Shown one piece after another: positions 1 to 64,000 of a stretch of DNA of 64,000 bases (positions within the stretch are counted from its first letter, which is position 1; every line of letters begins with the position of its first letter). The DNA is taken from NCBI GenBank assembly GCA_021300455.1, contig JAJTDP010000004.1, positions 2,438 through 66,437 of the forward strand, read 5' to 3'. The notes under the pieces are model-generated. The model saw only the letters and a program-made list of their open reading frames with translations. It was not told where the DNA came from and did not search any database. A program made the position numbers and the translations under genes. This DNA comes from Sediminibacterium sp. (lineage in GTDB: Bacteria > Bacteroidota > Bacteroidia > Chitinophagales > Chitinophagaceae).

Positions 1-639
1 GCTTTTTTTTGCGCCTTCCTTACAAAAAGAAACTAAACCACAGGTATCGCATTTAGGGCTTCTTGCCAAACAAGTATACCTGCCATGCAGTATTAACCAA
101 TGATGTGCTGTATGCACAAGTGCTGTAGGAATATGTTTTATTAATGCCTTCTCTACTGCCAAGGGTGTGGTGGCCGTCATGGGTACCAAACCCAATCTCC
201 TGCTGACTCTAAATACATGGGTATCTACCGCCATATTGGGCTGCTTGTCCACCACAGAGGTAATTACATTGGCTGTCTTGCGTCCCACACCCGGAAGTGT
301 AATTAACTGCTCCACTGTCAAAGGTACTTCTGCATTAAAATTGTCTACCAATAATTGACTCATGCCAATTAAATGCTTTGCCTTATTATTAGGATAAGAG
401 ATACTTTTAATAAGTGTAAAGATTTGCTCAAAGCTAGCCTTGGACATTTTTTGTGGGGTAGGAAATTCTTTAAAAATAGCAGGCGTGGTTAAGTTGACAC
501 GTTTGTCGGTGCACTGTGCAGATAAAATAACAGCTACTAATAATTGAAAGGGATTATCATACAATAACTCCGTTTCAGCAATAGGCACTTGCTCTTGAAA
601 ATAAGCAAGCACTAATTCATAGCGTTCTTTCTTTGTCAT
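1..639 (-). CDS. nth: Endonuclease III (3' end runs off the window; absent from the ORF track)
   Basis: Manual translation from ATG at 639: MTKKERYELVLAYFQEQVPIAETEL...LLVAVILSAQCTDKRVN...LPGVGRKTANV...MAVDTHVFRV...HHWLILHGRYTCLARSPKCDTC. This shows the HhH motif and the C-terminal 4Fe-4S Cys cluster. The ATG overlaps the upstream stop (TAATG). Confidence 0.96.
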   Translation of the reverse strand, partial: MTKKERYELVLAYFQEQVPIAETELLYDNPFQLLVAVILSAQCTDKRVNLTTPAIFKEFPTPQKMSKASFEQIFTLIKSISYPNNKAKHLIGMSQLLVDNFNAEVPLTVEQLITLPGVGRKTANVITSVVDKQPNMAVDTHVFRVSRRLGLVPMTATTPLAVEKALIKHIPTALVHTAHHWLILHGRYTCLARSPKCDTCGLVSFCKEGAKKS

Positions 640-953
640 TATTTGGTGCTGGTAGGGAGTGTATCTTCAAACAAATACAGTTCCTCTCCTTCTCTACGTA
701 GTAAATATCTTTCACGAGCATATTTTTCAATAGCCGCTTTATTATTTTGAATATTATTCAATTGCTTTTGCGTGTACTCTATTTCTTTTTGATAATATTT
801 TTTAGCGTCTTCTACTTTTTTAAGTTCTGCTGCTCTTTCTCTTTGTTGAAAAAAATCTCTTTGGTCAAAAAACAACATCCATACCACAAATCCAATACTT
901 ACAACAAAGTAACGATTGGCAACATAGGGCATTATTTTTTTGATGAATTGCAT
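639..953 (-). CDS. ftsB: Septum formation initiator, FtsB/DivIC family (likely start ATG 953; ORF track start 989)
   Basis: One TM helix (FVVSIGFVVWMLFFD), a coiled coil, then IEKYARERYLLRREGEELY; lies directly downstream of eno, a conserved linkage. Confidence 0.82.
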   Translation of the reverse strand: MQFIKKIMPYVANRYFVVSIGFVVWMLFFDQRDFFQQRERAAELKKVEDAKKYYQKEIEYTQKQLNNIQNNKAAIEKYARERYLLRREGEELYLFEDTLPTSTK

Positions 954-997
954 ATGAAAGACTTGGCGTAAAATTAAGATAGTTCTCATGATATGAC

Positions 998-1030
998 AAA
1001 AAAAAGAGGAGCCCCTAGGAGCTCCTCTTT
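998..1030 (-). terminator. Intrinsic terminator downstream of eno
   Basis: Stem aaagaggagc/gctcctcttt with an 8-nt loop, followed on the minus strand by a T run. Confidence 0.8.
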
Positions 1031-1051
1031 GTATTGTAAGAGTGGATATCT

Positions 1052-2347
1052 TTATTTATTACCAAATTTCAACTTGCCCTTAGTGGGGAAAATACCTGTT
1101 TCACCCAATTGCTCTTCGATACGAATTAATTGGTTGTATTTGGCCATACGATCGCTACGAGAAGCAGAACCAGTCTTAATTTGACCGCAATTTAAAGCCA
1201 CGGCTAAATCGGCAATAGTGGTATCTTCTGTTTCACCACTTCTATGTGACATAATGGTATTGTAGCCATTGTGTTGTGCTAAACTTACTGCATTGATGGT
1301 TTCAGTTAAAGTACCAATTTGGTTCACTTTTACAAGTAAGCCATTGGCAATTTTCTTATCAATACCTGTTTGAATTCTTGTTACATTGGTTACAAATAAA
1401 TCATCGCCTACTAATTGACATTTGTCACCCAATGTTTCAGTTAAATTTTTCCAACCTGCCCAATCGTCTTCAGCCATACCATCTTCAATAGAAACGATAG
1501 GATATTTTTTCACCCAGCTTTGCCAATACTTTACTAATTGGTCGCTGCTCATTTCTTTACCAGAACTCTTATGGAAAACATATTTTTTCTTCTTCGCATT
1601 CCAAAGCTCACTATTCGCAGCATCCATGGCAATGGCAATTTGAGTGCCAGTTTTATATCCAGCTGCTTGAATTGACTCAAGTACTGTTTCAATCGCTTCT
1701 TCATTGCTTTGAATATTTGGAGCAAATCCGCCTTCGTCACCCACATTGGTGCTATATCCTTTTTTCTTTAAAGTACTTTTTAATTGATGGAAAATTTCTA
1801 CACCCCAACGAAGTCCTTCGCTAAAGCTAGGTGCACCTACTGGCATAATCATAAACTCTTGGAAGTCAATTTTGTTATCGGCATGTGCTCCTCCATTTAA
1901 AATATTCATCATGGGCATCGGAACTGTTCTTGCATTGGTACCACCAATGTATCTGTATAAAGGAAGGTTCGCTTCTTCTGCAGCTGCTTTGGCTACCGCC
2001 ATACTTACCGCAAGTATTGCATTCGCTCCTAATTTACTTTTATTCGCTGTGCCGTCTAAATCAATCATAATTTGATCAATCTCTGCTTGGGCAGTAATGT
2101 CAAAACCAGTAATAGATTTTGCGATTAAATCGTTGACATTTTTTACAGCCTTTAATACACCCTTGCCTAGATATTTTTTCTTGTCGTTATCTCTTAACTC
2201 TGCTGCTTCGTGAATACCTGTACTTGCGCCACTTGGCACTGCCGCACGGCCCAGTGCACCTTCATCCGTTAATACATCTACTTCTACAGTAGGATTTCCA
2301 CGACTGTCTAAAATTTGTCTTGCACGTACTTCAATAATGTAACTCAT
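1052..2347 (-). CDS. eno: Enolase
   Basis: [55 protein letters not shown] motifs. Confidence 0.99.
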
Positions 2348-2415
2348 ATAAATTATTTAATTTTTACTATCAATGTTTTGATTCAAAAAGGAGACTGCAA
2401 TTTACACCCTTTTTT

Positions 2416-3120
2416 TTAATGGGTAAGTATTTTGAATATTTCTTCTAAACTGCCGCCATGTTTATCTAATAACTGACGGGTAGGCTCGTCTGCGACTAGT
2501 TTTCCTTGGTGTAATACTAACACTCGATCACAAATGGCCGTAACCTCTTGTAAAATATGTGTTGAAAATAAAATCATGCTGTCCTTACTTAGCGATTGAA
2601 TCAAGGCCCTAATTTCAATTAATTGATTCGGATCTAAACCCGCCGTGGGTTCATCTAATAAAATAAGTGTTGGCTGATGTATAATAGCAGCTGCAATACC
2701 TAATCTTTGTTTATATCCTTTTGACAAGGCTGCAATTTTTTTATTTTGCATTTGTCCTAGCCCTGTTTTTTCTATCACAGATTGAATCGCTTCAGCCGCA
2801 TTTGTGATTGAATGTACAGCTGTTAAAAACTGTAGGTATTCTTTCACATATAAGTCTTGATATAATGCATTTGATTCAGGCAAATAACCAATTTGTTTTT
2901 TTACAGTACTTGCGTTTTGATGGATGCGCTCACCATTTAAAACAATTGAACCCTTGTCGGCTTCTAAAAAACCAGCAAGCATTTTTAAAGTTGTAGATTT
3001 TCCAGCGCCATTGGGCCCTAAAAAACCTACAATTTCTCCAGGTTTTAATTCAAAGGAAGCTTCATTTACCGCCAATTGATGGCCGTAATTTTTACAAAGG
3101 GTATTTACTACTAATGACAT
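2416..3120 (-). CDS. gldA: ABC transporter ATP-binding protein, gliding-motility GldA-like
   Basis: Walker A GPNGAGKST, IGYLPESNALY, signature LSKGYKQRLG, LDEPTAGLDPNQLIEIR and C-terminal SLEEIF, typical of GldA. Confidence 0.75.
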   Translation of the reverse strand: MSLVVNTLCKNYGHQLAVNEASFELKPGEIVGFLGPNGAGKSTTLKMLAGFLEADKGSIVLNGERIHQNASTVKKQIGYLPESNALYQDLYVKEYLQFLTAVHSITNAAEAIQSVIEKTGLGQMQNKKIAALSKGYKQRLGIAAAIIHQPTLILLDEPTAGLDPNQLIEIRALIQSLSKDSMILFSTHILQEVTAICDRVLVLHQGKLVADEPTRQLLDKHGGSLEEIFKILTH

Positions 3121-3154
3121 AGTTCAAAACTACTTATATAAAATGATTTTACCA

Positions 3155-3406
3155 TTAGTCTATTTCAGAAGATGCCGCAGGCAAATGATCGTATTCTCCT
3201 TTACTAGCGTAGCTACCGAATATAAAAAACCCTACACAAATTGGTGTAAAAATTAATAATATAATAACCCACTGCAAAATAACATTCGATTGCAATGTAG
3301 CAGGGGCTTTTGAAATTTTATCGTATGCTTCATACACTAAAAAAAGAATAATACAGGGCGCTATCAGCATCCAAACATATCCTAATAATTTTTTTATCGT
3401 ATTCAT
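3155..3406 (-). CDS. Small two-TM membrane protein (DUF6814-like)
   Basis: 83 aa, two hydrophobic helices, ends GEYDHLP; lies downstream of the MFS gene on the same strand. Confidence 0.7.
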   Translation of the reverse strand: MNTIKKLLGYVWMLIAPCIILFLVYEAYDKISKAPATLQSNVILQWVIILLIFTPICVGFFIFGSYASKGEYDHLPAASSEID

Positions 3407-3441
3407 ATAATTATGTTTATTGTAATGAAAGACAGAATGCC

Positions 3442-5046
3442 TTAGTCCATTACATTTTTATCTATTTTATTCGTTAAATAAAGAAGGCCAATAATAAAAC
3501 ATACAGAAGCCACTCCAATTGGATACCATAAACCTGCTAAAGAATCGCCAGCAGGATTGGAAGAAGTTTTGGTAAACTCTACAATTAAAGTGCCTAAAAA
3601 AGGAACCAAGCCCCCAAAGACGCCATTACCTATATGATAAGGAAGTGACATAGATGTATATCTTATTTTAGTGGGGAACATTTCAACTAAGAAAGCAGCA
3701 ATAGGACCATACACCATCGTCACATAAACAATTTGAATAAAGACCAACCAAATCATATCCCAATAAGCCTCATTTCCCATCGTTTTCTCCACTACTAAAT
3801 GAGCATTAGGCGAACTATACCGAATCATATCAGGATTAATTAAAGTAATTGGCCTTGCTTCATCTCTTGGCGCTTTCAAAATAATGGTATCTGTTCTATA
3901 ATATTTAAAAACAGATCCATCAAAATAAGTAGTATCTGTTTGCTGCTTCAAATATATTTTCGTTTTATCCTTTGCATCATAAATTGGATAACTTGTCATA
4001 GTACTAGTAAGTCTTGTATCTACTATTTTAGTTCTATTCGCAGCAGAAGTAATATTTATAAATTCTTTGTAAATAGGTCTATAAGTAAGCACTGCGGCTA
4101 ACATACCAATTAACATAATCCATTTTCTGCCTACTTTATCACTTAACCAACCAAATAAAACAAAACAGGGGGTAGCCATTAAAATCGCCACCAACATGAT
4201 ATTTCTAGATTGTATAAAATCAATTTTACAGACTGTTTCAATAAAGCTTTGCGCATAAAATTGTCCTGTATACCAAACAACCCCTTGTCCCATTACGGCT
4301 CCAAACAATGCCAATAAAACCATTTTAAAATTGGCCTTCTTCCCAAAACTTTCTTTCAAAGGATTGGTTGAAGTTTTTCCTTCTGATTTTAATTTGGTAA
4401 ACATGGGTGATTCACTCATGCGCATTCTAATTAATACAGAAACGCCTACTAATAAAATGGATATCCAAAAAGGATATCTCCATCCACCCCACTCTGCACT
4501 AAAATTCTCCACCCCTTGATTCGTTCTTATCAATATAATAATACCTAATGCTAAAAATAAACCCAGCGTAGCCGTAGTTTGAATCCAACTTGTCCAAAAA
4601 CCTCTTTGACCTGCAGGCGCATGTTCTGCCACATAGGTAGCTGCTCCACCATATTCACCTCCCAAGGCCAAACCTTGTAATAAACGTAGTATTAATACCA
4701 AGATAGGCGCTGCCCATCCAATAGTAGCGAAACCTGGCACAAGTCCAATGGCAAAAGTGGAACCACCCATTATGATTAATGTCAGTAAAAATGTATGCTT
4801 CCTTCCAATTAAATCCCCTAGTCTTCCAAAGACCAAGGCGCCAAAAGGTCTTACAATAAAGCCTGCTGCAAAGATGGCCAAAGTGCTTAATAGTGCTGCT
4901 GTACCTGCATCTGCAGGAAAGAACTGCTTTGAAATGATGGTAGCTAACATTCCAAAAATGTAAAAATCATACCACTCAATTAAGGTGCCCACCGAAGAAG
5001 CGCCTATGACAAAAGCGATATTATTTTGTTTTATTTCTTGACTCAT
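3442..5046 (-). CDS. MFS transporter, metabolite:H+ symporter (MHS) family, with an extracytoplasmic insert (likely start MSQEIK at 5046)
   Basis: GTLIEWYDFYIF, RPFGALVFGRLGDLIGRK, RLLQGLALGGEYGGA, EMFPTKIRYTSMS motifs. Confidence 0.92.
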   Translation of the reverse strand: MSQEIKQNNIAFVIGASSVGTLIEWYDFYIFGMLATIISKQFFPADAGTAALLSTLAIFAAGFIVRPFGALVFGRLGDLIGRKHTFLLTLIIMGGSTFAIGLVPGFATIGWAAPILVLILRLLQGLALGGEYGGAATYVAEHAPAGQRGFWTSWIQTTATLGLFLALGIIILIRTNQGVENFSAEWGGWRYPFWISILLVGVSVLIRMRMSESPMFTKLKSEGKTSTNPLKESFGKKANFKMVLLALFGAVMGQGVVWYTGQFYAQSFIETVCKIDFIQSRNIMLVAILMATPCFVLFGWLSDKVGRKWIMLIGMLAAVLTYRPIYKEFINITSAANRTKIVDTRLTSTMTSYPIYDAKDKTKIYLKQQTDTTYFDGSVFKYYRTDTIILKAPRDEARPITLINPDMIRYSSPNAHLVVEKTMGNEAYWDMIWLVFIQIVYVTMVYGPIAAFLVEMFPTKIRYTSMSLPYHIGNGVFGGLVPFLGTLIVEFTKTSSNPAGDSLAGLWYPIGVASVCFIIGLLYLTNKIDKNVMD

Positions 5047-5100
5047 ATTTTTATTTGTTGGCCTGTGCGTATTCAAGTTAAATATTTAAACTGAAAAATG

Positions 5101-5108
5101 TAAATTTG
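5101..5108 (+). promoter_or_regulatory. Bacteroidota -7 promoter box (TAAATTTG) for acs
   Basis: Matches TAnnTTTG, 28 nt upstream of ATG 5137 in a divergent intergenic gap. Confidence 0.6.
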
Positions 5109-5136
5109 GTAATCATTATTTATTCAATCTGTGCAC

Positions 5137-7074
5137 ATGAGTTACCCTTATCAAATTAAAACCTTAGAAGCTTACCACGAAGCTTATAAAAATAGTATCG
5201 ACCATCCAGAAAAATTTTGGGGAGACATTGCAGAAAATTTTACTTGGCGTAAAAAATGGGATAAGGTATTGGAATGGAATTTTACGGAACCTAAAGTAGA
5301 ATGGTTCAAGGGTGGAAAATTAAATATTACAGAAAATTGCATCGATAGGCATTTAGCAAAAAGTGGAGATAAGCCTGCCATTATTTGGGAGCCCAATGAT
5401 CCTAAAGAAAATCACCGCATTATTACTTATAAACAATTGCATTTAAATGTTTCTCAGTTTGCGCAAGTGCTTATTAATAATGGTGTGCAAAAAGGAGATC
5501 GTGTTTGTATTTATATGGGTATGATTCCTGAGCTTGCCATTGCCGTATTAGCCTGTGCAAGAATTGGCGCTATACATAGTGTTATATTCGGAGGCTTCTC
5601 TGCGCAAAGCATTGCAGACCGATTAGACGATGCAAAAGCTACTTATATTATTACTTGCGATGGAGCCTACCGAGGCGCCAAAGACATTCCATTAAAATCT
5701 ATTATTGACGATGCACTAGTTGGCAATAACACTATCAAAAATGTAATTGTTTGCACAAGAACTAGAACTGCGGTGTCCATGTTAAAAGGCCGTGATCTTT
5801 GGTGGGAAGATGAAATTAAAAAAGTAGAAGCACAAGGTATCACATCGCTGGATGCAGTAGAGATGGATGCAGAAGATCCTTTATTTATTTTATATACTTC
5901 AGGTTCTACAGGTAAACCCAAGGGCGTGGTGCATAGTACTGCTGGTTATATGGTGTATACCAATTATACTTTTGTAAATGTTTTTCAATATCAACCCAAT
6001 GATTTATTTTTCTGTACCGCCGATATTGGTTGGATTACAGGACATAGTTATATAGTGTATGCGCCTTTAAATGCAGGTGGTACTTCATTAATGTTTGAAG
6101 GCATTCCTACCTTTCCCGATGCTGGAAGGTTTTGGGATATCATTGATAAATTCAAAGTGAATATTTTATATACCGCACCTACTGCCATTAGATCATTGAT
6201 GAGTTTTGGATTAGGTCCAGTAGAAGGACATGATTTAAGTAGTTTAAAAGTATTAGGCACGGTAGGAGAACCTATTAATGAAGAAGCATGGCATTGGTAC
6301 GATGAAAATATTGGTAAGAAAAAATGTCCCATTGTAGATACTTGGTGGCAAACAGAAACAGGTGGAATAATGATATCTAATATGGCGGGTATTACGCCCG
6401 GCAAACCAGGTTGGGCCACTTATCCAATGCCTGGCGTGCAAACTATTTTAGTAGATGATAAAGGAGCAGAAATAAATACCATGGAAGATGGATTGTACCG
6501 TGGAAATTTATGTATCACTCAACCTTGGCCTGCCACCATTCGAACTACTTATGGCGACCACGAAAGATGCAGAACCAATTATTTCGCCACCTATCCTAAT
6601 TTATATTTTACAGGAGATGGTGCTTTAAAAAATGAACTAGGTCAAATTAGAATTACAGGCCGTGTAGATGATGTCTTAAATGTAAGTGGACATAGAATTG
6701 GAACCGCTGAAGTAGAAAATGCTATTAATATGCACACAGGTGTAGTAGAAAGCGCAGTGGTAGGTTATCCGCACGATGTAAAAGGACAAGGTATTTACGC
6801 TTATGTCATTTATACCGGATCACATAGTCAAGATTCACATGGCTCTACAGATATGATTCGAAAAGATATTTTACAAACAGTCACTAGAATTATTGGGCCT
6901 ATTGCCAAACCAGATAAAATACAATTTGTATCGGGACTTCCTAAAACACGTTCTGGAAAAATTATGCGACGAATACTTCGCAAAGTTGCAGAGGGTGAAT
7001 TGAAAAGTTTAGGAGATACTTCAACACTGCTTGATCCGGCTGTTGTGGAAGAGATTGTAAAGGGCGTATTGTAA
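5137..7074 (+). CDS. acs: Acetyl-CoA synthetase (AMP-forming)
   Basis: LYTSGSTGKPKG, VDTWWQTETGG, YFTGDGA, LPKTRSGKIMRRILRK motifs. Confidence 0.98.
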   Translation: MSYPYQIKTLEAYHEAYKNSIDHPEKFWGDIAENFTWRKKWDKVLEWNFTEPKVEWFKGGKLNITENCIDRHLAKSGDKPAIIWEPNDPKENHRIITYKQLHLNVSQFAQVLINNGVQKGDRVCIYMGMIPELAIAVLACARIGAIHSVIFGGFSAQSIADRLDDAKATYIITCDGAYRGAKDIPLKSIIDDALVGNNTIKNVIVCTRTRTAVSMLKGRDLWWEDEIKKVEAQGITSLDAVEMDAEDPLFILYTSGSTGKPKGVVHSTAGYMVYTNYTFVNVFQYQPNDLFFCTADIGWITGHSYIVYAPLNAGGTSLMFEGIPTFPDAGRFWDIIDKFKVNILYTAPTAIRSLMSFGLGPVEGHDLSSLKVLGTVGEPINEEAWHWYDENIGKKKCPIVDTWWQTETGGIMISNMAGITPGKPGWATYPMPGVQTILVDDKGAEINTMEDGLYRGNLCITQPWPATIRTTYGDHERCRTNYFATYPNLYFTGDGALKNELGQIRITGRVDDVLNVSGHRIGTAEVENAINMHTGVVESAVVGYPHDVKGQGIYAYVIYTGSHSQDSHGSTDMIRKDILQTVTRIIGPIAKPDKIQFVSGLPKTRSGKIMRRILRKVAEGELKSLGDTSTLLDPAVVEEIVKGVL

Positions 7075-7091
7075 TTAACTATTGCCTTTAC

Positions 7092-7274
7092 TATTTAATG
7101 GTTTGAAAAAATCTATTGCTCTTCGATGTGAATGACGCTAAAAACATTTTTATTCATCTAAAAATTGCGAACTCGCTTCGCTCAAACACACAATTTTTTA
7201 CGATGTATAAAAATATTTTCTTAACGCTATTCACATAAATTCGCAAGTAGATTATTTTTCAAACGCATTAAATA
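7092..7274. repeat. ~183-bp imperfect palindrome (MITE/REP-like or structured RNA)
   Basis: Left arm tatttaatggtttgaaaaaatctattgc...gatgtgaatgacgctaaaaacatttttattcatctaaaaattg pairs with right arm caattttttacgatgtataaaaatattttcttaacgctattcacat...gcaagtagattatttttcaaacgcattaaata, around loop cgaactcgcttcgctcaaacaca. Confidence 0.8.
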
Positions 7275-7320
7275 ATGACGTTTCATTAATTAATTGAAGT
7301 GCAAATAAAGTAAAATATAA

Positions 7321-7470
7321 ATACAATCCAGAGCTCACTTTTGAGCAAGAAGACGTGGACGAGCGTCTGATGAATCAGGGGCTAAGGATTAATACTCTAT
7401 TTATAAAGTAAATAAATAAAATACAATCCTGAGTGTACTTTTGAGCAGAGCGAGAGGGAACGAAGGATTG
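7321..7470. repeat. Two related short elements exactly 100 bp apart
   Basis: atacaatccagagctcacttttgagca (7321) vs atacaatcctgagtgtacttttgagca (7421). Each copy ends in a complement of its start (aatcc...ggatt; caatcct...aggattg). Confidence 0.65.
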
Positions 7471-7496
7471 CTATTTTATTCTTACTTTATAAATCC

Positions 7497-8999
7497 CTAC
7501 TGGCTCATTAAGTTTTTCAACTTATTCGAAATCAAAAACAAAATGATGGAAGCAATCCCTGCCATGAATACGAAGAACATAAAGAACTCGTGCAAGTTGC
7601 TAATTTGATAACCTACAAAAGAAGTAACTTTTCCATTTTCAGGATACAGGGCGCTAAATACACCTGCTAATTTATTGGCAAAGGCATTGGCTGTAAACCA
7701 TACTGCCATTAATAAAGAGGCAAATTTTATGGGGGCTAATTTATTGAAAATAGCAAGACCTATAGGTGATAAACAAAGTTCACCAAATGTATGCATCATA
7801 TACATTCCTATTAACCAAATCATACTCACTTTAACACCCGTCCCCACTCCATTCACACCAGTGGCTATCCACAAATAACCAAGCGCTAATAGCATTAAAC
7901 CCATGGCCATTTTAAAAGGAGAAGAGGGTTCTCTTTTTGCTCTACCTAATTTAATCCATACCCATGCCACTAAGGGTGCAAGTGTTACTACGAATAAAGA
8001 ATTGAGTGATTGAAAAAAACTTGCAGGCACTACATAAAACCCCAAGTCTCTTTGCGTATTTTCTGAAGCGAAAAAAGTAAGCGAGGCGCCTGCTTGTTCA
8101 AAGGCGCTCCAAAAAAAGATTACAAAAAAAGATACTGTAAATAGCACGGCTACTTTTTTCTTCTCAATAAGATCCAATGATTTATCTGAAAAAATAACAA
8201 AGGAGATTAAAATAATACAAGCTAGTAATAACCAAAATAAATAACTCACTACTTTAATATCAATATATACTAATGCTATTGTGCCTAAAGAAATTAAAAA
8301 TAAAAAGCCCACCATTACAGGAATTTTTTGAAACCATTTTGGTGCATCTTTAGGCGCCTCTCCAATGGACTGCCCTTCCGGATTCACTAAATATTTTTTC
8401 TGAAAAACCATTTGCGTAATAACACTTAATAACATGGCAACTCCTCCTGCAAAAAAAGCCCATTTAAAATCTCCAGAATTACCTGTTTCTCCAAATAGAC
8501 CACAGACCATTGGACCCAATGCGCCACCAGTATTAATACCCATATAAAAAATAGTGTAGGCTGCGTCAATTTTAGAGTCTCCCTTTGCATACAACTGCCC
8601 TACCATACTTGAAATATTGGGCTTGAAAAAACCATTGCCTGCAATCATACATCCCAGACCAATATAAAATAAGGGCATGGCCAGGTCTGCATTTTCATAA
8701 AAATGTCCGCAAAAAAATAGTACAAATTCTCCAATGGCCATTACCAAGCCTCCCGCAATGATAGAGCGGTTATTGCCCCAATACCTATCGGCTATATAGC
8801 CTCCTAAAAGAGGTGTTAAATAAATTAATCCTGTATAACTACCATATACCTGAGAGGCAAAAACTTTGTCAAATAATAAGGCCTTGGTTAAAAACAAAAC
8901 CAAGATAGCACGCATACCATAGTAGTTAAATCGCTCCCACATTTCTGTTGCAAACAAAACATATAATCCCTTGGGGTGTTTCTGAGTGGTAGCTGACAT
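7497..8999 (-). CDS. Proton-dependent oligopeptide transporter (POT/PTR family)
   Basis: FATEMWERFNYYGMR (ExxERFxYY), GNGFFKPNIS, FYMGINTGG, GELCLSPIGL motifs. Confidence 0.96.
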   Translation of the reverse strand: MSATTQKHPKGLYVLFATEMWERFNYYGMRAILVLFLTKALLFDKVFASQVYGSYTGLIYLTPLLGGYIADRYWGNNRSIIAGGLVMAIGEFVLFFCGHFYENADLAMPLFYIGLGCMIAGNGFFKPNISSMVGQLYAKGDSKIDAAYTIFYMGINTGGALGPMVCGLFGETGNSGDFKWAFFAGGVAMLLSVITQMVFQKKYLVNPEGQSIGEAPKDAPKWFQKIPVMVGFLFLISLGTIALVYIDIKVVSYLFWLLLACIILISFVIFSDKSLDLIEKKKVAVLFTVSFFVIFFWSAFEQAGASLTFFASENTQRDLGFYVVPASFFQSLNSLFVVTLAPLVAWVWIKLGRAKREPSSPFKMAMGLMLLALGYLWIATGVNGVGTGVKVSMIWLIGMYMMHTFGELCLSPIGLAIFNKLAPIKFASLLMAVWFTANAFANKLAGVFSALYPENGKVTSFVGYQISNLHEFFMFFVFMAGIASIILFLISNKLKNLMSQ

Positions 9000-9080
9000 A
9001 AGTATTTGTTTTATTTAATTGACCCAAATTAATAAAATCCATTCAATAAATTTTACTTTCGTGGTGCAATCCCTTTAAAT

Positions 9081-10382
9081 ATGAATATTTTACTCATTGG
9101 TAGTGGTGGAAGAGAAAATGCTTTGGCATGGAAAATGGCGCAAAGTCATCAGTGTGATGAAATTTTTATAGCGCCTGGGAACCCTGGTACTGCTGAGTTT
9201 GGAACGAATTTACCCATTGACATTAATGCCTTTGATGCCCTTAAAAAAGCGGCCATTGAACACCAAATAGAAATGATTGTTGTAGGACCGGAGGAACCGC
9301 TTGTAAAAGGGATTTATGATTTTTTCAATGACGATCCCTTAACAGCTCATATCAATATCATTGGCCCTTCAGCCAAAGCAGCACAGTTAGAAGGAAGCAA
9401 GGCTTTCAGTAAACATTTTATGCAAAGGCATCAAATACCTACTGCTAGTTATGCCGAATTCACCCTTGAAAATTATGAGCAAGGGCTTGCCTATATTAGC
9501 GCTCATGCTCTTCCCATTGTTTTAAAAGCAGATGGATTAGCCGCTGGCAAAGGCGTTATTATAGCCACCACACACCAAGAGGCATTGACCAGTTTTAAAG
9601 AAATGCTACAGGACAAACAATTTGGAGCCGCCAGTGATAAAGTAGTAATAGAGCAGTTTTTAGAAGGTATTGAGGTAAGCGTTTTTGCTTTAACCGATGG
9701 GACAAATTATCAAATTATAGGACATGCCAAGGATTATAAAAGAATTGGCGAGGGCGATACAGGATTAAACACAGGTGGCATGGGTTGCGTAAGCCCCGTT
9801 CCCTTTATGGATGCGGCTTTTATGGCTAAGGTAAATGCTCAAATTGTGAAGCCCACTATTAAAGGTATTCAGCAGGAAGGCCTTGTTTATAAGGGATTTG
9901 TGTTCTTTGGACTGATGAATTGTCAGGGAGAACCCTATGTTATTGAATACAATTGTCGCTTGGGGGACCCAGAAACGGAAGTAATTCTACCGCGTTTGCA
10001 AACCGACTTAGTAAGTCTACTAGCTGCTGTCGATAATGGCACTTTAGAGGATGTGAATATTCAATATCATGAGCAGTTCTTTGCAACTGTGATGGCCGTA
10101 AGTTGCGGTTATCCTGGGTCTTATGAAAAAAACTTTCCCATTCAAGGAATAGAGCTTGCACAAAAATTACCCGACAGCCTTGTATTTCAAGCTGGCACTG
10201 GGTTTCAAGAAAATACAATTGTTACCAAAGGAGGACGTGTACTTACTGTGACTAGCCAAGGCAAAGACCTTCAAGAAGCTGTTCAAAAAGCGCGAAAAGC
10301 ACTTTCAACTATTCAGTTTGAAGGCATGTATTTTAGAAAAGATATTGGTTATGAGTTAACGATCTACAATGGGATTATTTAA
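9081..10382 (+). CDS. purD: Phosphoribosylamine-glycine ligase
   Basis: GSGGRE, APGNPG, VLKADGLAAGKGV, NTGGMG, EYNCRLGDPET, GGRVL motifs. Confidence 0.98.
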   Translation: MNILLIGSGGRENALAWKMAQSHQCDEIFIAPGNPGTAEFGTNLPIDINAFDALKKAAIEHQIEMIVVGPEEPLVKGIYDFFNDDPLTAHINIIGPSAKAAQLEGSKAFSKHFMQRHQIPTASYAEFTLENYEQGLAYISAHALPIVLKADGLAAGKGVIIATTHQEALTSFKEMLQDKQFGAASDKVVIEQFLEGIEVSVFALTDGTNYQIIGHAKDYKRIGEGDTGLNTGGMGCVSPVPFMDAAFMAKVNAQIVKPTIKGIQQEGLVYKGFVFFGLMNCQGEPYVIEYNCRLGDPETEVILPRLQTDLVSLLAAVDNGTLEDVNIQYHEQFFATVMAVSCGYPGSYEKNFPIQGIELAQKLPDSLVFQAGTGFQENTIVTKGGRVLTVTSQGKDLQEAVQKARKALSTIQFEGMYFRKDIGYELTIYNGII

Positions 10383-11394
10383 TTTTTTTACGCAGGAAAT
10401 AGCGATGGACTTAGGTACAGCCAACACACTAATTATTCACAACGATGAAGTAGTCGTGAATGAACCTTCAATTATTGCTTTGAATAGGAATAATATGAAA
10501 GAAGTTCTAGGCGTAGGTAAAAAAGCATTGTTGATGCATGAAAAAACGCATGAAAGTATTAAAACAGTTCGCCCATTAAAAGATGGTGTAATCGCCGACT
10601 TTAACGCTGCTGAATTAATGATTCGTGAGTTGATGAAAATGATTTATCCAAAGAAGCCTTTATTTCCCCCAAGTTGGAGAATGGTTATTTGTATTCCTTC
10701 TTCTATTACTGAAGTAGAAAAAAGAGCGGTGCGTGATAGTGCTGAGCAAGCAGGCGCTAAAGAAGTATACATGATTCACGAACCTATGGCAGCTGCATTA
10801 GGAATTGGTATTGATGTAGAAGAGCCTGTAGGAAATATGATTATTGATATTGGAGGTGGTACAACAGGTATTACCGTTATCGCACTTGCAGGAATAGTTT
10901 GTGATCAAAGTATTCGTATTGCAGGAGATGAATTTACTGCAGATATTATGGAAGCATTAAGACGTTATCATAGTTTATTAATTGGTGAGCGTACTGCAGA
11001 ACAAATTAAAATTCATGTGGGTGCCGCTTTAAAAGATTTAGACAATCCTCCAGATGATATGCCAGTGAATGGTCGTGACTTAGTTACAGGTATTCCTAAA
11101 CAAATTATGGTTACTTATCAAGAAGTAGCCGAGGCTTTAGATAAGAGTATTTTTAAAATTGAAGAGGCTATCTTAAAAGCCTTAGAAACAACGCCACCAG
11201 AGCTTGCGTCAGATATATACCGCAGAGGTTTATACTTAACAGGAGGTGGTGCACTACTGCGCGGATTAGATAAAAGATTAAGTCAAAAAATAAAATTACC
11301 TGTTCATGTTGCTGAGGATCCACTGAAAAGTGTAGTACGCGGAACAGGAATTGCACTTAAGAATTATCAACGCTTTCCATTTATTATGAGATAA
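10369..11394 (+). CDS. mreB: Rod shape-determining actin homolog MreB
   Basis: MDLGTANTLI, IDIGGGTT, LTGGGALLRGLD motifs. Confidence 0.98.
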   Translation: MGLFNFFTQEIAMDLGTANTLIIHNDEVVVNEPSIIALNRNNMKEVLGVGKKALLMHEKTHESIKTVRPLKDGVIADFNAAELMIRELMKMIYPKKPLFPPSWRMVICIPSSITEVEKRAVRDSAEQAGAKEVYMIHEPMAAALGIGIDVEEPVGNMIIDIGGGTTGITVIALAGIVCDQSIRIAGDEFTADIMEALRRYHSLLIGERTAEQIKIHVGAALKDLDNPPDDMPVNGRDLVTGIPKQIMVTYQEVAEALDKSIFKIEEAILKALETTPPELASDIYRRGLYLTGGGALLRGLDKRLSQKIKLPVHVAEDPLKSVVRGTGIALKNYQRFPFIMR

Positions 11395-11400
11395 TACCCA

Positions 11401-12255
11401 ATGAAGAATATTATTGGCTTAATACGACAGAACTTTACTTTTTTTTTCTTTCTGACACTCCAAATTGTGTCATTGGTCATGTTGTCTTCCAATAGTAAAA
11501 CACATGAAACTTTTTTTGGCGGCTGGAGCAATCAAGTAACCGGCAATATCAATAGGTACTATTCTAGTTGGACTTATTTTTTTAGTTTAAAAGCAACCAA
11601 CGAAAAATTAGCTGCAGAAAATGTGGCCTTAAGAAATCAATTGGCACAAAATTTTGTAGGCTTTGATACGACTAAAAAATTAGGCACCCTTATTTTAAGA
11701 AAAGATAGTCTAGAAAAAATTAGAAAGTTTTATTACTACCCAGCGAAAGTGGTGGGAAATACTTTCACGCTTCAAAAAAATTATATTGTTATTGAAAGAG
11801 GCAGCAAGCAAGGTATTAAAAAAGATATGGCTGCCATTAGCCCCGATGGAAGTATTGTGGGCGTAGTGGTAGAAGTGAACGAAAATTATAGCACCATCAT
11901 GAGCTTGCTGCATCGCAATAGTAAAGTAAGTGCGATGTTGAAAAGAGATAAGATTGCAGGCAGTATCGAATGGGATGGCGCCGACCCCAATATATTAGTA
12001 CTTAAAAATATTTCAAAGAGCGCGGCTCCTAAAGTAGGTGATACGGTTATCACTAGCCCCTACTCTTCCAATTTCCCGGCTCAGTTAATGGTAGGACGCG
12101 TAACTACTGTCATTCAAGACCCCTCTAGTAATTTCTTAACCTTGAATGTAAAGGCAGGCACTAACTTTTTTAATTTAGAATATGTTTATTTGGTAGAGAA
12201 TAGAAGAATGGAAGACCAAAATAAGGTAAATATAAAGGAGGCAGTCAATGAATAA
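11401..12255 (+). CDS. mreC: Rod shape-determining protein MreC
   Basis: N-terminal TM, coiled coil, IERGSKQGIKKDMA, VGDTVITS; position after mreB. Confidence 0.95.
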   Translation: MKNIIGLIRQNFTFFFFLTLQIVSLVMLSSNSKTHETFFGGWSNQVTGNINRYYSSWTYFFSLKATNEKLAAENVALRNQLAQNFVGFDTTKKLGTLILRKDSLEKIRKFYYYPAKVVGNTFTLQKNYIVIERGSKQGIKKDMAAISPDGSIVGVVVEVNENYSTIMSLLHRNSKVSAMLKRDKIAGSIEWDGADPNILVLKNISKSAAPKVGDTVITSPYSSNFPAQLMVGRVTTVIQDPSSNFLTLNVKAGTNFFNLEYVYLVENRRMEDQNKVNIKEAVNE

Positions 12256-12769
12256 TTTACTAAAAAATACTACTCAATTTATTTTGTTCTTATTAGTACA
12301 AATAGTCATTTTAAATGAAGTGCCTCCTATTCATCAATTTATCACTCCCTATATTTATTTTCTATTTTTATTGTGGTTGCCTTTGGGAACTAATCGTATT
12401 AGCACCACCTTACTTGGATTTATATTCGGCTACAGCCTTGATTTATTTACCAAAACCCCTGGACTGCATGCCGCTGCTTGCGGTTTGATGGGATACCTAA
12501 GACCTACTATTTTAAATTTACTCTTATCACAAGAGGCCTCTGAAGAAGTAAGCAAAGAACCAAGTATTGCCACCATGGGCTGGGGCCCTTATGCTTTTTA
12601 TGCATTTGCGCTCACTTTTATTCACCATTTCTATTTAGTCTTATTAGAATGGTTGCAGTTTGGTAACTTTGGTTACTTCATTGGAAAAGTGTTCTTCACT
12701 AGTATCATTAGTTTATTATTAATTTTTAGTGTGGAGCTTATCATGAACAGAAGAAAGCTAAAAAGATAA
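12248..12769 (+). CDS. mreD: Rod shape-determining protein MreD
   Basis: Polytopic membrane protein with GYSLDLFTKTPGLHAAA; lies between mreC and mrdA. Confidence 0.92.
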   Translation: MNNLLKNTTQFILFLLVQIVILNEVPPIHQFITPYIYFLFLLWLPLGTNRISTTLLGFIFGYSLDLFTKTPGLHAAACGLMGYLRPTILNLLLSQEASEEVSKEPSIATMGWGPYAFYAFALTFIHHFYLVLLEWLQFGNFGYFIGKVFFTSIISLLLIFSVELIMNRRKLKR

Positions 12770-12772
12770 TTC

Positions 12773-14810
12773 ATGTCAATGTATAATTCGAATCGCGGGG
12801 GTATCATTCAAATTATCATTGGTATTATTTTTGTCTTAATCACCGCTCAACTCATTAGTTTACAAATATTTTCTAGCAAGTATGTACTAGCTGCAAATAA
12901 CAATGCCATTTTCAGAAAAATTATTTACCCAGATAGAGGCATTATCTACGATCGTAAAAAAAGAGCCCTTTTAGAAAATACCATTAGCTATGACTTAGTG
13001 GTTATTCCCAATGAAGCAAGGGGTGTTGACACGGCTACTTTATGTGAAATTTTAAAAATAGACAAAGCCGAGTATAATAAAAGAATAGTGGAAGTGATTA
13101 TTAAAAATACACGTGTTAAAGCTGGTATATTCGAGCCCTTTCTTTCTGCAGAATTATATGCGCAATTAACGGAGAACTTATACCGTTTTCCGGGCTTCTC
13201 TATATCTGAGCGTTCTATTCGTTCTTATCCTTATAATACAGCAGCTCATGTACTTGGCTATGTGGCAGAAGTAGATGTTAAATTTTTAAAAGTACATGGT
13301 GAAGAAGGCTATGAGATGGGTGACTATGCGGGTATGACAGGTTTAGAAAAACAATATGAGTCTATCTTAATGGGACAAAGAGGTGTCAAAAGATATTTGA
13401 GAGATAATAAAGGGAAAATACAAGGGCCTTTTGAAAAAGGAGAATTTGATACCCTGGCCATTGCAGGTAGAAATTTATTTACAAGCATGGATGTAGAAGT
13501 GCAACAACTCGCAGAAAAATTATTACAACATAAAATAGGAAGTGTGGTGGCATTGAATCCTAAAACAGGATCTGTGATTGCGATGGCTTCTAGTCCTGGA
13601 TACAATCCTAATTTATTAACGGGTAATCAAAGAAGAAAAACAATTGGTAGGTTATTAACCGACACAGCACGTCCAATTTATAATCGCGCTATTAAAGGTC
13701 AATACCCTCCAGGTTCTACCTTTAAACCCTTGGGTGCTTTAATTGCATTAGATGAAGGGCTTATCACACCTAGTTTTGGATACAATTGTTTTGGATTATA
13801 TACCTCTTGTGGTGACCCGAGAAAATGTGAACACCATAATGCCGGACACGCTGCTAATTTACAATTGGCCTTGGCTTATTCTTGTAACTCTTATTTTTTA
13901 CAAGTTTTTAGAATGGCCATTGACAATCCCAAATACCGTGATGCCAAAAAAGGTTATTTAAAATGGAAGCAGTACATGAATAGTTTTGGCCTAGGTAGAA
14001 AATTAGGTATTGACTTACCTAGTGAAAATAGAGCCAACATTCCCGATACTGCACAGTACAATAAAGAATGCAATGGCCTTTATAGCGAATAAAGGATATT
14101 ATTATACACCTCATTTTATTGATAGTGTAGAAGAAGAAGATGAAATAGATAAAAAATTATTGGAGAACTTTCGCGTGAAACAAGAAGTGACTAAAATACC
14201 TACTGAATATTTTGATGTCATTAAAGAAGGCATGCATGATGTAACTGTTTTTGGAACGGCTGCCTTTATTAAAGTACCCGGTCATGAATTTTGCGCCAAA
14301 ACAGGTACTGCACAAAACCCACACGGAAAAAATCACTCCTTATTTGTTTGCTTTGCGCCCAAAGACAATCCTAAAATTGCAGTAGCTGTGATAGTAGAGA
14401 ATGCGGGCTTCGGTTCTACTTGGGCAGGCCCTATAGCAGGCCTTATTATGGAAAAGTATTTAAATGATACTTTAACTAAGGAAAGTAAAACAAAGGCAGA
14501 CAACTTATCTAATGTCGATTTAATGCCGGAATCTATTAAAGCCTGGTATATTAGGAATAATAAAACTGAAATGCTTACTCCTATTGAATATAACAATGAT
14601 GAATTAGCAGATGTTTGGGATATGGAAATGATTTCTGAAAATACGCCTGTCAAAGCTAAAGTAGATACCATCAAAAAAATAGATACTGCAGCTCCACCAG
14701 CTAAACCAGTAGCCCCTCCTGTTAAAGATAAAAAAACGAAAGAAGAAGCCTTGAATCCTAAGATGAAAAAAAAGAAAGCAAACAGTAAAACAAACAATGT
14801 CAGCATCTAG
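12773..14810 (+). pseudogene. mrdA: Penicillin-binding protein 2 split into two frames (12773..14092 and ~14067..14810) by an apparent internal deletion; true lesion or assembly error
   Basis: Fragment 1 has the TM, dimerisation domain, SxxK (GSTFK) and SxN (SCN). Fragment 2 resumes at NAMAFIANKGYY and carries KTG (AKTGTAQ). The usual intervening ...GIGQ...TPLQ segment is missing. Confidence 0.85.
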
Positions 14811-16143
14811 TAACAATAATAATTTTTCAAAAGGAACCGACTTAGCTGTCATCCTACTTTACCTTATTATGGTGGCTATTGGCATTATGTGCATTTTTAT
14901 GGTTGAGTACAATCCTAATTTAACTTGGAGCAATTCTTTTTTAACGGCTAAAACGAATTATAGCAAGCAAATTTATTTTGCTATTTTCTGCGGTTTTGTG
15001 GCCATCTTTATTTTACTTGTCGATAGTAAATTATTTACAGCCCTTGCTAATATTTCTTATGTACTAGGTATCTTATTAATGTTGGCCACTTTTGTTTTAG
15101 GCAAAAATATCAATGGCTCCAAAAGTTGGATTCCCATTGCAGGAGGCTTTAATTTACAACCTGCAGAATTATGCAAAATTTTCACTGCCCTCATTTTAGC
15201 AAAATTCATTGCTAAACCAGAAACCGATTTTACCAAATTAAAGTCGCATATCGTTGCGGGCATGATGATTGCCTTTCCCGCTGTTTTATCCATCATGCAA
15301 CATGAATTAGGACTGGCCTTGGTTTACAGCGCCTTTATATTTGCCATGTACCGTGAAGGGTTACCTCCAGTCATTCTTGTAATCTTACTTTCATTTGCCA
15401 TATTGGTTATTGCTACTTTATTATTAGCACCTACCACCCTTTCTATTATTTTAACAGCCTTAGCAGGATTGTTTATTGCCACCATGATTAAAAGGTTCAA
15501 GCGCAATAAAAAAAGTATACTAATAGTACTTGCCATTTGGTTGGTAAGTTTTGGTACCGTTCGATTTGCAGTACCCTATATTTTTAATAACGTATTTGAG
15601 TGTTACCAAAGTACCCGTATATATTCAATGATTGGTAAAGAGTATGATTGCTCTTTAAATAAAAAATCGGCTAGCTCCATTACAGAAAAGAAAAGTAAAA
15701 AACCCGATGACTACAATGTGAAGCAAAGTAAAATTGCTATTGGCTCTGGAGGTTTTTGGGGTAGAGGTTTTTTAAAGGGCACGCAAACTAGAGGAAGATA
15801 TGTACCGGCACAGCATACCGATTTTATATTCACTTCTCTAGGAGAAGCTTTCGGATTTGTAGGCACATTTACTTTCTTAGCCCTTTATTTATTTTTCTTA
15901 TTTAGACTTATTAGAATTGCGGAGAGACAAAGAAGTACTTTTTCAAGAGTATACGCCTATAGTGTAGTGGGTATTTTCTTTTTTCATATTGCGGTGAATA
16001 TCTGTATGTCCATTGGCTTATTCCCTGTAGTGGGTATTCCCCTGCCTTTAATTAGTTATGGCGGTTCCTCTTTACTTACTTTTACAGCCCTTTTATTTAT
16101 TTTATTAAGATTAGACGCAGACAGGCAGATGGTGCTGCGTTAA
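14797..16143 (+). CDS. rodA: Rod shape-determining SEDS protein RodA
   Basis: GSKSWI, QPAELCK, QSKIAIGSGG, HTDFIF, GIPLPLISYGGSS motifs. Confidence 0.97.
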   Translation: MSASSNNNNFSKGTDLAVILLYLIMVAIGIMCIFMVEYNPNLTWSNSFLTAKTNYSKQIYFAIFCGFVAIFILLVDSKLFTALANISYVLGILLMLATFVLGKNINGSKSWIPIAGGFNLQPAELCKIFTALILAKFIAKPETDFTKLKSHIVAGMMIAFPAVLSIMQHELGLALVYSAFIFAMYREGLPPVILVILLSFAILVIATLLLAPTTLSIILTALAGLFIATMIKRFKRNKKSILIVLAIWLVSFGTVRFAVPYIFNNVFECYQSTRIYSMIGKEYDCSLNKKSASSITEKKSKKPDDYNVKQSKIAIGSGGFWGRGFLKGTQTRGRYVPAQHTDFIFTSLGEAFGFVGTFTFLALYLFFLFRLIRIAERQRSTFSRVYAYSVVGIFFFHIAVNICMSIGLFPVVGIPLPLISYGGSSLLTFTALLFILLRLDADRQMVLR

Positions 16144-16159
16144 TGCTTATTTTTGTAGT

Positions 16160-16918
16160 ATGCGCATTTACCCTTTATCTGAAGGCAGTTTTTCCATTGA
16201 TGAAACAAAAGTCTTTAAGCCTTTTGATAGCAGCAGTCCCGATTACCCTAATAGGCCCAAGGGCAGTATACTTGTAGAAGTTCAACCCTTTGTCATCATT
16301 ACCGATAACGATATTATTTTATTAGATACAGGGCTTGGTTATTTAAATAAATTAGGTGTCTTACAAATTCATGAAAATTTAATGGCATTAGGTATTGATC
16401 CCTCCAAGGTCACCAAGGTTTTTTTAAGTCATTTACACAAGGACCATGCAGGGGGCATTAGTTATTTACATCCTATTCATCAGGAGCAATTTATTAGTTT
16501 CCCTTATGCTAAATATTATGTGCAAAAAAGAGAATTTGAGGAAGTCATGCAAAATAGCAAGAGTTCTTCCCTACTTGCAAAAGTAGGTATCTTAGAAAGT
16601 TTTAGTGGAACAGTATGGCTTAGGGAAGACAAAGGCATAATTGATAATCTTATTCATTATGAAATAACGGGCGGTCATTGTGAATTTCATCAAGTTGCTT
16701 GGATCAAAGAAAATGAGGAAATTATTTTTTTTGGTGCAGATGTTGCTCCACAATTACAACAAATGAAATCAAGATTTGTGGCCAAATACGATTTAGACGG
16801 AAAGAAAGCTTTAGCGTACAGGCAAGGTTGGTGGGAAGAAGGAAATAAGGAGCAGTGGACCTTTGCCTTCTACCATGATATTAGTCAGCCTACCTTTAGG
16901 GCTGATACAAATATCTAA
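16160..16918 (+). CDS. MBL-fold metallo-hydrolase
   Basis: LLDTGLG, SHLHKDH (HxHxDH), GGHCEFH, FFGADV, FYHD. Confidence 0.9.
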   Translation: MRIYPLSEGSFSIDETKVFKPFDSSSPDYPNRPKGSILVEVQPFVIITDNDIILLDTGLGYLNKLGVLQIHENLMALGIDPSKVTKVFLSHLHKDHAGGISYLHPIHQEQFISFPYAKYYVQKREFEEVMQNSKSSSLLAKVGILESFSGTVWLREDKGIIDNLIHYEITGGHCEFHQVAWIKENEEIIFFGADVAPQLQQMKSRFVAKYDLDGKKALAYRQGWWEEGNKEQWTFAFYHDISQPTFRADTNI

Positions 16919-16939
16919 TACTATTTTTTGATACAATTA

Positions 16940-17548
16940 TTAAACCGCTCCGCTGTCTTTCCAATTCCATAAATGCAAGCAGGCATAGGTTCTATAAGGT
17001 GACCAGCTTAGCGATTTTTTTAACATCTTAGTTTGTAATTCTTTCTTAGTAGTGTATTTTATTTTATACAATCTTATCATAGCTTGTTGAATACCTAAAT
17101 CATCTAGGGCAAAAACATCTTCATGACCCAGGCTAAACATAAGTAGCATCTCCACTGTCCATCTGCCTACCCCTTTAATTTGCGTTAGTAAAGCAATCAC
17201 TTCTTCCGGCTCCATTGCATATAATTGCTTGTCAGTTATTTTTTGGCTTAAAAAAAACTGAGCCACATTTTGAACATAGTTCACTTTTGAATTGCTTAAA
17301 CCAATTCCACGCAAAGTATCAAAAGGGGTATCTATTATAGCTTGCATACTAGGCTCTTTACCTTTATATACATCTATAAATCTTTTAAAAATGATGGCTG
17401 CCACTTTAGTGCTTAATTGTTGTGAAACAATACTAGCTATTAAACGAATGGCTGTGTTTTTTCTTTTCTTTAAAATATAGGGCTCTCCTTTTACAAGTGC
17501 CGCCAGCCCTTTATCTTTTTTCAAATGCTTTTGATAGCTCATAGCCAC
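16940..17548 (-). CDS. DNA-3-methyladenine glycosylase II (AlkA-like, HhH-GPD)
   Basis: IVSQQLS, GLSNSKVNY, IKGVGRWTVEM, ALDDLGI, WSPYRTYA. Confidence 0.93.
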   Translation of the reverse strand: MAMSYQKHLKKDKGLAALVKGEPYILKKRKNTAIRLIASIVSQQLSTKVAAIIFKRFIDVYKGKEPSMQAIIDTPFDTLRGIGLSNSKVNYVQNVAQFFLSQKITDKQLYAMEPEEVIALLTQIKGVGRWTVEMLLMFSLGHEDVFALDDLGIQQAMIRLYKIKYTTKKELQTKMLKKSLSWSPYRTYACLHLWNWKDSGAV

Positions 17549-17586
17549 AAATTAAGTAGAATTCAATAATTTTAATTAACTTTTCA

Positions 17587-18027
17587 ATGATTAAATCAAA
17601 GACTATGAAAAAATATTTCACCATTGCAGGGCTTTTTATATGCCTAACTAGTTTTGCGCAAAACGAAGACAAGCAAGCTATTCAGCAATTATTAGACAAG
17701 CAAGTAGCCGCATGGAATACAGGCAATATTGATGCCTTCATGTTGGGTTATTGGGAAAACGATAGTCTTATGTTTATGGGTAAAAATGGGCCTAAATATG
17801 GCTACAATACTACCTTGCTTAATTATAAAAAGAATTATCCTGACACTGCCCATATGGGTAAACTAGCCTTTACCATAACGCGTATGCAAGCGCTCAATAC
17901 CGATCACTATTTTATTATCGGACAATTTCATTTAAAAAGAACCGTGGGAGATGCCCATGGAAATTTTACACTTGTATTTAGAAAAATAAAAGGGGTTTGG
18001 AAAATTATATCCGATCATACAAGCTAA
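17587..18027 (+). CDS. Secreted SnoaL/NTF2-like (DUF4440) protein
   Basis: Signal peptide, AWNTGNIDAFMLGYW, GKLAF, WKIISDHTS. Confidence 0.85.
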   Translation: MIKSKTMKKYFTIAGLFICLTSFAQNEDKQAIQQLLDKQVAAWNTGNIDAFMLGYWENDSLMFMGKNGPKYGYNTTLLNYKKNYPDTAHMGKLAFTITRMQALNTDHYFIIGQFHLKRTVGDAHGNFTLVFRKIKGVWKIISDHTS

Positions 18028-18081
18028 ACCAAGCAAGACTAAGTTAAACGTGTATATTATAGAAGTTCTATTAAATAGCCG

Positions 18082-18315
18082 CTAATTTATTTTAATACCA
18101 ATAGGATTTTTCCAAATTCTATAAAGGATATAAGCAAAGCCTATAAAACTTGTTATTAAGAACAAGTAAAATAATATATTACCTAACTTCCACTCGGTTT
18201 CAATGTATGCATAGCCCCACATAATACCGAAGGCAACATTTATGGACATCCAAAATACCACCAAACCAATGGTGCGCATAATTCTATTTAAAAATTGAAG
18301 TAATAATGGCTCCAT
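18082..18315 (-). CDS. Small hypothetical two-TM membrane protein
   Basis: 77 aa, two hydrophobic segments; starts 4 nt after the M23 gene stop. Confidence 0.65.
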   Translation of the reverse strand: MEPLLLQFLNRIMRTIGLVVFWMSINVAFGIMWGYAYIETEWKLGNILFYLFLITSFIGFAYILYRIWKNPIGIKIN

Positions 18316-18319
18316 ATAA

Positions 18320-19291
18320 TTAATCTAAGCTTTGTTTATTATTGGCGGCTGCTTTTAACAATCGATCAAATTGTGCAGGTGTTAAATCATTGTAGAAATA
18401 ATAAACAGGATCTACTTTAATATTTCTTTTAATTACTTCATAATGACAATGTGGGCCAGTACTCTTACCTGTATTGCCAATATAACCAATCACTTCCCCT
18501 CTTTTTATAGACTGTCCCACCTTGGCTTTCACACGCACCATATGCCCGTATAATGTTTGGTAACCAAAGCCATGATTAATCACTACTTTATTACCATAGC
18601 CATCGGTATTAAATCCCGCTGCCTGCACCACTCCATCTGCAGTGGCATAAATAGGTGTCCCTGATGGTGCAGTAAAATCTAATCCTTGATGAAAACGAAC
18701 GTCTTTATAGATGGGGTCAATTCTATAACCAAAGCTTCCAGCAATTCTATTTAAGTTCTTATTACTCACTGGCTGAATAGAAGGAATGGCCTTTAATAAT
18801 TTTTCTTTGTTCTTCACCATCGTGCCTATCTCTGAAAAGGAAGTAATTTGGTAGGCCATTCTTAAATTTAAATTATTTAATTGGCTGATCATGTTTTCTA
18901 GTAATTCATTATTAGAAAAACTTTGTAATAAACGTACTTCTTTTTTGGACTCCATTTCTTTGACCCTAGCACTATCTGGTATGGGACTTGATTCAAAAAT
19001 AGATCGATACACTTCATTGTCTCTACTTTCTAATTCAACCATTTGTAATTGTAATTTTTTCAACTCAGACGATAAGACACTGTAATTTTCTTTATACGTC
19101 TCATTTTGTTGACGCAATAACTTTTCTTTAGGAGAGTCGATATATTGAAACATCACAATCACAATAATAACACCTGTTACTATAGAAGCTGCCACAAAGC
19201 CGAAAAGCTGAAGCAGGCGCACTCGAAGGGGCACTTCCACTTTTTCAAATCGAAGGCTATGTGTATTAAAGAAGTATTTTATTTTCTTCAT
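18320..19291 (-). CDS. M23 family metallopeptidase with N-terminal TM and coiled coil (likely start MKKIKYF at 19291)
   Basis: FGYRIDP, HQGLDF (HxxxD), LYGHM, STGPHCHYEV (HxH). Confidence 0.93.
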   Translation of the reverse strand: MKKIKYFFNTHSLRFEKVEVPLRVRLLQLFGFVAASIVTGVIIVIVMFQYIDSPKEKLLRQQNETYKENYSVLSSELKKLQLQMVELESRDNEVYRSIFESSPIPDSARVKEMESKKEVRLLQSFSNNELLENMISQLNNLNLRMAYQITSFSEIGTMVKNKEKLLKAIPSIQPVSNKNLNRIAGSFGYRIDPIYKDVRFHQGLDFTAPSGTPIYATADGVVQAAGFNTDGYGNKVVINHGFGYQTLYGHMVRVKAKVGQSIKRGEVIGYIGNTGKSTGPHCHYEVIKRNIKVDPVYYFYNDLTPAQFDRLLKAAANNKQSLD

Positions 19292-19344
19292 TTGAAATAA
19301 GCCATTTTTTTGTCTAATTAGGCCATAAAAAAGCCCCAATTCCT

Positions 19345-19352
19345 TACCTTTG
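19345..19352 (+). promoter_or_regulatory. -7 promoter box (TACCTTTG) for alaS
   Basis: TAnnTTTG match in the divergent M23/alaS gap. Confidence 0.55.
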
Positions 19353-19415
19353 AGGACAATAAAAAAGCATAACAAATATAGCTTTTAAGACCAATACAGC
19401 CTAAAATTAAGCTAC

Positions 19416-22103
19416 ATGATGAAGAGCCCTGAAATAAGACAACATTTTTTAGATTTTTTTGCATCTAAAGGGCATGCCATTGTTCCTTCCGCACCAATTG
19501 TCGTAAAGAACGACCCTACCTTGCTTTTCACCAATGCAGGTATGAACCAGTTTAAAGACTTTTTTTTAGGCAACCAAGAACCAAGTCATAAAAGAATTGC
19601 TGATACACAAAAATGTTTACGCGTAAGTGGTAAGCATAACGACTTAGAAGAAGTAGGTGTGGATACCTATCACCATACCATGTTTGAAATGTTAGGCAAT
19701 TGGAGCTTTGGCGATTATTTTAAAGGAGAAGCCATTGAGTGGAGCTGGGAATTATTAACAAAAGTATATGGCATTGATCCTGCAAGATTATATGTAAGTG
19801 TTTTTGAAGGAGACGCTTCTGAAAACTTACCCGCTTCTAGCGAAGCATTAATGCATTGGAAAAAATGGGTAACTGAGGATAAAATAGTTTACGGCAATAA
19901 AAAAGATAATTTCTGGGAGATGGGTGATACCGGACCTTGTGGCCCATGTAGTGAAATACATGTCGACATGAGATCCGAAGAAGAAATTGCCAAAATACCA
20001 GGTCGTGATTTAGTGAACAAAGACCATCCTCAAGTGATTGAAATTTGGAACAATGTATTTATTCAATACAATAGAAAAAAAGATGGTAGCCTAGAGCCAC
20101 TTCCTAATAAACATGTCGATACGGGTATGGGTTTTGAAAGGCTTGTGCGTGTGATTCAAAATAAACAAAGCAACTACGATACCGATGTTTTCACAGGCAC
20201 TATTGAAGTGGTTGAAAAAATTACGAATAAAAAATACGATTACAGCGATACTAAGCAGGCTGTTGCCTTCAGAGTTATTGCCGATCATATTCGTGCCATT
20301 GCCTTTACCATTGCCGATGGTCAACTACCCGCCAATACTGGCGCTGGTTATGTCATTCGTCGTATTTTAAGAAGAGCAGTAAGGTATTATTATTCTTACT
20401 TGGACTATAAGCATCCTTTACTGCATCAGTTAATACCTACACTAGCAAAACAATTTGAAAATGTATTTCCTGAATTAACGGGACAACTTGAATTTGTAAC
20501 TAAAGTAGTGAAAGAGGAAGAGGAAGGTTTTTTACGCACTTTAGAAAAGGGATTAAAGCGTATGGATGATATCATTAGTACACATCCGAAAAATGCAACC
20601 ATTGAAGGAAAATTAGTTTTTGAATTATTTGACACCTTCGGATTTCCTGTTGATTTAACCAGATTAATTGCATCAGAAAATGAATTGCAAGTAGATGAGC
20701 CTGGATTTGAAAAAGAAATGCAGCAACAAAAAAACAGAAGCCGTGCCGCTACTGCTATTGATACAGGTGATTGGATACAAGTAAACCCCGATAAGGAAAC
20801 TCATTTTATTGGATATACGAGCACTGAAACTACTGCCACTATTATTAAATATAGAAATGTAAAAGCCAAAGGAAAAGAAGCCTATCAATGGATTTTGTCA
20901 GAAACTGCTTTTTATGCAGAAAGTGGTGGACAAGTGGGCGATATAGGTAGTTTCCAATTTGAAGATGGTACTAGCATTGAAGTAACAGATACTAAAAAAG
21001 AAAATAATTTATTTATACATTTCACAGACAGCTTGCCCAATACTATTTCTAATAGCGTTAAGGCCACTGTGAACACTAGTGCAAGAAAAGCAACAACGCT
21101 TCACCATTCTGCAACACATTTATTACATGCTGCGCTTAGAAATATATTAGGCAAGCATGTGGCACAGAAAGGAAGCTTGGTCAATACCGAACAACTAAGA
21201 TTTGACTTCTCTCATTTTGCTAAAATGACTGCTGAAGAAATTAACCAAGTGGAAACAATGGTGAATGCTAAAATCAAAGAAAATATTCCTGTAGTCATTA
21301 AGGAAATGAATAAAGAAGAAGCGATTGGCTTAGGTGCGATGGCTTTATTTGGAGAAAAATATGGAGATAAAGTTCGTGTGGTAGTCATGGACCCTGCCTA
21401 CTCTATTGAATTATGCGGCGGTACCCATGTGGGACATACGGGAGAAATTGGTGCCTTTATTTTAAAAGCCGAAGCTTCTGTGGCTGCTGGTGTTAGAAGA
21501 ATTGAGGCAGTGGTTGGGGATGCTGCTGCAAAACATATTACAGAAGTAAATGAAAAATTGCATAAACAAATAGTACAACTAACTGAAGCTTGTGCATTAC
21601 TTGCGGCGAAAACAAGTGCTCCCTTTAAAGCACCTGAGTGGAATGAAAATTCTTCTGTAGCTGTTTTAAATGATACGATTGCCTCTTTGCAATCAAGTCA
21701 AAAAGAACTCTCTAAAAAATTAGAAAGCCAGGAAGCTTTGCTTGTTAATGAATTAACCACTGAATATAGTAGTCAATTTGAAACCATTAATGGTATTGCA
21801 TTTTTAGGAAAGGAAATAGCATTGTCAAGCGGCGATAATTTAAAAAAATTAGCGGTAGCCTTGGGACTCACTCAAAATAATCATTGTATTATTTTAGTAG
21901 CTACTATTGAAGGGAAAGCTTCTGTTGCTCTTTCCATTAGTGAATCTCTAAGTGCTAGCTTGCCCGCTACTCAATTGATTAAGGAGAAAATTGCACCACT
22001 TATTAAAGGTGGTGGTGGTGGACAAAAAACCTTAGCTACAGCAGGTGGTCAAGATGCAAGTCAACTTAATAAAGTTATTGAAGTGGTGAAGCAAAGCTTG
22101 TAG
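19416..22103 (+). CDS. alaS: Alanine-tRNA ligase
   Basis: TLLFTNAGMNQFK, HHTMFEMLGNWSFGDYFK, DTGMGFERL, HSATHLLH, ELCGGTH, GGGGG motifs. Confidence 0.99.
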   Translation: MMKSPEIRQHFLDFFASKGHAIVPSAPIVVKNDPTLLFTNAGMNQFKDFFLGNQEPSHKRIADTQKCLRVSGKHNDLEEVGVDTYHHTMFEMLGNWSFGDYFKGEAIEWSWELLTKVYGIDPARLYVSVFEGDASENLPASSEALMHWKKWVTEDKIVYGNKKDNFWEMGDTGPCGPCSEIHVDMRSEEEIAKIPGRDLVNKDHPQVIEIWNNVFIQYNRKKDGSLEPLPNKHVDTGMGFERLVRVIQNKQSNYDTDVFTGTIEVVEKITNKKYDYSDTKQAVAFRVIADHIRAIAFTIADGQLPANTGAGYVIRRILRRAVRYYYSYLDYKHPLLHQLIPTLAKQFENVFPELTGQLEFVTKVVKEEEEGFLRTLEKGLKRMDDIISTHPKNATIEGKLVFELFDTFGFPVDLTRLIASENELQVDEPGFEKEMQQQKNRSRAATAIDTGDWIQVNPDKETHFIGYTSTETTATIIKYRNVKAKGKEAYQWILSETAFYAESGGQVGDIGSFQFEDGTSIEVTDTKKENNLFIHFTDSLPNTISNSVKATVNTSARKATTLHHSATHLLHAALRNILGKHVAQKGSLVNTEQLRFDFSHFAKMTAEEINQVETMVNAKIKENIPVVIKEMNKEEAIGLGAMALFGEKYGDKVRVVVMDPAYSIELCGGTHVGHTGEIGAFILKAEASVAAGVRRIEAVVGDAAAKHITEVNEKLHKQIVQLTEACALLAAKTSAPFKAPEWNENSSVAVLNDTIASLQSSQKELSKKLESQEALLVNELTTEYSSQFETINGIAFLGKEIALSSGDNLKKLAVALGLTQNNHCIILVATIEGKASVALSISESLSASLPATQLIKEKIAPLIKGGGGGQKTLATAGGQDASQLNKVIEVVKQSL

Positions 22104-22150
22104 TTTTCATTAATTTATTGATTTTCAACCAAATACCACTTTAACAAAAT

Positions 22151-22158
22151 TATATTTG
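22151..22158 (+). promoter_or_regulatory. -7 promoter box (TATATTTG) for the plug-PDZ gene, implying a ~105-nt leader
   Basis: TAnnTTTG match in the alaS-PDZ intergenic region. Confidence 0.45.
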
Positions 22159-22268
22159 CGAATAGTTTCGTAGTTAATAATTTTCCCTATTTTTGAAATT
22201 CAAATTCAGTACTCAAATTATTTTATTTAAAGAATTAATATAATTAAAGAATCATTCAATTAACGATC

Positions 22269-23660
22269 ATGAAAAAAATACTACTCTCTTTATTATTGGT
22301 AAGCTTTACGTTTCATTTTGCAATAGCACAAACGGGCGAAGTGATCATCTCAAAGAAAAATCCAAAAGAAAATGCGCCTGCAGTTATTATTAGCAAAGAT
22401 GGTAAAACACCATTATATATACTAGATGGTAAAATTGTAGACAACATTAATGATATTTCACCTAATGATATTGAAAGCGTAAGTGTATTAAAAGGTGCCA
22501 TGGCTACAAAAAAATATGGCGAGAAGGCAGCAGATGGTGTGGTAGAAATTACTAGTAAAAAGAACACTAAAAAAGAGGAGACAAAAAATACAAGCAAAGA
22601 GGCGCCAAAAGATTCTACTAAAGTAATAGTAACCATTGACGGAAATAAAAATGCAAAAGTAAAAACAGATGTTGATGTAAATATGACGGTGGTAGTGGAT
22701 GGTAACAAAGTAACCATTAACGGAAAAGAAGTGGACGAGAATGATCCTCGCTTAAGCATAGAAGGAAAAGGTAATAAACGTATTATCTTAAAAAAATTAG
22801 ATAAGCAACCAAGAATAATTGTAGAAGGCAAACCCCTTAATAGTCTTGACTTTGGAAAAGGTCTTGAATTAGATGGCGATATAATTATTAATGAAAATGG
22901 GGAAGATAATTTTGATATGATTGTGCCTAATCAAGCAAAAACGAATGAGGCTTTTTTAGGGGTTGTTACAGAGCAGACCGAAGAAGGTGCTAAAGTGAAT
23001 CAAGTAAGTGCTGAAAGCCCTGCAGCGAAGGCAGGTCTTAAAGAAGGAGATATTATTACTAAAGTAAACGATATAAAAATTGATGGCCCCGCTACTTTAT
23101 ACGATGCTATTGGAAAATCTAAACCAGAAGATAAAGTAACCATTAATTATATCAGAAACGGAAAAACGAATACTCAAGTGGTAAGTTTAGCTAAGAATAA
23201 AAATACCGTGCAGTTATATAATTTTAGCAGCCCTGAGGGACAAGGCGGTCCTAGTTTTGATGTCTATCCAAAACAATATCTTGATCCTAATACAAGAAAA
23301 TATCATCAAGGTCCTAGAGGTTTTAGCTTTATACCTAATTTTCCTGGCTTGGAAGGTATGACCTTACCTGGCTTTGAGAATAAACCAAAATTGGGTATTA
23401 GTATTGAAGACACTGAAACAGCTGATGGTGTTAAAATTACTAATGTGTCTGAAAATTCACCTGCTGAAAAAAGTGGTTTATTAGAAAATGATATTATAGT
23501 TCAAGTGAATGATCAAAAGATTAAAGAAGTAGACGGCTTAAAACCCATCATAAAAGATGCAAAAGAAGGAACTAGTTTTACTTTTCAAGTAAAAAGAAAT
23601 AAAGAGCTAAAAACCATTATAGTAAAGCTTCCTAAAAAACTAAAAACTGCCAATTTATAG
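22269..23660 (+). CDS. Secreted tandem-PDZ protein with an N-terminal TBDR/SusC plug-signature motif
   Basis: Signal peptide; PLYILDG...ISPNDIESVSVLKG...YGEKAADGVVEIT; PDZ1 FLGV...SPAAKAGLKEGDII; PDZ2 KLGI...SPAEKSGLLENDII; no protease triad seen. Confidence 0.85.
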   Translation: MKKILLSLLLVSFTFHFAIAQTGEVIISKKNPKENAPAVIISKDGKTPLYILDGKIVDNINDISPNDIESVSVLKGAMATKKYGEKAADGVVEITSKKNTKKEETKNTSKEAPKDSTKVIVTIDGNKNAKVKTDVDVNMTVVVDGNKVTINGKEVDENDPRLSIEGKGNKRIILKKLDKQPRIIVEGKPLNSLDFGKGLELDGDIIINENGEDNFDMIVPNQAKTNEAFLGVVTEQTEEGAKVNQVSAESPAAKAGLKEGDIITKVNDIKIDGPATLYDAIGKSKPEDKVTINYIRNGKTNTQVVSLAKNKNTVQLYNFSSPEGQGGPSFDVYPKQYLDPNTRKYHQGPRGFSFIPNFPGLEGMTLPGFENKPKLGISIEDTETADGVKITNVSENSPAEKSGLLENDIIVQVNDQKIKEVDGLKPIIKDAKEGTSFTFQVKRNKELKTIIVKLPKKLKTANL

Positions 23661-23685
23661 GCTTTTAAATTAGTACTTTTGCCAT

Positions 23686-25128
23686 ATGGCAATCGGAGAA
23701 AAATATGAGGCAGTCATTGGTTTAGAAATTCATGCACAATTAGCAACTAATAGCAAACTGTTCTGTGGAGATGCTGTTTCCTTTGGAGCAGCGCCCAATA
23801 CTCATATAAGCCCTATCACCATGGGGCATCCCGGCACTTTGCCTAAGACCAATGCCAAGGCCATTGAATATGCCATTCGTATAGGACTCGCCTGTGGATC
23901 CAAGATTGCCAAGGATAATTATTTTGCGCGCAAAAATTATTTCTATCCCGATCTACCTAAGGGTTATCAAGTATCACAACATACTACTCCTATTTGTGAA
24001 GGCGGTACTATTAGCATACCATTGCCCACTGGTGAAAAAAATATACAACTTAATAGAATTCATTTAGAAGAAGATGCTGGTAAAAGCATACATGATATTT
24101 CTGCAACTGATACCCTTATCGATTTAAACCGCGCAGGCACTCCTTTAATTGAAATGGTCACCGAACCTTGTATTCATTCTGCAGAAGAAGCCTTTTTATT
24201 TGTTACAGAAGTAAGAAAGCTAGTTCGTTGGATAGGAATTTGCGATGGCAATATGGAAGAAGGAAGTTTAAGATGCGATGCGAATATATCCATTCGTTTA
24301 AAAGGTGTCAATACATTAGGCACAAGAGTAGAAGTTAAAAATTTAAATTCTATTCGTAATATTAAAAAGGCCATCGAATTTGAAATTGATCGACTCATTC
24401 AAATAACAGAAACAGGCGGTACCATCATCCAACAAACAAGAAGTTTTGATGCGAATAATGATACTACCTTTTCCATCAGAGATAAAGAAGATGCCAATGA
24501 TTATAGGTATTTTCCCGATCCGGACTTAGCACCCTTCCATTTAACAGAAGCTTTTATTCAAAGCATTCAAAATAAATTACCTACCCTCCCCGCTACTTTA
24601 AAAAAGCAGTGGAAAACACAATATGATTTATCTGATTATGATATTGATCAATTAGTAGAAGATAAAGAAGAAGCCGATTTTTATATGGACTGGGCGGCTA
24701 CCTGCAAGCATTATAAAGCGATTGCTAATTGGATGATTGGCCCCATAAGAGCTGCCGTTAATGAAGGTAGTATTAGCTTTCAACAACTAAGTAGCCTTAT
24801 ACCCTACTTGGTAGAATTAGTAGAATTAGTGGAAACGAATCAGTTGAGTTTTTCAGTGGCAAGCACTAGGGTATTCAAAGAAATGATGGCGAACCCAGGC
24901 TCACCCAAGGACTATGCCACCACAAATAATTTATTACAAACAGGATCTACAGACGAAATAGAAAAATGGATTGAGGAGGTTTTAGCGAATCATCCTGAAA
25001 AAGTAGCTGAATATAAGAAAGGTAAAAAAGGACTTTTAGGTTTATTTGTAGGCGAAGTGAAGAAAATAAGCAAGGGTAAGGCCGATCCAAAAATGACCAC
25101 AATTTTATTAGAACAAAAATTGACTTAA
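23686..25128 (+). CDS. gatB: Asp/Glu-tRNA amidotransferase subunit B
   Basis: IGLEIHAQL, RKNYFYPDLPKGYQ, HLEEDAGK, DLNRAGTPLIE, VEVKNLNS, YRYFPDPDL. Confidence 0.98.
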   Translation: MAIGEKYEAVIGLEIHAQLATNSKLFCGDAVSFGAAPNTHISPITMGHPGTLPKTNAKAIEYAIRIGLACGSKIAKDNYFARKNYFYPDLPKGYQVSQHTTPICEGGTISIPLPTGEKNIQLNRIHLEEDAGKSIHDISATDTLIDLNRAGTPLIEMVTEPCIHSAEEAFLFVTEVRKLVRWIGICDGNMEEGSLRCDANISIRLKGVNTLGTRVEVKNLNSIRNIKKAIEFEIDRLIQITETGGTIIQQTRSFDANNDTTFSIRDKEDANDYRYFPDPDLAPFHLTEAFIQSIQNKLPTLPATLKKQWKTQYDLSDYDIDQLVEDKEEADFYMDWAATCKHYKAIANWMIGPIRAAVNEGSISFQQLSSLIPYLVELVELVETNQLSFSVASTRVFKEMMANPGSPKDYATTNNLLQTGSTDEIEKWIEEVLANHPEKVAEYKKGKKGLLGLFVGEVKKISKGKADPKMTTILLEQKLT

Positions 25129-25167
25129 TTTAGTATCCTCAATAAAAGAACTTAAAAATAATAAGCA

Positions 25168-26304
25168 ATGAATATTAAAAACCTATTGGCCAGTCTAATA
25201 GCCATGATGATTATCGTCACAGGCTGTAAAAACGGTTCTAACGAGAAGAATTATACTATTTCTGGAACCATACTACATGCTGCCAAAGGAAAATTGTTAT
25301 TGCAAGAAGTGCCTTATGGAGGCTTGCCTATTATTACTATGGATTCTACTACATTAAATGAAGAAGGTAAATTTTCATTTCAATTTATAGCCAAGCAAGA
25401 AGGTATTTATCGTATTGCCACTGAAAATGAAATGGAAATACTTTTTATCAATGACGAAGAGAATATACAAATAAATGCAGATGCGAATAATTATCAATCC
25501 TATACTATTAAAGGATCTACCACAAGTCAAGCCTTACTTAATTTTTTAATAGAATACCGCAAAAGGGATTCTTCATTGATGTCCACCATTTATAATTTAG
25601 ACGCTTTGCAAAAACAAAATGGAAAGGATAGCACTATTTTTTGGTTACAAAAACAACGTGTTAGTAAAATTGATGATATTAATAAATTAGTGGGTAATAT
25701 TATTAGTACTTCTACCAGCCCCGCTTTTGTTTACTATACTTTAGGAATTAGTTTAAGATCCATGGAATCGGCGCAGGTACTAGCTTTAGCGAAGGCTGCT
25801 GCAGAAAAATTAAAAGCAGAACCACTTGCACAATTTGCCAATTTATTAAGTACACAGGTACAAGCTAATGCCAGAACCACTGCTATTACTGTTGGAAGCA
25901 TGGCTCCTGAAATTGCGCTACCTGATGCCGATGGAAAAATAATATCACTCACTAGTTTAAGAGGCAAGTATATATTGGTTGATTTTTGGGCTAGCTGGTG
26001 CGGCCCTTGCAGAGGCGAGAACCCTAATGTTGTAGTAGCCTATGAAAAATACAAGAAAAAGAATTTCACTGTATTGGGTGTTTCTTTAGATGATGATAAA
26101 GATAGTTGGCTAGAAGCTATCAAGGCAGATAATTTAAGTTGGCAACATATTAGCGATCTCAAAAAATGGGAAAGTATTGTTGTGAGCGCTTATCAAATAG
26201 AAGGTATTCCTTTTAATGTTTTAATAGATCCTACTGGAAAAGTAATCGCTACAGATTTAAGAGGCGACGCCTTACAAAATACCTTAGCTTCTATTTTACA
26301 ATAA
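25168..26304 (+). CDS. TlpA-family thiol-disulfide oxidoreductase lipoprotein (DUF4369 plus AhpC/TSA)
   Basis: Lipobox VTGC; VDFWASWCGPCRGENP. Confidence 0.92.
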   Translation: MNIKNLLASLIAMMIIVTGCKNGSNEKNYTISGTILHAAKGKLLLQEVPYGGLPIITMDSTTLNEEGKFSFQFIAKQEGIYRIATENEMEILFINDEENIQINADANNYQSYTIKGSTTSQALLNFLIEYRKRDSSLMSTIYNLDALQKQNGKDSTIFWLQKQRVSKIDDINKLVGNIISTSTSPAFVYYTLGISLRSMESAQVLALAKAAAEKLKAEPLAQFANLLSTQVQANARTTAITVGSMAPEIALPDADGKIISLTSLRGKYILVDFWASWCGPCRGENPNVVVAYEKYKKKNFTVLGVSLDDDKDSWLEAIKADNLSWQHISDLKKWESIVVSAYQIEGIPFNVLIDPTGKVIATDLRGDALQNTLASILQ

Positions 26305-26316
26305 GAATAATAAATA

Positions 26317-28644
26317 TTAACGCTGCTTTATATATGTTTTGATTAAAGCAGGTAGTAATATTAAATTAGTGAAGGTACTTACCACTAGTGTAAGCGATGT
26401 AAGCCATCCTAAAGCCTTGGTACCTCCAAAATCGCTAAAGCAAAAGATCACAAAACCTGCCACCAGTACTAAAGAAGTATAAATAATACTAATGCCAGTA
26501 TGTTTAATGGTTTGAATAAGTGTTGCATGCACATTATTATTTAAACGTGGTAGTTCCTGTTTATAGTTTACTAAAAAACGAATAGTTACATCAATGGCTA
26601 TACCAAGGGCCACACTGAATACAAGTACTGTAGAGGGTTTTAAAGAAATACCTAGCCATCCCATTAAGCCTGCCGTTATAAGTAAGGGTACAATATTGGG
26701 CACTAAAGAACACATTAATATAGGAAAGGACCTAAATAAGAAAATCATACAAATGGCAATTAATAAGAATGCCCAAAATATAGATTCCCCCAAGCCTCTT
26801 ACAATAAAATTACTTCCTTCTAAAAAGGTGACACTAGATCCTGTAATTTCCACCTTGTATTTACTAGTATCAAAAATAGCCTTTGTTGCACTATCTAGTC
26901 TTTGTAAAAACAAAGGCAGCTGAGCGCTTCCAATATCTTTCATATTCACACTCACCCTAGTTTCTCTTTTAGCTGAATCAATAAATTTCGATAATAACTG
27001 TGTGGGGCTTGTGCCTGTTGTAGTACTCGTTTTTTGAGCATCAGTTTTTAAATAAGGAGCCATAAAGGCCATTTCTGTTCCAGTGGGCACCGTATAGGCG
27101 TTCGAGTCGCCATCATAAAAAGCTTGTTTTGCAAACTTGATACCTTCTAATAAACCCAATGGCTTTCCCAACTCTGGTTGTTCTGCTAAATACTGGTGTA
27201 ACTCATCAATGGCTTCTAAGGGTTTAATAGAGCGTACTAATCCATTTTTTTTCTTGGTATCAATGATTATCTCCAAGGGCATTACCCCACCCGCTTCTTT
27301 TTCAAACCATTTTAAGTCGGTATATAAAGTATCTTTTTTAGGTAAATCATCTACAATAAAGGCTTCTTTCTTAATGCGCATCAAACCCATAATAGATACT
27401 ACCACTAAAATACTGGTAATAGCAAATACCCATTTAGTATGTTGAAATGTCCACCTTTCTATTTTTAGCAATACTCTTTCTAAAAATTTATTTTCTAAAT
27501 ATTTTATATGCTTAGTACTTGGCGGCGGTAAATAAGTAAGTACAGGGGGTATAAATAATAGACTAATTAAAAATAAGGCCATGATATTTAAACCAGATAC
27601 CCAACCAAATTCTTTTAATAAAGGACTTTTGGTAAGTGCAAAAACAAAAAACCCAATGGCTGCTGTAATATTACAAAACAAAGTAACAACACCCATTCTG
27701 CCCACCATTTGCTCAATGGCTTCTTGTTTATGGCTGTTTGCTTTATAGGAAGTATGGTACTTATTTAAAAAGTAAATACAATTAGGAATGCCAATAACTA
27801 CAATTAAGGGTGGAATAAGTGCAGTCAGTAAAGTAATTTTTTGGCCTAGTAAAACCATGGTTCCAAAACTCCAAATTACCCCCATCACCACCACAGATAA
27901 GCTAAGCAAGGTGGCAGAAATAGATCTAAAAAATAAAAATAAAGTAATTGCTGATAATAATAAAGACCCTATTAGAAACCATAGCATTTCTTTTTTAATT
28001 CTATCTGCAAGTATAGTTCTGATATAAGGCAGGCCACTAATATGCACATCCAATTTTGTTTTAGCCGCAAAGCCATCCAACTTAGATTGTAAATTTTTAA
28101 TAATAGCCGATCTAGCACCACTATTAATTGAATCTGGTAAAAAACTAATAGCCATTATATAAGCATTGCTACTAGGGTTATACATTAAGTTTTTATAAAA
28201 AGGAAGGTTCTCTAAAACTGCTCTATCTGCAAGCAAGGCTGTATCAGAGGTATAGGGTGCATTAAATATTTTATTTGGTAAGAATTTACTCGCAGCACTG
28301 TCTTTTACAATGTTATAGGCACTGGGCACACTCACTACCTCTGTGACGCCAGGTATAGTTTTGATGTCTTTTTGCAAGTCGGCTACTTGATTAAATATAC
28401 CAGCTGTGAAAAATGAATCGGTTTGAAAACCCACCACCATCGTAGTGCCATCGACACCAAACTTTTTTACAAAATCTTGATAGATAACAAATTTCGGGTT
28501 GTCTTCAGGAATGGCTTTAGTAAACTCATAGCTAAGCTTTACTTGAATTGCAAAATAACCCATGAACAGGGTACTCAACGCCAAAAAAGTTAAAGCGGCT
28601 ACTTTATACTTTACAATGTTCTTTCCTAATTGAAGCCAAGTCAT
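26317..28644 (-). CDS. MMPL/RND-family transporter
   Basis: Two repeats of TM1 + periplasmic domain + TM bundle; GLPY, GIAIDVTIRF, FSDFGGTKALG. Confidence 0.9.
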   Translation of the reverse strand: MTWLQLGKNIVKYKVAALTFLALSTLFMGYFAIQVKLSYEFTKAIPEDNPKFVIYQDFVKKFGVDGTTMVVGFQTDSFFTAGIFNQVADLQKDIKTIPGVTEVVSVPSAYNIVKDSAASKFLPNKIFNAPYTSDTALLADRAVLENLPFYKNLMYNPSSNAYIMAISFLPDSINSGARSAIIKNLQSKLDGFAAKTKLDVHISGLPYIRTILADRIKKEMLWFLIGSLLLSAITLFLFFRSISATLLSLSVVVMGVIWSFGTMVLLGQKITLLTALIPPLIVVIGIPNCIYFLNKYHTSYKANSHKQEAIEQMVGRMGVVTLFCNITAAIGFFVFALTKSPLLKEFGWVSGLNIMALFLISLLFIPPVLTYLPPPSTKHIKYLENKFLERVLLKIERWTFQHTKWVFAITSILVVVSIMGLMRIKKEAFIVDDLPKKDTLYTDLKWFEKEAGGVMPLEIIIDTKKKNGLVRSIKPLEAIDELHQYLAEQPELGKPLGLLEGIKFAKQAFYDGDSNAYTVPTGTEMAFMAPYLKTDAQKTSTTTGTSPTQLLSKFIDSAKRETRVSVNMKDIGSAQLPLFLQRLDSATKAIFDTSKYKVEITGSSVTFLEGSNFIVRGLGESIFWAFLLIAICMIFLFRSFPILMCSLVPNIVPLLITAGLMGWLGISLKPSTVLVFSVALGIAIDVTIRFLVNYKQELPRLNNNVHATLIQTIKHTGISIIYTSLVLVAGFVIFCFSDFGGTKALGWLTSLTLVVSTFTNLILLPALIKTYIKQR

Positions 28645-28659
28645 AGTGTATATTTTAAA

Positions 28660-29298
28660 TTAGTTCACCCAAAAAAATGCTGCTAATTGCGTGCTAAGTC
28701 CAATGACAAAACCCACTACTAGCTCTTTATTCGTATGATCACTTACTATCATTCTAGCACTCCATACTAGTGCAGCTAATGCAATAGATGCCACCACCCA
28801 GAGCAAATTATTAATAGGATAAGTAAAGCTTACCAGTACGACCGCCGTATATAAACCACTTACTCCCATTGTATGCAAACTCACTTTTATAAAATGATTT
28901 GCCGTAAGCCCAATAGCGCTTGCAATAAAAATACCAAAGTAAAAATATTTTAAAGCCAAGGGTTGGTCTGCAAAATTTCTACTTAAATAATACATCCACC
29001 AATAAAAAAACATCACAATCACATAAGGGATAATTCTATCTTTCTGTGTTTTTAAAAAAATACTATCGCTAAATTTTAATCTCCATAATAAAAAAACAGC
29101 AAAGGCTGGAAAAAAAGCCGTTAACCAAAACACACTAAATAATTTCATCTTTAATTGCCAATCGGTAATACTAGCAAACTCAAAAGGCACTACTTGCATT
29201 AAATAAAGAAAAAAATAAGTAGGAATAAATAAGGGGTGTAATATATAAGACACTAAATGTGCTAATAATTTTAAGAACTTCGGTGATTGATTTTCCAT
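28660..29298 (-). CDS. Polytopic membrane protein (PAP2-like C-terminus), downstream of rpoN
   Basis: About six TM segments, LHPLFIP, KVSLHTMG, SARMIVSDHTNKELVVG. Confidence 0.7.
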   Translation of the reverse strand: MENQSPKFLKLLAHLVSYILHPLFIPTYFFLYLMQVVPFEFASITDWQLKMKLFSVFWLTAFFPAFAVFLLWRLKFSDSIFLKTQKDRIIPYVIVMFFYWWMYYLSRNFADQPLALKYFYFGIFIASAIGLTANHFIKVSLHTMGVSGLYTAVVLVSFTYPINNLLWVVASIALAALVWSARMIVSDHTNKELVVGFVIGLSTQLAAFFWVN

Positions 29299-29313
29299 TA
29301 GTCGGTTTTTTTA

Positions 29314-30849
29314 CTACAATTCTTTACGCAATCTAGCAACGGGTACATTTAATTGTTCTCTATATTTAGCAACTGTTCTTCTAGCAATATTATAGCCCTT
29401 TTCTTGCAACTGCTCTGTTAACTCGTCATCACTAAAAGGCTTATGCTTGTCTTCCGACTCCAAGAGTTCTTCCAAGATAGCTTTTACCTCCTTAGTACTT
29501 ACTTCCTCTCCAGAATCAGTGGTTAAAGATTCACTGAAAAAATATTTTAATAAGAAAGTGCCAAATTCCGTTTGTACATACTTGCTATTGGCTACCCTGC
29601 TGACTGTAGAAACATCTAAAGAAGTTTTTTCTGCTATATCTTTTAAAATCATGGGCTTTAACTTGGTAGTATCACCCGTCATAAAGAATGCTTCCTGATG
29701 CACCAAAATAGATTTCATGGTATGCAATAAGGTTTGCTGTCTTTGTTGAATCATTTCAATAAACCATTTAGCCGAGTCAATTTTTTGTTTGATAAAAAAT
29801 ACAGCTTCCTTCTGCGATTTATCTTGTTTATTGCTATGCTCGTATTCTTTTAGCATTAATTTATAATCATCGCTAATCACCAAGGGTGGTGCATTACGGC
29901 TATTCAAGCTTAATTCTAAATTTCCATTATTAATAAGTACGGTAAAGTCTGGAATAATATATTTATCGGCCTCGCTCATATGGCCCGTTTCAGCCCCTGG
30001 CTTAGGGTTGAGGGAAATAATTTGATGAAGCACCTCTTTTATTTGCACCTCTTCTAAGTGTAAACTCTTCTGTATTTTATCATAGTGCTTGCGCGTAAAT
30101 TCTTCAAAATGTTTTTCAATGACTAGAATAGCCAGTTTTCTTATTTCATCTGAAGCAGGATCTTGCAGGGCTTCATCTCTTTGTTCAGCTTGCTTTCTTT
30201 TTAATTGAATCAATAAACATTCTTGTAAGTTTCTAGCGCCAATACCCGGTGGATCAAACTGCTGCACTTTCAATAAAAGGGCTTCAATTTCTTTTTCTTC
30301 TACCCACATACTTTGTTTAAAGGCTAAATCATCGGCAATAGATTGCAAGGCTCTTCTCAAATAACCATCATCATCTAAGCTCCCCACAATTTGTTCTGCA
30401 ATTTTATATTCATGGTCGGCCAAATCCAACATGCTCAATTGATCCATTAATAATTCATGTAAACTTTGCTCTGCTTTAATGGGAATGACTTTGTCATTGT
30501 CTAGTTCTGGATAATAATCGTCCTTGGTTTTATAATCAGCTACATCTCCTTCATCGTCAAAACTATAATCACTTAATTCTTCATTACTCATTTCAAATTC
30601 ATCCACTGGAATCGCTTCTTCTTCTTCCAAGCTACCTTGTAATAAATCATCTGGCATTTCCTCTACCGACTTTTCCATATCTCCTTCCAATAAATCGGCA
30701 TTCATTTCTAGGGCCGGATTTTCTTCCAACTCTTCTTTAACTCTTTGTTCTATTTGGGCAGTAGGAATTTGCAACAACTTCATCAGTTGTATTTGCTGTG
30801 GCGACAATCTTTGTAATTGTCTTTGTTGCAAGGATTGGCCTAATGACAT
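29314..30849 (-). CDS. rpoN: RNA polymerase sigma-54 factor
   Basis: Gln-rich region I, ENPALE, STVSRVANSKY, RpoN box ARRTVAKYRE. Confidence 0.98.
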   Translation of the reverse strand: MSLGQSLQQRQLQRLSPQQIQLMKLLQIPTAQIEQRVKEELEENPALEMNADLLEGDMEKSVEEMPDDLLQGSLEEEEAIPVDEFEMSNEELSDYSFDDEGDVADYKTKDDYYPELDNDKVIPIKAEQSLHELLMDQLSMLDLADHEYKIAEQIVGSLDDDGYLRRALQSIADDLAFKQSMWVEEKEIEALLLKVQQFDPPGIGARNLQECLLIQLKRKQAEQRDEALQDPASDEIRKLAILVIEKHFEEFTRKHYDKIQKSLHLEEVQIKEVLHQIISLNPKPGAETGHMSEADKYIIPDFTVLINNGNLELSLNSRNAPPLVISDDYKLMLKEYEHSNKQDKSQKEAVFFIKQKIDSAKWFIEMIQQRQQTLLHTMKSILVHQEAFFMTGDTTKLKPMILKDIAEKTSLDVSTVSRVANSKYVQTEFGTFLLKYFFSESLTTDSGEEVSTKEVKAILEELLESEDKHKPFSDDELTEQLQEKGYNIARRTVAKYREQLNVPVARLRKEL

Positions 30850-30859
30850 AATCGCTGCT

Positions 30860-32059
30860 TTAAGAAATTGCTTTTTCTATCACACTTAAAAATGCATCTC
30901 CTTTTTCATGCACTTGGGCTTCGGTCCATGTTAAACTTATGGCTGTAGATATGGCCCTACTCATAATAGCATCGCTTTTTTCAAAAGACTTTGTACTTAA
31001 TGCCGCTAGTGCTTTTTGCTGTGGCTCATTTAAAGCAGACAAGCTTTGTACATTTTTAAGATGCGCCCACTTTTTGATATAATGCCAGTTGTTAGCATAC
31101 CAATAAAAATTACCTGCTAATATATTGGCTTGCTTCATTGCCTCAATTACTTTTTCAGTGGCTTCTTGTGAAGGTAAAAACCAAGTTAAAAAACTTCCAC
31201 TATCTCCTGCAGGGTCCGGCACTGTTCTAAATACAATGCCTGGCACTTTCTCCATATAAGATTTTAAAATTTGATTGTTCCTTTTTTGTATCGTTAAAAA
31301 CTGATCTAATTTTCTTATTTGTGCCAAACCAACGGCTGCATGCAATTCACTAATTCTAAAATTATAGCCTAAGAAAGGATGTAAATCGGCTCCTCTATCC
31401 ACACCTGCATGATCATGACCATGATCGGTATACGCATCTGCTTTTATATATACTTCTTTGCTATTGGTCATCACCACACCGCCTTCTCCACAAGTAATTG
31501 TTTTTACAAAGTCAAAAGAAAAAGTACCAGCATGACCAATACTTCCTAATGGTTTTCCTTTATAAGTGCCTCCGATACTTTGACAAGCATCTTCCAATAA
31601 AATTAAATTATGTTTATCACAGATAGCTTTTAAGGCATCTAAATCGGCCATAGATCCGCACATATGCACGGGCATAATACATTTTGTTTTAGGCGTAATA
31701 GCCGCTTCCACTGCTGCTGGGTCTAAGGTAAGTGAGCTATCAATGTCTACTAAAATAGGCACAGCCCCCACACTTAAAATGGCTTCAAAACTTGCCACAA
31801 AAGTAAAAGCAGGCATAATAACTTCGTCCCCAACACCCACACCTAAGGAAACCATGGCGGTGGTTAAGGCCCCGGTACCACTAGAGGTTAATTGTGCATA
31901 CTGAGTACCAAAACGACTACAAATAGCCTGTTCTAGCTCTTTTGATTTCCACATCCCATTTCTAGGACCATCAAAACCATAACGCATTAGAATGCCAGTC
32001 TCTAAGACCTCATTCACTTCTTTTTTTTCTTCTGCTCCAAACATTTCAAAACCTGGCAT
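30860..32059 (-). CDS. kdnA: PLP-dependent DegT/DnrJ/EryC1/StrS aminotransferase, KdnA-like (Kdo8N biosynthesis)
   Basis: MPGFEMFGAEEKKEV, EDACQSIGG, SFDFVKTITCGEGG, DHGHDH..DRGA..HP, FYWYANNWHY, SDAIMSR. These match my recollection of Shewanella KdnA along its length. Confidence 0.72.
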   Translation of the reverse strand: MPGFEMFGAEEKKEVNEVLETGILMRYGFDGPRNGMWKSKELEQAICSRFGTQYAQLTSSGTGALTTAMVSLGVGVGDEVIMPAFTFVASFEAILSVGAVPILVDIDSSLTLDPAAVEAAITPKTKCIMPVHMCGSMADLDALKAICDKHNLILLEDACQSIGGTYKGKPLGSIGHAGTFSFDFVKTITCGEGGVVMTNSKEVYIKADAYTDHGHDHAGVDRGADLHPFLGYNFRISELHAAVGLAQIRKLDQFLTIQKRNNQILKSYMEKVPGIVFRTVPDPAGDSGSFLTWFLPSQEATEKVIEAMKQANILAGNFYWYANNWHYIKKWAHLKNVQSLSALNEPQQKALAALSTKSFEKSDAIMSRAISTAISLTWTEAQVHEKGDAFLSVIEKAIS

Positions 32060-32154
32060 ACCCTTTCGTTTTATTGATAAACAAAGGTAGTTTAAAAAAC
32101 GAAAATTGGGTGTTTTTCAGTAATTTGCGCCCGTAAAATAACTACACCGAATTT

Positions 32155-32577
32155 ATGGAATACAGCAAACTAATCGCCGTTTCTGGCCTATCAGGATTAT
32201 TTGAATTATTGACCAGCAAAAGCGATGGCGCGATAGCTAAATCACTAGAAAATGATACTACTCAATTCATTAGCTCTAGGGCGCACCAGTTCTCTCATTT
32301 AGAGAGTATTGAGGTATTTACCACCCGCGAAAACGTATTTTTAGCGGAAGTATTTATAGCCATGGGTAAATCTAAAGAGGCCTTGCCGAATGAAAAAGAA
32401 GCAAAATCGGTAGAAGCCTACTTTAAAAAGACTTACCCGAATATGGACTTTACAAGAGTGTATGCAAGTGATATGAAAAAAATGATAAAATGGTTTGCGC
32501 AACTACAAAAGCATAAAGTAGAACCTACCTTGCCTGAGGCTGACGACGAAGCTGACGAAGAAGAGCAAAAGGCATAA
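32155..32577 (+). CDS. DUF5606 family protein
   Basis: IAVSGLSGLFEL, LESIEVFT, RVYASDMKKMIKWF, acidic tail. Confidence 0.85.
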   Translation: MEYSKLIAVSGLSGLFELLTSKSDGAIAKSLENDTTQFISSRAHQFSHLESIEVFTTRENVFLAEVFIAMGKSKEALPNEKEAKSVEAYFKKTYPNMDFTRVYASDMKKMIKWFAQLQKHKVEPTLPEADDEADEEEQKA

Positions 32578-32606
32578 GCCTTTGAACTACCTCCACTAAC
32601 TTATAT

Positions 32607-32640
32607 AAAAAACTTACCTAACCTAGGGTAAGTTTTTTTT
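32607..32640 (+). terminator. Intrinsic terminator after the DUF5606 gene
   Basis: aaaaaacttacc / ggtaagtttttt stem with an 8-nt loop and a T tract. Confidence 0.75.
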
Positions 32641-32696
32641 TATCCTTAAATTGCAATACCATCAATTGTTATATGTAGCAATTGTAAAAAATACAC

Positions 32697-34433
32697 ATGA
32701 AAAAAATATTGCTCATTATTATTCTTTGCTTTTTATTTATTGGACAAGGTTTTGCGCAAAGCAAGGAAGGAACAAAATGGATTAAAAATCAATTCAAGCA
32801 ATTGTCATTAGACGAGAAGATTGCTCAATTAATGATTATTAGAGCGCATAGTAATTGGGATGTCAAAAAAATAGATACCCTATCAGAGCTGATTAAAAAA
32901 TACAATATAGGTGGCTTATGTTTTTTTCAAGGAGGCCCTGTGAGAGAAGCAGTGCAAACAAACTATTATCAATCTATTGCTAAAACCCCACTACTTATTA
33001 CTATGGACGCAGAGTGGGGTGTGGGTATGAGACTAGACAGTGTTGAAATGTTTCCAAGACAACTTTCTTTAGGCGCTATTTCTTCTGATCATTTAGTATA
33101 TCAAATGGGAGCCGCTGTGGCAGCTCAATGTAAAAGATTAGGCATACAAGTAAATTATGCACCAGATGTAGATATTAATAATAATCCAAGCAACCCCGTT
33201 ATTAATGAAAGAAGTTTTGGTCAAAATAAACAAAGAGTGATTCAACATGGTATTGCCTATATGAAGGGCTTGCAAGACAATGGCGTCATGGCCACTGCTA
33301 AACATTTTCCTGGACATGGGGATGTATCGGTTGATTCACATGCAGATATTCCTGTGATAAATAAAAGTATGGAGCAGCTAACAGCAATGGAACTAGCACC
33401 TTTCAAGGCCTTGATTGACGCAGGTATTGAATCGGTGATGGTAGGGCATTTATCGGTACCTGCCATTGACAACAGACCTAAGTATGCTACTTCTTTATCT
33501 TCAAAAGCTATTCATGATTTACTAAAAAAAGATTTAGGCTTTAAAGGTATTGCAGTAACAGATGCATTAGATATGCAAGCCATTAGTAATTATTTTCCTA
33601 AAGGAGAAGCGAATGTACAAGCTATACTTGCTGGCAATGATATGCTATGTTTACCTGGTGATATTGGGGCCTCTATTGAAAAAATAAAATTAGCCATTAA
33701 AGAAAAGCGCATTACTAAAAAAGATATTGACCAAAGAGTTAAAAAAATATTAGCTGCAAAATATAAATATGGTTTACATAATTTTCAACCTATTGATACT
33801 ACCAATATTATTGCAGATTTAAATAAATCGGTAGGAGCCCTAAAATCTCAAATGGCAGCGCAGTCACTTAGTTTTGTAAAACCTAGCGTAGGTATTAGTA
33901 TGGGGCTTCAAAAAAAGACAGCCTATATAGCCTTAAATCTTGCAAAACCAAATTTGCTTACTCTAGCACTTACAGAAAAATATGGTTTTCAAATATTTTA
34001 CGTCAATGCTAAAGATAGCAACGCTCTTGAAACAGTTAAAAAATCGGTGACTCAGTTTGATCAAGTCATTGTGGGTTTACATAATTATAATCGTAAACCT
34101 GCCAATCATTTTGAAATACCTAGTCAAATGATTCAGTTTTTAAATGAAGCGCATCCAAGCAATTGGTTTCATTTAATTTTTGGCAACCCTTATGCAGTGG
34201 GTGAATTTAGTAAAATACAAAATATCTTATTTGCCTTCGAAGACAATAACTTCACACAAGAAGCTGTACTAAATTGGATCGAAGGTAAAATACAAGCTAC
34301 AGGTGAGCTTCCCGTTACAATAAGCGAAGACATGCCCTATGGTACAGGAAGTCATCCATTGAAATCGAGTACAAGCATGGTAGCACCTTTAAAAGCTAAA
34401 ACTCAAGATGCCCTTTATGCCTCAATTAACTAA
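32697..34433 (+). CDS. GH3 beta-N-acetylglucosaminidase (NagZ-like, N- and C-terminal domains)
   Basis: MDAEWG, RSFG, KHFPGHG, DSH, VTDALDM. Confidence 0.9.
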   Translation: MKKILLIIILCFLFIGQGFAQSKEGTKWIKNQFKQLSLDEKIAQLMIIRAHSNWDVKKIDTLSELIKKYNIGGLCFFQGGPVREAVQTNYYQSIAKTPLLITMDAEWGVGMRLDSVEMFPRQLSLGAISSDHLVYQMGAAVAAQCKRLGIQVNYAPDVDINNNPSNPVINERSFGQNKQRVIQHGIAYMKGLQDNGVMATAKHFPGHGDVSVDSHADIPVINKSMEQLTAMELAPFKALIDAGIESVMVGHLSVPAIDNRPKYATSLSSKAIHDLLKKDLGFKGIAVTDALDMQAISNYFPKGEANVQAILAGNDMLCLPGDIGASIEKIKLAIKEKRITKKDIDQRVKKILAAKYKYGLHNFQPIDTTNIIADLNKSVGALKSQMAAQSLSFVKPSVGISMGLQKKTAYIALNLAKPNLLTLALTEKYGFQIFYVNAKDSNALETVKKSVTQFDQVIVGLHNYNRKPANHFEIPSQMIQFLNEAHPSNWFHLIFGNPYAVGEFSKIQNILFAFEDNNFTQEAVLNWIEGKIQATGELPVTISEDMPYGTGSHPLKSSTSMVAPLKAKTQDALYASIN

Positions 34434-36627
34434 AAACATATTTAAAAAATGTTTTTTGGGATTATGTTGGCTAAGCATTTATCTGCAAGCTGCTGCTCAA
34501 ACACCCATAGGGCCGCTAGGTCAATGGAGAGAGCATTACAATAATAAAAGCGTTCAGCATTTAGTTAAAGGAAATGTATTGTACGGCGCTACTACTAATC
34601 AAGTATTTAGTATAGATGTAAAAAATAATATTCAATTTCTAGGCAAGTCGAATGGATTAAATGAAATAGAAATTGCTGCCATTGCTTGGGACCCCATACA
34701 ATCGCAGTTAATGATTGCCTATAAGAATAGTAATATGGACATAGTAAAGGGAGATGAAATTTTTCCCATTGCCGATATTTATTTATCTAAAGTATATGCC
34801 AACAAAAAAATAAATTCTATTCAAATTCTTGGGCCATGGGCGCTTGTCTCAACCCATTTTGGCATTGTGGTAGTGGACTTAATCAAACATGAAATAAAGG
34901 ATACTTGGTTTGCCAATAATTCCAGGCAGGCCATTATCACTTATCAAACTATATCTACTTCCGATAGCTTGTACGCCTTAACTGAAGAGGGATTGTATAG
35001 CACGGCTTTGAAAAATAATTATATCACAAGTAATCAGTGGAAAAAAATAAATGGAAATATAGCTATTAAAAAATTAAGCAGTTTTAATAATACTGTTTAT
35101 GCCATAGGCAGTAAAAATATTTATCAGTTGCCAAAAACAGATCCTATTTACCAAACCAGTACTGATTTTATTAATAATGCATTTGCGCATAAAGAAGGTT
35201 TGTATATTATTCAATCCAATGGTGTCAACGGAAGCTTAGTAAATTTAAATTTCAATAATACGGTTACTACTATCCTTGATAAAAATTTCTTAGCCATGCC
35301 AGTTGATATGGCCATAGACCCAACTACAATTTGGATTGCGGATAGCCTCAATGGATTAATTATAAAAAATACAGAAACTAAAAATATACCACTAGGAGGC
35401 CCTACCGAAAAAATAAGAGGTACTGGTTTTGTAAACGCTGATTATTTATTAGCCCCCTTTGGAGAAAAGATAGGTGGCTTTAGCAGCTATAGTGATGCGG
35501 GTTGGAAAAATTATACTAAGTTAAACGGCGTTAATATACCAATACTTACTGCTGCAAGCATTGACCCTGTTGATAATACATGGTGGTTTACCTCTGGCAA
35601 TTCTCTTTTGCAGTACAATATAAGTTCTAACAGTATTGAAACGATGAGTCCCAATGCATTGGCTGGAAATTTTACACAAATACAATTTTCAAAGGATGGT
35701 ATTTTTTGGGGGCTACAAGATGGTCAGGGACTTATTCAAAAACAAGATAATAAATGGACAAGCATTTCCCTACCCAATAATTATTTAAAAAATGGATTAA
35801 AGAAAATGGTTGTTAATAGGCAAGGTCAAGCTTGGGTTCCAGGCCCCGCGAATCAAGGACTCTATGTTTATCAATCCAATAAATATTTTGGTACTGCCAT
35901 TTGGAAACAATTGAATACTTCAAAGTCTTTAGGCAATTTACCTAGCAACACTGTTTTAAGTATTGCCTTAGACAATACAGGTTCTATTTGGGTGGGTACC
36001 GATAATGGTATTGGCATTTTTAATTGTGGAGATATTAGTAAAGAGGTATGTGACGCCTTCCTACCTACTATAAAAAATACCAATGGATTTACAGGATTAT
36101 TATTGCAAAGAGAATCGGTGAACTGTATTGCGGTAGATGGAGCGAATAGAAAATGGGTGGGTACTCAAAATGGTATTTGGTTATTAAGTGCAGACGGAAG
36201 TTCTATCATTGAGCATTTCACTAAAAATAATAGTCCTCTTCCTAATGATACCATTTTACAAATTTTAATAGAACCTAAGTACGGGGAAGTTTTTTTTAAT
36301 ACGGCTAATGAAATGGTAAGTTATAGAGGTTTTGCAACAGAAGGATCTGCCAAGCAAAGTGAAATTAAAATTTTCCCTAACCCGGTACCGCCCAATTATA
36401 ATGGTCCCATTGCTTTTAGAGAACTCGTAGAAAATGCACTCGTGAAAATAACTGATATCAATGGAAGCTTAGTATTTGAAACACGCGCTTTAGGCGGACA
36501 AGCTATTTGGAATGGAAAATCATTGACTGGCAATAAAGTAGCCACTGGCATTTACCTTGTATTTGTAAGAGATGATTTGGGTAATGAAAAATCTGTTGGT
36601 AAGATAGTCATTACGAAAGGCGAGTAA
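34417..36627 (+). CDS. porZ: PorZ-like T9SS protein (beta-propellers plus C-terminal sorting domain); start 34408 or 34417
   Basis: GQWREHY N-terminus, WVGTDNGIGIF, VDGANRKWVGTQNG, CTD KIFPNPV...KITDINGSLV...WNG...GIYLVF. Confidence 0.8.
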   Translation: MPQLTKNIFKKCFLGLCWLSIYLQAAAQTPIGPLGQWREHYNNKSVQHLVKGNVLYGATTNQVFSIDVKNNIQFLGKSNGLNEIEIAAIAWDPIQSQLMIAYKNSNMDIVKGDEIFPIADIYLSKVYANKKINSIQILGPWALVSTHFGIVVVDLIKHEIKDTWFANNSRQAIITYQTISTSDSLYALTEEGLYSTALKNNYITSNQWKKINGNIAIKKLSSFNNTVYAIGSKNIYQLPKTDPIYQTSTDFINNAFAHKEGLYIIQSNGVNGSLVNLNFNNTVTTILDKNFLAMPVDMAIDPTTIWIADSLNGLIIKNTETKNIPLGGPTEKIRGTGFVNADYLLAPFGEKIGGFSSYSDAGWKNYTKLNGVNIPILTAASIDPVDNTWWFTSGNSLLQYNISSNSIETMSPNALAGNFTQIQFSKDGIFWGLQDGQGLIQKQDNKWTSISLPNNYLKNGLKKMVVNRQGQAWVPGPANQGLYVYQSNKYFGTAIWKQLNTSKSLGNLPSNTVLSIALDNTGSIWVGTDNGIGIFNCGDISKEVCDAFLPTIKNTNGFTGLLLQRESVNCIAVDGANRKWVGTQNGIWLLSADGSSIIEHFTKNNSPLPNDTILQILIEPKYGEVFFNTANEMVSYRGFATEGSAKQSEIKIFPNPVPPNYNGPIAFRELVENALVKITDINGSLVFETRALGGQAIWNGKSLTGNKVATGIYLVFVRDDLGNEKSVGKIVITKGE

Positions 36628-36629
36628 AA

Positions 36630-37202
36630 TTAATCCGCGACTAAATCAAAAGTTTTAAAAGATTTAAATCTCCAGCTACCTTGGTCACCTGTCATAACAC
36701 GATACATAATTTGTCTAACCTTATTAGTAGGTGTTTTAATAGTTGTATCTGATTCAAAAATGGGAAACTTTCTAAAAAGTATACCTTCAACTAATTTATA
36801 TTCATCCATACCTCTATAGCCTTTACTTAATTGCATATCATTGGTGATGTCTGGAAAATAAATGGGCTCAATTCTTTCATTGTCTCTTGATCCAACACTA
36901 AAAAGGCTTAATTTATCTTTAGCATCTAATACAAAAATGATAATGTCTGGAAATCCATCATTGTTTAAATCATCAATTTCAGTAGAAACTACCCTGCCCC
37001 TTAATTCTAAACTTGCTTCCCTTGTTTCTGATTTAAAACCAACGGGCCTTATAGTTAAGGTGTTACGCTCTAAGCTTCTGTTCATACAAGTAACACGATA
37101 ACCAACTTTACCCATTTTAACGGTGCTATCATATTTATTCCCTTTTTGACCAAAACTGGCTACAGAGATAAACAGGAATGCGAAAAATAAACTTTTATAC
37201 AT
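36630..37202 (-). CDS. Secreted protein resembling Bacteroidota PliI-like lysozyme inhibitors
   Basis: Signal peptide; DDLNNDGFPDI, KGYRGMDEY, RKFPIF, RQIMY pattern. Confidence 0.5.
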   Translation of the reverse strand: MYKSLFFAFLFISVASFGQKGNKYDSTVKMGKVGYRVTCMNRSLERNTLTIRPVGFKSETREASLELRGRVVSTEIDDLNNDGFPDIIIFVLDAKDKLSLFSVGSRDNERIEPIYFPDITNDMQLSKGYRGMDEYKLVEGILFRKFPIFESDTTIKTPTNKVRQIMYRVMTGDQGSWRFKSFKTFDLVAD

Positions 37203-37265
37203 ATTTTATTTATTACTATCCAAAGTTAATAGAATAGTTTTAATTTTCCACTCAAACAATTCAGC

Positions 37266-38207
37266 ATGTCTTTTGAAATTCAAATTACCTCCCTTAGCCA
37301 TTTTGAACTTGTTCGTTTAATAGATACAAGCAATCAGACCGTTATAGAAATAGCCACCAAGGGGGCCTTATTAAATAGCTGGCAGGTAATGGGCCATTCC
37401 ACATTACTAGAAATAGTGGAAGGCAATGATTTTTCAAAGGGTTGGGTTGATTTTGAAGCCGGTGGATTCAAAGGGGGGAAAATGAGCCCCTTTTCTTGTC
37501 GCATCGAAAACGGGCAATATACATTTGAAGACAAAACTTATACCCTAGAAAAGTTCTACCATGAAAAACATGCCCTTCATGGTATTTTGTATGACGAGCT
37601 GTTTAGTATTGAATTAAGTGAAACAGATGACCAGGGTGCTTATCTACATTTACAATACCATTACAAGGCTACAGATAAGGGATTCCCTTTTGCGTATACT
37701 GTTCTTATAAAATGGCATTTGCATAAAAATAATGTAGTAACTGCAGAAACTATTATTACTAACTTAAGTGATTCAAGCATTCCTATGATGGATGGATGGC
37801 ATCCTTATTTTAAATTAGATGCCAGCATCAACGATACATTTATACAATTAAAAGCGAATGGCAAAATAGAGTACGATGAAATGTTGCTACCTACTGGAAA
37901 AATATTAGATGAAAACGAATTTGCAGTTAGTCAAAAAATAGGAGCCCTTCATTTAGATAACTGCTATCTGGTAGACGCCTCCTTAAATACCTGTGTGCTT
38001 GAAAATGAAAAATATCAATTAATTGTTCAGCCACTGATAAACTACCCTTATTTACAATTATATACACCTGCAGACAGAAAAAGTATTGCTATTGAAAATT
38101 TAAGTGGAATACCCAATTGTTTTAATAATAAAATAGGGCTTCAATTAATGAAGCCCCATCAAAATTGGGTACTGAAAACAAGTTATCAGTTTATTATAAA
38201 GCAATAA
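37266..38207 (+). CDS. Aldose 1-epimerase family protein
   Basis: MSPFSCRIENG, HALHG, GWHPYF, LDNCY, QLYTP, IAIEN. Confidence 0.9.
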   Translation: MSFEIQITSLSHFELVRLIDTSNQTVIEIATKGALLNSWQVMGHSTLLEIVEGNDFSKGWVDFEAGGFKGGKMSPFSCRIENGQYTFEDKTYTLEKFYHEKHALHGILYDELFSIELSETDDQGAYLHLQYHYKATDKGFPFAYTVLIKWHLHKNNVVTAETIITNLSDSSIPMMDGWHPYFKLDASINDTFIQLKANGKIEYDEMLLPTGKILDENEFAVSQKIGALHLDNCYLVDASLNTCVLENEKYQLIVQPLINYPYLQLYTPADRKSIAIENLSGIPNCFNNKIGLQLMKPHQNWVLKTSYQFIIKQ

Positions 38208-38580
38208 CCGCTGTAATACTTACTTCTATATTTACATTACGTGGCAATGTTTTTACAGCGACTGTTTCACGCGCTGGAAAATTAGCCGTAAAATAACTTC
38301 CATAGACTTCATTTACTTGAGCAAACAATTGCATATCGCTTAAAAAGATGGTAGTCTTCACCACGTTGGCAAAACTTAGTTTCGCTTCCTCTAAAATAGC
38401 CTTGATGTTTTCCATAACTTGTCTTGTCTCCGCTTGGATATCGGTTAAGACTAATTCGCCTGTAGCAGGATCAAATGCTACCTGACCACTAGCAAATAAA
38501 AATCCGTTGGCAATGACTGCTTGACTATAAGGGCCAATGGGTGCAGGTACTTTACTTGATTGAATAATTTCTTTTGACAT
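38194..38580 (-). CDS. ridA: RidA/YjgF enamine deaminase
   Basis: PIGPYSQA, ASGQV, VKTTIFL, FPARETVAVKTLPRNVNIEV. Confidence 0.93.
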   Translation of the reverse strand: MSKEIIQSSKVPAPIGPYSQAVIANGFLFASGQVAFDPATGELVLTDIQAETRQVMENIKAILEEAKLSFANVVKTTIFLSDMQLFAQVNEVYGSYFTANFPARETVAVKTLPRNVNIEVSITAVIAL

Positions 38581-38655
38581 AATATTGAATTAAGATTGCA
38601 ATTTCTTGTTTTTCTAGCAATTCACCACCTATTTTTGTAAAACATTTTAAAGAAC

Positions 38656-39336
38656 TTGGCAACCCTATTACATATTGATACAGCTGGCGAAAAAGCCATG
38701 GTAGCCATTAGCCAAAATGGAGTCTTAAAGGCTATTCAAGAAAACGAGGTATTTCAAACACATGCATCCTTTTTGCAGGTGGCTATTCAAACACTAGTGA
38801 CAGAAACAGCCATCCCCTTAAATAGTATTGATGCCATTGCAGTAACAATGGGGCCGGGGTCTTATACAGGTTTAAGAGTGGGTCTATCAAGTGCTAAAGG
38901 CATTGCCTATGCTTTGAACAAACCCATTATTGGACTTTCTACCCTTTCGCTTTTAGCCAATGCCGCCTCTAAGCATGCATGGTTTATAGAAAAGAAAGAG
39001 CAGGTGCAAATTTTTGCCATGATAGATGCTAAAAGAATGGAAGTCTTTGGTGCCATTTATGATAGCCAATTAAACTGCCAACTTGCTGAGCAAGCTATAG
39101 TAATTGACAGTAATTATTTAGCAAGTTTGGTCGAAAAGCATCCAACAATTTGTATTGGATCGGCGGCGGCCAAGGCTAAGGCATTACTAAACAATGCTGA
39201 CATCGTTTTTGTGGAGCAGTCATATAATATATTGGATAGCATTCAGTTAGCAGATGCCGCATTTACCAAAGGTGAATTTGCAGATACGGCCTATAGCAGC
39301 CCCTCTTATTTAAAAGAATTTTTCTTGAAAAAATAG
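38656..39336 (+). CDS. tsaB: t6A biosynthesis protein TsaB
   Basis: LHIDTA, GPGSYTGLRVG, MIDAKRMEVF, PSYLK. Confidence 0.95.
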   Translation: MATLLHIDTAGEKAMVAISQNGVLKAIQENEVFQTHASFLQVAIQTLVTETAIPLNSIDAIAVTMGPGSYTGLRVGLSSAKGIAYALNKPIIGLSTLSLLANAASKHAWFIEKKEQVQIFAMIDAKRMEVFGAIYDSQLNCQLAEQAIVIDSNYLASLVEKHPTICIGSAAAKAKALLNNADIVFVEQSYNILDSIQLADAAFTKGEFADTAYSSPSYLKEFFLKK

Positions 39337-39492
39337 ATCCTTTATATAAAAGATTTTGCTCAAAAATGTGATGGGCGGTTTTAAACCTAGTTTGTATAAG
39401 AGAATCTAAGTTGTTGGCAAAATTCATGCACAAAACATATGGCTTTAACATTTTACATATAAAATATTAATTATATTTTTAATTATTAATTG

Positions 39493-39500
39493 TAATTTTG
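39493..39500 (+). promoter_or_regulatory. -7 promoter box (TAATTTTG) for the arsR-rhodanese operon
   Basis: TAnnTTTG match 31 nt upstream of the ATG. Confidence 0.55.
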
Positions 39501-39531
39501 TACTAGCATTTAACCCCCAAAATAAAAGAAC

Positions 39532-39867
39532 ATGAATCAGTCATTACCACAACTCCAATTAGCGAATGGTACAAGTCCATTAAAAGTAGATTTATTACAC
39601 AGCAAAAAAGCCGCCATGATTTTGCGCGCTTTAAATCATAAGCTTCGTCAACAAATTGTAAAATTAATTGATGAACATAAAAAAGTAACTGTTACAGAAA
39701 TTTATGTAAAGTTAAGATTAGAACAATCTGTGGCTTCACAACATTTAGCTATTTTAAGAAGAGCTAGTATTGTAACTACTATTCGTGAAGGAAAATTTAT
39801 TTATTATGCTGTCGATTATAATCGTTTAGAGCAAGTCAATAAATTTGTAGAACAACTTGTTGGATAG
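39532..39867 (+). CDS. ArsR/SmtB family transcription regulator (cysteine-free)
   Basis: LRALNHKLRQQI, EQSVASQHLAILRR, REGKFIYY wHTH. Confidence 0.93.
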   Translation: MNQSLPQLQLANGTSPLKVDLLHSKKAAMILRALNHKLRQQIVKLIDEHKKVTVTEIYVKLRLEQSVASQHLAILRRASIVTTIREGKFIYYAVDYNRLEQVNKFVEQLVG

Positions 39868-39868
39868 T

Positions 39869-40540
39869 ATGCAAGTAGATTTAGCCCAATTTCTTACAAT
39901 CATTGAAGATGAATCGGTCATCATTATTGATGCAAGGCCCAGCACAGCATTAATGCTTGGCTATGTTCCTAATTCAATTCATATTACGCCGCTGACAGCA
40001 AAATATGCTATTGCCATGGACATCATTAGAAAAGATAGTCCCCTTGTTTTTATTTTAGATCAGTCCATTGCAGCTGAAACATTGGCTTATTTTACAAAGG
40101 CTGAATTCACAGGCATCAAAGGTTATTTAGAAGGTGGCTTTGCCACTTGGGCAGCTGATAAAAGGGTTGACTTAATTATTGATGTAGAAGTAGATGAACT
40201 AGCCATGGATATTCCTTTTGATGAATACTTAATGGTATTAGATTGTAGAACAGAAGCTGATTTTGATAAAAGTCATATAAAAAATTCTGTCTCTCTTCCC
40301 TTAGCCGATATGGGAGACCCTGGCTCTATGTCTGAATTAGACGAACATTTTAATATTTATATACTTACTGAAAATGGAGACAATAGCACATTGGCTGCCA
40401 GTCTTTTAAAAAAACAAGGCATACATAATATTAGAATAGTCTTAGGTGGCTGGGAAGCGGTGCAAAGTTTGAAAGAAAAATTTAGTTTCGAAGTCACTAA
40501 AGTAAAGCCTGTTAGTGATGAGGATATTTTACTGAACTAA
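39869..40540 (+). CDS. Tandem rhodanese-like domain protein lacking the active-site Cys (likely start 39869)
   Basis: IIDARP...GYVPNSI...YLEGGFATW; VLDCR...SHIKNSV...YILTENGDNS...LGGWEAV. Confidence 0.82.
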   Translation: MQVDLAQFLTIIEDESVIIIDARPSTALMLGYVPNSIHITPLTAKYAIAMDIIRKDSPLVFILDQSIAAETLAYFTKAEFTGIKGYLEGGFATWAADKRVDLIIDVEVDELAMDIPFDEYLMVLDCRTEADFDKSHIKNSVSLPLADMGDPGSMSELDEHFNIYILTENGDNSTLAASLLKKQGIHNIRIVLGGWEAVQSLKEKFSFEVTKVKPVSDEDILLN

Positions 40541-40558
40541 TTAAGATTATTACCTGAA

Positions 40559-41446
40559 CTAGTGCACCAGTAGTTTTTCATGCAGCTTCGCATCGTATTC
40601 ATATCTCCATCTTCGATGACTCCATAAATAATTAGCCGGTTTCGCTTTAATTTTCTCTTCTAATATTTTTACGAATAAAGCAGTCAACTGTCCGTCTTTA
40701 AAGTTATTTGGAGAAGTAGTCATGACCTCATATTCGGAATGATAATACCCTCTTTTCACACGGTAAAAATGTACAAATACCTGGGCGGTATTATTTAAGA
40801 TAGCGCCCTTTTCTGGCCCTTTTACAAAAGGCGTTAGTCTTCCAAAAAAAGGCAACCAAAAGGCAGATAAAGGATTACCTGGATTTTGATCTGCGGCTAA
40901 GGCCATGGCATAACTACCTTGATTAGCATATTTATGAAACTGTGATTTAAAATTAGTAGCAGGAATCATAATGCTTCCAAAACGCTTTCTTAATTTTAAA
41001 ATAATTTTATTAAAATAGGGATTACTCAATGGCATATAAACTGCAATAAAAGGGTAATTGCTATATTTACCCACTCCCCAGTTCGCAAATTCCCAATTAA
41101 AAAAATGCCCTGCCATAATTTGAACTGACTGACCTGTTGCATGTAGCTTATTTAATACTTCTACATTAGAGGTAAATCTTTTGTCAAAATTTTTATCAGA
41201 AATAGAAATAAGCTTAAAAGTTTCAATAAAAGAATCGGTGAACTGCTGATAAAATTCATTGGCAATTTTCTGTCTTTCTTTTTCCGTTTTTTGAGGAAAG
41301 GCAATGGCTAAATTTTGTTGTACAATAGCGACTCTATATTTGAAAACATGTTGTAATAACAATGCAATAATATCACTGATAAAATAAAGCAGCCTCCAAG
41401 GCAGCAGAGAGATTAAATAAACAAAAATATAAATAAGTAAATACAT
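40559..41446 (-). CDS. Lipid A late acyltransferase (LpxL/HtrB family)
   Basis: QQNLAIAFP, GHFFNWE, AADQNP, PFFGRLT, NYLWSHRRW. Confidence 0.92.
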   Translation of the reverse strand: MYLLIYIFVYLISLLPWRLLYFISDIIALLLQHVFKYRVAIVQQNLAIAFPQKTEKERQKIANEFYQQFTDSFIETFKLISISDKNFDKRFTSNVEVLNKLHATGQSVQIMAGHFFNWEFANWGVGKYSNYPFIAVYMPLSNPYFNKIILKLRKRFGSIMIPATNFKSQFHKYANQGSYAMALAADQNPGNPLSAFWLPFFGRLTPFVKGPEKGAILNNTAQVFVHFYRVKRGYYHSEYEVMTTSPNNFKDGQLTALFVKILEEKIKAKPANYLWSHRRWRYEYDAKLHEKLLVH

Positions 41447-43473
41447 TAGTCTAGGTCTATCCAGGCATTATGTTCTTTTAAAAGAAGTATAAGTTCATCT
41501 ACTGCCACAGCGCTATCTATATTACGCTTCATCACTTCTTTTCCTTTGTATAAAGTGATCTTACCCACTCCACTTCCTACATAACCAAAATCGGCATCAG
41601 CCATTTCACCAGGTCCATTGACAATACAACCCATGATGGCAATTTTTAAACCTTTTAAATGACTGGTCACTGCTCTAATTTTTGCAGTGGTTTCTTGCAA
41701 TTCAAATAAGGTTCTACCACAGCTTGGGCAGGAGATATATTCTGTTTTTGAAATTCTGGTGCGCGTGGCTTGTAAAATGCCAAAAGCAGTTGAATTTAAA
41801 AACTGCTCCACCGAATTATTGCTATAATAATTTCTTCCAGAAACTTGTGCATGCTCATTACTAGCTTCCTTTTCACTAGCTGTCGCTTCTACTTGCTTAC
41901 CTTTTATGCCAATGCAAATACCATCTCCAAAACCATCTAATAAAAGCGCACCCGTCTCAGTAGCAAAATGAATTAAATGCTCATCTGTAGTTTGCCAAGC
42001 ACTATCTGTTACTAATATAACAGGAGATTTAATTTTTAATTCCATCATGCGCATCATCATTCTTCTTACAGCTGGCATAGCATGTGAAAGTGTACTACTT
42101 AAACAAAATACCACAGTAGGATCCTTCGCAATGGATAGTAGTTGCTCGTCTCTAATACCATTTTTACTTCCATAACAATCTACTTCTACAAAGTTGATGC
42201 TATCGCTTTTTTTAGTTGCTTGGAAATAAGTTTTAAAATTAAATAAGGGTAAATATTTTTGAGTATCGCTTGCTATCTCCCAAAGAGCAGGACTTGTTAT
42301 CACGCGTAATGTACCAGGTAAATCAAAAGACAATAATTCAGTAGGACTGTAAATAAAATCGGCAGCCGCATCGGTAATGGTCCACTTGTCTATGGCTTCA
42401 TCGTATATATATCCAATTGCCATTAAGTCAGCGGGTAATAATGCAATTTTATTTTTATAATCGGCCACCACCACTGGCACCGATTTACTTCCAATAGTGC
42501 TTACCTGAATTGTTTCTCTTCTTTTATATTCAAAAGGGCTATGAGGTAATTGTTCAATAGGCGGAATCATATCAGCCCCTTTAATTCTATTGGCTGGATA
42601 TCTTTTTACCAAATCTTTACAAACAGGAATTTCTAATTCTGGATCCTCGGTTAAACTCACTCTAATAGTATCTCCAATACCATCTTCTAATAAAGTCCCA
42701 ATACCAATGGCACTTTTAATTCTACCATCTTCCCCATCTCCTGCTTCAGTCACACCTAAGTGCAAAGGATAGCATTCATTGAATTCAGCTTGCATTTGTT
42801 GAATAAGTAATCGATAGGCTTGCACCATTACTTGCGGATTACTTGACTTCATACTTAAAATAATCTGATGATAGTCCAAGCTTCTTGCAATACGCAAAAA
42901 TTCCATCGCACTTTCTACCATACCAATGGCAGTATCACCATACCTACTCATAATACGGTCGCTTAAAGAACCATGATTGGTTCCAATACGCATAGCCGTT
43001 CCATGTTCTTTACAAATAAGTACTAAGGGGGTGAACCTTTCTCGTATACGCTCAATTTCTTCTATGTATTCTTGATCCGTATATTCAATTTGTTCAAATT
43101 TTTTCTTGTCTACATAATTACCCGGATTCACTCTCACTTTTTCAATAATAGTAGCTGCAATTTCTGCAGCATTCGGAGTGAAATGAATATCGGCGACAAT
43201 AGGAGTGGTATATCCTTTTTCTTTTAGCGAAGCTTTAATGGCTGCTAAATTTTCTGCCTCTGTTTTACTAGGGGCTGTAATTCTTACTAATTCCGCGCCA
43301 GCTTCAATACAACGAATCACTTGTTCCACTGTTTTTTCAGTGTCCATGGTGTCGGTAGTAGTCATGGTTTGCACCCTGATAGGATGCCCTCCACCAATGA
43401 TGAGATTACCCACTTTTACTTCGCGTGTAATTAAACGATTATAAGACGTAATAGAATTGCAATACTGTTCCAT
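41446..43473 (-). CDS. ispG: HMBPP synthase, long form with inserted domain
   Basis: RVQTMTTT, ADIHF, RIGTNHGSL, LHLGVTEAG, ISCPSCGRT, IMGCIVNGPGE. Confidence 0.97.
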   Translation of the reverse strand: MEQYCNSITSYNRLITREVKVGNLIIGGGHPIRVQTMTTTDTMDTEKTVEQVIRCIEAGAELVRITAPSKTEAENLAAIKASLKEKGYTTPIVADIHFTPNAAEIAATIIEKVRVNPGNYVDKKKFEQIEYTDQEYIEEIERIRERFTPLVLICKEHGTAMRIGTNHGSLSDRIMSRYGDTAIGMVESAMEFLRIARSLDYHQIILSMKSSNPQVMVQAYRLLIQQMQAEFNECYPLHLGVTEAGDGEDGRIKSAIGIGTLLEDGIGDTIRVSLTEDPELEIPVCKDLVKRYPANRIKGADMIPPIEQLPHSPFEYKRRETIQVSTIGSKSVPVVVADYKNKIALLPADLMAIGYIYDEAIDKWTITDAAADFIYSPTELLSFDLPGTLRVITSPALWEIASDTQKYLPLFNFKTYFQATKKSDSINFVEVDCYGSKNGIRDEQLLSIAKDPTVVFCLSSTLSHAMPAVRRMMMRMMELKIKSPVILVTDSAWQTTDEHLIHFATETGALLLDGFGDGICIGIKGKQVEATASEKEASNEHAQVSGRNYYSNNSVEQFLNSTAFGILQATRTRISKTEYISCPSCGRTLFELQETTAKIRAVTSHLKGLKIAIMGCIVNGPGEMADADFGYVGSGVGKITLYKGKEVMKRNIDSAVAVDELILLLKEHNAWIDLD

Positions 43474-43522
43474 AATTAACTACCGTAAAGATAATTATTT
43501 AATTGAAGTAATACCTAAAATA

Positions 43523-44254
43523 TTAACGAAGCCCTTGCAGGAAGCCCTGCTGTAATAGTATTTTCTTTAAAAGGGCAACTGAATTGTTAGTGGCTGCTGC
43601 TGTTTTACTAGTGGTATGTAAAACAAAGAAGTAAATATGTGTGTTTTCTTCTTCATAGCCTATCACCCAAGTATTATTCGTAGTGGAGTCGGCAGCAGTG
43701 AGATAAGATAATTTATAGTTGCTATTCTCTTCTTTCAAGATCATCTTTTTGAAAACTTCTTGAGAACGTTTTTGAAAAGGCAATTCTTTGAAAAAGACTC
43801 TTTTGATTAAACCCAATTGTTCATCTGCAGTAATGGTAAGTGACCCATCTTTCCAAAATTCATTCATATTGGCACTTACTACACCCTTGCCATAACGAAT
43901 AGAATCAATTGTTTTTATAATGGTTTGTCTTCCAATTTGCGTAATAATGTTTTGATAATAAGGTGTAGAATCCATCGACGCCCAAGAGGCTTGGTTATGA
44001 TTGATAATACCTTTATCTAATGCGATTAAACTAGGTAGAATGAAAAAACTACTTAAAGGAGAAGAAGCGCTGTCTTTATAGTGAGACAAATTCGCAATGG
44101 TAAATTTACCCGATCCATTCTCTAATAAAGCAAAGCTACCCACCACCCCTGCGCTATCCAATATTTTTACAATAGAGGAATCAATGGTTACATTGTTCGG
44201 AGAACAAGCAAACAAGCTAGCAGACAATAAAACTGCAAAAATATATTTTTTCAT
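43523..44254 (-). CDS. Class D beta-lactamase-like lipoprotein with degenerate catalytic motifs (pseudoenzyme; likely start MKKYIF at 44254)
   Basis: Lipobox LFAC; PLSSFF in place of PASTFK, DSTPYYQ in place of SxVPYYQ, SYLTA in place of SYKTG. Scaffold motifs FW.DGSL.IT.DEQL, LPF and YFFVL are retained. Confidence 0.78.
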   Translation of the reverse strand: MKKYIFAVLLSASLFACSPNNVTIDSSIVKILDSAGVVGSFALLENGSGKFTIANLSHYKDSASSPLSSFFILPSLIALDKGIINHNQASWASMDSTPYYQNIITQIGRQTIIKTIDSIRYGKGVVSANMNEFWKDGSLTITADEQLGLIKRVFFKELPFQKRSQEVFKKMILKEENSNYKLSYLTAADSTTNNTWVIGYEEENTHIYFFVLHTTSKTAAATNNSVALLKKILLQQGFLQGLR

Positions 44255-44342
44255 AGTAGACTTATTAATCTTAATTATAAATAGGGACTTAACAAGTAGA
44301 TGATTTACTATTAAGCCCCTATTGTCAAAATATTGCAAAAAA

Positions 44343-45137
44343 TTATTCTATACCTAATAATTCTACTTCAAATATTAAAGTAGAGCCTGGTCCAATCATA
44401 GCACCTGCTTGACGATCACCATAGCCTAATTCAGCAGGGATGTATAATCTCCACTTACTTCCGATAGACATTAAAGGTAAAGACTCTTGCCATCCTTTAA
44501 TCACGCCATTTAATGGGAAGGTAATGGGCTCACCTCTTTGAACAGAACTATCAAAGATAGATCCATCAATTAAAGTGCCATGGTAATGACATCTTACTTT
44601 GTCTTTGATAGTAGGCTTAGTGGTGTCCTTACCTGCTATTAAAATTTCGTACTGAATACCGTTAGGTAAACTAACGACACCTGGTTTTTTAGCATTATTT
44701 ACTAAAAATTCTTTTCCTGCTAATTTGTTAGCGGCTGTTTTTTCTGCACTCATTGTTTCTTGATATGATTTAATACAATAATCTAATACACTATCGATGA
44801 TGATAGACTTTCCTTCAAAGCCGGCCAATAATCCTTTATTGAAAACGGCTAAATTTATTTTTTGTAAGCCTTGTCCATTTAAGCTCTGTGCAATTCTATA
44901 TCCTAATGCATAAGAAGCGCTGTCTTTAACATTTTTAATAACTAAAGGAGGTGTTACGCTCATGGTTAATTTTGCATTGCCCACTTTCAATGGCTTAACT
45001 GGTAGTGCTTTAACGCTTGTTGCCGGTTTCGCAGTAGTTACCGCTTTTGCTGCAGGACTAGCTGGCTTTGGATTGGTTTGCGCTTCTGCTAATTGCAATG
45101 TTGCAACGGCCATTAATACTAAAATTTGTTTTTTCAT
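44343..45137 (-). CDS. FKBP-type peptidyl-prolyl isomerase (FklB/FkpA-like) with Ala/Pro/Lys-rich N-terminus
   Basis: SYALG, VRCHYHGTLIDGSIFDSS, VIKGWQE, IPAELGYG, LIFEVELL. Confidence 0.95.
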   Translation of the reverse strand: MKKQILVLMAVATLQLAEAQTNPKPASPAAKAVTTAKPATSVKALPVKPLKVGNAKLTMSVTPPLVIKNVKDSASYALGYRIAQSLNGQGLQKINLAVFNKGLLAGFEGKSIIIDSVLDYCIKSYQETMSAEKTAANKLAGKEFLVNNAKKPGVVSLPNGIQYEILIAGKDTTKPTIKDKVRCHYHGTLIDGSIFDSSVQRGEPITFPLNGVIKGWQESLPLMSIGSKWRLYIPAELGYGDRQAGAMIGPGSTLIFEVELLGIE

Positions 45138-45242
45138 TATTCTCAATATACTTTTTTTAGAAGATAGATGCGGGAGCAAAAATACAATATGTATTTAATA
45201 ATTCGGTAATTTTGTGTTAAAATACAAATAAATTAAAATCTT

Positions 45243-45557
45243 ATGAAACTACTAATAACCACTAGCTTATTGATGGCATCTCTAGTTCTTTTATCATGTG
45301 GTGCCAACAATGATAAAACCAATACAGCTAGTGCAGATACCGCACAAATAGCCATTATGGATACAACTGCAGAAAAAACGTATGCAGTAAGTTTAGTGAA
45401 TAATAAAAAAGATCCTACTTGTGGCATGCCAGTAACTGCAGGTATTAGCGATACAGCACATTATGAAAAAAATATTTTAGGATTTTGTTCTGTAGAGTGT
45501 AAGAATGAATTTTTGAAAAATCCAAAAGCAAATTTAGCAGCAGCAGAAATTAAATAA
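45243..45557 (+). CDS. YHS-domain lipoprotein
   Basis: Lipobox LLSC; KDPTCGM...GFCSVECKNEFLKNP. Confidence 0.85.
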   Translation: MKLLITTSLLMASLVLLSCGANNDKTNTASADTAQIAIMDTTAEKTYAVSLVNNKKDPTCGMPVTAGISDTAHYEKNILGFCSVECKNEFLKNPKANLAAAEIK

Positions 45558-45560
45558 ACG

Positions 45561-48500
45561 TTAGCTGAATAAATAAGCAATATCATCCTTGGTTAAGGAT
45601 TTTACAAATCCTACTTCATCGGATATTAATTCTTTAGCCAAGGATCTTTTTCTCTCTTGTAATTTTAATATTTTATCCTCTACCGTATCATTACAAATCA
45701 TACGATACGCAAATATATTTTTGGTTTGTCCAATACGATGCGTTCTATCAATGGCTTGTTGTTCCACTGCAGGGTTCCACCAAGGATCTACTATATATAC
45801 ATAATCGGCAGCTGTTAAGTTTAAACCCACACCACCCGCTTTTAAAGAAATTAAGAACACTCTGCAATTATCATCGTTTTGGAAGCGCTCAATAGCGCGT
45901 TCTCTTTCTTGAATGGTACTACTACCATCAAAATACTCATGATCAATACCTAATTTTTTCAACTGTTCTTTAATTAAAGCAAGCATGCCTAAAAATTGCG
46001 AGAACACCAAGGCTTTGTGACCACCAATGTTTTCAGCTATTTCACGGGTTAACTCTTCTAATTTTACCGATTCATTTGGATAGGCTTCCTCTTTTAAAAT
46101 AGCCGGGCTATCACAAATTTGTCTCAACTTCATTAGCCCTTGTAAAATAGAAAGCTGTGATTTTTGAATACCCTTTTCTTCTACCATACCAATGAGTTTA
46201 TCACGGTAGTCGTTTCTATAAGCCTCGTAAATTTTTCTTTGTGCATCCCCCATTTCACAATACAATACCATTTCTTGCTTTTCTGGTAAGTCCTTGGCTA
46301 CTTGTTCCTTGGTTCTTCTTAATATAAAAGGGAATACAAATTTTCTTAAATGTTCTTTTTGTTCTTGCTCATCAAACTTATCAATAGGCATAGAGAAATT
46401 ATGCTTGAAGTATTCCACTGTACCCAACATACCTGGGTTCAAGAAATTCATCTGCGCATAAATATCAAAAGTATTATTTTGTAATGGCGTACCACTTAAA
46501 CATAATTTATTAGTGGCTTTTAATAAACAAGCTGCCTTGGTCACTTTGGAAGCCGGGTTTTTAATGGCCTGGCTTTCATCTAAGATCACATAATCAAAGT
46601 TCACTTCCACAAACATTTTAATATCACTTCTTAAAGTACCATAAGTGGTAATGATAACTTCAATTTTATCGTCATGAAATAAGGCTTTCTTTCTAGTGCC
46701 TCCATGATGTATATGATAAGTTAAAGAAGGGGTGAATTTTTTTAATTCATTCTGCCAGTTAAAAAGTAGCGTAGTTGGGCAAACCACCAAGGCTACTAAT
46801 TTGCCATTTTTTTCTTTTAAATGCTGTAGGAAAGACAAGGTTTGAATGGTTTTACCCAATCCCATATCATCGGCTAAAATTCCACCCCACTGTACATCGT
46901 GTAAATAATTCAACCACTGAAAACCACTAATTTGATAAGGCCTTAAAATAGGCATTAAATGGTCAGGTGGTGTAACGTCTGCAATGGCATAGCGTTCTCT
47001 AATTTTTTCATACTTCCCTTCTAATTGGAAAATAAGTTCTTCCTCGTCTCTTTGTTGGTAGAGTTCATCTAAAATAGAAAAATGATACTTGCTTAGTTTA
47101 AGTGTATCGGCCTTGCCCTCTCCTACTTTAAATAATAAAGAATATTTATTCAACCATTTTTCTGGAAGCACGCCTAAACTTCCATCTTTCAGTGGAACAA
47201 ATTGTTGTTTATTAGACAACATAGTTTTGATATCTTGAATAGATACTTTTTGTTCGCCGAAAGAAATTTCCACTTTCGCATCAAACCAATCGGTATTGCT
47301 ACTTATATATAAACGCGTAGAAGGCTTAGCTGTATTATACTTAAATTGTTTTAAGTATTCTGTTCCAAATAAAGGAATTTGTTTATCTCTTAAGGTATCA
47401 ATAAATAAGAAAAACCAATTGTTCTTTAATACCTCAGCGCCTTTTAAAGCAAGCACATTGCCTTCATTCGGACGAATAAAGCCAGAATGTAATTGCTCAA
47501 TGATATTCATTAATTGTCTTTCTGCTGCAAGGTCTCTTTCTAGTATGACAATTTTATCGCCTACTTGTTGAATCACAGAAGGACCATCTTCCTTAGTAAC
47601 AACAATATCTTTATAAGCAAATAAGGGTTCAAAGAATAAGTAGTCTCCGTTTTCTTTTAATAAAATTTGTAATTGAGGCTTCACCCCTTTTAATTTCTCC
47701 TGTGTAACATTATCTAATGAAACCTGATACTGCTTTGACAACGGCAATAAGGTGCTTTGCAAGTAATCGGGCCACTTGTCTAAATTAATTTCATGAAAGC
47801 CCGCTGGCATAAACTTTTCTACCCATAATAAATCATCTCTTTGCTTCCACACAAAAAACTGATGATGGTATTGGAATATATAATTAGACTTCGCGTGATT
47901 ATCTTCTAGTGGAATTTTGCCTTCTGGTAAACTTACATGTGCATATACAATGTATCTATCCTCTTCCTTTTCTACTCTAAAACTAGGCTGGATGGTGTTA
48001 AATACTAATTCCGCCTTCTGCATATTGGCCGTAGTAAAGGGTTTGTTATGCGGTAAATAAAAACTAAAAGGATGTTCTGATAAATCTCTCCAAACTTTTT
48101 CAATTTTAGGATGCAAGTATTCTTGCATTAATTCCTTGGTCTCATCAGGTAAGCTTTCTTCATCGGTATGCACAATATTATCCCATAAGCCTTGGAAAGG
48201 AGAATTTTTATTCAAGAACTTAGAAAGTTCTGCAGGTTGTAATTTTTTTACAAGTTGCAATAAAATTTTATCTTCTTCCTTAATTAAATTAGGGGTGATG
48301 AATTTAACAAGGTCAATTTTTTCTACTTTGCCTAAAAAAGAAGTGCCTTCTTCATTCACTTCCCCTTTGACTACATTGAAGGAAATATAAGGATAAATAG
48401 TAGGCTGGTGTTGCATCACAATACCAAAACGTTCTTTAATCACCGCCTCTTCATTAGAAGCTGGCTCCTGCTCTTCAATATCCCAATCGTTCGAGCTAGG

Positions 48501-49322
48501 CCTTTTGAGGGTAAGAGATTTGGTGCCGTTCACCTTTTGAATTTTTTCGTCTAATACTTTCAAAAATGGTTTGCCATCGTGATATATAAATTCAAACTTA
48601 TCTTCAATATAATCATCTAAAGTAAAGCCGTATAAAGCGAGTAATTTATTTTTCTCTCTATCCCAGTTACGAATGGTTTCAAAATAGTCTGCTCCCTTTA
48701 ATAAAAATAATTGTAGCAGTAACATGGTTTTATGCACGCAGAGCGGATATTCCGTCTCAGACAAACAATCGCAAGAGGTATCAAAAAAACGTTCTTCATT
48801 TTTTTGTATAATGACATGATAAGTTTTTCCTTTTTCATCAATTTCTGCAACTACCTTTTCATTTTCACTTTCGATAATATGAGGTCTCACCGATTTCAAA
48901 GTTTGTTCTGCTTTTTCGAATATAGCTTTTGAACAAAGCATTCGAATCATTTTTAAATCTAAGGTCTTTGTTCTTAATTGAGTATGCGTGGTCTTATAAG
49001 AAGCTGGCTTGTAGTCCAGTAAATTTTTATCCAATAAGTCTTGGATATAAAAAAGAGCAGCTGCTTTATGCCTACATACTTCTGATAAATTATAAGGACA
49101 GCCACAACGCAATGACAAAGTAGCGGCGCTTTTAAAATTTTCAATAGTGACTTTATAATAAGTACTGTAGCCATCATCTTTGACGCGGCAATGAATACTT
49201 CCAATTAAAGGATCAAATTTTGCTAATTCAATATTTTTGAGCGCAAAAATTTTCTTGCCTCTACGTATCACTTCTTCAGTGCCGTAGCTATAAATGTGTT
49301 TTACTAAATAGGGTAATGCCAT
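45561..49322 (-). CDS. SWI2/SNF2 ATPase with two N-terminal SWIM zinc fingers
   Basis: CGCPYNLSEVCRH and CDCLSETEYPLCVH; LRPYQ, ILADDMGLGKT, LDESQAIKN, LSGTPLQN, SLKAGGVGLNL, QAIDRTHRIGQ. Confidence 0.95.
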   Translation of the reverse strand: MALPYLVKHIYSYGTEEVIRRGKKIFALKNIELAKFDPLIGSIHCRVKDDGYSTYYKVTIENFKSAATLSLRCGCPYNLSEVCRHKAAALFYIQDLLDKNLLDYKPASYKTTHTQLRTKTLDLKMIRMLCSKAIFEKAEQTLKSVRPHIIESENEKVVAEIDEKGKTYHVIIQKNEERFFDTSCDCLSETEYPLCVHKTMLLLQLFLLKGADYFETIRNWDREKNKLLALYGFTLDDYIEDKFEFIYHDGKPFLKVLDEKIQKVNGTKSLTLKRPSSNDWDIEEQEPASNEEAVIKERFGIVMQHQPTIYPYISFNVVKGEVNEEGTSFLGKVEKIDLVKFITPNLIKEEDKILLQLVKKLQPAELSKFLNKNSPFQGLWDNIVHTDEESLPDETKELMQEYLHPKIEKVWRDLSEHPFSFYLPHNKPFTTANMQKAELVFNTIQPSFRVEKEEDRYIVYAHVSLPEGKIPLEDNHAKSNYIFQYHHQFFVWKQRDDLLWVEKFMPAGFHEINLDKWPDYLQSTLLPLSKQYQVSLDNVTQEKLKGVKPQLQILLKENGDYLFFEPLFAYKDIVVTKEDGPSVIQQVGDKIVILERDLAAERQLMNIIEQLHSGFIRPNEGNVLALKGAEVLKNNWFFLFIDTLRDKQIPLFGTEYLKQFKYNTAKPSTRLYISSNTDWFDAKVEISFGEQKVSIQDIKTMLSNKQQFVPLKDGSLGVLPEKWLNKYSLLFKVGEGKADTLKLSKYHFSILDELYQQRDEEELIFQLEGKYEKIRERYAIADVTPPDHLMPILRPYQISGFQWLNYLHDVQWGGILADDMGLGKTIQTLSFLQHLKEKNGKLVALVVCPTTLLFNWQNELKKFTPSLTYHIHHGGTRKKALFHDDKIEVIITTYGTLRSDIKMFVEVNFDYVILDESQAIKNPASKVTKAACLLKATNKLCLSGTPLQNNTFDIYAQMNFLNPGMLGTVEYFKHNFSMPIDKFDEQEQKEHLRKFVFPFILRRTKEQVAKDLPEKQEMVLYCEMGDAQRKIYEAYRNDYRDKLIGMVEEKGIQKSQLSILQGLMKLRQICDSPAILKEEAYPNESVKLEELTREIAENIGGHKALVFSQFLGMLALIKEQLKKLGIDHEYFDGSSTIQERERAIERFQNDDNCRVFLISLKAGGVGLNLTAADYVYIVDPWWNPAVEQQAIDRTHRIGQTKNIFAYRMICNDTVEDKILKLQERKRSLAKELISDEVGFVKSLTKDDIAYLFS

Positions 49323-49330
49323 AATGGTAC

Positions 49331-49351
49331 AAAAAGCCCTTAAAAAAGGGC
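49331..49351 (-). terminator. Terminator-like hairpin between comB and the SNF2 gene
   Basis: Minus strand GCCCTT-TTTT-AAGGGC followed by TTTTT. Confidence 0.5.
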
Positions 49352-49430
49352 AATTTGCAAATGTAAGGCTTTGCTAGCTAATATGGAAGTCTTATTATGA
49401 TGAGTGGGGGAAATAGGGAAAATGGGGCAA

Positions 49431-50168
49431 TTAGGCCTTATTTATAAGGGCTCCGTCCTTGAAAATAGGTAAGGAAGGGGCCGTATCCTTAGAAATGCAA
49501 TACAACATGTCCTCTTCTAAACCATAGGCCGCTAATCGGTGCCAATGCGTCACGGTTTTAATATAAGTAGGCAAATCATTTTTATGTTGATTGTATAACT
49601 GATTCGCCATAAAGCTACTATCGCAATGAATCTCAAAAGCATCCTTAATTTCTTCAATCACCGCTCCTGCAAATAAGACATCTTCAATATTAAATCGGTT
49701 CTTCCAGCCAGAACAACCCAGTATCACGGGTGCATTTTGTTCCTTTAAATATTCCACTACCTTGGTTAAATTAGGGAAGGACCCTGTAATGATATCTTTG
49801 GCTCCTTGCTTTAAGGCAAGATGCAATAGTTTAGTACCATTGGTAGTGGTGATGACTAAAATTTTATTTTCAATAAAATCTCTTGGATATTCAGAAGGAG
49901 AATTACCATAAGCTAATCCTGGAATAATTTTTCCATCTCTTTCACCAGCAGTCACACCTCCTGTTTGTTTACCTACTTCCATACAAAGTTCGGGTGTATC
50001 TACAGGTATAATTTTACTTGCACCATTATATAAGGCAGTAGCCATGGTGGAAGTGGCTCTAAAAACATCAATGATTACAACGATACTATCTTTTACATCA
50101 TATAAATCTAAAAGCTGTGGAGTTAAAACGGTATGTAATGAAGGTTTTGTCTTTGCGGCAGTTGTCAT
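49431..50168 (-). CDS. comB: 2-phosphosulfolactate phosphatase family protein (likely start MTTAAK at 50168)
   Basis: VVIIDVFRATSTM, AGERDG, YGNSPSEY, TTTNGT, NIEDVLFAG. Confidence 0.88.
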   Translation of the reverse strand: MTTAAKTKPSLHTVLTPQLLDLYDVKDSIVVIIDVFRATSTMATALYNGASKIIPVDTPELCMEVGKQTGGVTAGERDGKIIPGLAYGNSPSEYPRDFIENKILVITTTNGTKLLHLALKQGAKDIITGSFPNLTKVVEYLKEQNAPVILGCSGWKNRFNIEDVLFAGAVIEEIKDAFEIHCDSSFMANQLYNQHKNDLPTYIKTVTHWHRLAAYGLEEDMLYCISKDTAPSLPIFKDGALINKA

Positions 50169-50200
50169 AATGCACAAATATACAAAACCTTCATTTTTTA

Positions 50201-50557
50201 TTAGACTAATTCTTTAGCGACGGCGTTCTTTTTAGATAAAATCAAAATATCTGAAACAATAATATCTGTGCTTACTCTTTTGATGGCATTTTTATCGGTG
50301 TAAGCCTTTGTAAGCAGACGCCCTTCTACCGCTATTTCACTGCCTTTGAGTAAATATTTTTCAGCAAATAAGGCTAGCTTGGCCCAAGCTACCAAACTAA
50401 ACCACTGTGTTTCTTCCACCCATTCTCCTTTGGCATTTTTATAGCGATCATTCACTGCCAAACGCATATTGGCCAACTGACTCTCTTTTAAAATTTTGAA
50501 TTCTGGATCGGCCCCTAAATGACCAATCAACTGCACTTTGTTTTTAATTGCTTTCAT
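50201..50557 (-). CDS. ssb: Short single-stranded DNA-binding protein without acidic C-terminal tail (start MKAIKN at 50557)
   Basis: NKVQLIGHLGADPE, EETQWFSLVAW, KGSEIAVEGRL OB fold; 118 aa. Confidence 0.88.
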   Translation of the reverse strand: MKAIKNKVQLIGHLGADPEFKILKESQLANMRLAVNDRYKNAKGEWVEETQWFSLVAWAKLALFAEKYLLKGSEIAVEGRLLTKAYTDKNAIKRVSTDIIVSDILILSKKNAVAKELV

Positions 50558-50701
50558 ACTAATTGTTTTGTTAAGACACAAAATTGCAAATAGTAAGAAA
50601 ACAAAAAACAAGTATTTACCCAATGAAAAAAGGGTATAAATTAATCTATAAACTAGAATAATAAATAAATGTAAAAACTTAATGAGTAGAAAAACTATCC
50701 T

Positions 50702-51796
50702 TTATTTAAAAGGAAACTTCACCACCTGCGCTTTGACTAAAGTATTTCTAATGTCAATATAAATTTCAGACCCCAGTTTAGAAAACTCAGTGGCCACATA
50801 GCCCATGCCAATGGCCTTACCTAAACTAGGGGCCTGTGTACCTGAAGTAACTGAACCAATAAGTTTGCCTGCGGCATCTTTAATTTCATAATAATGTCTT
50901 GGTATACCACGGTCAATCATTTCAAAGCCCACTAATTTTTTAGAAACCCCATTTGTTTTTTGTGCAAGCAAACTTTCTTTATTGGTAAAATCCTTAGTGA
51001 ATTTTGTAATCCATCCTAAACCCGCTTCCATAGGACTAGTGGTATCATCAATATCATTTCCGTATAAACAAAAACCCATTTCTAAACGAAGGGTATCGCG
51101 AGCACCTAAACCAATGGGCTGAATACCATCGGCAGCACCTGCTTCAAATATAGCATCCCAAATTTTATTAGCATTATCATTAATGTCTTCAAAATAAATC
51201 TCCACACCCCCTGCACCTGTATATCCCGTAGCACTAATAAGTACATTGTCAATGCCTAACATTTCACCTTTCGCAAAACTATAATAAGGCATATTTAAAA
51301 CATCCATACTAGTTAAAGTCTGAATAATTTTAGCAGCCTTTGGACCTTGCACCGCAAGTAATGCAGTCTTCGCACTTATATTATGCATCTGCACTCCTTT
51401 AGTATTATAGCTACTAATCCAATTCCAATCTTTTTCAATATTAGAAGCGTTCACCACTAACATATACACTTTATTCTTTTCTACACAATACACTAATAAA
51501 TCATCTACAATGCCCCCTGTTGTATTGGGCAAGCAACTATACTGCGCTTTGCCATCTTCTAAAACAGAAGCATCGTTGGTGGTAACGCGTTGAATTAAAT
51601 CCAGGGCATCGGGGCCTCTTAGTATAAATTCACCCATATGACTTACATCAAATACACCTGCATTATTTCTCACAGCAGCATGCTCTAGGTTAATGCCCGT
51701 ATAACTTATAGGCATATTATAACCTGCAAAAGGCGCCATTTTAGCGCCTAGTGCAATATGTTTATGGATAAAGGGAGTGTTTAAAGCTTCGCTCAT
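50702..51796 (-). CDS. gcvT: Glycine cleavage system aminomethyltransferase T
   Basis: [40 protein letters not shown]. Confidence 0.98.
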
Positions 51797-51846
51797 TTCG
51801 ATTAAATTTTCTCAAATATAATCAAAAAAGAAACTGAAAGGAAAGC

Positions 51847-54141
51847 CTAGTGGGTGAATCTGTCTAATACCCATTGTAAGTCAGATAATTTACCGGCCGC
51901 CTTTCCAATTTGATTCATCTTTTCAATATTTGAACCGCCTACATCATCCTTCTTAAATTCGTTCACTTTTACCACTTTAATTTTATCTTTTTGAAGCTCT
52001 TCTTCTTTTAATTTTTTAATATCATTTTTAATGGCCTCTCTTTCTTCTTTCAATTTTTGCAATTGAATTTCTTTATCTGACAGCTCATCTTGTTTGTCGT
52101 CACTATTTGAATCATCATTATCCTCCATTGTTTTATAGTCTCTTTGTATTTCCTCTAATCCCATTTTTGTCATTTTATACTCAACCCCTCTTTCATATTG
52201 ATAAGATTCATTATCCCAAGGTTCATTCCATTCATCATACCAATTATCATCCGTACTAAAACGGTCAATGGTGCCGGTTCTCATGCCTCTTCCATTAATA
52301 TTCACATTGGTTTGAGACCAACCCTTATTGGTAATTTTAATGCGCTTACCAATAGGCACTGCAATGGTCATAATAATATGCTGATTTCTAAATTTATCTT
52401 TTTTATTAATACCAATACCTCTGTCTAAATACACCAAACTATCTTGTTGTGTGAGTTCAAAGTTTATTTTATTAGCAAGCTCATTGGCGTTTTGAACAGT
52501 CTTACCATTACTTAGCTTCACAATTTTCACTTCAAAACTATCTGTTTTAGATTGTACAATTCTAATGCGTAAATTTCTTACATATACAGTGTCTTCATCA
52601 GCGAAACCTTGAAATGGTTCAAATTGGAACCAATTATTTTCATAATATTTCATTTTGGGTGCTGCCGTAATTTCTACATAATTAATTGTAGGATTTGTCA
52701 AAGCAATGCTTTGCTCTGCAGGCAAATTATGTCTTGAGAAACTATTTCCCAAGCTACTTCCAAAATAAAATATACAAACCCATCCAAGTACCCATAATGC
52801 GATAAAGCTTGATCTCACCCAAACATTTGCTTTTTTTAATCCTGCAAACTTTCTAATCACAGCTGTGACTATTCCTATAATAGGCACCCATACAAAAAGT
52901 AAAATAGCTCCAATCACAGACCAAGTTTGAGCCCCATCATCTAGTATGAAATTTTTCAAAGGTAATAATGCAGTAGCTGCTACCCCTATTCCAAATAAAG
53001 CAGCTAATAAGGAGATACCTACAATGGCTAAAATAAAATACACGAATACTTTAATACTTAAAGTAATTATTCTTCCTATATAATACAATAATCCTTTTCT
53101 CTTCTCTGCTGATCTATGAATTTCTGAAGATTGATTAGATTCATTCTCTTCATTCGAATTATTCGTTCCTTTATTTCTATTGTATAAATCGCTGCCCCAA
53201 GATTGTGCTCTTTTGCTAAAACCTTCCATATCATTTTGAATGGTATTTTTAATACTATTCAAATCTACTTTCTCCCCTACCATTTCTAATTTATCCGCAC
53301 TGGTTTTAGCTTCAGGTAGTACCAACCACAAAACAATATACACAAAAACAGCACCTGGACTAAAAGTGATATCTAAAAAATTAGGGAAATCTGGCGCATC
53401 CCAAAATTGGAATAAATGCATATGTCTGAAATTCACCACAAAGCGAATAAATGGAATTAAAAATAATATTCTCACTATCCATACTTGAATACCAAAGTAT
53501 TTAGACAAGCCAGCCGCCACACCGCCAATTACTTTTTTGTCTATATCTCTAAATAATCTTTTACGCACACCACCCACTACTTTTACAGAAGTGCTAGGAA
53601 CTGCAATCCATAAAATTAAATAGGCCAGTATATTAATACCTATTAAAAAGAACCAAAGAATTCTCACTATCCATGGCTCTATGACAAAGTAGTTCGCAAT
53701 ACCACTACAAACACCACCCAATACTTTGTTTTGCTCGTCGCGGTATAATCTTTTAGGTCTATTACCCTCTCTATAAAAATTCGAGTTATTATTCCCACTA
53801 GTATTTTGATACGTATTTTGTTGTCGACCATCGTTTGAATTATTCGCAGTAGCAGCAGTAGATTGTTCAAAACCATCCTGCGCTTCAAAATCGGCAGGAC
53901 GACCAATACTTGTAATAATTAAATCGATATCGCTAGCAGCGATGCATACGGTTCCTTTTTTCAAGCGGTCTTCACATAATTCTGCAATACGACATTCAAT
54001 GTCATTAATTATTTCATCGCGTCCTTCTTCGTTGGCGAAATAAACACGCAGCGACTCTATATATTGTTTCAATATTTCATACGCTTGTTCTTCAATCGGA
54101 AGAATGCGACCTTGAAAATTGATATTGATTACTTTATTCAT
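51847..54141 (-). CDS. PspC-domain membrane protein (two PspC repeats, TM region, large C-terminal extracytoplasmic domain)
   Basis: MNKVININFQG N-terminal domain; KRLYRDEQNKVLGGVCSGIA and KRLFRDIDKKVIGGVAAGLS repeats; YIVLWLVLPEAKTSADKLEM. Confidence 0.9.
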   Translation of the reverse strand: MNKVININFQGRILPIEEQAYEILKQYIESLRVYFANEEGRDEIINDIECRIAELCEDRLKKGTVCIAASDIDLIITSIGRPADFEAQDGFEQSTAATANNSNDGRQQNTYQNTSGNNNSNFYREGNRPKRLYRDEQNKVLGGVCSGIANYFVIEPWIVRILWFFLIGINILAYLILWIAVPSTSVKVVGGVRKRLFRDIDKKVIGGVAAGLSKYFGIQVWIVRILFLIPFIRFVVNFRHMHLFQFWDAPDFPNFLDITFSPGAVFVYIVLWLVLPEAKTSADKLEMVGEKVDLNSIKNTIQNDMEGFSKRAQSWGSDLYNRNKGTNNSNEENESNQSSEIHRSAEKRKGLLYYIGRIITLSIKVFVYFILAIVGISLLAALFGIGVAATALLPLKNFILDDGAQTWSVIGAILLFVWVPIIGIVTAVIRKFAGLKKANVWVRSSFIALWVLGWVCIFYFGSSLGNSFSRHNLPAEQSIALTNPTINYVEITAAPKMKYYENNWFQFEPFQGFADEDTVYVRNLRIRIVQSKTDSFEVKIVKLSNGKTVQNANELANKINFELTQQDSLVYLDRGIGINKKDKFRNQHIIMTIAVPIGKRIKITNKGWSQTNVNINGRGMRTGTIDRFSTDDNWYDEWNEPWDNESYQYERGVEYKMTKMGLEEIQRDYKTMEDNDDSNSDDKQDELSDKEIQLQKLKEEREAIKNDIKKLKEEELQKDKIKVVKVNEFKKDDVGGSNIEKMNQIGKAAGKLSDLQWVLDRFTH

Positions 54142-54164
54142 AAAATATTTTTTAAAATGTAGAT

Positions 54165-54530
54165 TTAAGAAACTGCTTGATTACTATTTTCAGCAGTATT
54201 TGTTTTTTCTTGGGTTAGTTGATCCACGGCCGTGGCCATTTCTTTCCAGGTTTGTAATAAAACACCAAAGGCTGCTTTGCCTTCTTCAGTCATTACAAAA
54301 TATTTTCTTGGGGGACCACTGATACTTTCTACCCAACGATAATTTAAGAGGCCCGCATTTTTTAAACGCGTTAACAAAGGATACAATGTACCTTCTAGAA
54401 TATGCAAATTGGCCAACTTCATTTTCTCAACAATATCACTTGGATAAACCTCCCCTTGTTGAATGATGGACAATATGCAAAACTCCAAAACGCCCTTGCG
54501 CATCTGACTTTGTGTGTTTTGAATATCCAT
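54165..54530 (-). CDS. PadR family transcription regulator (likely start MDIQNT at 54530)
   Basis: QMRKGVLEFCIL, EGTLYPLLTRLK, GPPRKYF. Confidence 0.93.
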   Translation of the reverse strand: MDIQNTQSQMRKGVLEFCILSIIQQGEVYPSDIVEKMKLANLHILEGTLYPLLTRLKNAGLLNYRWVESISGPPRKYFVMTEEGKAAFGVLLQTWKEMATAVDQLTQEKTNTAENSNQAVS

Positions 54531-54548
54531 AAGAATTAATTTGAAACA

Positions 54549-54596
54549 CAAAGCTAAGGATATTTATAGTACTATGTATCGCATAGTACTATAAAT
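54549..54596 (-). promoter_or_regulatory. padR promoter (-7 box TAGCTTTG, 54549-54556) with adjacent perfect 15-5-15 inverted repeat (54562-54596), probable PadR operator
   Basis: atttatagtactatg-tatcg-catagtactataaat is a perfect inverted repeat 5 nt upstream of the -7 box. Confidence 0.75.
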
Positions 54597-54685
54597 TTAA
54601 TCATAAAAAACGCAATACATTGATTTACAATATATTATATAAATAGTATTTTTATGAACGAAAATAGGAAAGGATAAATGGTAGC

Positions 54686-55969
54686 TTAATAGACCACTAA
54701 TTCGTAAAAATCTTCCTCTGTTAAATAGGTATTGGCCAGGGCCTGTAATTCCTCCGGACGAACAGAACGCACCACTTTAATGGTATTGTAAAAATAGTCT
54801 TCCGTTAAATCATTTAATAAATAGGTTTTCCAGCGACTTATAATTTGAAAGGGCCCATCTAAATCACCTAATAGAGCACCCAACATATAATTTTTAACCA
54901 ATTTTAATTCTTCTTCTCCTACTAGCTCTTCTCTTAATTTTTTCATTTCCTTATACACTTCTTCAATGGTAGCCTTGCAAACATCTTTACCTGCATCGGT
55001 ACTTACCATCCAAGCCCCTGCATGCTTATAGTTTTGTAAATAACTATGTATACCATAAGTATAGCCTTTGTCTTCTCTAATATTACTCATTAGTCTTGAT
55101 CCAAAAAATCCGCCAAAAATATTATTCAGCACTTGTGCAGCCGGAAAATCGGGATGATGTCTATTCGGAAAATGTCTGGCTAAACGAATAGAGCCTTGCA
55201 CTGAAGCTGCATCATTTACAATACTATATTTTTTTTCTGTGGCAGATATGATAGGGTGCGCCTGCTCCGTGATATCTTTTTTATTTAAAGGCAGTTGGCC
55301 AATATGCTTATTGAGTAAGGATTCCATGGTAGAGGGAAATTTACCTGCAATAAAAATGACACATTTTCCATTCAAATAATACTGCTCGTAAAATGCCACT
55401 AAGTCTTCTCTATTAATAGCTGTATAATCTTTCTCTACTGAGTATTTTCCATAAGGATGATCGAAGCCAAATAAGTATTCATCAATTAATCTATTGGCAA
55501 TAAAGTCACCTTTTTTCAAATTAAGTAATAACCTTTGAATTTGATTTTGTTTTAAAATGGCAATTTCTTTTTCAGGAAAACTCGCTTCTGAAATAATCTC
55601 TCCCATGATAGGAATGACTTCATGAAAATGTTTTGATAAACTATGTAAAGTAACGGTAGCCGTTTCATTGGTACAGGTTCTATTTAAATGCGCACCATAA
55701 AATTCAAAGGCATCGGTAATTTCAAAAGAGGTTTTTGTACTCGTTCCATTTTTTAATAAAAAATTAGTGGCAGCTGCTACCCAGTTTTTTTGTTCAAAAC
55801 TATTGCCTGCGTAAAATACCATGTCCACAAGCAACACTTCCTGTGAGCCGCCTTCGTAGGCATTCACTTCTACCCCATTATCTAAGCTAAACTTTTGATA
55901 AGGTTTCAATTGAATATTAAAATCAATAGCGTCTTTAATAACAGGTGCTACTATTCTGTCTAGGGCCAT
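54686..55969 (-). CDS. M16 family peptidase, non-catalytic subunit
   Basis: M16 fold (GGFFGSRLMSNIREDKGYTYGI) without HxxEH. Confidence 0.9.
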   Translation of the reverse strand: MALDRIVAPVIKDAIDFNIQLKPYQKFSLDNGVEVNAYEGGSQEVLLVDMVFYAGNSFEQKNWVAAATNFLLKNGTSTKTSFEITDAFEFYGAHLNRTCTNETATVTLHSLSKHFHEVIPIMGEIISEASFPEKEIAILKQNQIQRLLLNLKKGDFIANRLIDEYLFGFDHPYGKYSVEKDYTAINREDLVAFYEQYYLNGKCVIFIAGKFPSTMESLLNKHIGQLPLNKKDITEQAHPIISATEKKYSIVNDAASVQGSIRLARHFPNRHHPDFPAAQVLNNIFGGFFGSRLMSNIREDKGYTYGIHSYLQNYKHAGAWMVSTDAGKDVCKATIEEVYKEMKKLREELVGEEELKLVKNYMLGALLGDLDGPFQIISRWKTYLLNDLTEDYFYNTIKVVRSVRPEELQALANTYLTEEDFYELVVY

Positions 55970-55972
55970 GAT

Positions 55973-57211
55973 TTAGGTTTTACTATAATAATATAATGTG
56001 TTGCGATTATTGTCTTGGAATATTTGTTGCGCTGTATGCTGAATCATAGAAGGCGTTACTCTTTGATACATTCCCAATTCTTTATTCATCAAGTCTGCGT
56101 CTCCTAATAGTTCATAATAAGCTAGGCTATGGGCCCTATTCATAATACTCATATCCTCAAAACAAATCACACTTTCTGTTTTATTAATTACTTTTTGCAG
56201 TTCTTTGGCATCCAGTATTTCATTTTTTATTTTTTCTATCTCTTCTAGTACCGCTTTTTCTGCAACAGCCATGCTAATACCTTTCACTAATTTTCCTTCT
56301 ATCACCAGTAGCCCCGGATCCACGGTTCCAAAATGATAACAATCAATAGATGAAAATATTTGTTTCACTTTAATAAGCTGCTCATATAATCTTGCAGAAG
56401 TACCGCCTCCTAAAACTTCAGTAATTAAATCCGTGGCATGATAGCCTTCATCAAAACGGCCTCCCATATGCCAGGTCATCATGAGCATATCTAAAGGCAC
56501 ATCGGCGCGTACATCCATGGACCTACTTTTTTCTTGCACAGGCTCCTTCGGTAAATTGCGTACATAGGCTTTGCCAGCTTCAATAGGGCCAAACCATTTT
56601 TCGGCTAATTGTTTTACTTGTTCTGTTTGCACATTACCCGTCACTACTACTATTGCATTGTTAGGACGATAGAATTGAAAGAAAAAATCTTTCACATCTT
56701 CTATAGTGGCATCTTCCACATGTGCAAGTGATGCACCAATGGTCATCCAACGATAAGGATGTTGTGTATACGCCAAGCTGCGCATTTTATGCCAAGCATC
56801 TCCGTAAGGTTTATTGATATAATGTTCTTTGAACTCTTCGCAAACAACCTTGCGTTGCACTTCTAAACTTTTTTTACTAAAAGCGAGGGATAACATTCTA
56901 TCACTCTCTAACCAAAAAGCAGTTTCAATATTTTCAGCAGGTATTTGACAATAATAGTTAGTTAAGTCATTCGTAGTGTAGGCATTGTTTTCTCCCCCTG
57001 CTCTTTGCAGTGGCTCATCGTATACAGGAATATTTACACTGCCTCCAAACATCAAATGTTCAAACAAATGGGCAAAGCCTGTTTTAGCAGGGTCTTCATC
57101 CTTAGCCCCCACATTATATAAAACATTTACTACGGCCATAGGGGTACTGGTATCTTGGTGTACCAATACTTTAAGGCCATTGTCTAGTTGAAATTTTTCA
57201 AATTGTATCAT
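55973..57211 (-). CDS. M16 family zinc peptidase, catalytic subunit
   Basis: GFAHLFEHLMF (HxxEH), NAYTTND, LESDRM, VVCEE. Confidence 0.94.
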   Translation of the reverse strand: MIQFEKFQLDNGLKVLVHQDTSTPMAVVNVLYNVGAKDEDPAKTGFAHLFEHLMFGGSVNIPVYDEPLQRAGGENNAYTTNDLTNYYCQIPAENIETAFWLESDRMLSLAFSKKSLEVQRKVVCEEFKEHYINKPYGDAWHKMRSLAYTQHPYRWMTIGASLAHVEDATIEDVKDFFFQFYRPNNAIVVVTGNVQTEQVKQLAEKWFGPIEAGKAYVRNLPKEPVQEKSRSMDVRADVPLDMLMMTWHMGGRFDEGYHATDLITEVLGGGTSARLYEQLIKVKQIFSSIDCYHFGTVDPGLLVIEGKLVKGISMAVAEKAVLEEIEKIKNEILDAKELQKVINKTESVICFEDMSIMNRAHSLAYYELLGDADLMNKELGMYQRVTPSMIQHTAQQIFQDNNRNTLYYYSKT

Positions 57212-57332
57212 AACAGAGGGCGAAAATACTTAATAACTACAACAGTTCCTTTTCTATTGCAAAAACCTTCTTCATAGCCCTTTCGAAACCCGATAAATTC
57301 GATTAACTTTGTGGCCAATTAATACCTAAGCT

Positions 57333-58457
57333 ATGCAGCTGGAATCATTATACCAAAGAGCCTTGAATTTTGAACACTTAAGCAAGGAAGAAGGCCTATT
57401 TTTATTTGAAAAAGCGCCACTTACCGAGTTAAGTTATGTTGCCAATGAGTTGAGAAAAAAACAAGTGCCCCATGGTAAAGTAACCTGGCAGATTGATAGA
57501 AATGTAAACACCACCAATGTTTGTATTGCGAATTGTAAGTTCTGTAATTTTTACAGAGTGCCTGGTCATCCTGAATCTTATATTACGGATATGGATACCT
57601 ACCGCCAAAAAATTAAAGAAACTATGGACTGGGGCGGTGATCAATTATTATTACAAGGAGGCCATCATCCTGAATTAGGCTTGGCTTTTTATACCGATAT
57701 ATTTAGCCAGATTAAAAAAGAATTTCCAACGATTAAACTACATACACTAGGGCCCCCAGAAATTGCGCATATTGCAAAGTTGGAAAAAATGAGTCATACC
57801 GATGTCTTGAAAGCCTTAGTGGCTGCGGGTATGAATTCACTGCCTGGTGCGGGTGCAGAAATTTTAGTAGACCGTGTCAGAAAATTAGTGTCTAATGGAA
57901 AATGTGGTGCAGACGAATGGTTAGATGTTATGGCTGCAGCACATCAATTAAATATTACTACCAGTGCCACGATGATGTTTGGTCATGTGGAAACTTTAGA
58001 AGAAAGATTTATTCACTTAGTGCGTATTCGTGAAGTACAAGATAGAAAACCAAAAGATGCCAAAGGATTTTTGGCTTTCATTCCTTGGACCTTCCAAGAA
58101 GTAGACACCTTACTTACCAAAATTAGAGGGGTACATAATTTAACGACTACAGAAGAGTATATAAGAATGATTGCCATTAGTAGAATTATGCTACCTAATA
58201 TTAAAAATATTCAAGCTAGTTGGTTAACCGTAGGAAAAGCCACTGCACAGGTTTGTTTAGAAGCAGGCGCCAACGATTTTGGAAGTATTATGCTAGAAGA
58301 AAATGTTGTGAGCGCCGCAGGTGCCCCACACCGTTTTACCTATAAAACTATACAGGAAGCTATTAAGGAAGCAGGTTTTGAGCCTCAATTAAGAGATCAG
58401 CAATACGAATGGAGAACCTTGCCAACTTCCATCCAAGAACAAATCATAAACTACTAG
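57333..58457 (+). CDS. mqnC: Cyclic dehypoxanthine futalosine synthase (radical SAM, CofH/MqnC family)
   Basis: DRNVNTTNVCIANCKFCNF (CxxxCxxC), LLLQGGHHP, LPGAGAEIL, FIPWTFQ, GANDFGSIMLEENVV. Confidence 0.85.
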   Translation: MQLESLYQRALNFEHLSKEEGLFLFEKAPLTELSYVANELRKKQVPHGKVTWQIDRNVNTTNVCIANCKFCNFYRVPGHPESYITDMDTYRQKIKETMDWGGDQLLLQGGHHPELGLAFYTDIFSQIKKEFPTIKLHTLGPPEIAHIAKLEKMSHTDVLKALVAAGMNSLPGAGAEILVDRVRKLVSNGKCGADEWLDVMAAAHQLNITTSATMMFGHVETLEERFIHLVRIREVQDRKPKDAKGFLAFIPWTFQEVDTLLTKIRGVHNLTTTEEYIRMIAISRIMLPNIKNIQASWLTVGKATAQVCLEAGANDFGSIMLEENVVSAAGAPHRFTYKTIQEAIKEAGFEPQLRDQQYEWRTLPTSIQEQIINY

Positions 58458-58463
58458 TAAATT

Positions 58464-59735
58464 TTATACTAAATTTTCTGCACCAAAATAAGGTTGCAAT
58501 ACCTTTGGAAGGGCAATACCCGCTTCGGTTTGGTAGTTTTCAACAATGGCTGCAAAAATTCTTGGAAGGGCCAATGAACTACCATTTAATGAATGCGCAA
58601 ACTGAATTTTACCAGCTGCATCCTTGAAACGACATTTCATTCTATAGGTTTGGTAAGATTGGAAATTTGAAACACTACTTACTTCTAGCCATCTATCTTG
58701 AGCTGCACTGTACACTTCAAAATCATAAGTAATGGCAGAAGCAAATCCCATATCACCTCCACATAATCTTAAAATACGGTATTGTAAGCCCAGGCTCACT
58801 AATAATTTTTCAACATGTGCCACCATTTCATTTAATACTTCATCGCTTTTATCGGGATGTACAATTTGTATAATTTCTACTTTCTCAAATTGATGCACTC
58901 TATTTAATCCACGCACGTCTTTTCCAAAACTTCCTGCCTCTCTTCTAAAGCAAGGAGAATAAGCGGTCATTTGTAATGGCAACTCTGTCTCTTTCAATAC
59001 CACATCTCTATAAATATTAGTAACAGGCACTTCCGCTGTAGGAATTAAATAAAAATTATCTGCAGTGGCATGATACATCTGTCCTTCTTTATCGGGTAAT
59101 TGACCTGTAGCAAAAGCAGAAGCTTCATTCACCATAAAGGGAGGTAAGTATTCTATATAGCCCGCAGCAATATTAAAATCTAAAAAATATTGTACCAAGG
59201 CTCTTTGAAATTTTGCACCCTTGCCAATATATAAAGGAAAACCACTGCCTGTGATTTTAGAGCCCGTTTCAAAATCAACTAAATTGTATTTGCTAATTAA
59301 ATCCCAATGCGCCTGAGCCCCTGCATGAAGTGTAGGTGTTTCACCGCCTTGCTTCACGAGTTCATTCTCTTCAGGTGTTTTTCCCTTGGGTACTAGGTCA
59401 TGTGGCAGGTTAGGGAATTGAACAATGGTGTTTTGTAATTGTAATTCTACCTCGGCCATCTTTATTTTAAGTGGATCTAATTGTGTTTTTAAGCCTGCTA
59501 CTTCATTTTTTAAGTTTTCTGCCTGTTCTTTTTCACCCTTGGCCATCAGCCCCCCAATTTCTTTGGAAGCCGCATTCACCTTCGCTTGCATCTCATCAAA
59601 AGAAGCCTGTAATTGCTTTCTTTCATCATCCATGGCTATAACGGTATCCACCAAATCCAAATTAGCGAAATGCTTAATAGCCAACTTCTGCTTAGCTATT
59701 TCTTTGTTTTGGCGTAAAAAACTCACTTGTAACAT
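58464..59735 (-). CDS. serS: Serine-tRNA ligase (likely start MLQVSF at 59735)
   Basis: LIPTAEVP, CFRREAGS, GLNRVHQFEKVE, LEVSSVSNF, LNGSSLALPR. Confidence 0.98.
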   Translation of the reverse strand: MLQVSFLRQNKEIAKQKLAIKHFANLDLVDTVIAMDDERKQLQASFDEMQAKVNAASKEIGGLMAKGEKEQAENLKNEVAGLKTQLDPLKIKMAEVELQLQNTIVQFPNLPHDLVPKGKTPEENELVKQGGETPTLHAGAQAHWDLISKYNLVDFETGSKITGSGFPLYIGKGAKFQRALVQYFLDFNIAAGYIEYLPPFMVNEASAFATGQLPDKEGQMYHATADNFYLIPTAEVPVTNIYRDVVLKETELPLQMTAYSPCFRREAGSFGKDVRGLNRVHQFEKVEIIQIVHPDKSDEVLNEMVAHVEKLLVSLGLQYRILRLCGGDMGFASAITYDFEVYSAAQDRWLEVSSVSNFQSYQTYRMKCRFKDAAGKIQFAHSLNGSSLALPRIFAAIVENYQTEAGIALPKVLQPYFGAENLV

Positions 59736-59803
59736 CGGGTCTAATTTTAGCAAAGATAATCAAAGCATTGTACTACGCCTAGATATCCCCTACCTTTGCC
59801 ACC

Positions 59804-59935
59804 TAAATTGAAAATGAGATATGGCCTCCGACGAAGAGGGCTGGCCGCATTTTAAGCAATTAAAGGGCCTGCCTACGATGGACTTAATAGAACAGGAAGG
59901 ATTTTTAAAAGACCATATTTTACTCTATTTTGATA
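59804..59935 (+). ncRNA. Candidate structured non-coding RNA (6S-like rod); boundaries approximate
   Basis: Own -7 box TACCTTTG at 59791; closing stem aaaatgagatatgg/ccatattttactctatttt; inner stem ggc-t-ggcc...tttaa-GCAA-ttaaa...ggcc-t-gcc; GC-richer than neighbouring intergenic DNA. Confidence 0.45.
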
Positions 59936-60003
59936 ACAATAGCTTCTAGCTCATTGGTTTTTTAGTGTTTTTTATGAATCTTTGCATCAATAAAAAATAA
60001 ACT

Positions 60004-60381
60004 ATGCAATTCCCAGCCGACTTACGTTACACAAAAGACCACGAATGGATTAAATTAGAAGGCAATACTGCCACTATTGGTATTACCGATTTCGCACAAG
60101 GCGAACTAGGGGATATTGTATACATTGATATTAATACAGTTGGAAAAATGCTTTCCGCTGAAGCTGTATTCGGAACAGTAGAAGCCGTAAAAACAGTAAG
60201 TGATTTATTTTTACCAGTGTCGGGTACAATACTGGAAGTAAACTCTGCACTAACTGCTCAACCAGAATTAGTGAACACCGATCCTTATGGTGCAGGCTGG
60301 ATGGTAAAAGTAACTGTTGTGAATATAGCTGATGTAGAAGCTTTATTAACAAGCGAGGCCTATAGTCAGTTGGTTCATTAA
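60004..60381 (+). CDS. gcvH: Glycine cleavage system H protein
   Basis: [30 protein letters not shown] (lipoyl-Lys), NTDPYGAGW. Confidence 0.98.
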
Positions 60382-60387
60382 TCCATT

Positions 60388-60804
60388 ATGACAAATTCAT
60401 TTAAAACTTTTATTTGGGTCATTTTTGAATTTGTACTCATATTTATTTTATTAAGTATGCCCAGTAGCGGCGAACCTGGCAAAGGTTGGATCTCCTATCT
60501 ATTGGAATTGCCTTTTGCCGATAAAATAATTCATGTAGGATTATTCGGAAGCTTAGCCTTATCCCTATTTTTTCATTTAGAACAGTATTCAAATATTTCT
60601 TTTAGGTCAACAAGAACAAAGGCATTGTCATTAATACTTTGCATTGTATTTGGAATTGGCATGGAATTTTATCAAAAATATTTTGTACCCTCAAGAGGAT
60701 TTGAAGTAGGTGATATGTTAGCAGATGCCATGGGAGCCTTACTAGCACTGCCTTTTTTTAATGGGGTGAAGCGTTTTATACAACCAAAAGTGAAGTCAAT
60801 ATAA
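60388..60804 (+). CDS. VanZ family membrane protein
   Basis: DKIIHVGLF, GIGMEFYQ, RGFEVGDMLADAMG. Confidence 0.9.
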   Translation: MTNSFKTFIWVIFEFVLIFILLSMPSSGEPGKGWISYLLELPFADKIIHVGLFGSLALSLFFHLEQYSNISFRSTRTKALSLILCIVFGIGMEFYQKYFVPSRGFEVGDMLADAMGALLALPFFNGVKRFIQPKVKSI

Positions 60805-61266
60805 ATGGGTATTGAAAAAGACATACAACAAACGAATTTCAGAAATGAATTTCAAAAAATGGGTATCAATATCATTTATACTGCGAATTGGTTGAATGAG
60901 AAGATGGGCCAAATTTTGTCTACAGAAGACATTACCCAACAACAATATAATATTTTAAGAATTTTACGCGGTAGCGATGCGCCTTTAAGTACTTTAAAAA
61001 TTAGAGAGCGCATGTTAGATAAGATGAGCGATACCAGTAGAATTGTAGACCGCTTAATTGTAAAGGACCTGGTAGAAAAAACGGCCTGCGTAAAAGATAA
61101 AAGACTGGTAGATATTACTGTTACCAAAAAAGGACTCCAATTATTAGAAAAATTAGATGCTTTAAATGAGCAGATCGATTTCATCTTAAAAGGCGTGAGT
61201 GAAAAAGAGGCCACTACCATCAATCAAATTTTAGATAAGCTTAGAGAAGATACCCAGCATTTATAA
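60805..61266 (+). CDS. MarR family transcription regulator
   Basis: ITQQQYNILRILRG, SDTSRIVDRL, DKRLVDITVT. Confidence 0.93.
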   Translation: MGIEKDIQQTNFRNEFQKMGINIIYTANWLNEKMGQILSTEDITQQQYNILRILRGSDAPLSTLKIRERMLDKMSDTSRIVDRLIVKDLVEKTACVKDKRLVDITVTKKGLQLLEKLDALNEQIDFILKGVSEKEATTINQILDKLREDTQHL

Positions 61267-61281
61267 ATTAAATTAGTACCC

Positions 61282-62748
61282 ATGCGTTTATTAATGAGTA
61301 TCCTATTTATAGGATTTTTTCTTTTTACAAAAGCACAACCCGCTTTTAACGATAAAAATGTTTTTGAATTTAGAGGCGTATGGATAGCTACTGTTGAAAA
61401 TATAGACTGGCCTAGTAAAAAAGGTTTATCCAATCAAACACAGAAAGAAGAATTTATTACACTACTTGATAGGCATCAAAAAAATGGTATGAATGCTATT
61501 ATTATGCAAGTGCGCCCTTCTGGTGATGCCTTTTATCCCTCTACCTTAGAGCCTTGGAGCGAATACCTAATGGGTACGCAGGGCTTGCCTCCTAGCCCCT
61601 TTTATGACCCCTTAGAATTCATGATTAACGAAACGCATAAAAGAGGAATGGAATTTCATGCCTGGATTAATCCTTACCGCGCTGTTTTCAATGTCAACAA
61701 ATCAAGTGTGGCACCCAGTCATATTTCTAAACTACATCCGGAATGGTTTTTAACCTATGGAGATAAAAAATATTTTAATCCAGGTCTTCCACAAGTATGG
61801 CAACATACCAACCGAATTGTTAGAGACTTGGTAAGCAGGTATGATATTGACGCCATTCATATGGACGATTATTTTTATCCTTACCGTATTGCAGGTAAAG
61901 AATTTCCAGATGAGAAAACCTATCAACAAAATAAAAGAGGTTTGTCCAAAGAGGATTGGAGAAGAAGTAATTGCGATACCATTGTCAAACAATTATACGC
62001 AAGCATTCACCAAATAAAACCAGGTGTACAGTTTGGAATTAGCCCCTTTGGTATTTGGCGTAATAAATCAAAAGATCCAAGAGGCAGTAACACCAAGGGA
62101 GGTCAAACTAACTACGACGATTTATATGCTGATATATTATTATGGTTAGAAAAAGGTTGGGTAGATTATATAGCCCCACAAATTTATTGGGAGCATGGAC
62201 ATCCTTTAGCGGATTACGATACCATTATTGATTGGTGGGACCAAAACAGTTATGGAAAAAATTTATACATAGGTCATGGTATCTATAAAGCAGGTAGCAA
62301 TGCATCTTGGAAAGATAAAAATGAACTGCCTTATCAAATAAAAAGAGTACGCGATTTAAAAAATACAAGCGGTAGCGCTTATTATAACAGTACTAGTTTT
62401 AAAAACAATATTAATAATTGGAACGATAGCTTACAACAAAACTATTATCAAAAGCCCGCTTTAGTACCTACTATCCCTTGGCTAGTACAATATAAAGTAG
62501 AAGCACCTATTGTAAATAAGCAGAGTACGAGTAGCTATCAAATACAAGTGAAATTAGTAAGCAGTATAAAGCAGTATGCTATATTAGAAAGTACAAATAA
62601 GCAATTTTCGGTAGCTGCTATTTTAATGCCCGATACAAAAACAATTAGTCTAAACACCTTAGGCATTCAGAAAAAAACCAATGCACAATACTGGTTGGTA
62701 GCGATAGGAAAGCAAAATCAATTGAGTAGTTTAGTGGCGCTTAACTAA
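61282..62748 (+). CDS. GHL10/DUF187 glycoside hydrolase (YddW/DigH-like)
   Basis: EFRGVWIATVENIDWPS, QVRPSGDAFY, EFHAWINPYR, HMDDYFYPY, DYIAPQIYW. Confidence 0.92.
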   Translation: MRLLMSILFIGFFLFTKAQPAFNDKNVFEFRGVWIATVENIDWPSKKGLSNQTQKEEFITLLDRHQKNGMNAIIMQVRPSGDAFYPSTLEPWSEYLMGTQGLPPSPFYDPLEFMINETHKRGMEFHAWINPYRAVFNVNKSSVAPSHISKLHPEWFLTYGDKKYFNPGLPQVWQHTNRIVRDLVSRYDIDAIHMDDYFYPYRIAGKEFPDEKTYQQNKRGLSKEDWRRSNCDTIVKQLYASIHQIKPGVQFGISPFGIWRNKSKDPRGSNTKGGQTNYDDLYADILLWLEKGWVDYIAPQIYWEHGHPLADYDTIIDWWDQNSYGKNLYIGHGIYKAGSNASWKDKNELPYQIKRVRDLKNTSGSAYYNSTSFKNNINNWNDSLQQNYYQKPALVPTIPWLVQYKVEAPIVNKQSTSSYQIQVKLVSSIKQYAILESTNKQFSVAAILMPDTKTISLNTLGIQKKTNAQYWLVAIGKQNQLSSLVALN

Positions 62749-62755
62749 GGATAAA

Positions 62756-64000
62756 CTATTCGTAGACACGCTTTAATAAAGACTGTTCATTGGCTTTAAT
62801 GATTAATGGAACATGTTCCACTACCGTCATGTCGTTGTCTAGTCCAAAGGCTTTTTGATCGCTTTGTGACAAATGCTTGATATTAAAGTATACATCCATA
62901 ATAAAGTCTTCTCTAATAGACAATTCATTTTCAATAGAGAAGAAACTTTCTATAATAACATAAGTAATATCGGTATGGAAGTCCTTACTTTTTAAAGATT
63001 CATATTTACTATAAATACCCAATTCCTGCGATTCATTTAATTCCTGCATAACCTTTTTAAAACATAGGTTCACACGGGGTTGAATTCTGAAGCCTAATTT
63101 AAAATCGACACGCATTACTTTGTCATCCACTAATTCACGAATAGAATATTCCATTCCATAAGGCGAGTCGGTTCTGTCAATATGTAAGAACCAATAAATA
63201 TCGGCACGTTTTGGTTTTCTATTTAAAATAGAATCAATAATACGGTGTTCAATTTCTCTATGGTTATTGGCCTTGGTCAAATACACTAAATGGGTAGCAT
63301 ATTTAGGCATTTCCTTATCAGCACTTAATTCGGCCAATGGTTCTAAATAATCTTTCAATTTTACAAAGTCCAAATAACGATTGGTAATTTTTCGAGCTCT
63401 ATGCCAAATCAACATTACAAAAATAATACTGAATGAAAAGCCTAAAGTGATATAAGCATGTTTAATTTTAATAACATTCGCTAAAAAAAAGGAGATCTCC
63501 ACTGTGCTAAAAATTAATATAACTATAGCACTATCTCTAAAAAAGAATAGCATTGAAATACATCCAAACCATAATAATAAATTAAAACTTGGAATATAAA
63601 TTTGTCCTTTTTGATCCGTTGGAAATTTTACAGTCACCCTTGGCCAAAAGTTCATACTAATGGCTTCATTAATTAAAGCAAAAGAGCCACTAATTAAAGC
63701 CTGGCTCGCAATAATGGTTGCAAAAGTGGCAATACCAATGCCAATTAATAAAAACCAATGCGGCATTAATTCATAAAAAGGATTCATTTCACCAATGGTC
63801 TGACCCATGTGTTGCATTAGCCATACACCCTGCCCCATATAACTAAATACCAAGGCAATCTTTACAAAAATCCAACTTACTTGAATATTAATACGCCCAC
63901 AATGTCCTAAATCGCTATATAAAGCCTCGGCTCCAGTAGTACATAAGAACACAGCGCCTAATAACCAAAAGCCTTGCGGATAATTCGCAAGTAAGTCATA
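62756..64000 (-). CDS. kup: KUP/HAK/KT potassium transporter (5' part outside the window; apparent in-frame internal deletion near 63530)
   Basis: GFWLLGAVFLCTTGAEALYSDLGH, ATIIASQALISGSF, GQIYIP, LGFRIQP. The conserved xAAYG-containing TM segment is absent. Confidence 0.93.
   Translation of the reverse strand, partial: YDLLANYPQGFWLLGAVFLCTTGAEALYSDLGHCGRINIQVSWIFVKIALVFSYMGQGVWLMQHMGQTIGEMNPFYELMPHWFLLIGIGIATFATIIASQALISGSFALINEAISMNFWPRVTVKFPTDQKGQIYIPSFNLLLWFGCISMLFFFRDSAIVILIFSTVEISFFLANVIKIKHAYITLGFSFSIIFVMLIWHRARKITNRYLDFVKLKDYLEPLAELSADKEMPKYATHLVYLTKANNHREIEHRIIDSILNRKPKRADIYWFLHIDRTDSPYGMEYSIRELVDDKVMRVDFKLGFRIQPRVNLCFKKVMQELNESQELGIYSKYESLKSKDFHTDITYVIIESFFSIENELSIREDFIMDVYFNIKHLSQSDQKAFGLDNDMTVVEHVPLIIKANEQSLLKRVYE

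Follow-up and report, generated by a model that had tools for sequence, protein, structure and literature searches.

The sensor domain of BlaR1/MecR1 adopts the class D beta-lactamase fold and puts it to a use other than antibiotic destruction: BlaR1 retains the SxxK motif, is acylated by beta-lactams and is fused to a polytopic M56 membrane zinc-protease domain. In the cell envelope, EnvC and NlpD are catalytically dead LytM factors that bind and regulate partner cell-wall enzymes. Within class D itself, the low-activity pseudo-DBL of Firmicutes (YbxI/BSU-1, BAC-1) are intrinsic chromosomal proteins whose beta-lactamase activity is weak or absent (Lupo et al., 2022; PMC9045261). The same study recognized a few class D clusters with impaired motifs that were judged unlikely to be active, namely cluster 14 from Spirochaetes (SxxH / SxH-Q / A-S/T-G), cluster 12 from Gammaproteobacteria and the singleton cluster 29 from Bacteroidetes, all mentioned in passing, with no evolutionary or functional analysis (Lupo et al., 2022). 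The literature searched contained no account of a class D family of pseudoenzymes in Bacteroidota. The suggestion in a preliminary description of the locus analyzed here, that its lineage harbors an undescribed pseudoenzyme family, holds to that extent and has to be read together with the impaired homologs already noted elsewhere (Lupo et al., 2022).

Comparative sequence analysis of one gene in a 64,000-nucleotide stretch of Sediminibacterium DNA (hereinafter the window) indicates that this gene descends from an intrinsic class D beta-lactamase, that its product is catalytically dead yet conserved, and that the path of its conversion can be traced. As the preliminary description had stated, the locus is an uninterrupted 243-codon open reading frame for a lipoprotein; it lies on the minus strand (43523..44254), with the ATG at 44254 and the TAA stop at 43523-43525, and the plus-strand reading of the same interval yields only stops and was discarded. 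The predicted N-terminus, MKKYIFAVLLSASLFAC17 followed by SPNNV, is a signal peptide ending in a lipobox. Across 32 diverse orthologs, Cys17 is invariant, as are 54 further positions, and P19, N20, N21 and V22 are each at least 90% conserved. The product is predicted to be a lipoprotein precursor that is membrane-anchored and faces the periplasm. The sequence CSPNNV, starting at the lipobox Cys, is common to the window protein and the canonical class D enzymes of Chitinophagaceae. The residue numbers used in the preliminary description proved exact when the protein was aligned to 7k3m/8ep6, and the structural motifs listed there (PYYQ, YG, FW.DGSL.IT.DEQL, LPF, YFFVL and GF..G.R) can all be found in the translation. 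The features of the locus are collected in Table 1.

Table 1. Features of the dead class D lipoprotein gene and its neighborhood, in window coordinates
Feature	Coordinates	Strand	Basis
Secreted FKBP-type peptidyl-prolyl isomerase (FKBP_N + FKBP_C in orthologous loci), upstream, 88 bp before the gene	44343..45179	-	
Dead class D beta-lactamase-fold lipoprotein gene (P0001), 243 aa	43523..44254 (including stop)	-	ORF, profile and structure searches
Predicted signal peptide and lipobox, residues 1-17 (...SLFAC17)	44204..44254	-	Cys17 invariant in orthologs
Motif 1 relic, P66-L-S-S-F-F71 for P-A-S-T-F-K; Ser codon AGT	44042..44059	-	7k3m/8ep6 alignment, family columns
Deletion site (approximate) between N85 and H86, ~21-27 residues	43997..44002	-	Spacing, alignment, AF2
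Motif 2 relic, D95-S96-T97 for S-x-V	43964..43972	-	Alignment, family columns
Y121-G122-K123 for canonical Y-G-N	43886..43894	-	Family columns
W134, omega-loop Trp	43853..43855	-	Invariant in family
Motif 3 relic, L185-T-A187 for K-T-G, then family-specific conserved D189	43688..43702	-	Alignment, family columns
ispG (GcpE, HMBPP synthase), downstream, 49 bp past the stop	41446..43473	-	
Lipid A biosynthesis acyltransferase family gene (lpx); start overlaps ispG stop	40559..41446	-	

The NCBIfam model bla_class_D_main (NF012161) matches the window protein with an E-value of 1e-30, but the score of 106.8 bits (107, as against ~251 for canonical lipoproteins of Chitinophagaceae) lies far below the curated 250-bit cut-off for class D membership. 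Pfam on its own is uninformative for this protein, its Transpeptidase model scoring 17.7 bits, under the cut-off. Among solved structures, Cpin_0907 of Chitinophaga pinensis, a class D enzyme (7k3m/8ep6), is nearest in sequence (E 2e-28), and the YbxI structures 5e2f and 6w5e are also among the PDB sequence matches. An AlphaFold2 (AF2) model built on the alignment of the 32 orthologs (pLDDT 80.6, pTM 0.76) retrieved 7k3m as its best Foldseek match in the PDB (E 1e-17, TM 0.78), and the best 50 PDB matches were all class D beta-lactamases, comprising OXA-type enzymes and their relatives. Given the NCBIfam and Foldseek E-values, the similarity to class D is far above chance. A fold other than that of PBPs and beta-lactamases, which the preliminary description had named as a finding that would overturn it, was thus checked for by AF2 and Foldseek; the modeled protein has the class D, PBP-like alpha-beta fold.

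Multiple lines of evidence from alignment and family-wide conservation suggest that this scaffold has been stripped of its chemistry. Compared with Cpin_0907, PASTFK is replaced by PLSSFF, SAV-P-Y-F-Q by DST-P-Y-Y-Q and YKTG by YLTA, so that none of the class D signatures (SxxK, SxV, KT/SG) is present in the window protein; the changes that the preliminary description had read at the three motifs (STFK to SSFF, SxV to DST and KTG to LTA) are the ones seen in the alignment to 7k3m/8ep6. In terms of catalytic residues, Lys73 is replaced by Phe, Ser118 by Asp, Lys208 by Leu or Ile, and the carboxylate-binding Arg by Asn or Ser. The loss is therefore wider than the three motifs to which it had first been ascribed: the Arg that is conserved in canonical relatives (position 225 here, aligned with the OXA carboxylate-binding Arg) is gone, and the residue following W134 is Lys or Arg in the dead family versus a conserved Leu in canonical relatives. 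When 32 family members were compared with 24 canonical relatives, 43 positions were conserved and identical in both sets and represent the shared scaffold, which includes YG, W134, ITxDEQLG (DE.LG), EENxHxYFFV and GFxxG. Four positions are conserved in both sets with a different residue (dead and canonical, respectively: L67 and A, F71 and K, D95 and S, I172 and M), and those conserved in the canonical relatives only include the Val of SxV, the Leu after the omega-loop Trp, the Thr-Gly of KTG and the Arg at position 225. From the comparison at positions 67, 71, 95 and 225, together with the motif losses, it follows that all the residues that established enzymology requires for acylation, deacylation and beta-lactam carboxylate binding are, as judged by alignment, gone.

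The replacements are themselves conserved. Column counts over 121 sequences (the window protein and the best 120 of 399 relatives) show Phe at position 71 in 118, Asp at position 95 in 119, Ser at position 96 in 120, Lys at position 123 in 115 and Asp at position 189 in 117; this answers the call of the preliminary description for a check on the conservation of the substituted residues. The first position of motif 3 is Ile, Leu, Val or Met throughout. The YG of the Y/F-G-N motif is kept with its Asn replaced by the Lys at position 123, and Trp134 is invariant (121/121). In active class D enzymes the omega-loop Trp supports and stabilizes the carboxylated Lys; here the partner Lys is gone. The former nucleophile position behaves differently: the retention of Ser68 noted in the preliminary description is true of the window protein but is not a family trait, 63 of the 121 sequences having Asn there and 44 having Ser, and the window Ser codon, AGT, is a single transition away from AAT (Asn). 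The segment between motifs 1 and 2 is indeed shortened, as had been suspected, the former Lys73-to-Ser118 spacing (F71-D95) being 23 residues as against 44-50 in canonical relatives. The alignment with OXA-163 resumes at H86, which places the missing stretch just N-terminal of that His, and residues 82-96 form only a short loop in the AF2 model.

We infer that the window protein would be neither acylated by beta-lactams nor able to hydrolyze them. It shares with the class D lipoproteins of Chitinophagaceae, such as Cpin_0907, the fold, CSPNNV, the 43 scaffold positions and a locus upstream of ispG, and differs from them in the replacement of STFK, SxV, KTG and the carboxylate-binding Arg and in the deletion of ~21-27 residues. 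Unlike BlaR1, it is a stand-alone 243-aa lipoprotein with no protease domain, no Lys and no conserved Ser; a BlaR1/MecR1-type sensor was considered and ruled out, given that only a signal peptide precedes the fold, SxxK is absent, and the NCBIfam blaR1 model scores 78.7 bits, over the C-terminal half, against a 400-bit cut-off. The pseudo-DBL YbxI/BSU-1 and BAC-1 keep all three motifs, and their weakness, in contrast to that of the window protein, does not stem from loss of catalytic residues. A parallel exists with the impaired clusters of Lupo et al. (2022), which likewise have motifs incompatible with beta-lactamase activity that are conserved within a lineage. However, those clusters belong to other phyla or consist of one Bacteroidetes sequence and carry different substitutions, whereas in the window family the Ser is not conserved either, the loop is deleted, and the locus of the canonical ancestor survives along with intermediates.

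The family is widespread and under selection. A word-indexed protein search returned 399 relatives at E <1e-5, the best 120 of which are all 56-96% identical and ~245 aa long, and when GTDB species were scanned, each represented by a single genome, 313 species genomes were found to encode the family; the family genomes fetched are titled freshwater Sediminibacterium, Chitinophagaceae or Bacteroidota MAGs. Pairwise Nei-Gojobori dN/dS (pairs with dS of 0.05-1.5; not tree-based) is 0.112 for the window gene, compared with 0.065 for ispG, 0.072 for the lpx acyltransferase and 0.197 for the FKBP gene, and amino-acid divergence relative to ispG is 1.80-fold in the dead family versus 1.58-fold in canonical orthologs. 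Internal stops were absent from the family genes among the genome matches listed (the Chitinophagaceae and genus scans), and each ortholog fetched aligns over its full length in one piece, at identities down to ~55%. The gene is under purifying selection at the protein level, comparable to that on its housekeeping neighbors. If a pseudoenzyme is defined operationally by the loss of essential catalytic residues combined with purifying selection, the window protein displays both. Neutral decay or frameshifts among orthologs, another outcome that the preliminary description had regarded as fatal to its proposal, are at odds with the 313 species genomes, the lack of stops in the listed matches and the dN/dS of 0.112; its view that catalysis was lost without frameshift and the gene retained by selection is supported by this ratio and by the conserved replacement residues. 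The gene is not strictly essential, given that, of the genus members whose genomes have a completeness of 90% or higher, three have no class D homolog at all.

A search for an active paralog, which had also been proposed, gave a uniform answer. In the window genome (1.71 Mb, 92% complete), the window gene is the single class D homolog and no active paralog was found; likewise, 15 further clade members with genomes of 1.5-2.5 Mb have the dead protein as their sole class D homolog, and none of their matches rises above the NCBIfam cut-off.

Gene neighborhoods point to the origin of the family. Wherever flanks are present among 80 fetched loci, the gene order is FKBP, dead class D gene, ispG, lpx, and no terminator-like sites were detected between these operon-like neighbors, including the gap between the window gene and ispG. 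A sigma-70 promoter scan produced 26 matches versus 21.2 in shuffled sequences, which is no excess; Bacteroidota promoters are, moreover, of a different kind. Adjacency to the FKBP gene is seen only inside the genus; that of the class D gene to ispG is family-wide. When 201 Chitinophagaceae genomes were sampled with a family profile, 197 proved to have a class D homolog; of the 180 genomes of high quality, 179 did. Both the class D gene and ispG are listed in 118 Chitinophagaceae genomes and are on one contig in 83; in 67 of these 83 they are no more than 6 kb apart, and in 64 the two share a strand, with the class D gene upstream. In other Chitinophagaceae, an ORF of ~340-370 aa and one of ~215 aa intervene between the two genes; within the genus, one canonical gene, found in a genome of 4.3 Mb, immediately precedes ispG on its upstream side. 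Canonical motifs (PASTFK, S-x-V, K-T/S-G) are present in 14 of 20 class D genes read at the ispG locus, and canonical positional orthologs score 251.3, 251.0 and 244.4 bits on the NCBIfam class D model (cut-off 250). One of these 14 genes reads S-C-P at motif 2. Because a class D gene lies upstream of ispG in 64/83 genomes, canonical proteins are encoded there and SPNNV is shared, the window gene can be identified, by synteny and sequence, as the positional ortholog of the class D beta-lactamase lipoprotein that is intrinsic to the chromosomes of Chitinophagaceae.

The intermediate stages of the conversion can be observed in the genus itself. A scan of 121 genomes with the family profile resolved three tiers of matches: a dead-family tier of 44 genomes, an intermediate tier of 27 and a canonical long-loop tier of 43, with median sizes of 2.1, 2.6 and 3.6 Mb, respectively, among genomes at least 90% complete, a contrast that is descriptive given that the genomes are phylogenetically non-independent and represent essentially one clade. 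At the FKBP/ispG locus, we read 18 genes of the intermediate tier and two canonical ones with the long loop. In five of them (L106, L107, L109, L118 and L119) the motifs are all intact and the loop is already down to 34-36 residues; since such short-loop enzymes with intact motifs exist, the loop deletion, at least in part, predates the loss of catalysis. The general-base Lys alone is lost in L110 (PASSFN) and L117 (PASTFE, with KTG kept), whereas L115 and L116 (PASTFE) and L112 (PAGTFN) are altered in motifs 2-3 or at the Ser as well. More decayed intermediates read PAATFN with AET and YTDG, or PFHSFEP with YHSS. The reading frames of the intermediate forms are all open. Judging from these loci, loss of Lys73 is a recurrent first step in the loss of catalysis in the genus. 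An exhaustive search of 1.84 billion proteins, from which 113 full-length nearest representative clusters were kept, found SxxK to be absent in 57 of them, with a lipobox in 43 of those 57. The dead family forms a single clade in the maximum-likelihood tree (SH-aLRT 100); its stem is long (0.69 substitutions per site) and its internal branches are short. Parsimony requires 12 changes between the canonical and dead states, at least three of which are forced by well-supported branches.

Taken together, these observations lead us to propose, with a probability of about 0.6, that an ancestral class D lipoprotein was converted into a conserved pseudoenzyme that now functions as a non-catalytic binding or regulatory protein of the periplasm. 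The canonical lipoprotein of the ispG locus would have turned into a pseudoenzyme in one small-genome, freshwater, Sediminibacterium-like clade. Phe71 probably fills the hydrophobic pocket that once held the carboxylated Lys, beside the retained Trp134, and such packing would stabilize the fold without CO2. In OXA structures, the segment that is deleted here forms one wall of the active site; with the loss of this segment, the former cleft should therefore open. The near-invariant polar residues D95, S96, K123, K/R135 and D189 could then constitute a putative new working surface on the opened groove, where a ligand from the envelope or a partner protein might be held on the periplasmic side, by analogy with EnvC and NlpD. 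The latter is a lipoprotein, as the window protein is predicted to be; both have an unrelated fold and no sequence relation to it, and the likeness is one of mechanism only. The roles suggested in the preliminary description, namely binding of peptidoglycan or peptides, a scaffold or a decoy, are conjectural. The operon-like envelope neighbors (the FKBP chaperone, ispG, which supplies isoprenoid precursors, and the lipid A acyltransferase family gene) weakly support an envelope role. However, because the adjacency of the class D gene to ispG is ancestral to the family Chitinophagaceae, functional linkage to FKBP, ispG and lpx is inseparable from inherited synteny, which may reflect ancestry only.

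Conceivably, the function did not arise with the pseudoenzyme but is an older, catalysis-independent envelope function, to which beta-lactamase activity was an add-on that was repeatedly shed under low antibiotic pressure. This scenario, which overlaps with the one that we prefer and differs only in when the function arose, appears unlikely to us. It would account for class D homologs being present, for the most part at the locus of ispG, in 197/201 genomes of the family (179/180 high-quality), for the repeated motif loss with intact ORFs (12 parsimony changes, at least three forced), for the 57 of 113 nearest clusters without SxxK, and for the several independent losses of Lys73 inside the same genus. 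Near-universal intrinsic beta-lactamases are, however, expected in soil bacteria from resistance alone; moreover, the long stem, the large deletion and the four switched conserved positions suggest remodeling rather than mere continuation, and the evidence of selection concerns the freshwater dead clade.

Alternatively, the protein could be a neofunctionalized enzyme with a new catalytic site, for example Ser96 with Lys123 or with Asp95/Asp189, acting on another envelope substrate. Conservation of D95, S96, K123 and D189 is 95-99%, and all four occupy or adjoin former active-site positions; a change of function would fit the long stem and the strong constraint after it, and the dN/dS of the gene is as low as that of genes for enzymes. 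Nevertheless, we consider this quite improbable: we know of no serine-hydrolase geometry with the nucleophile at the 'x' of SxV, where Ser96 lies, the substrate-carboxylate-binding and canonical-site residues are all gone, and the conserved residues fit binding as well as they fit catalysis. That the gene is a slowly decaying pseudogene, or a relic whose DNA is kept for ispG expression signals, might be entertained from its position, 49 bp upstream of ispG and not separated from it by a terminator, and from the loss of all catalytic residues, but is extremely improbable in the face of protein-level constraint (dN/dS 0.11), full-length fetched orthologs and no stop in the listed matches across 313 species with identity down to ~55%, the invariant lipobox Cys and 54 other positions in the 32 diverse orthologs, and retention of the gene in reduced genomes of 1.5-2.5 Mb.

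Returning to the conversion of an ancestral lipoprotein into a non-catalytic binding or regulatory protein, a more far-reaching version can be offered tentatively, as a possibility that we regard as doubtful: the class D lipoprotein of the ispG locus might generally have a catalysis-independent housekeeping envelope function, of which the freshwater clade would represent the pure form, a new type of regulator or receptor with a remodeled open cleft. If so, the series seen in the genus, from the short loop through the loss of Lys73 to full replacement, would record a resistance enzyme becoming a binding protein.

These findings have a practical corollary. JGI records label members of the family 'beta-lactamase class D', and lake metagenomes contain the family in abundance; a single cluster represents 340 member sequences. 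Homology-based surveys of freshwater resistomes can therefore count it among the resistance genes, to which the dead family almost certainly does not belong. More generally, the family is a well-supported example from nature of a beta-lactamase that has become a conserved non-enzyme; its canonical ancestor and several intermediates persist at one locus in one genus. With ancestor and intermediates extant at the same locus, it becomes directly testable in which order the changes came and what fitness logic lies behind the loss of catalysis. Furthermore, the family points to the class D fold having, in Bacteroidota, an envelope function beyond those described.

At the FKBP/ispG locus, where an FKBP-type isomerase gene, the class D gene and ispG follow one another, the ORFs of other species in the genus are intact but have lost part of the catalytic residues. 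For example, the general-base lysine of S-x-x-K (K73) is replaced by asparagine (PASSFN, PAGTFN) or by glutamate (PASTFE), with KTG, motif 3 of the canonical enzymes, retained in L117; other altered motifs include STAD, and PFHSFEP together with YHSS. Several independent routes thus lead to a dead class D protein. Furthermore, the family profile found no match in three genomes of the genus (G287, G288 and G322, each at least 90% complete), and therefore the gene has also been lost completely within the genus.

The nearest representative clusters (from proteins P0122-P0270) include 113 of full length, and S-x-x-K is missing in 57 of them; a lipobox is present in 43 of these 57, in many cases with C-x-x-N-N-V after it. 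Class D-like lipoproteins with degenerate motifs look widespread. In Chitinophagaceae, S/T-P-N-N-V directly after the lipobox Cys is conserved among class D lipoproteins, dead and canonical alike, and may act as a sorting or tether signal for lipoproteins that is specific to the lineage.

With respect to gene neighborhoods, two genes (ORFs of ~340-370 aa and ~215 aa) separate the class D gene from ispG in most other Chitinophagaceae; as a guess from the N-termini, the former might encode a VWA/BatA-like membrane protein and the latter a TPR protein. More distant family members have arginine-biosynthesis genes upstream of the FKBP gene, where the window has ORFs of 104 and 1253 aa.

Coordinates of features in the window and in fetched loci around class D genes (L numbers)
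Feature	Location	Strand	Remarks
S/T-P-N-N-V after lipobox Cys	window 44189-44203		residues 18-22; same position in L086-L125
Putative lipoprotein, 104 aa	window 45243-45557	+	Cys-rich C-terminal half (CGMPV...CSVEC); upstream of FKBP gene
Helicase-like ORF, 1253 aa	window 45561-49322	-	upstream of FKBP gene
Two intervening genes, class D gene to ispG	L097 2291-4026; L101 2158-3815; L095 4770-6397
Partial-loss class D genes	~2900-3900 in each of L108, L110-L112, L114-L117, L120-L123		same-genus loci

JGI records label members of the dead family, P0002, P0018 and P0023 among others, 'beta-lactamase class D', and one cluster represents 340 member sequences. Such proteins may be scored as resistance genes when the resistome of lake metagenomes is surveyed.
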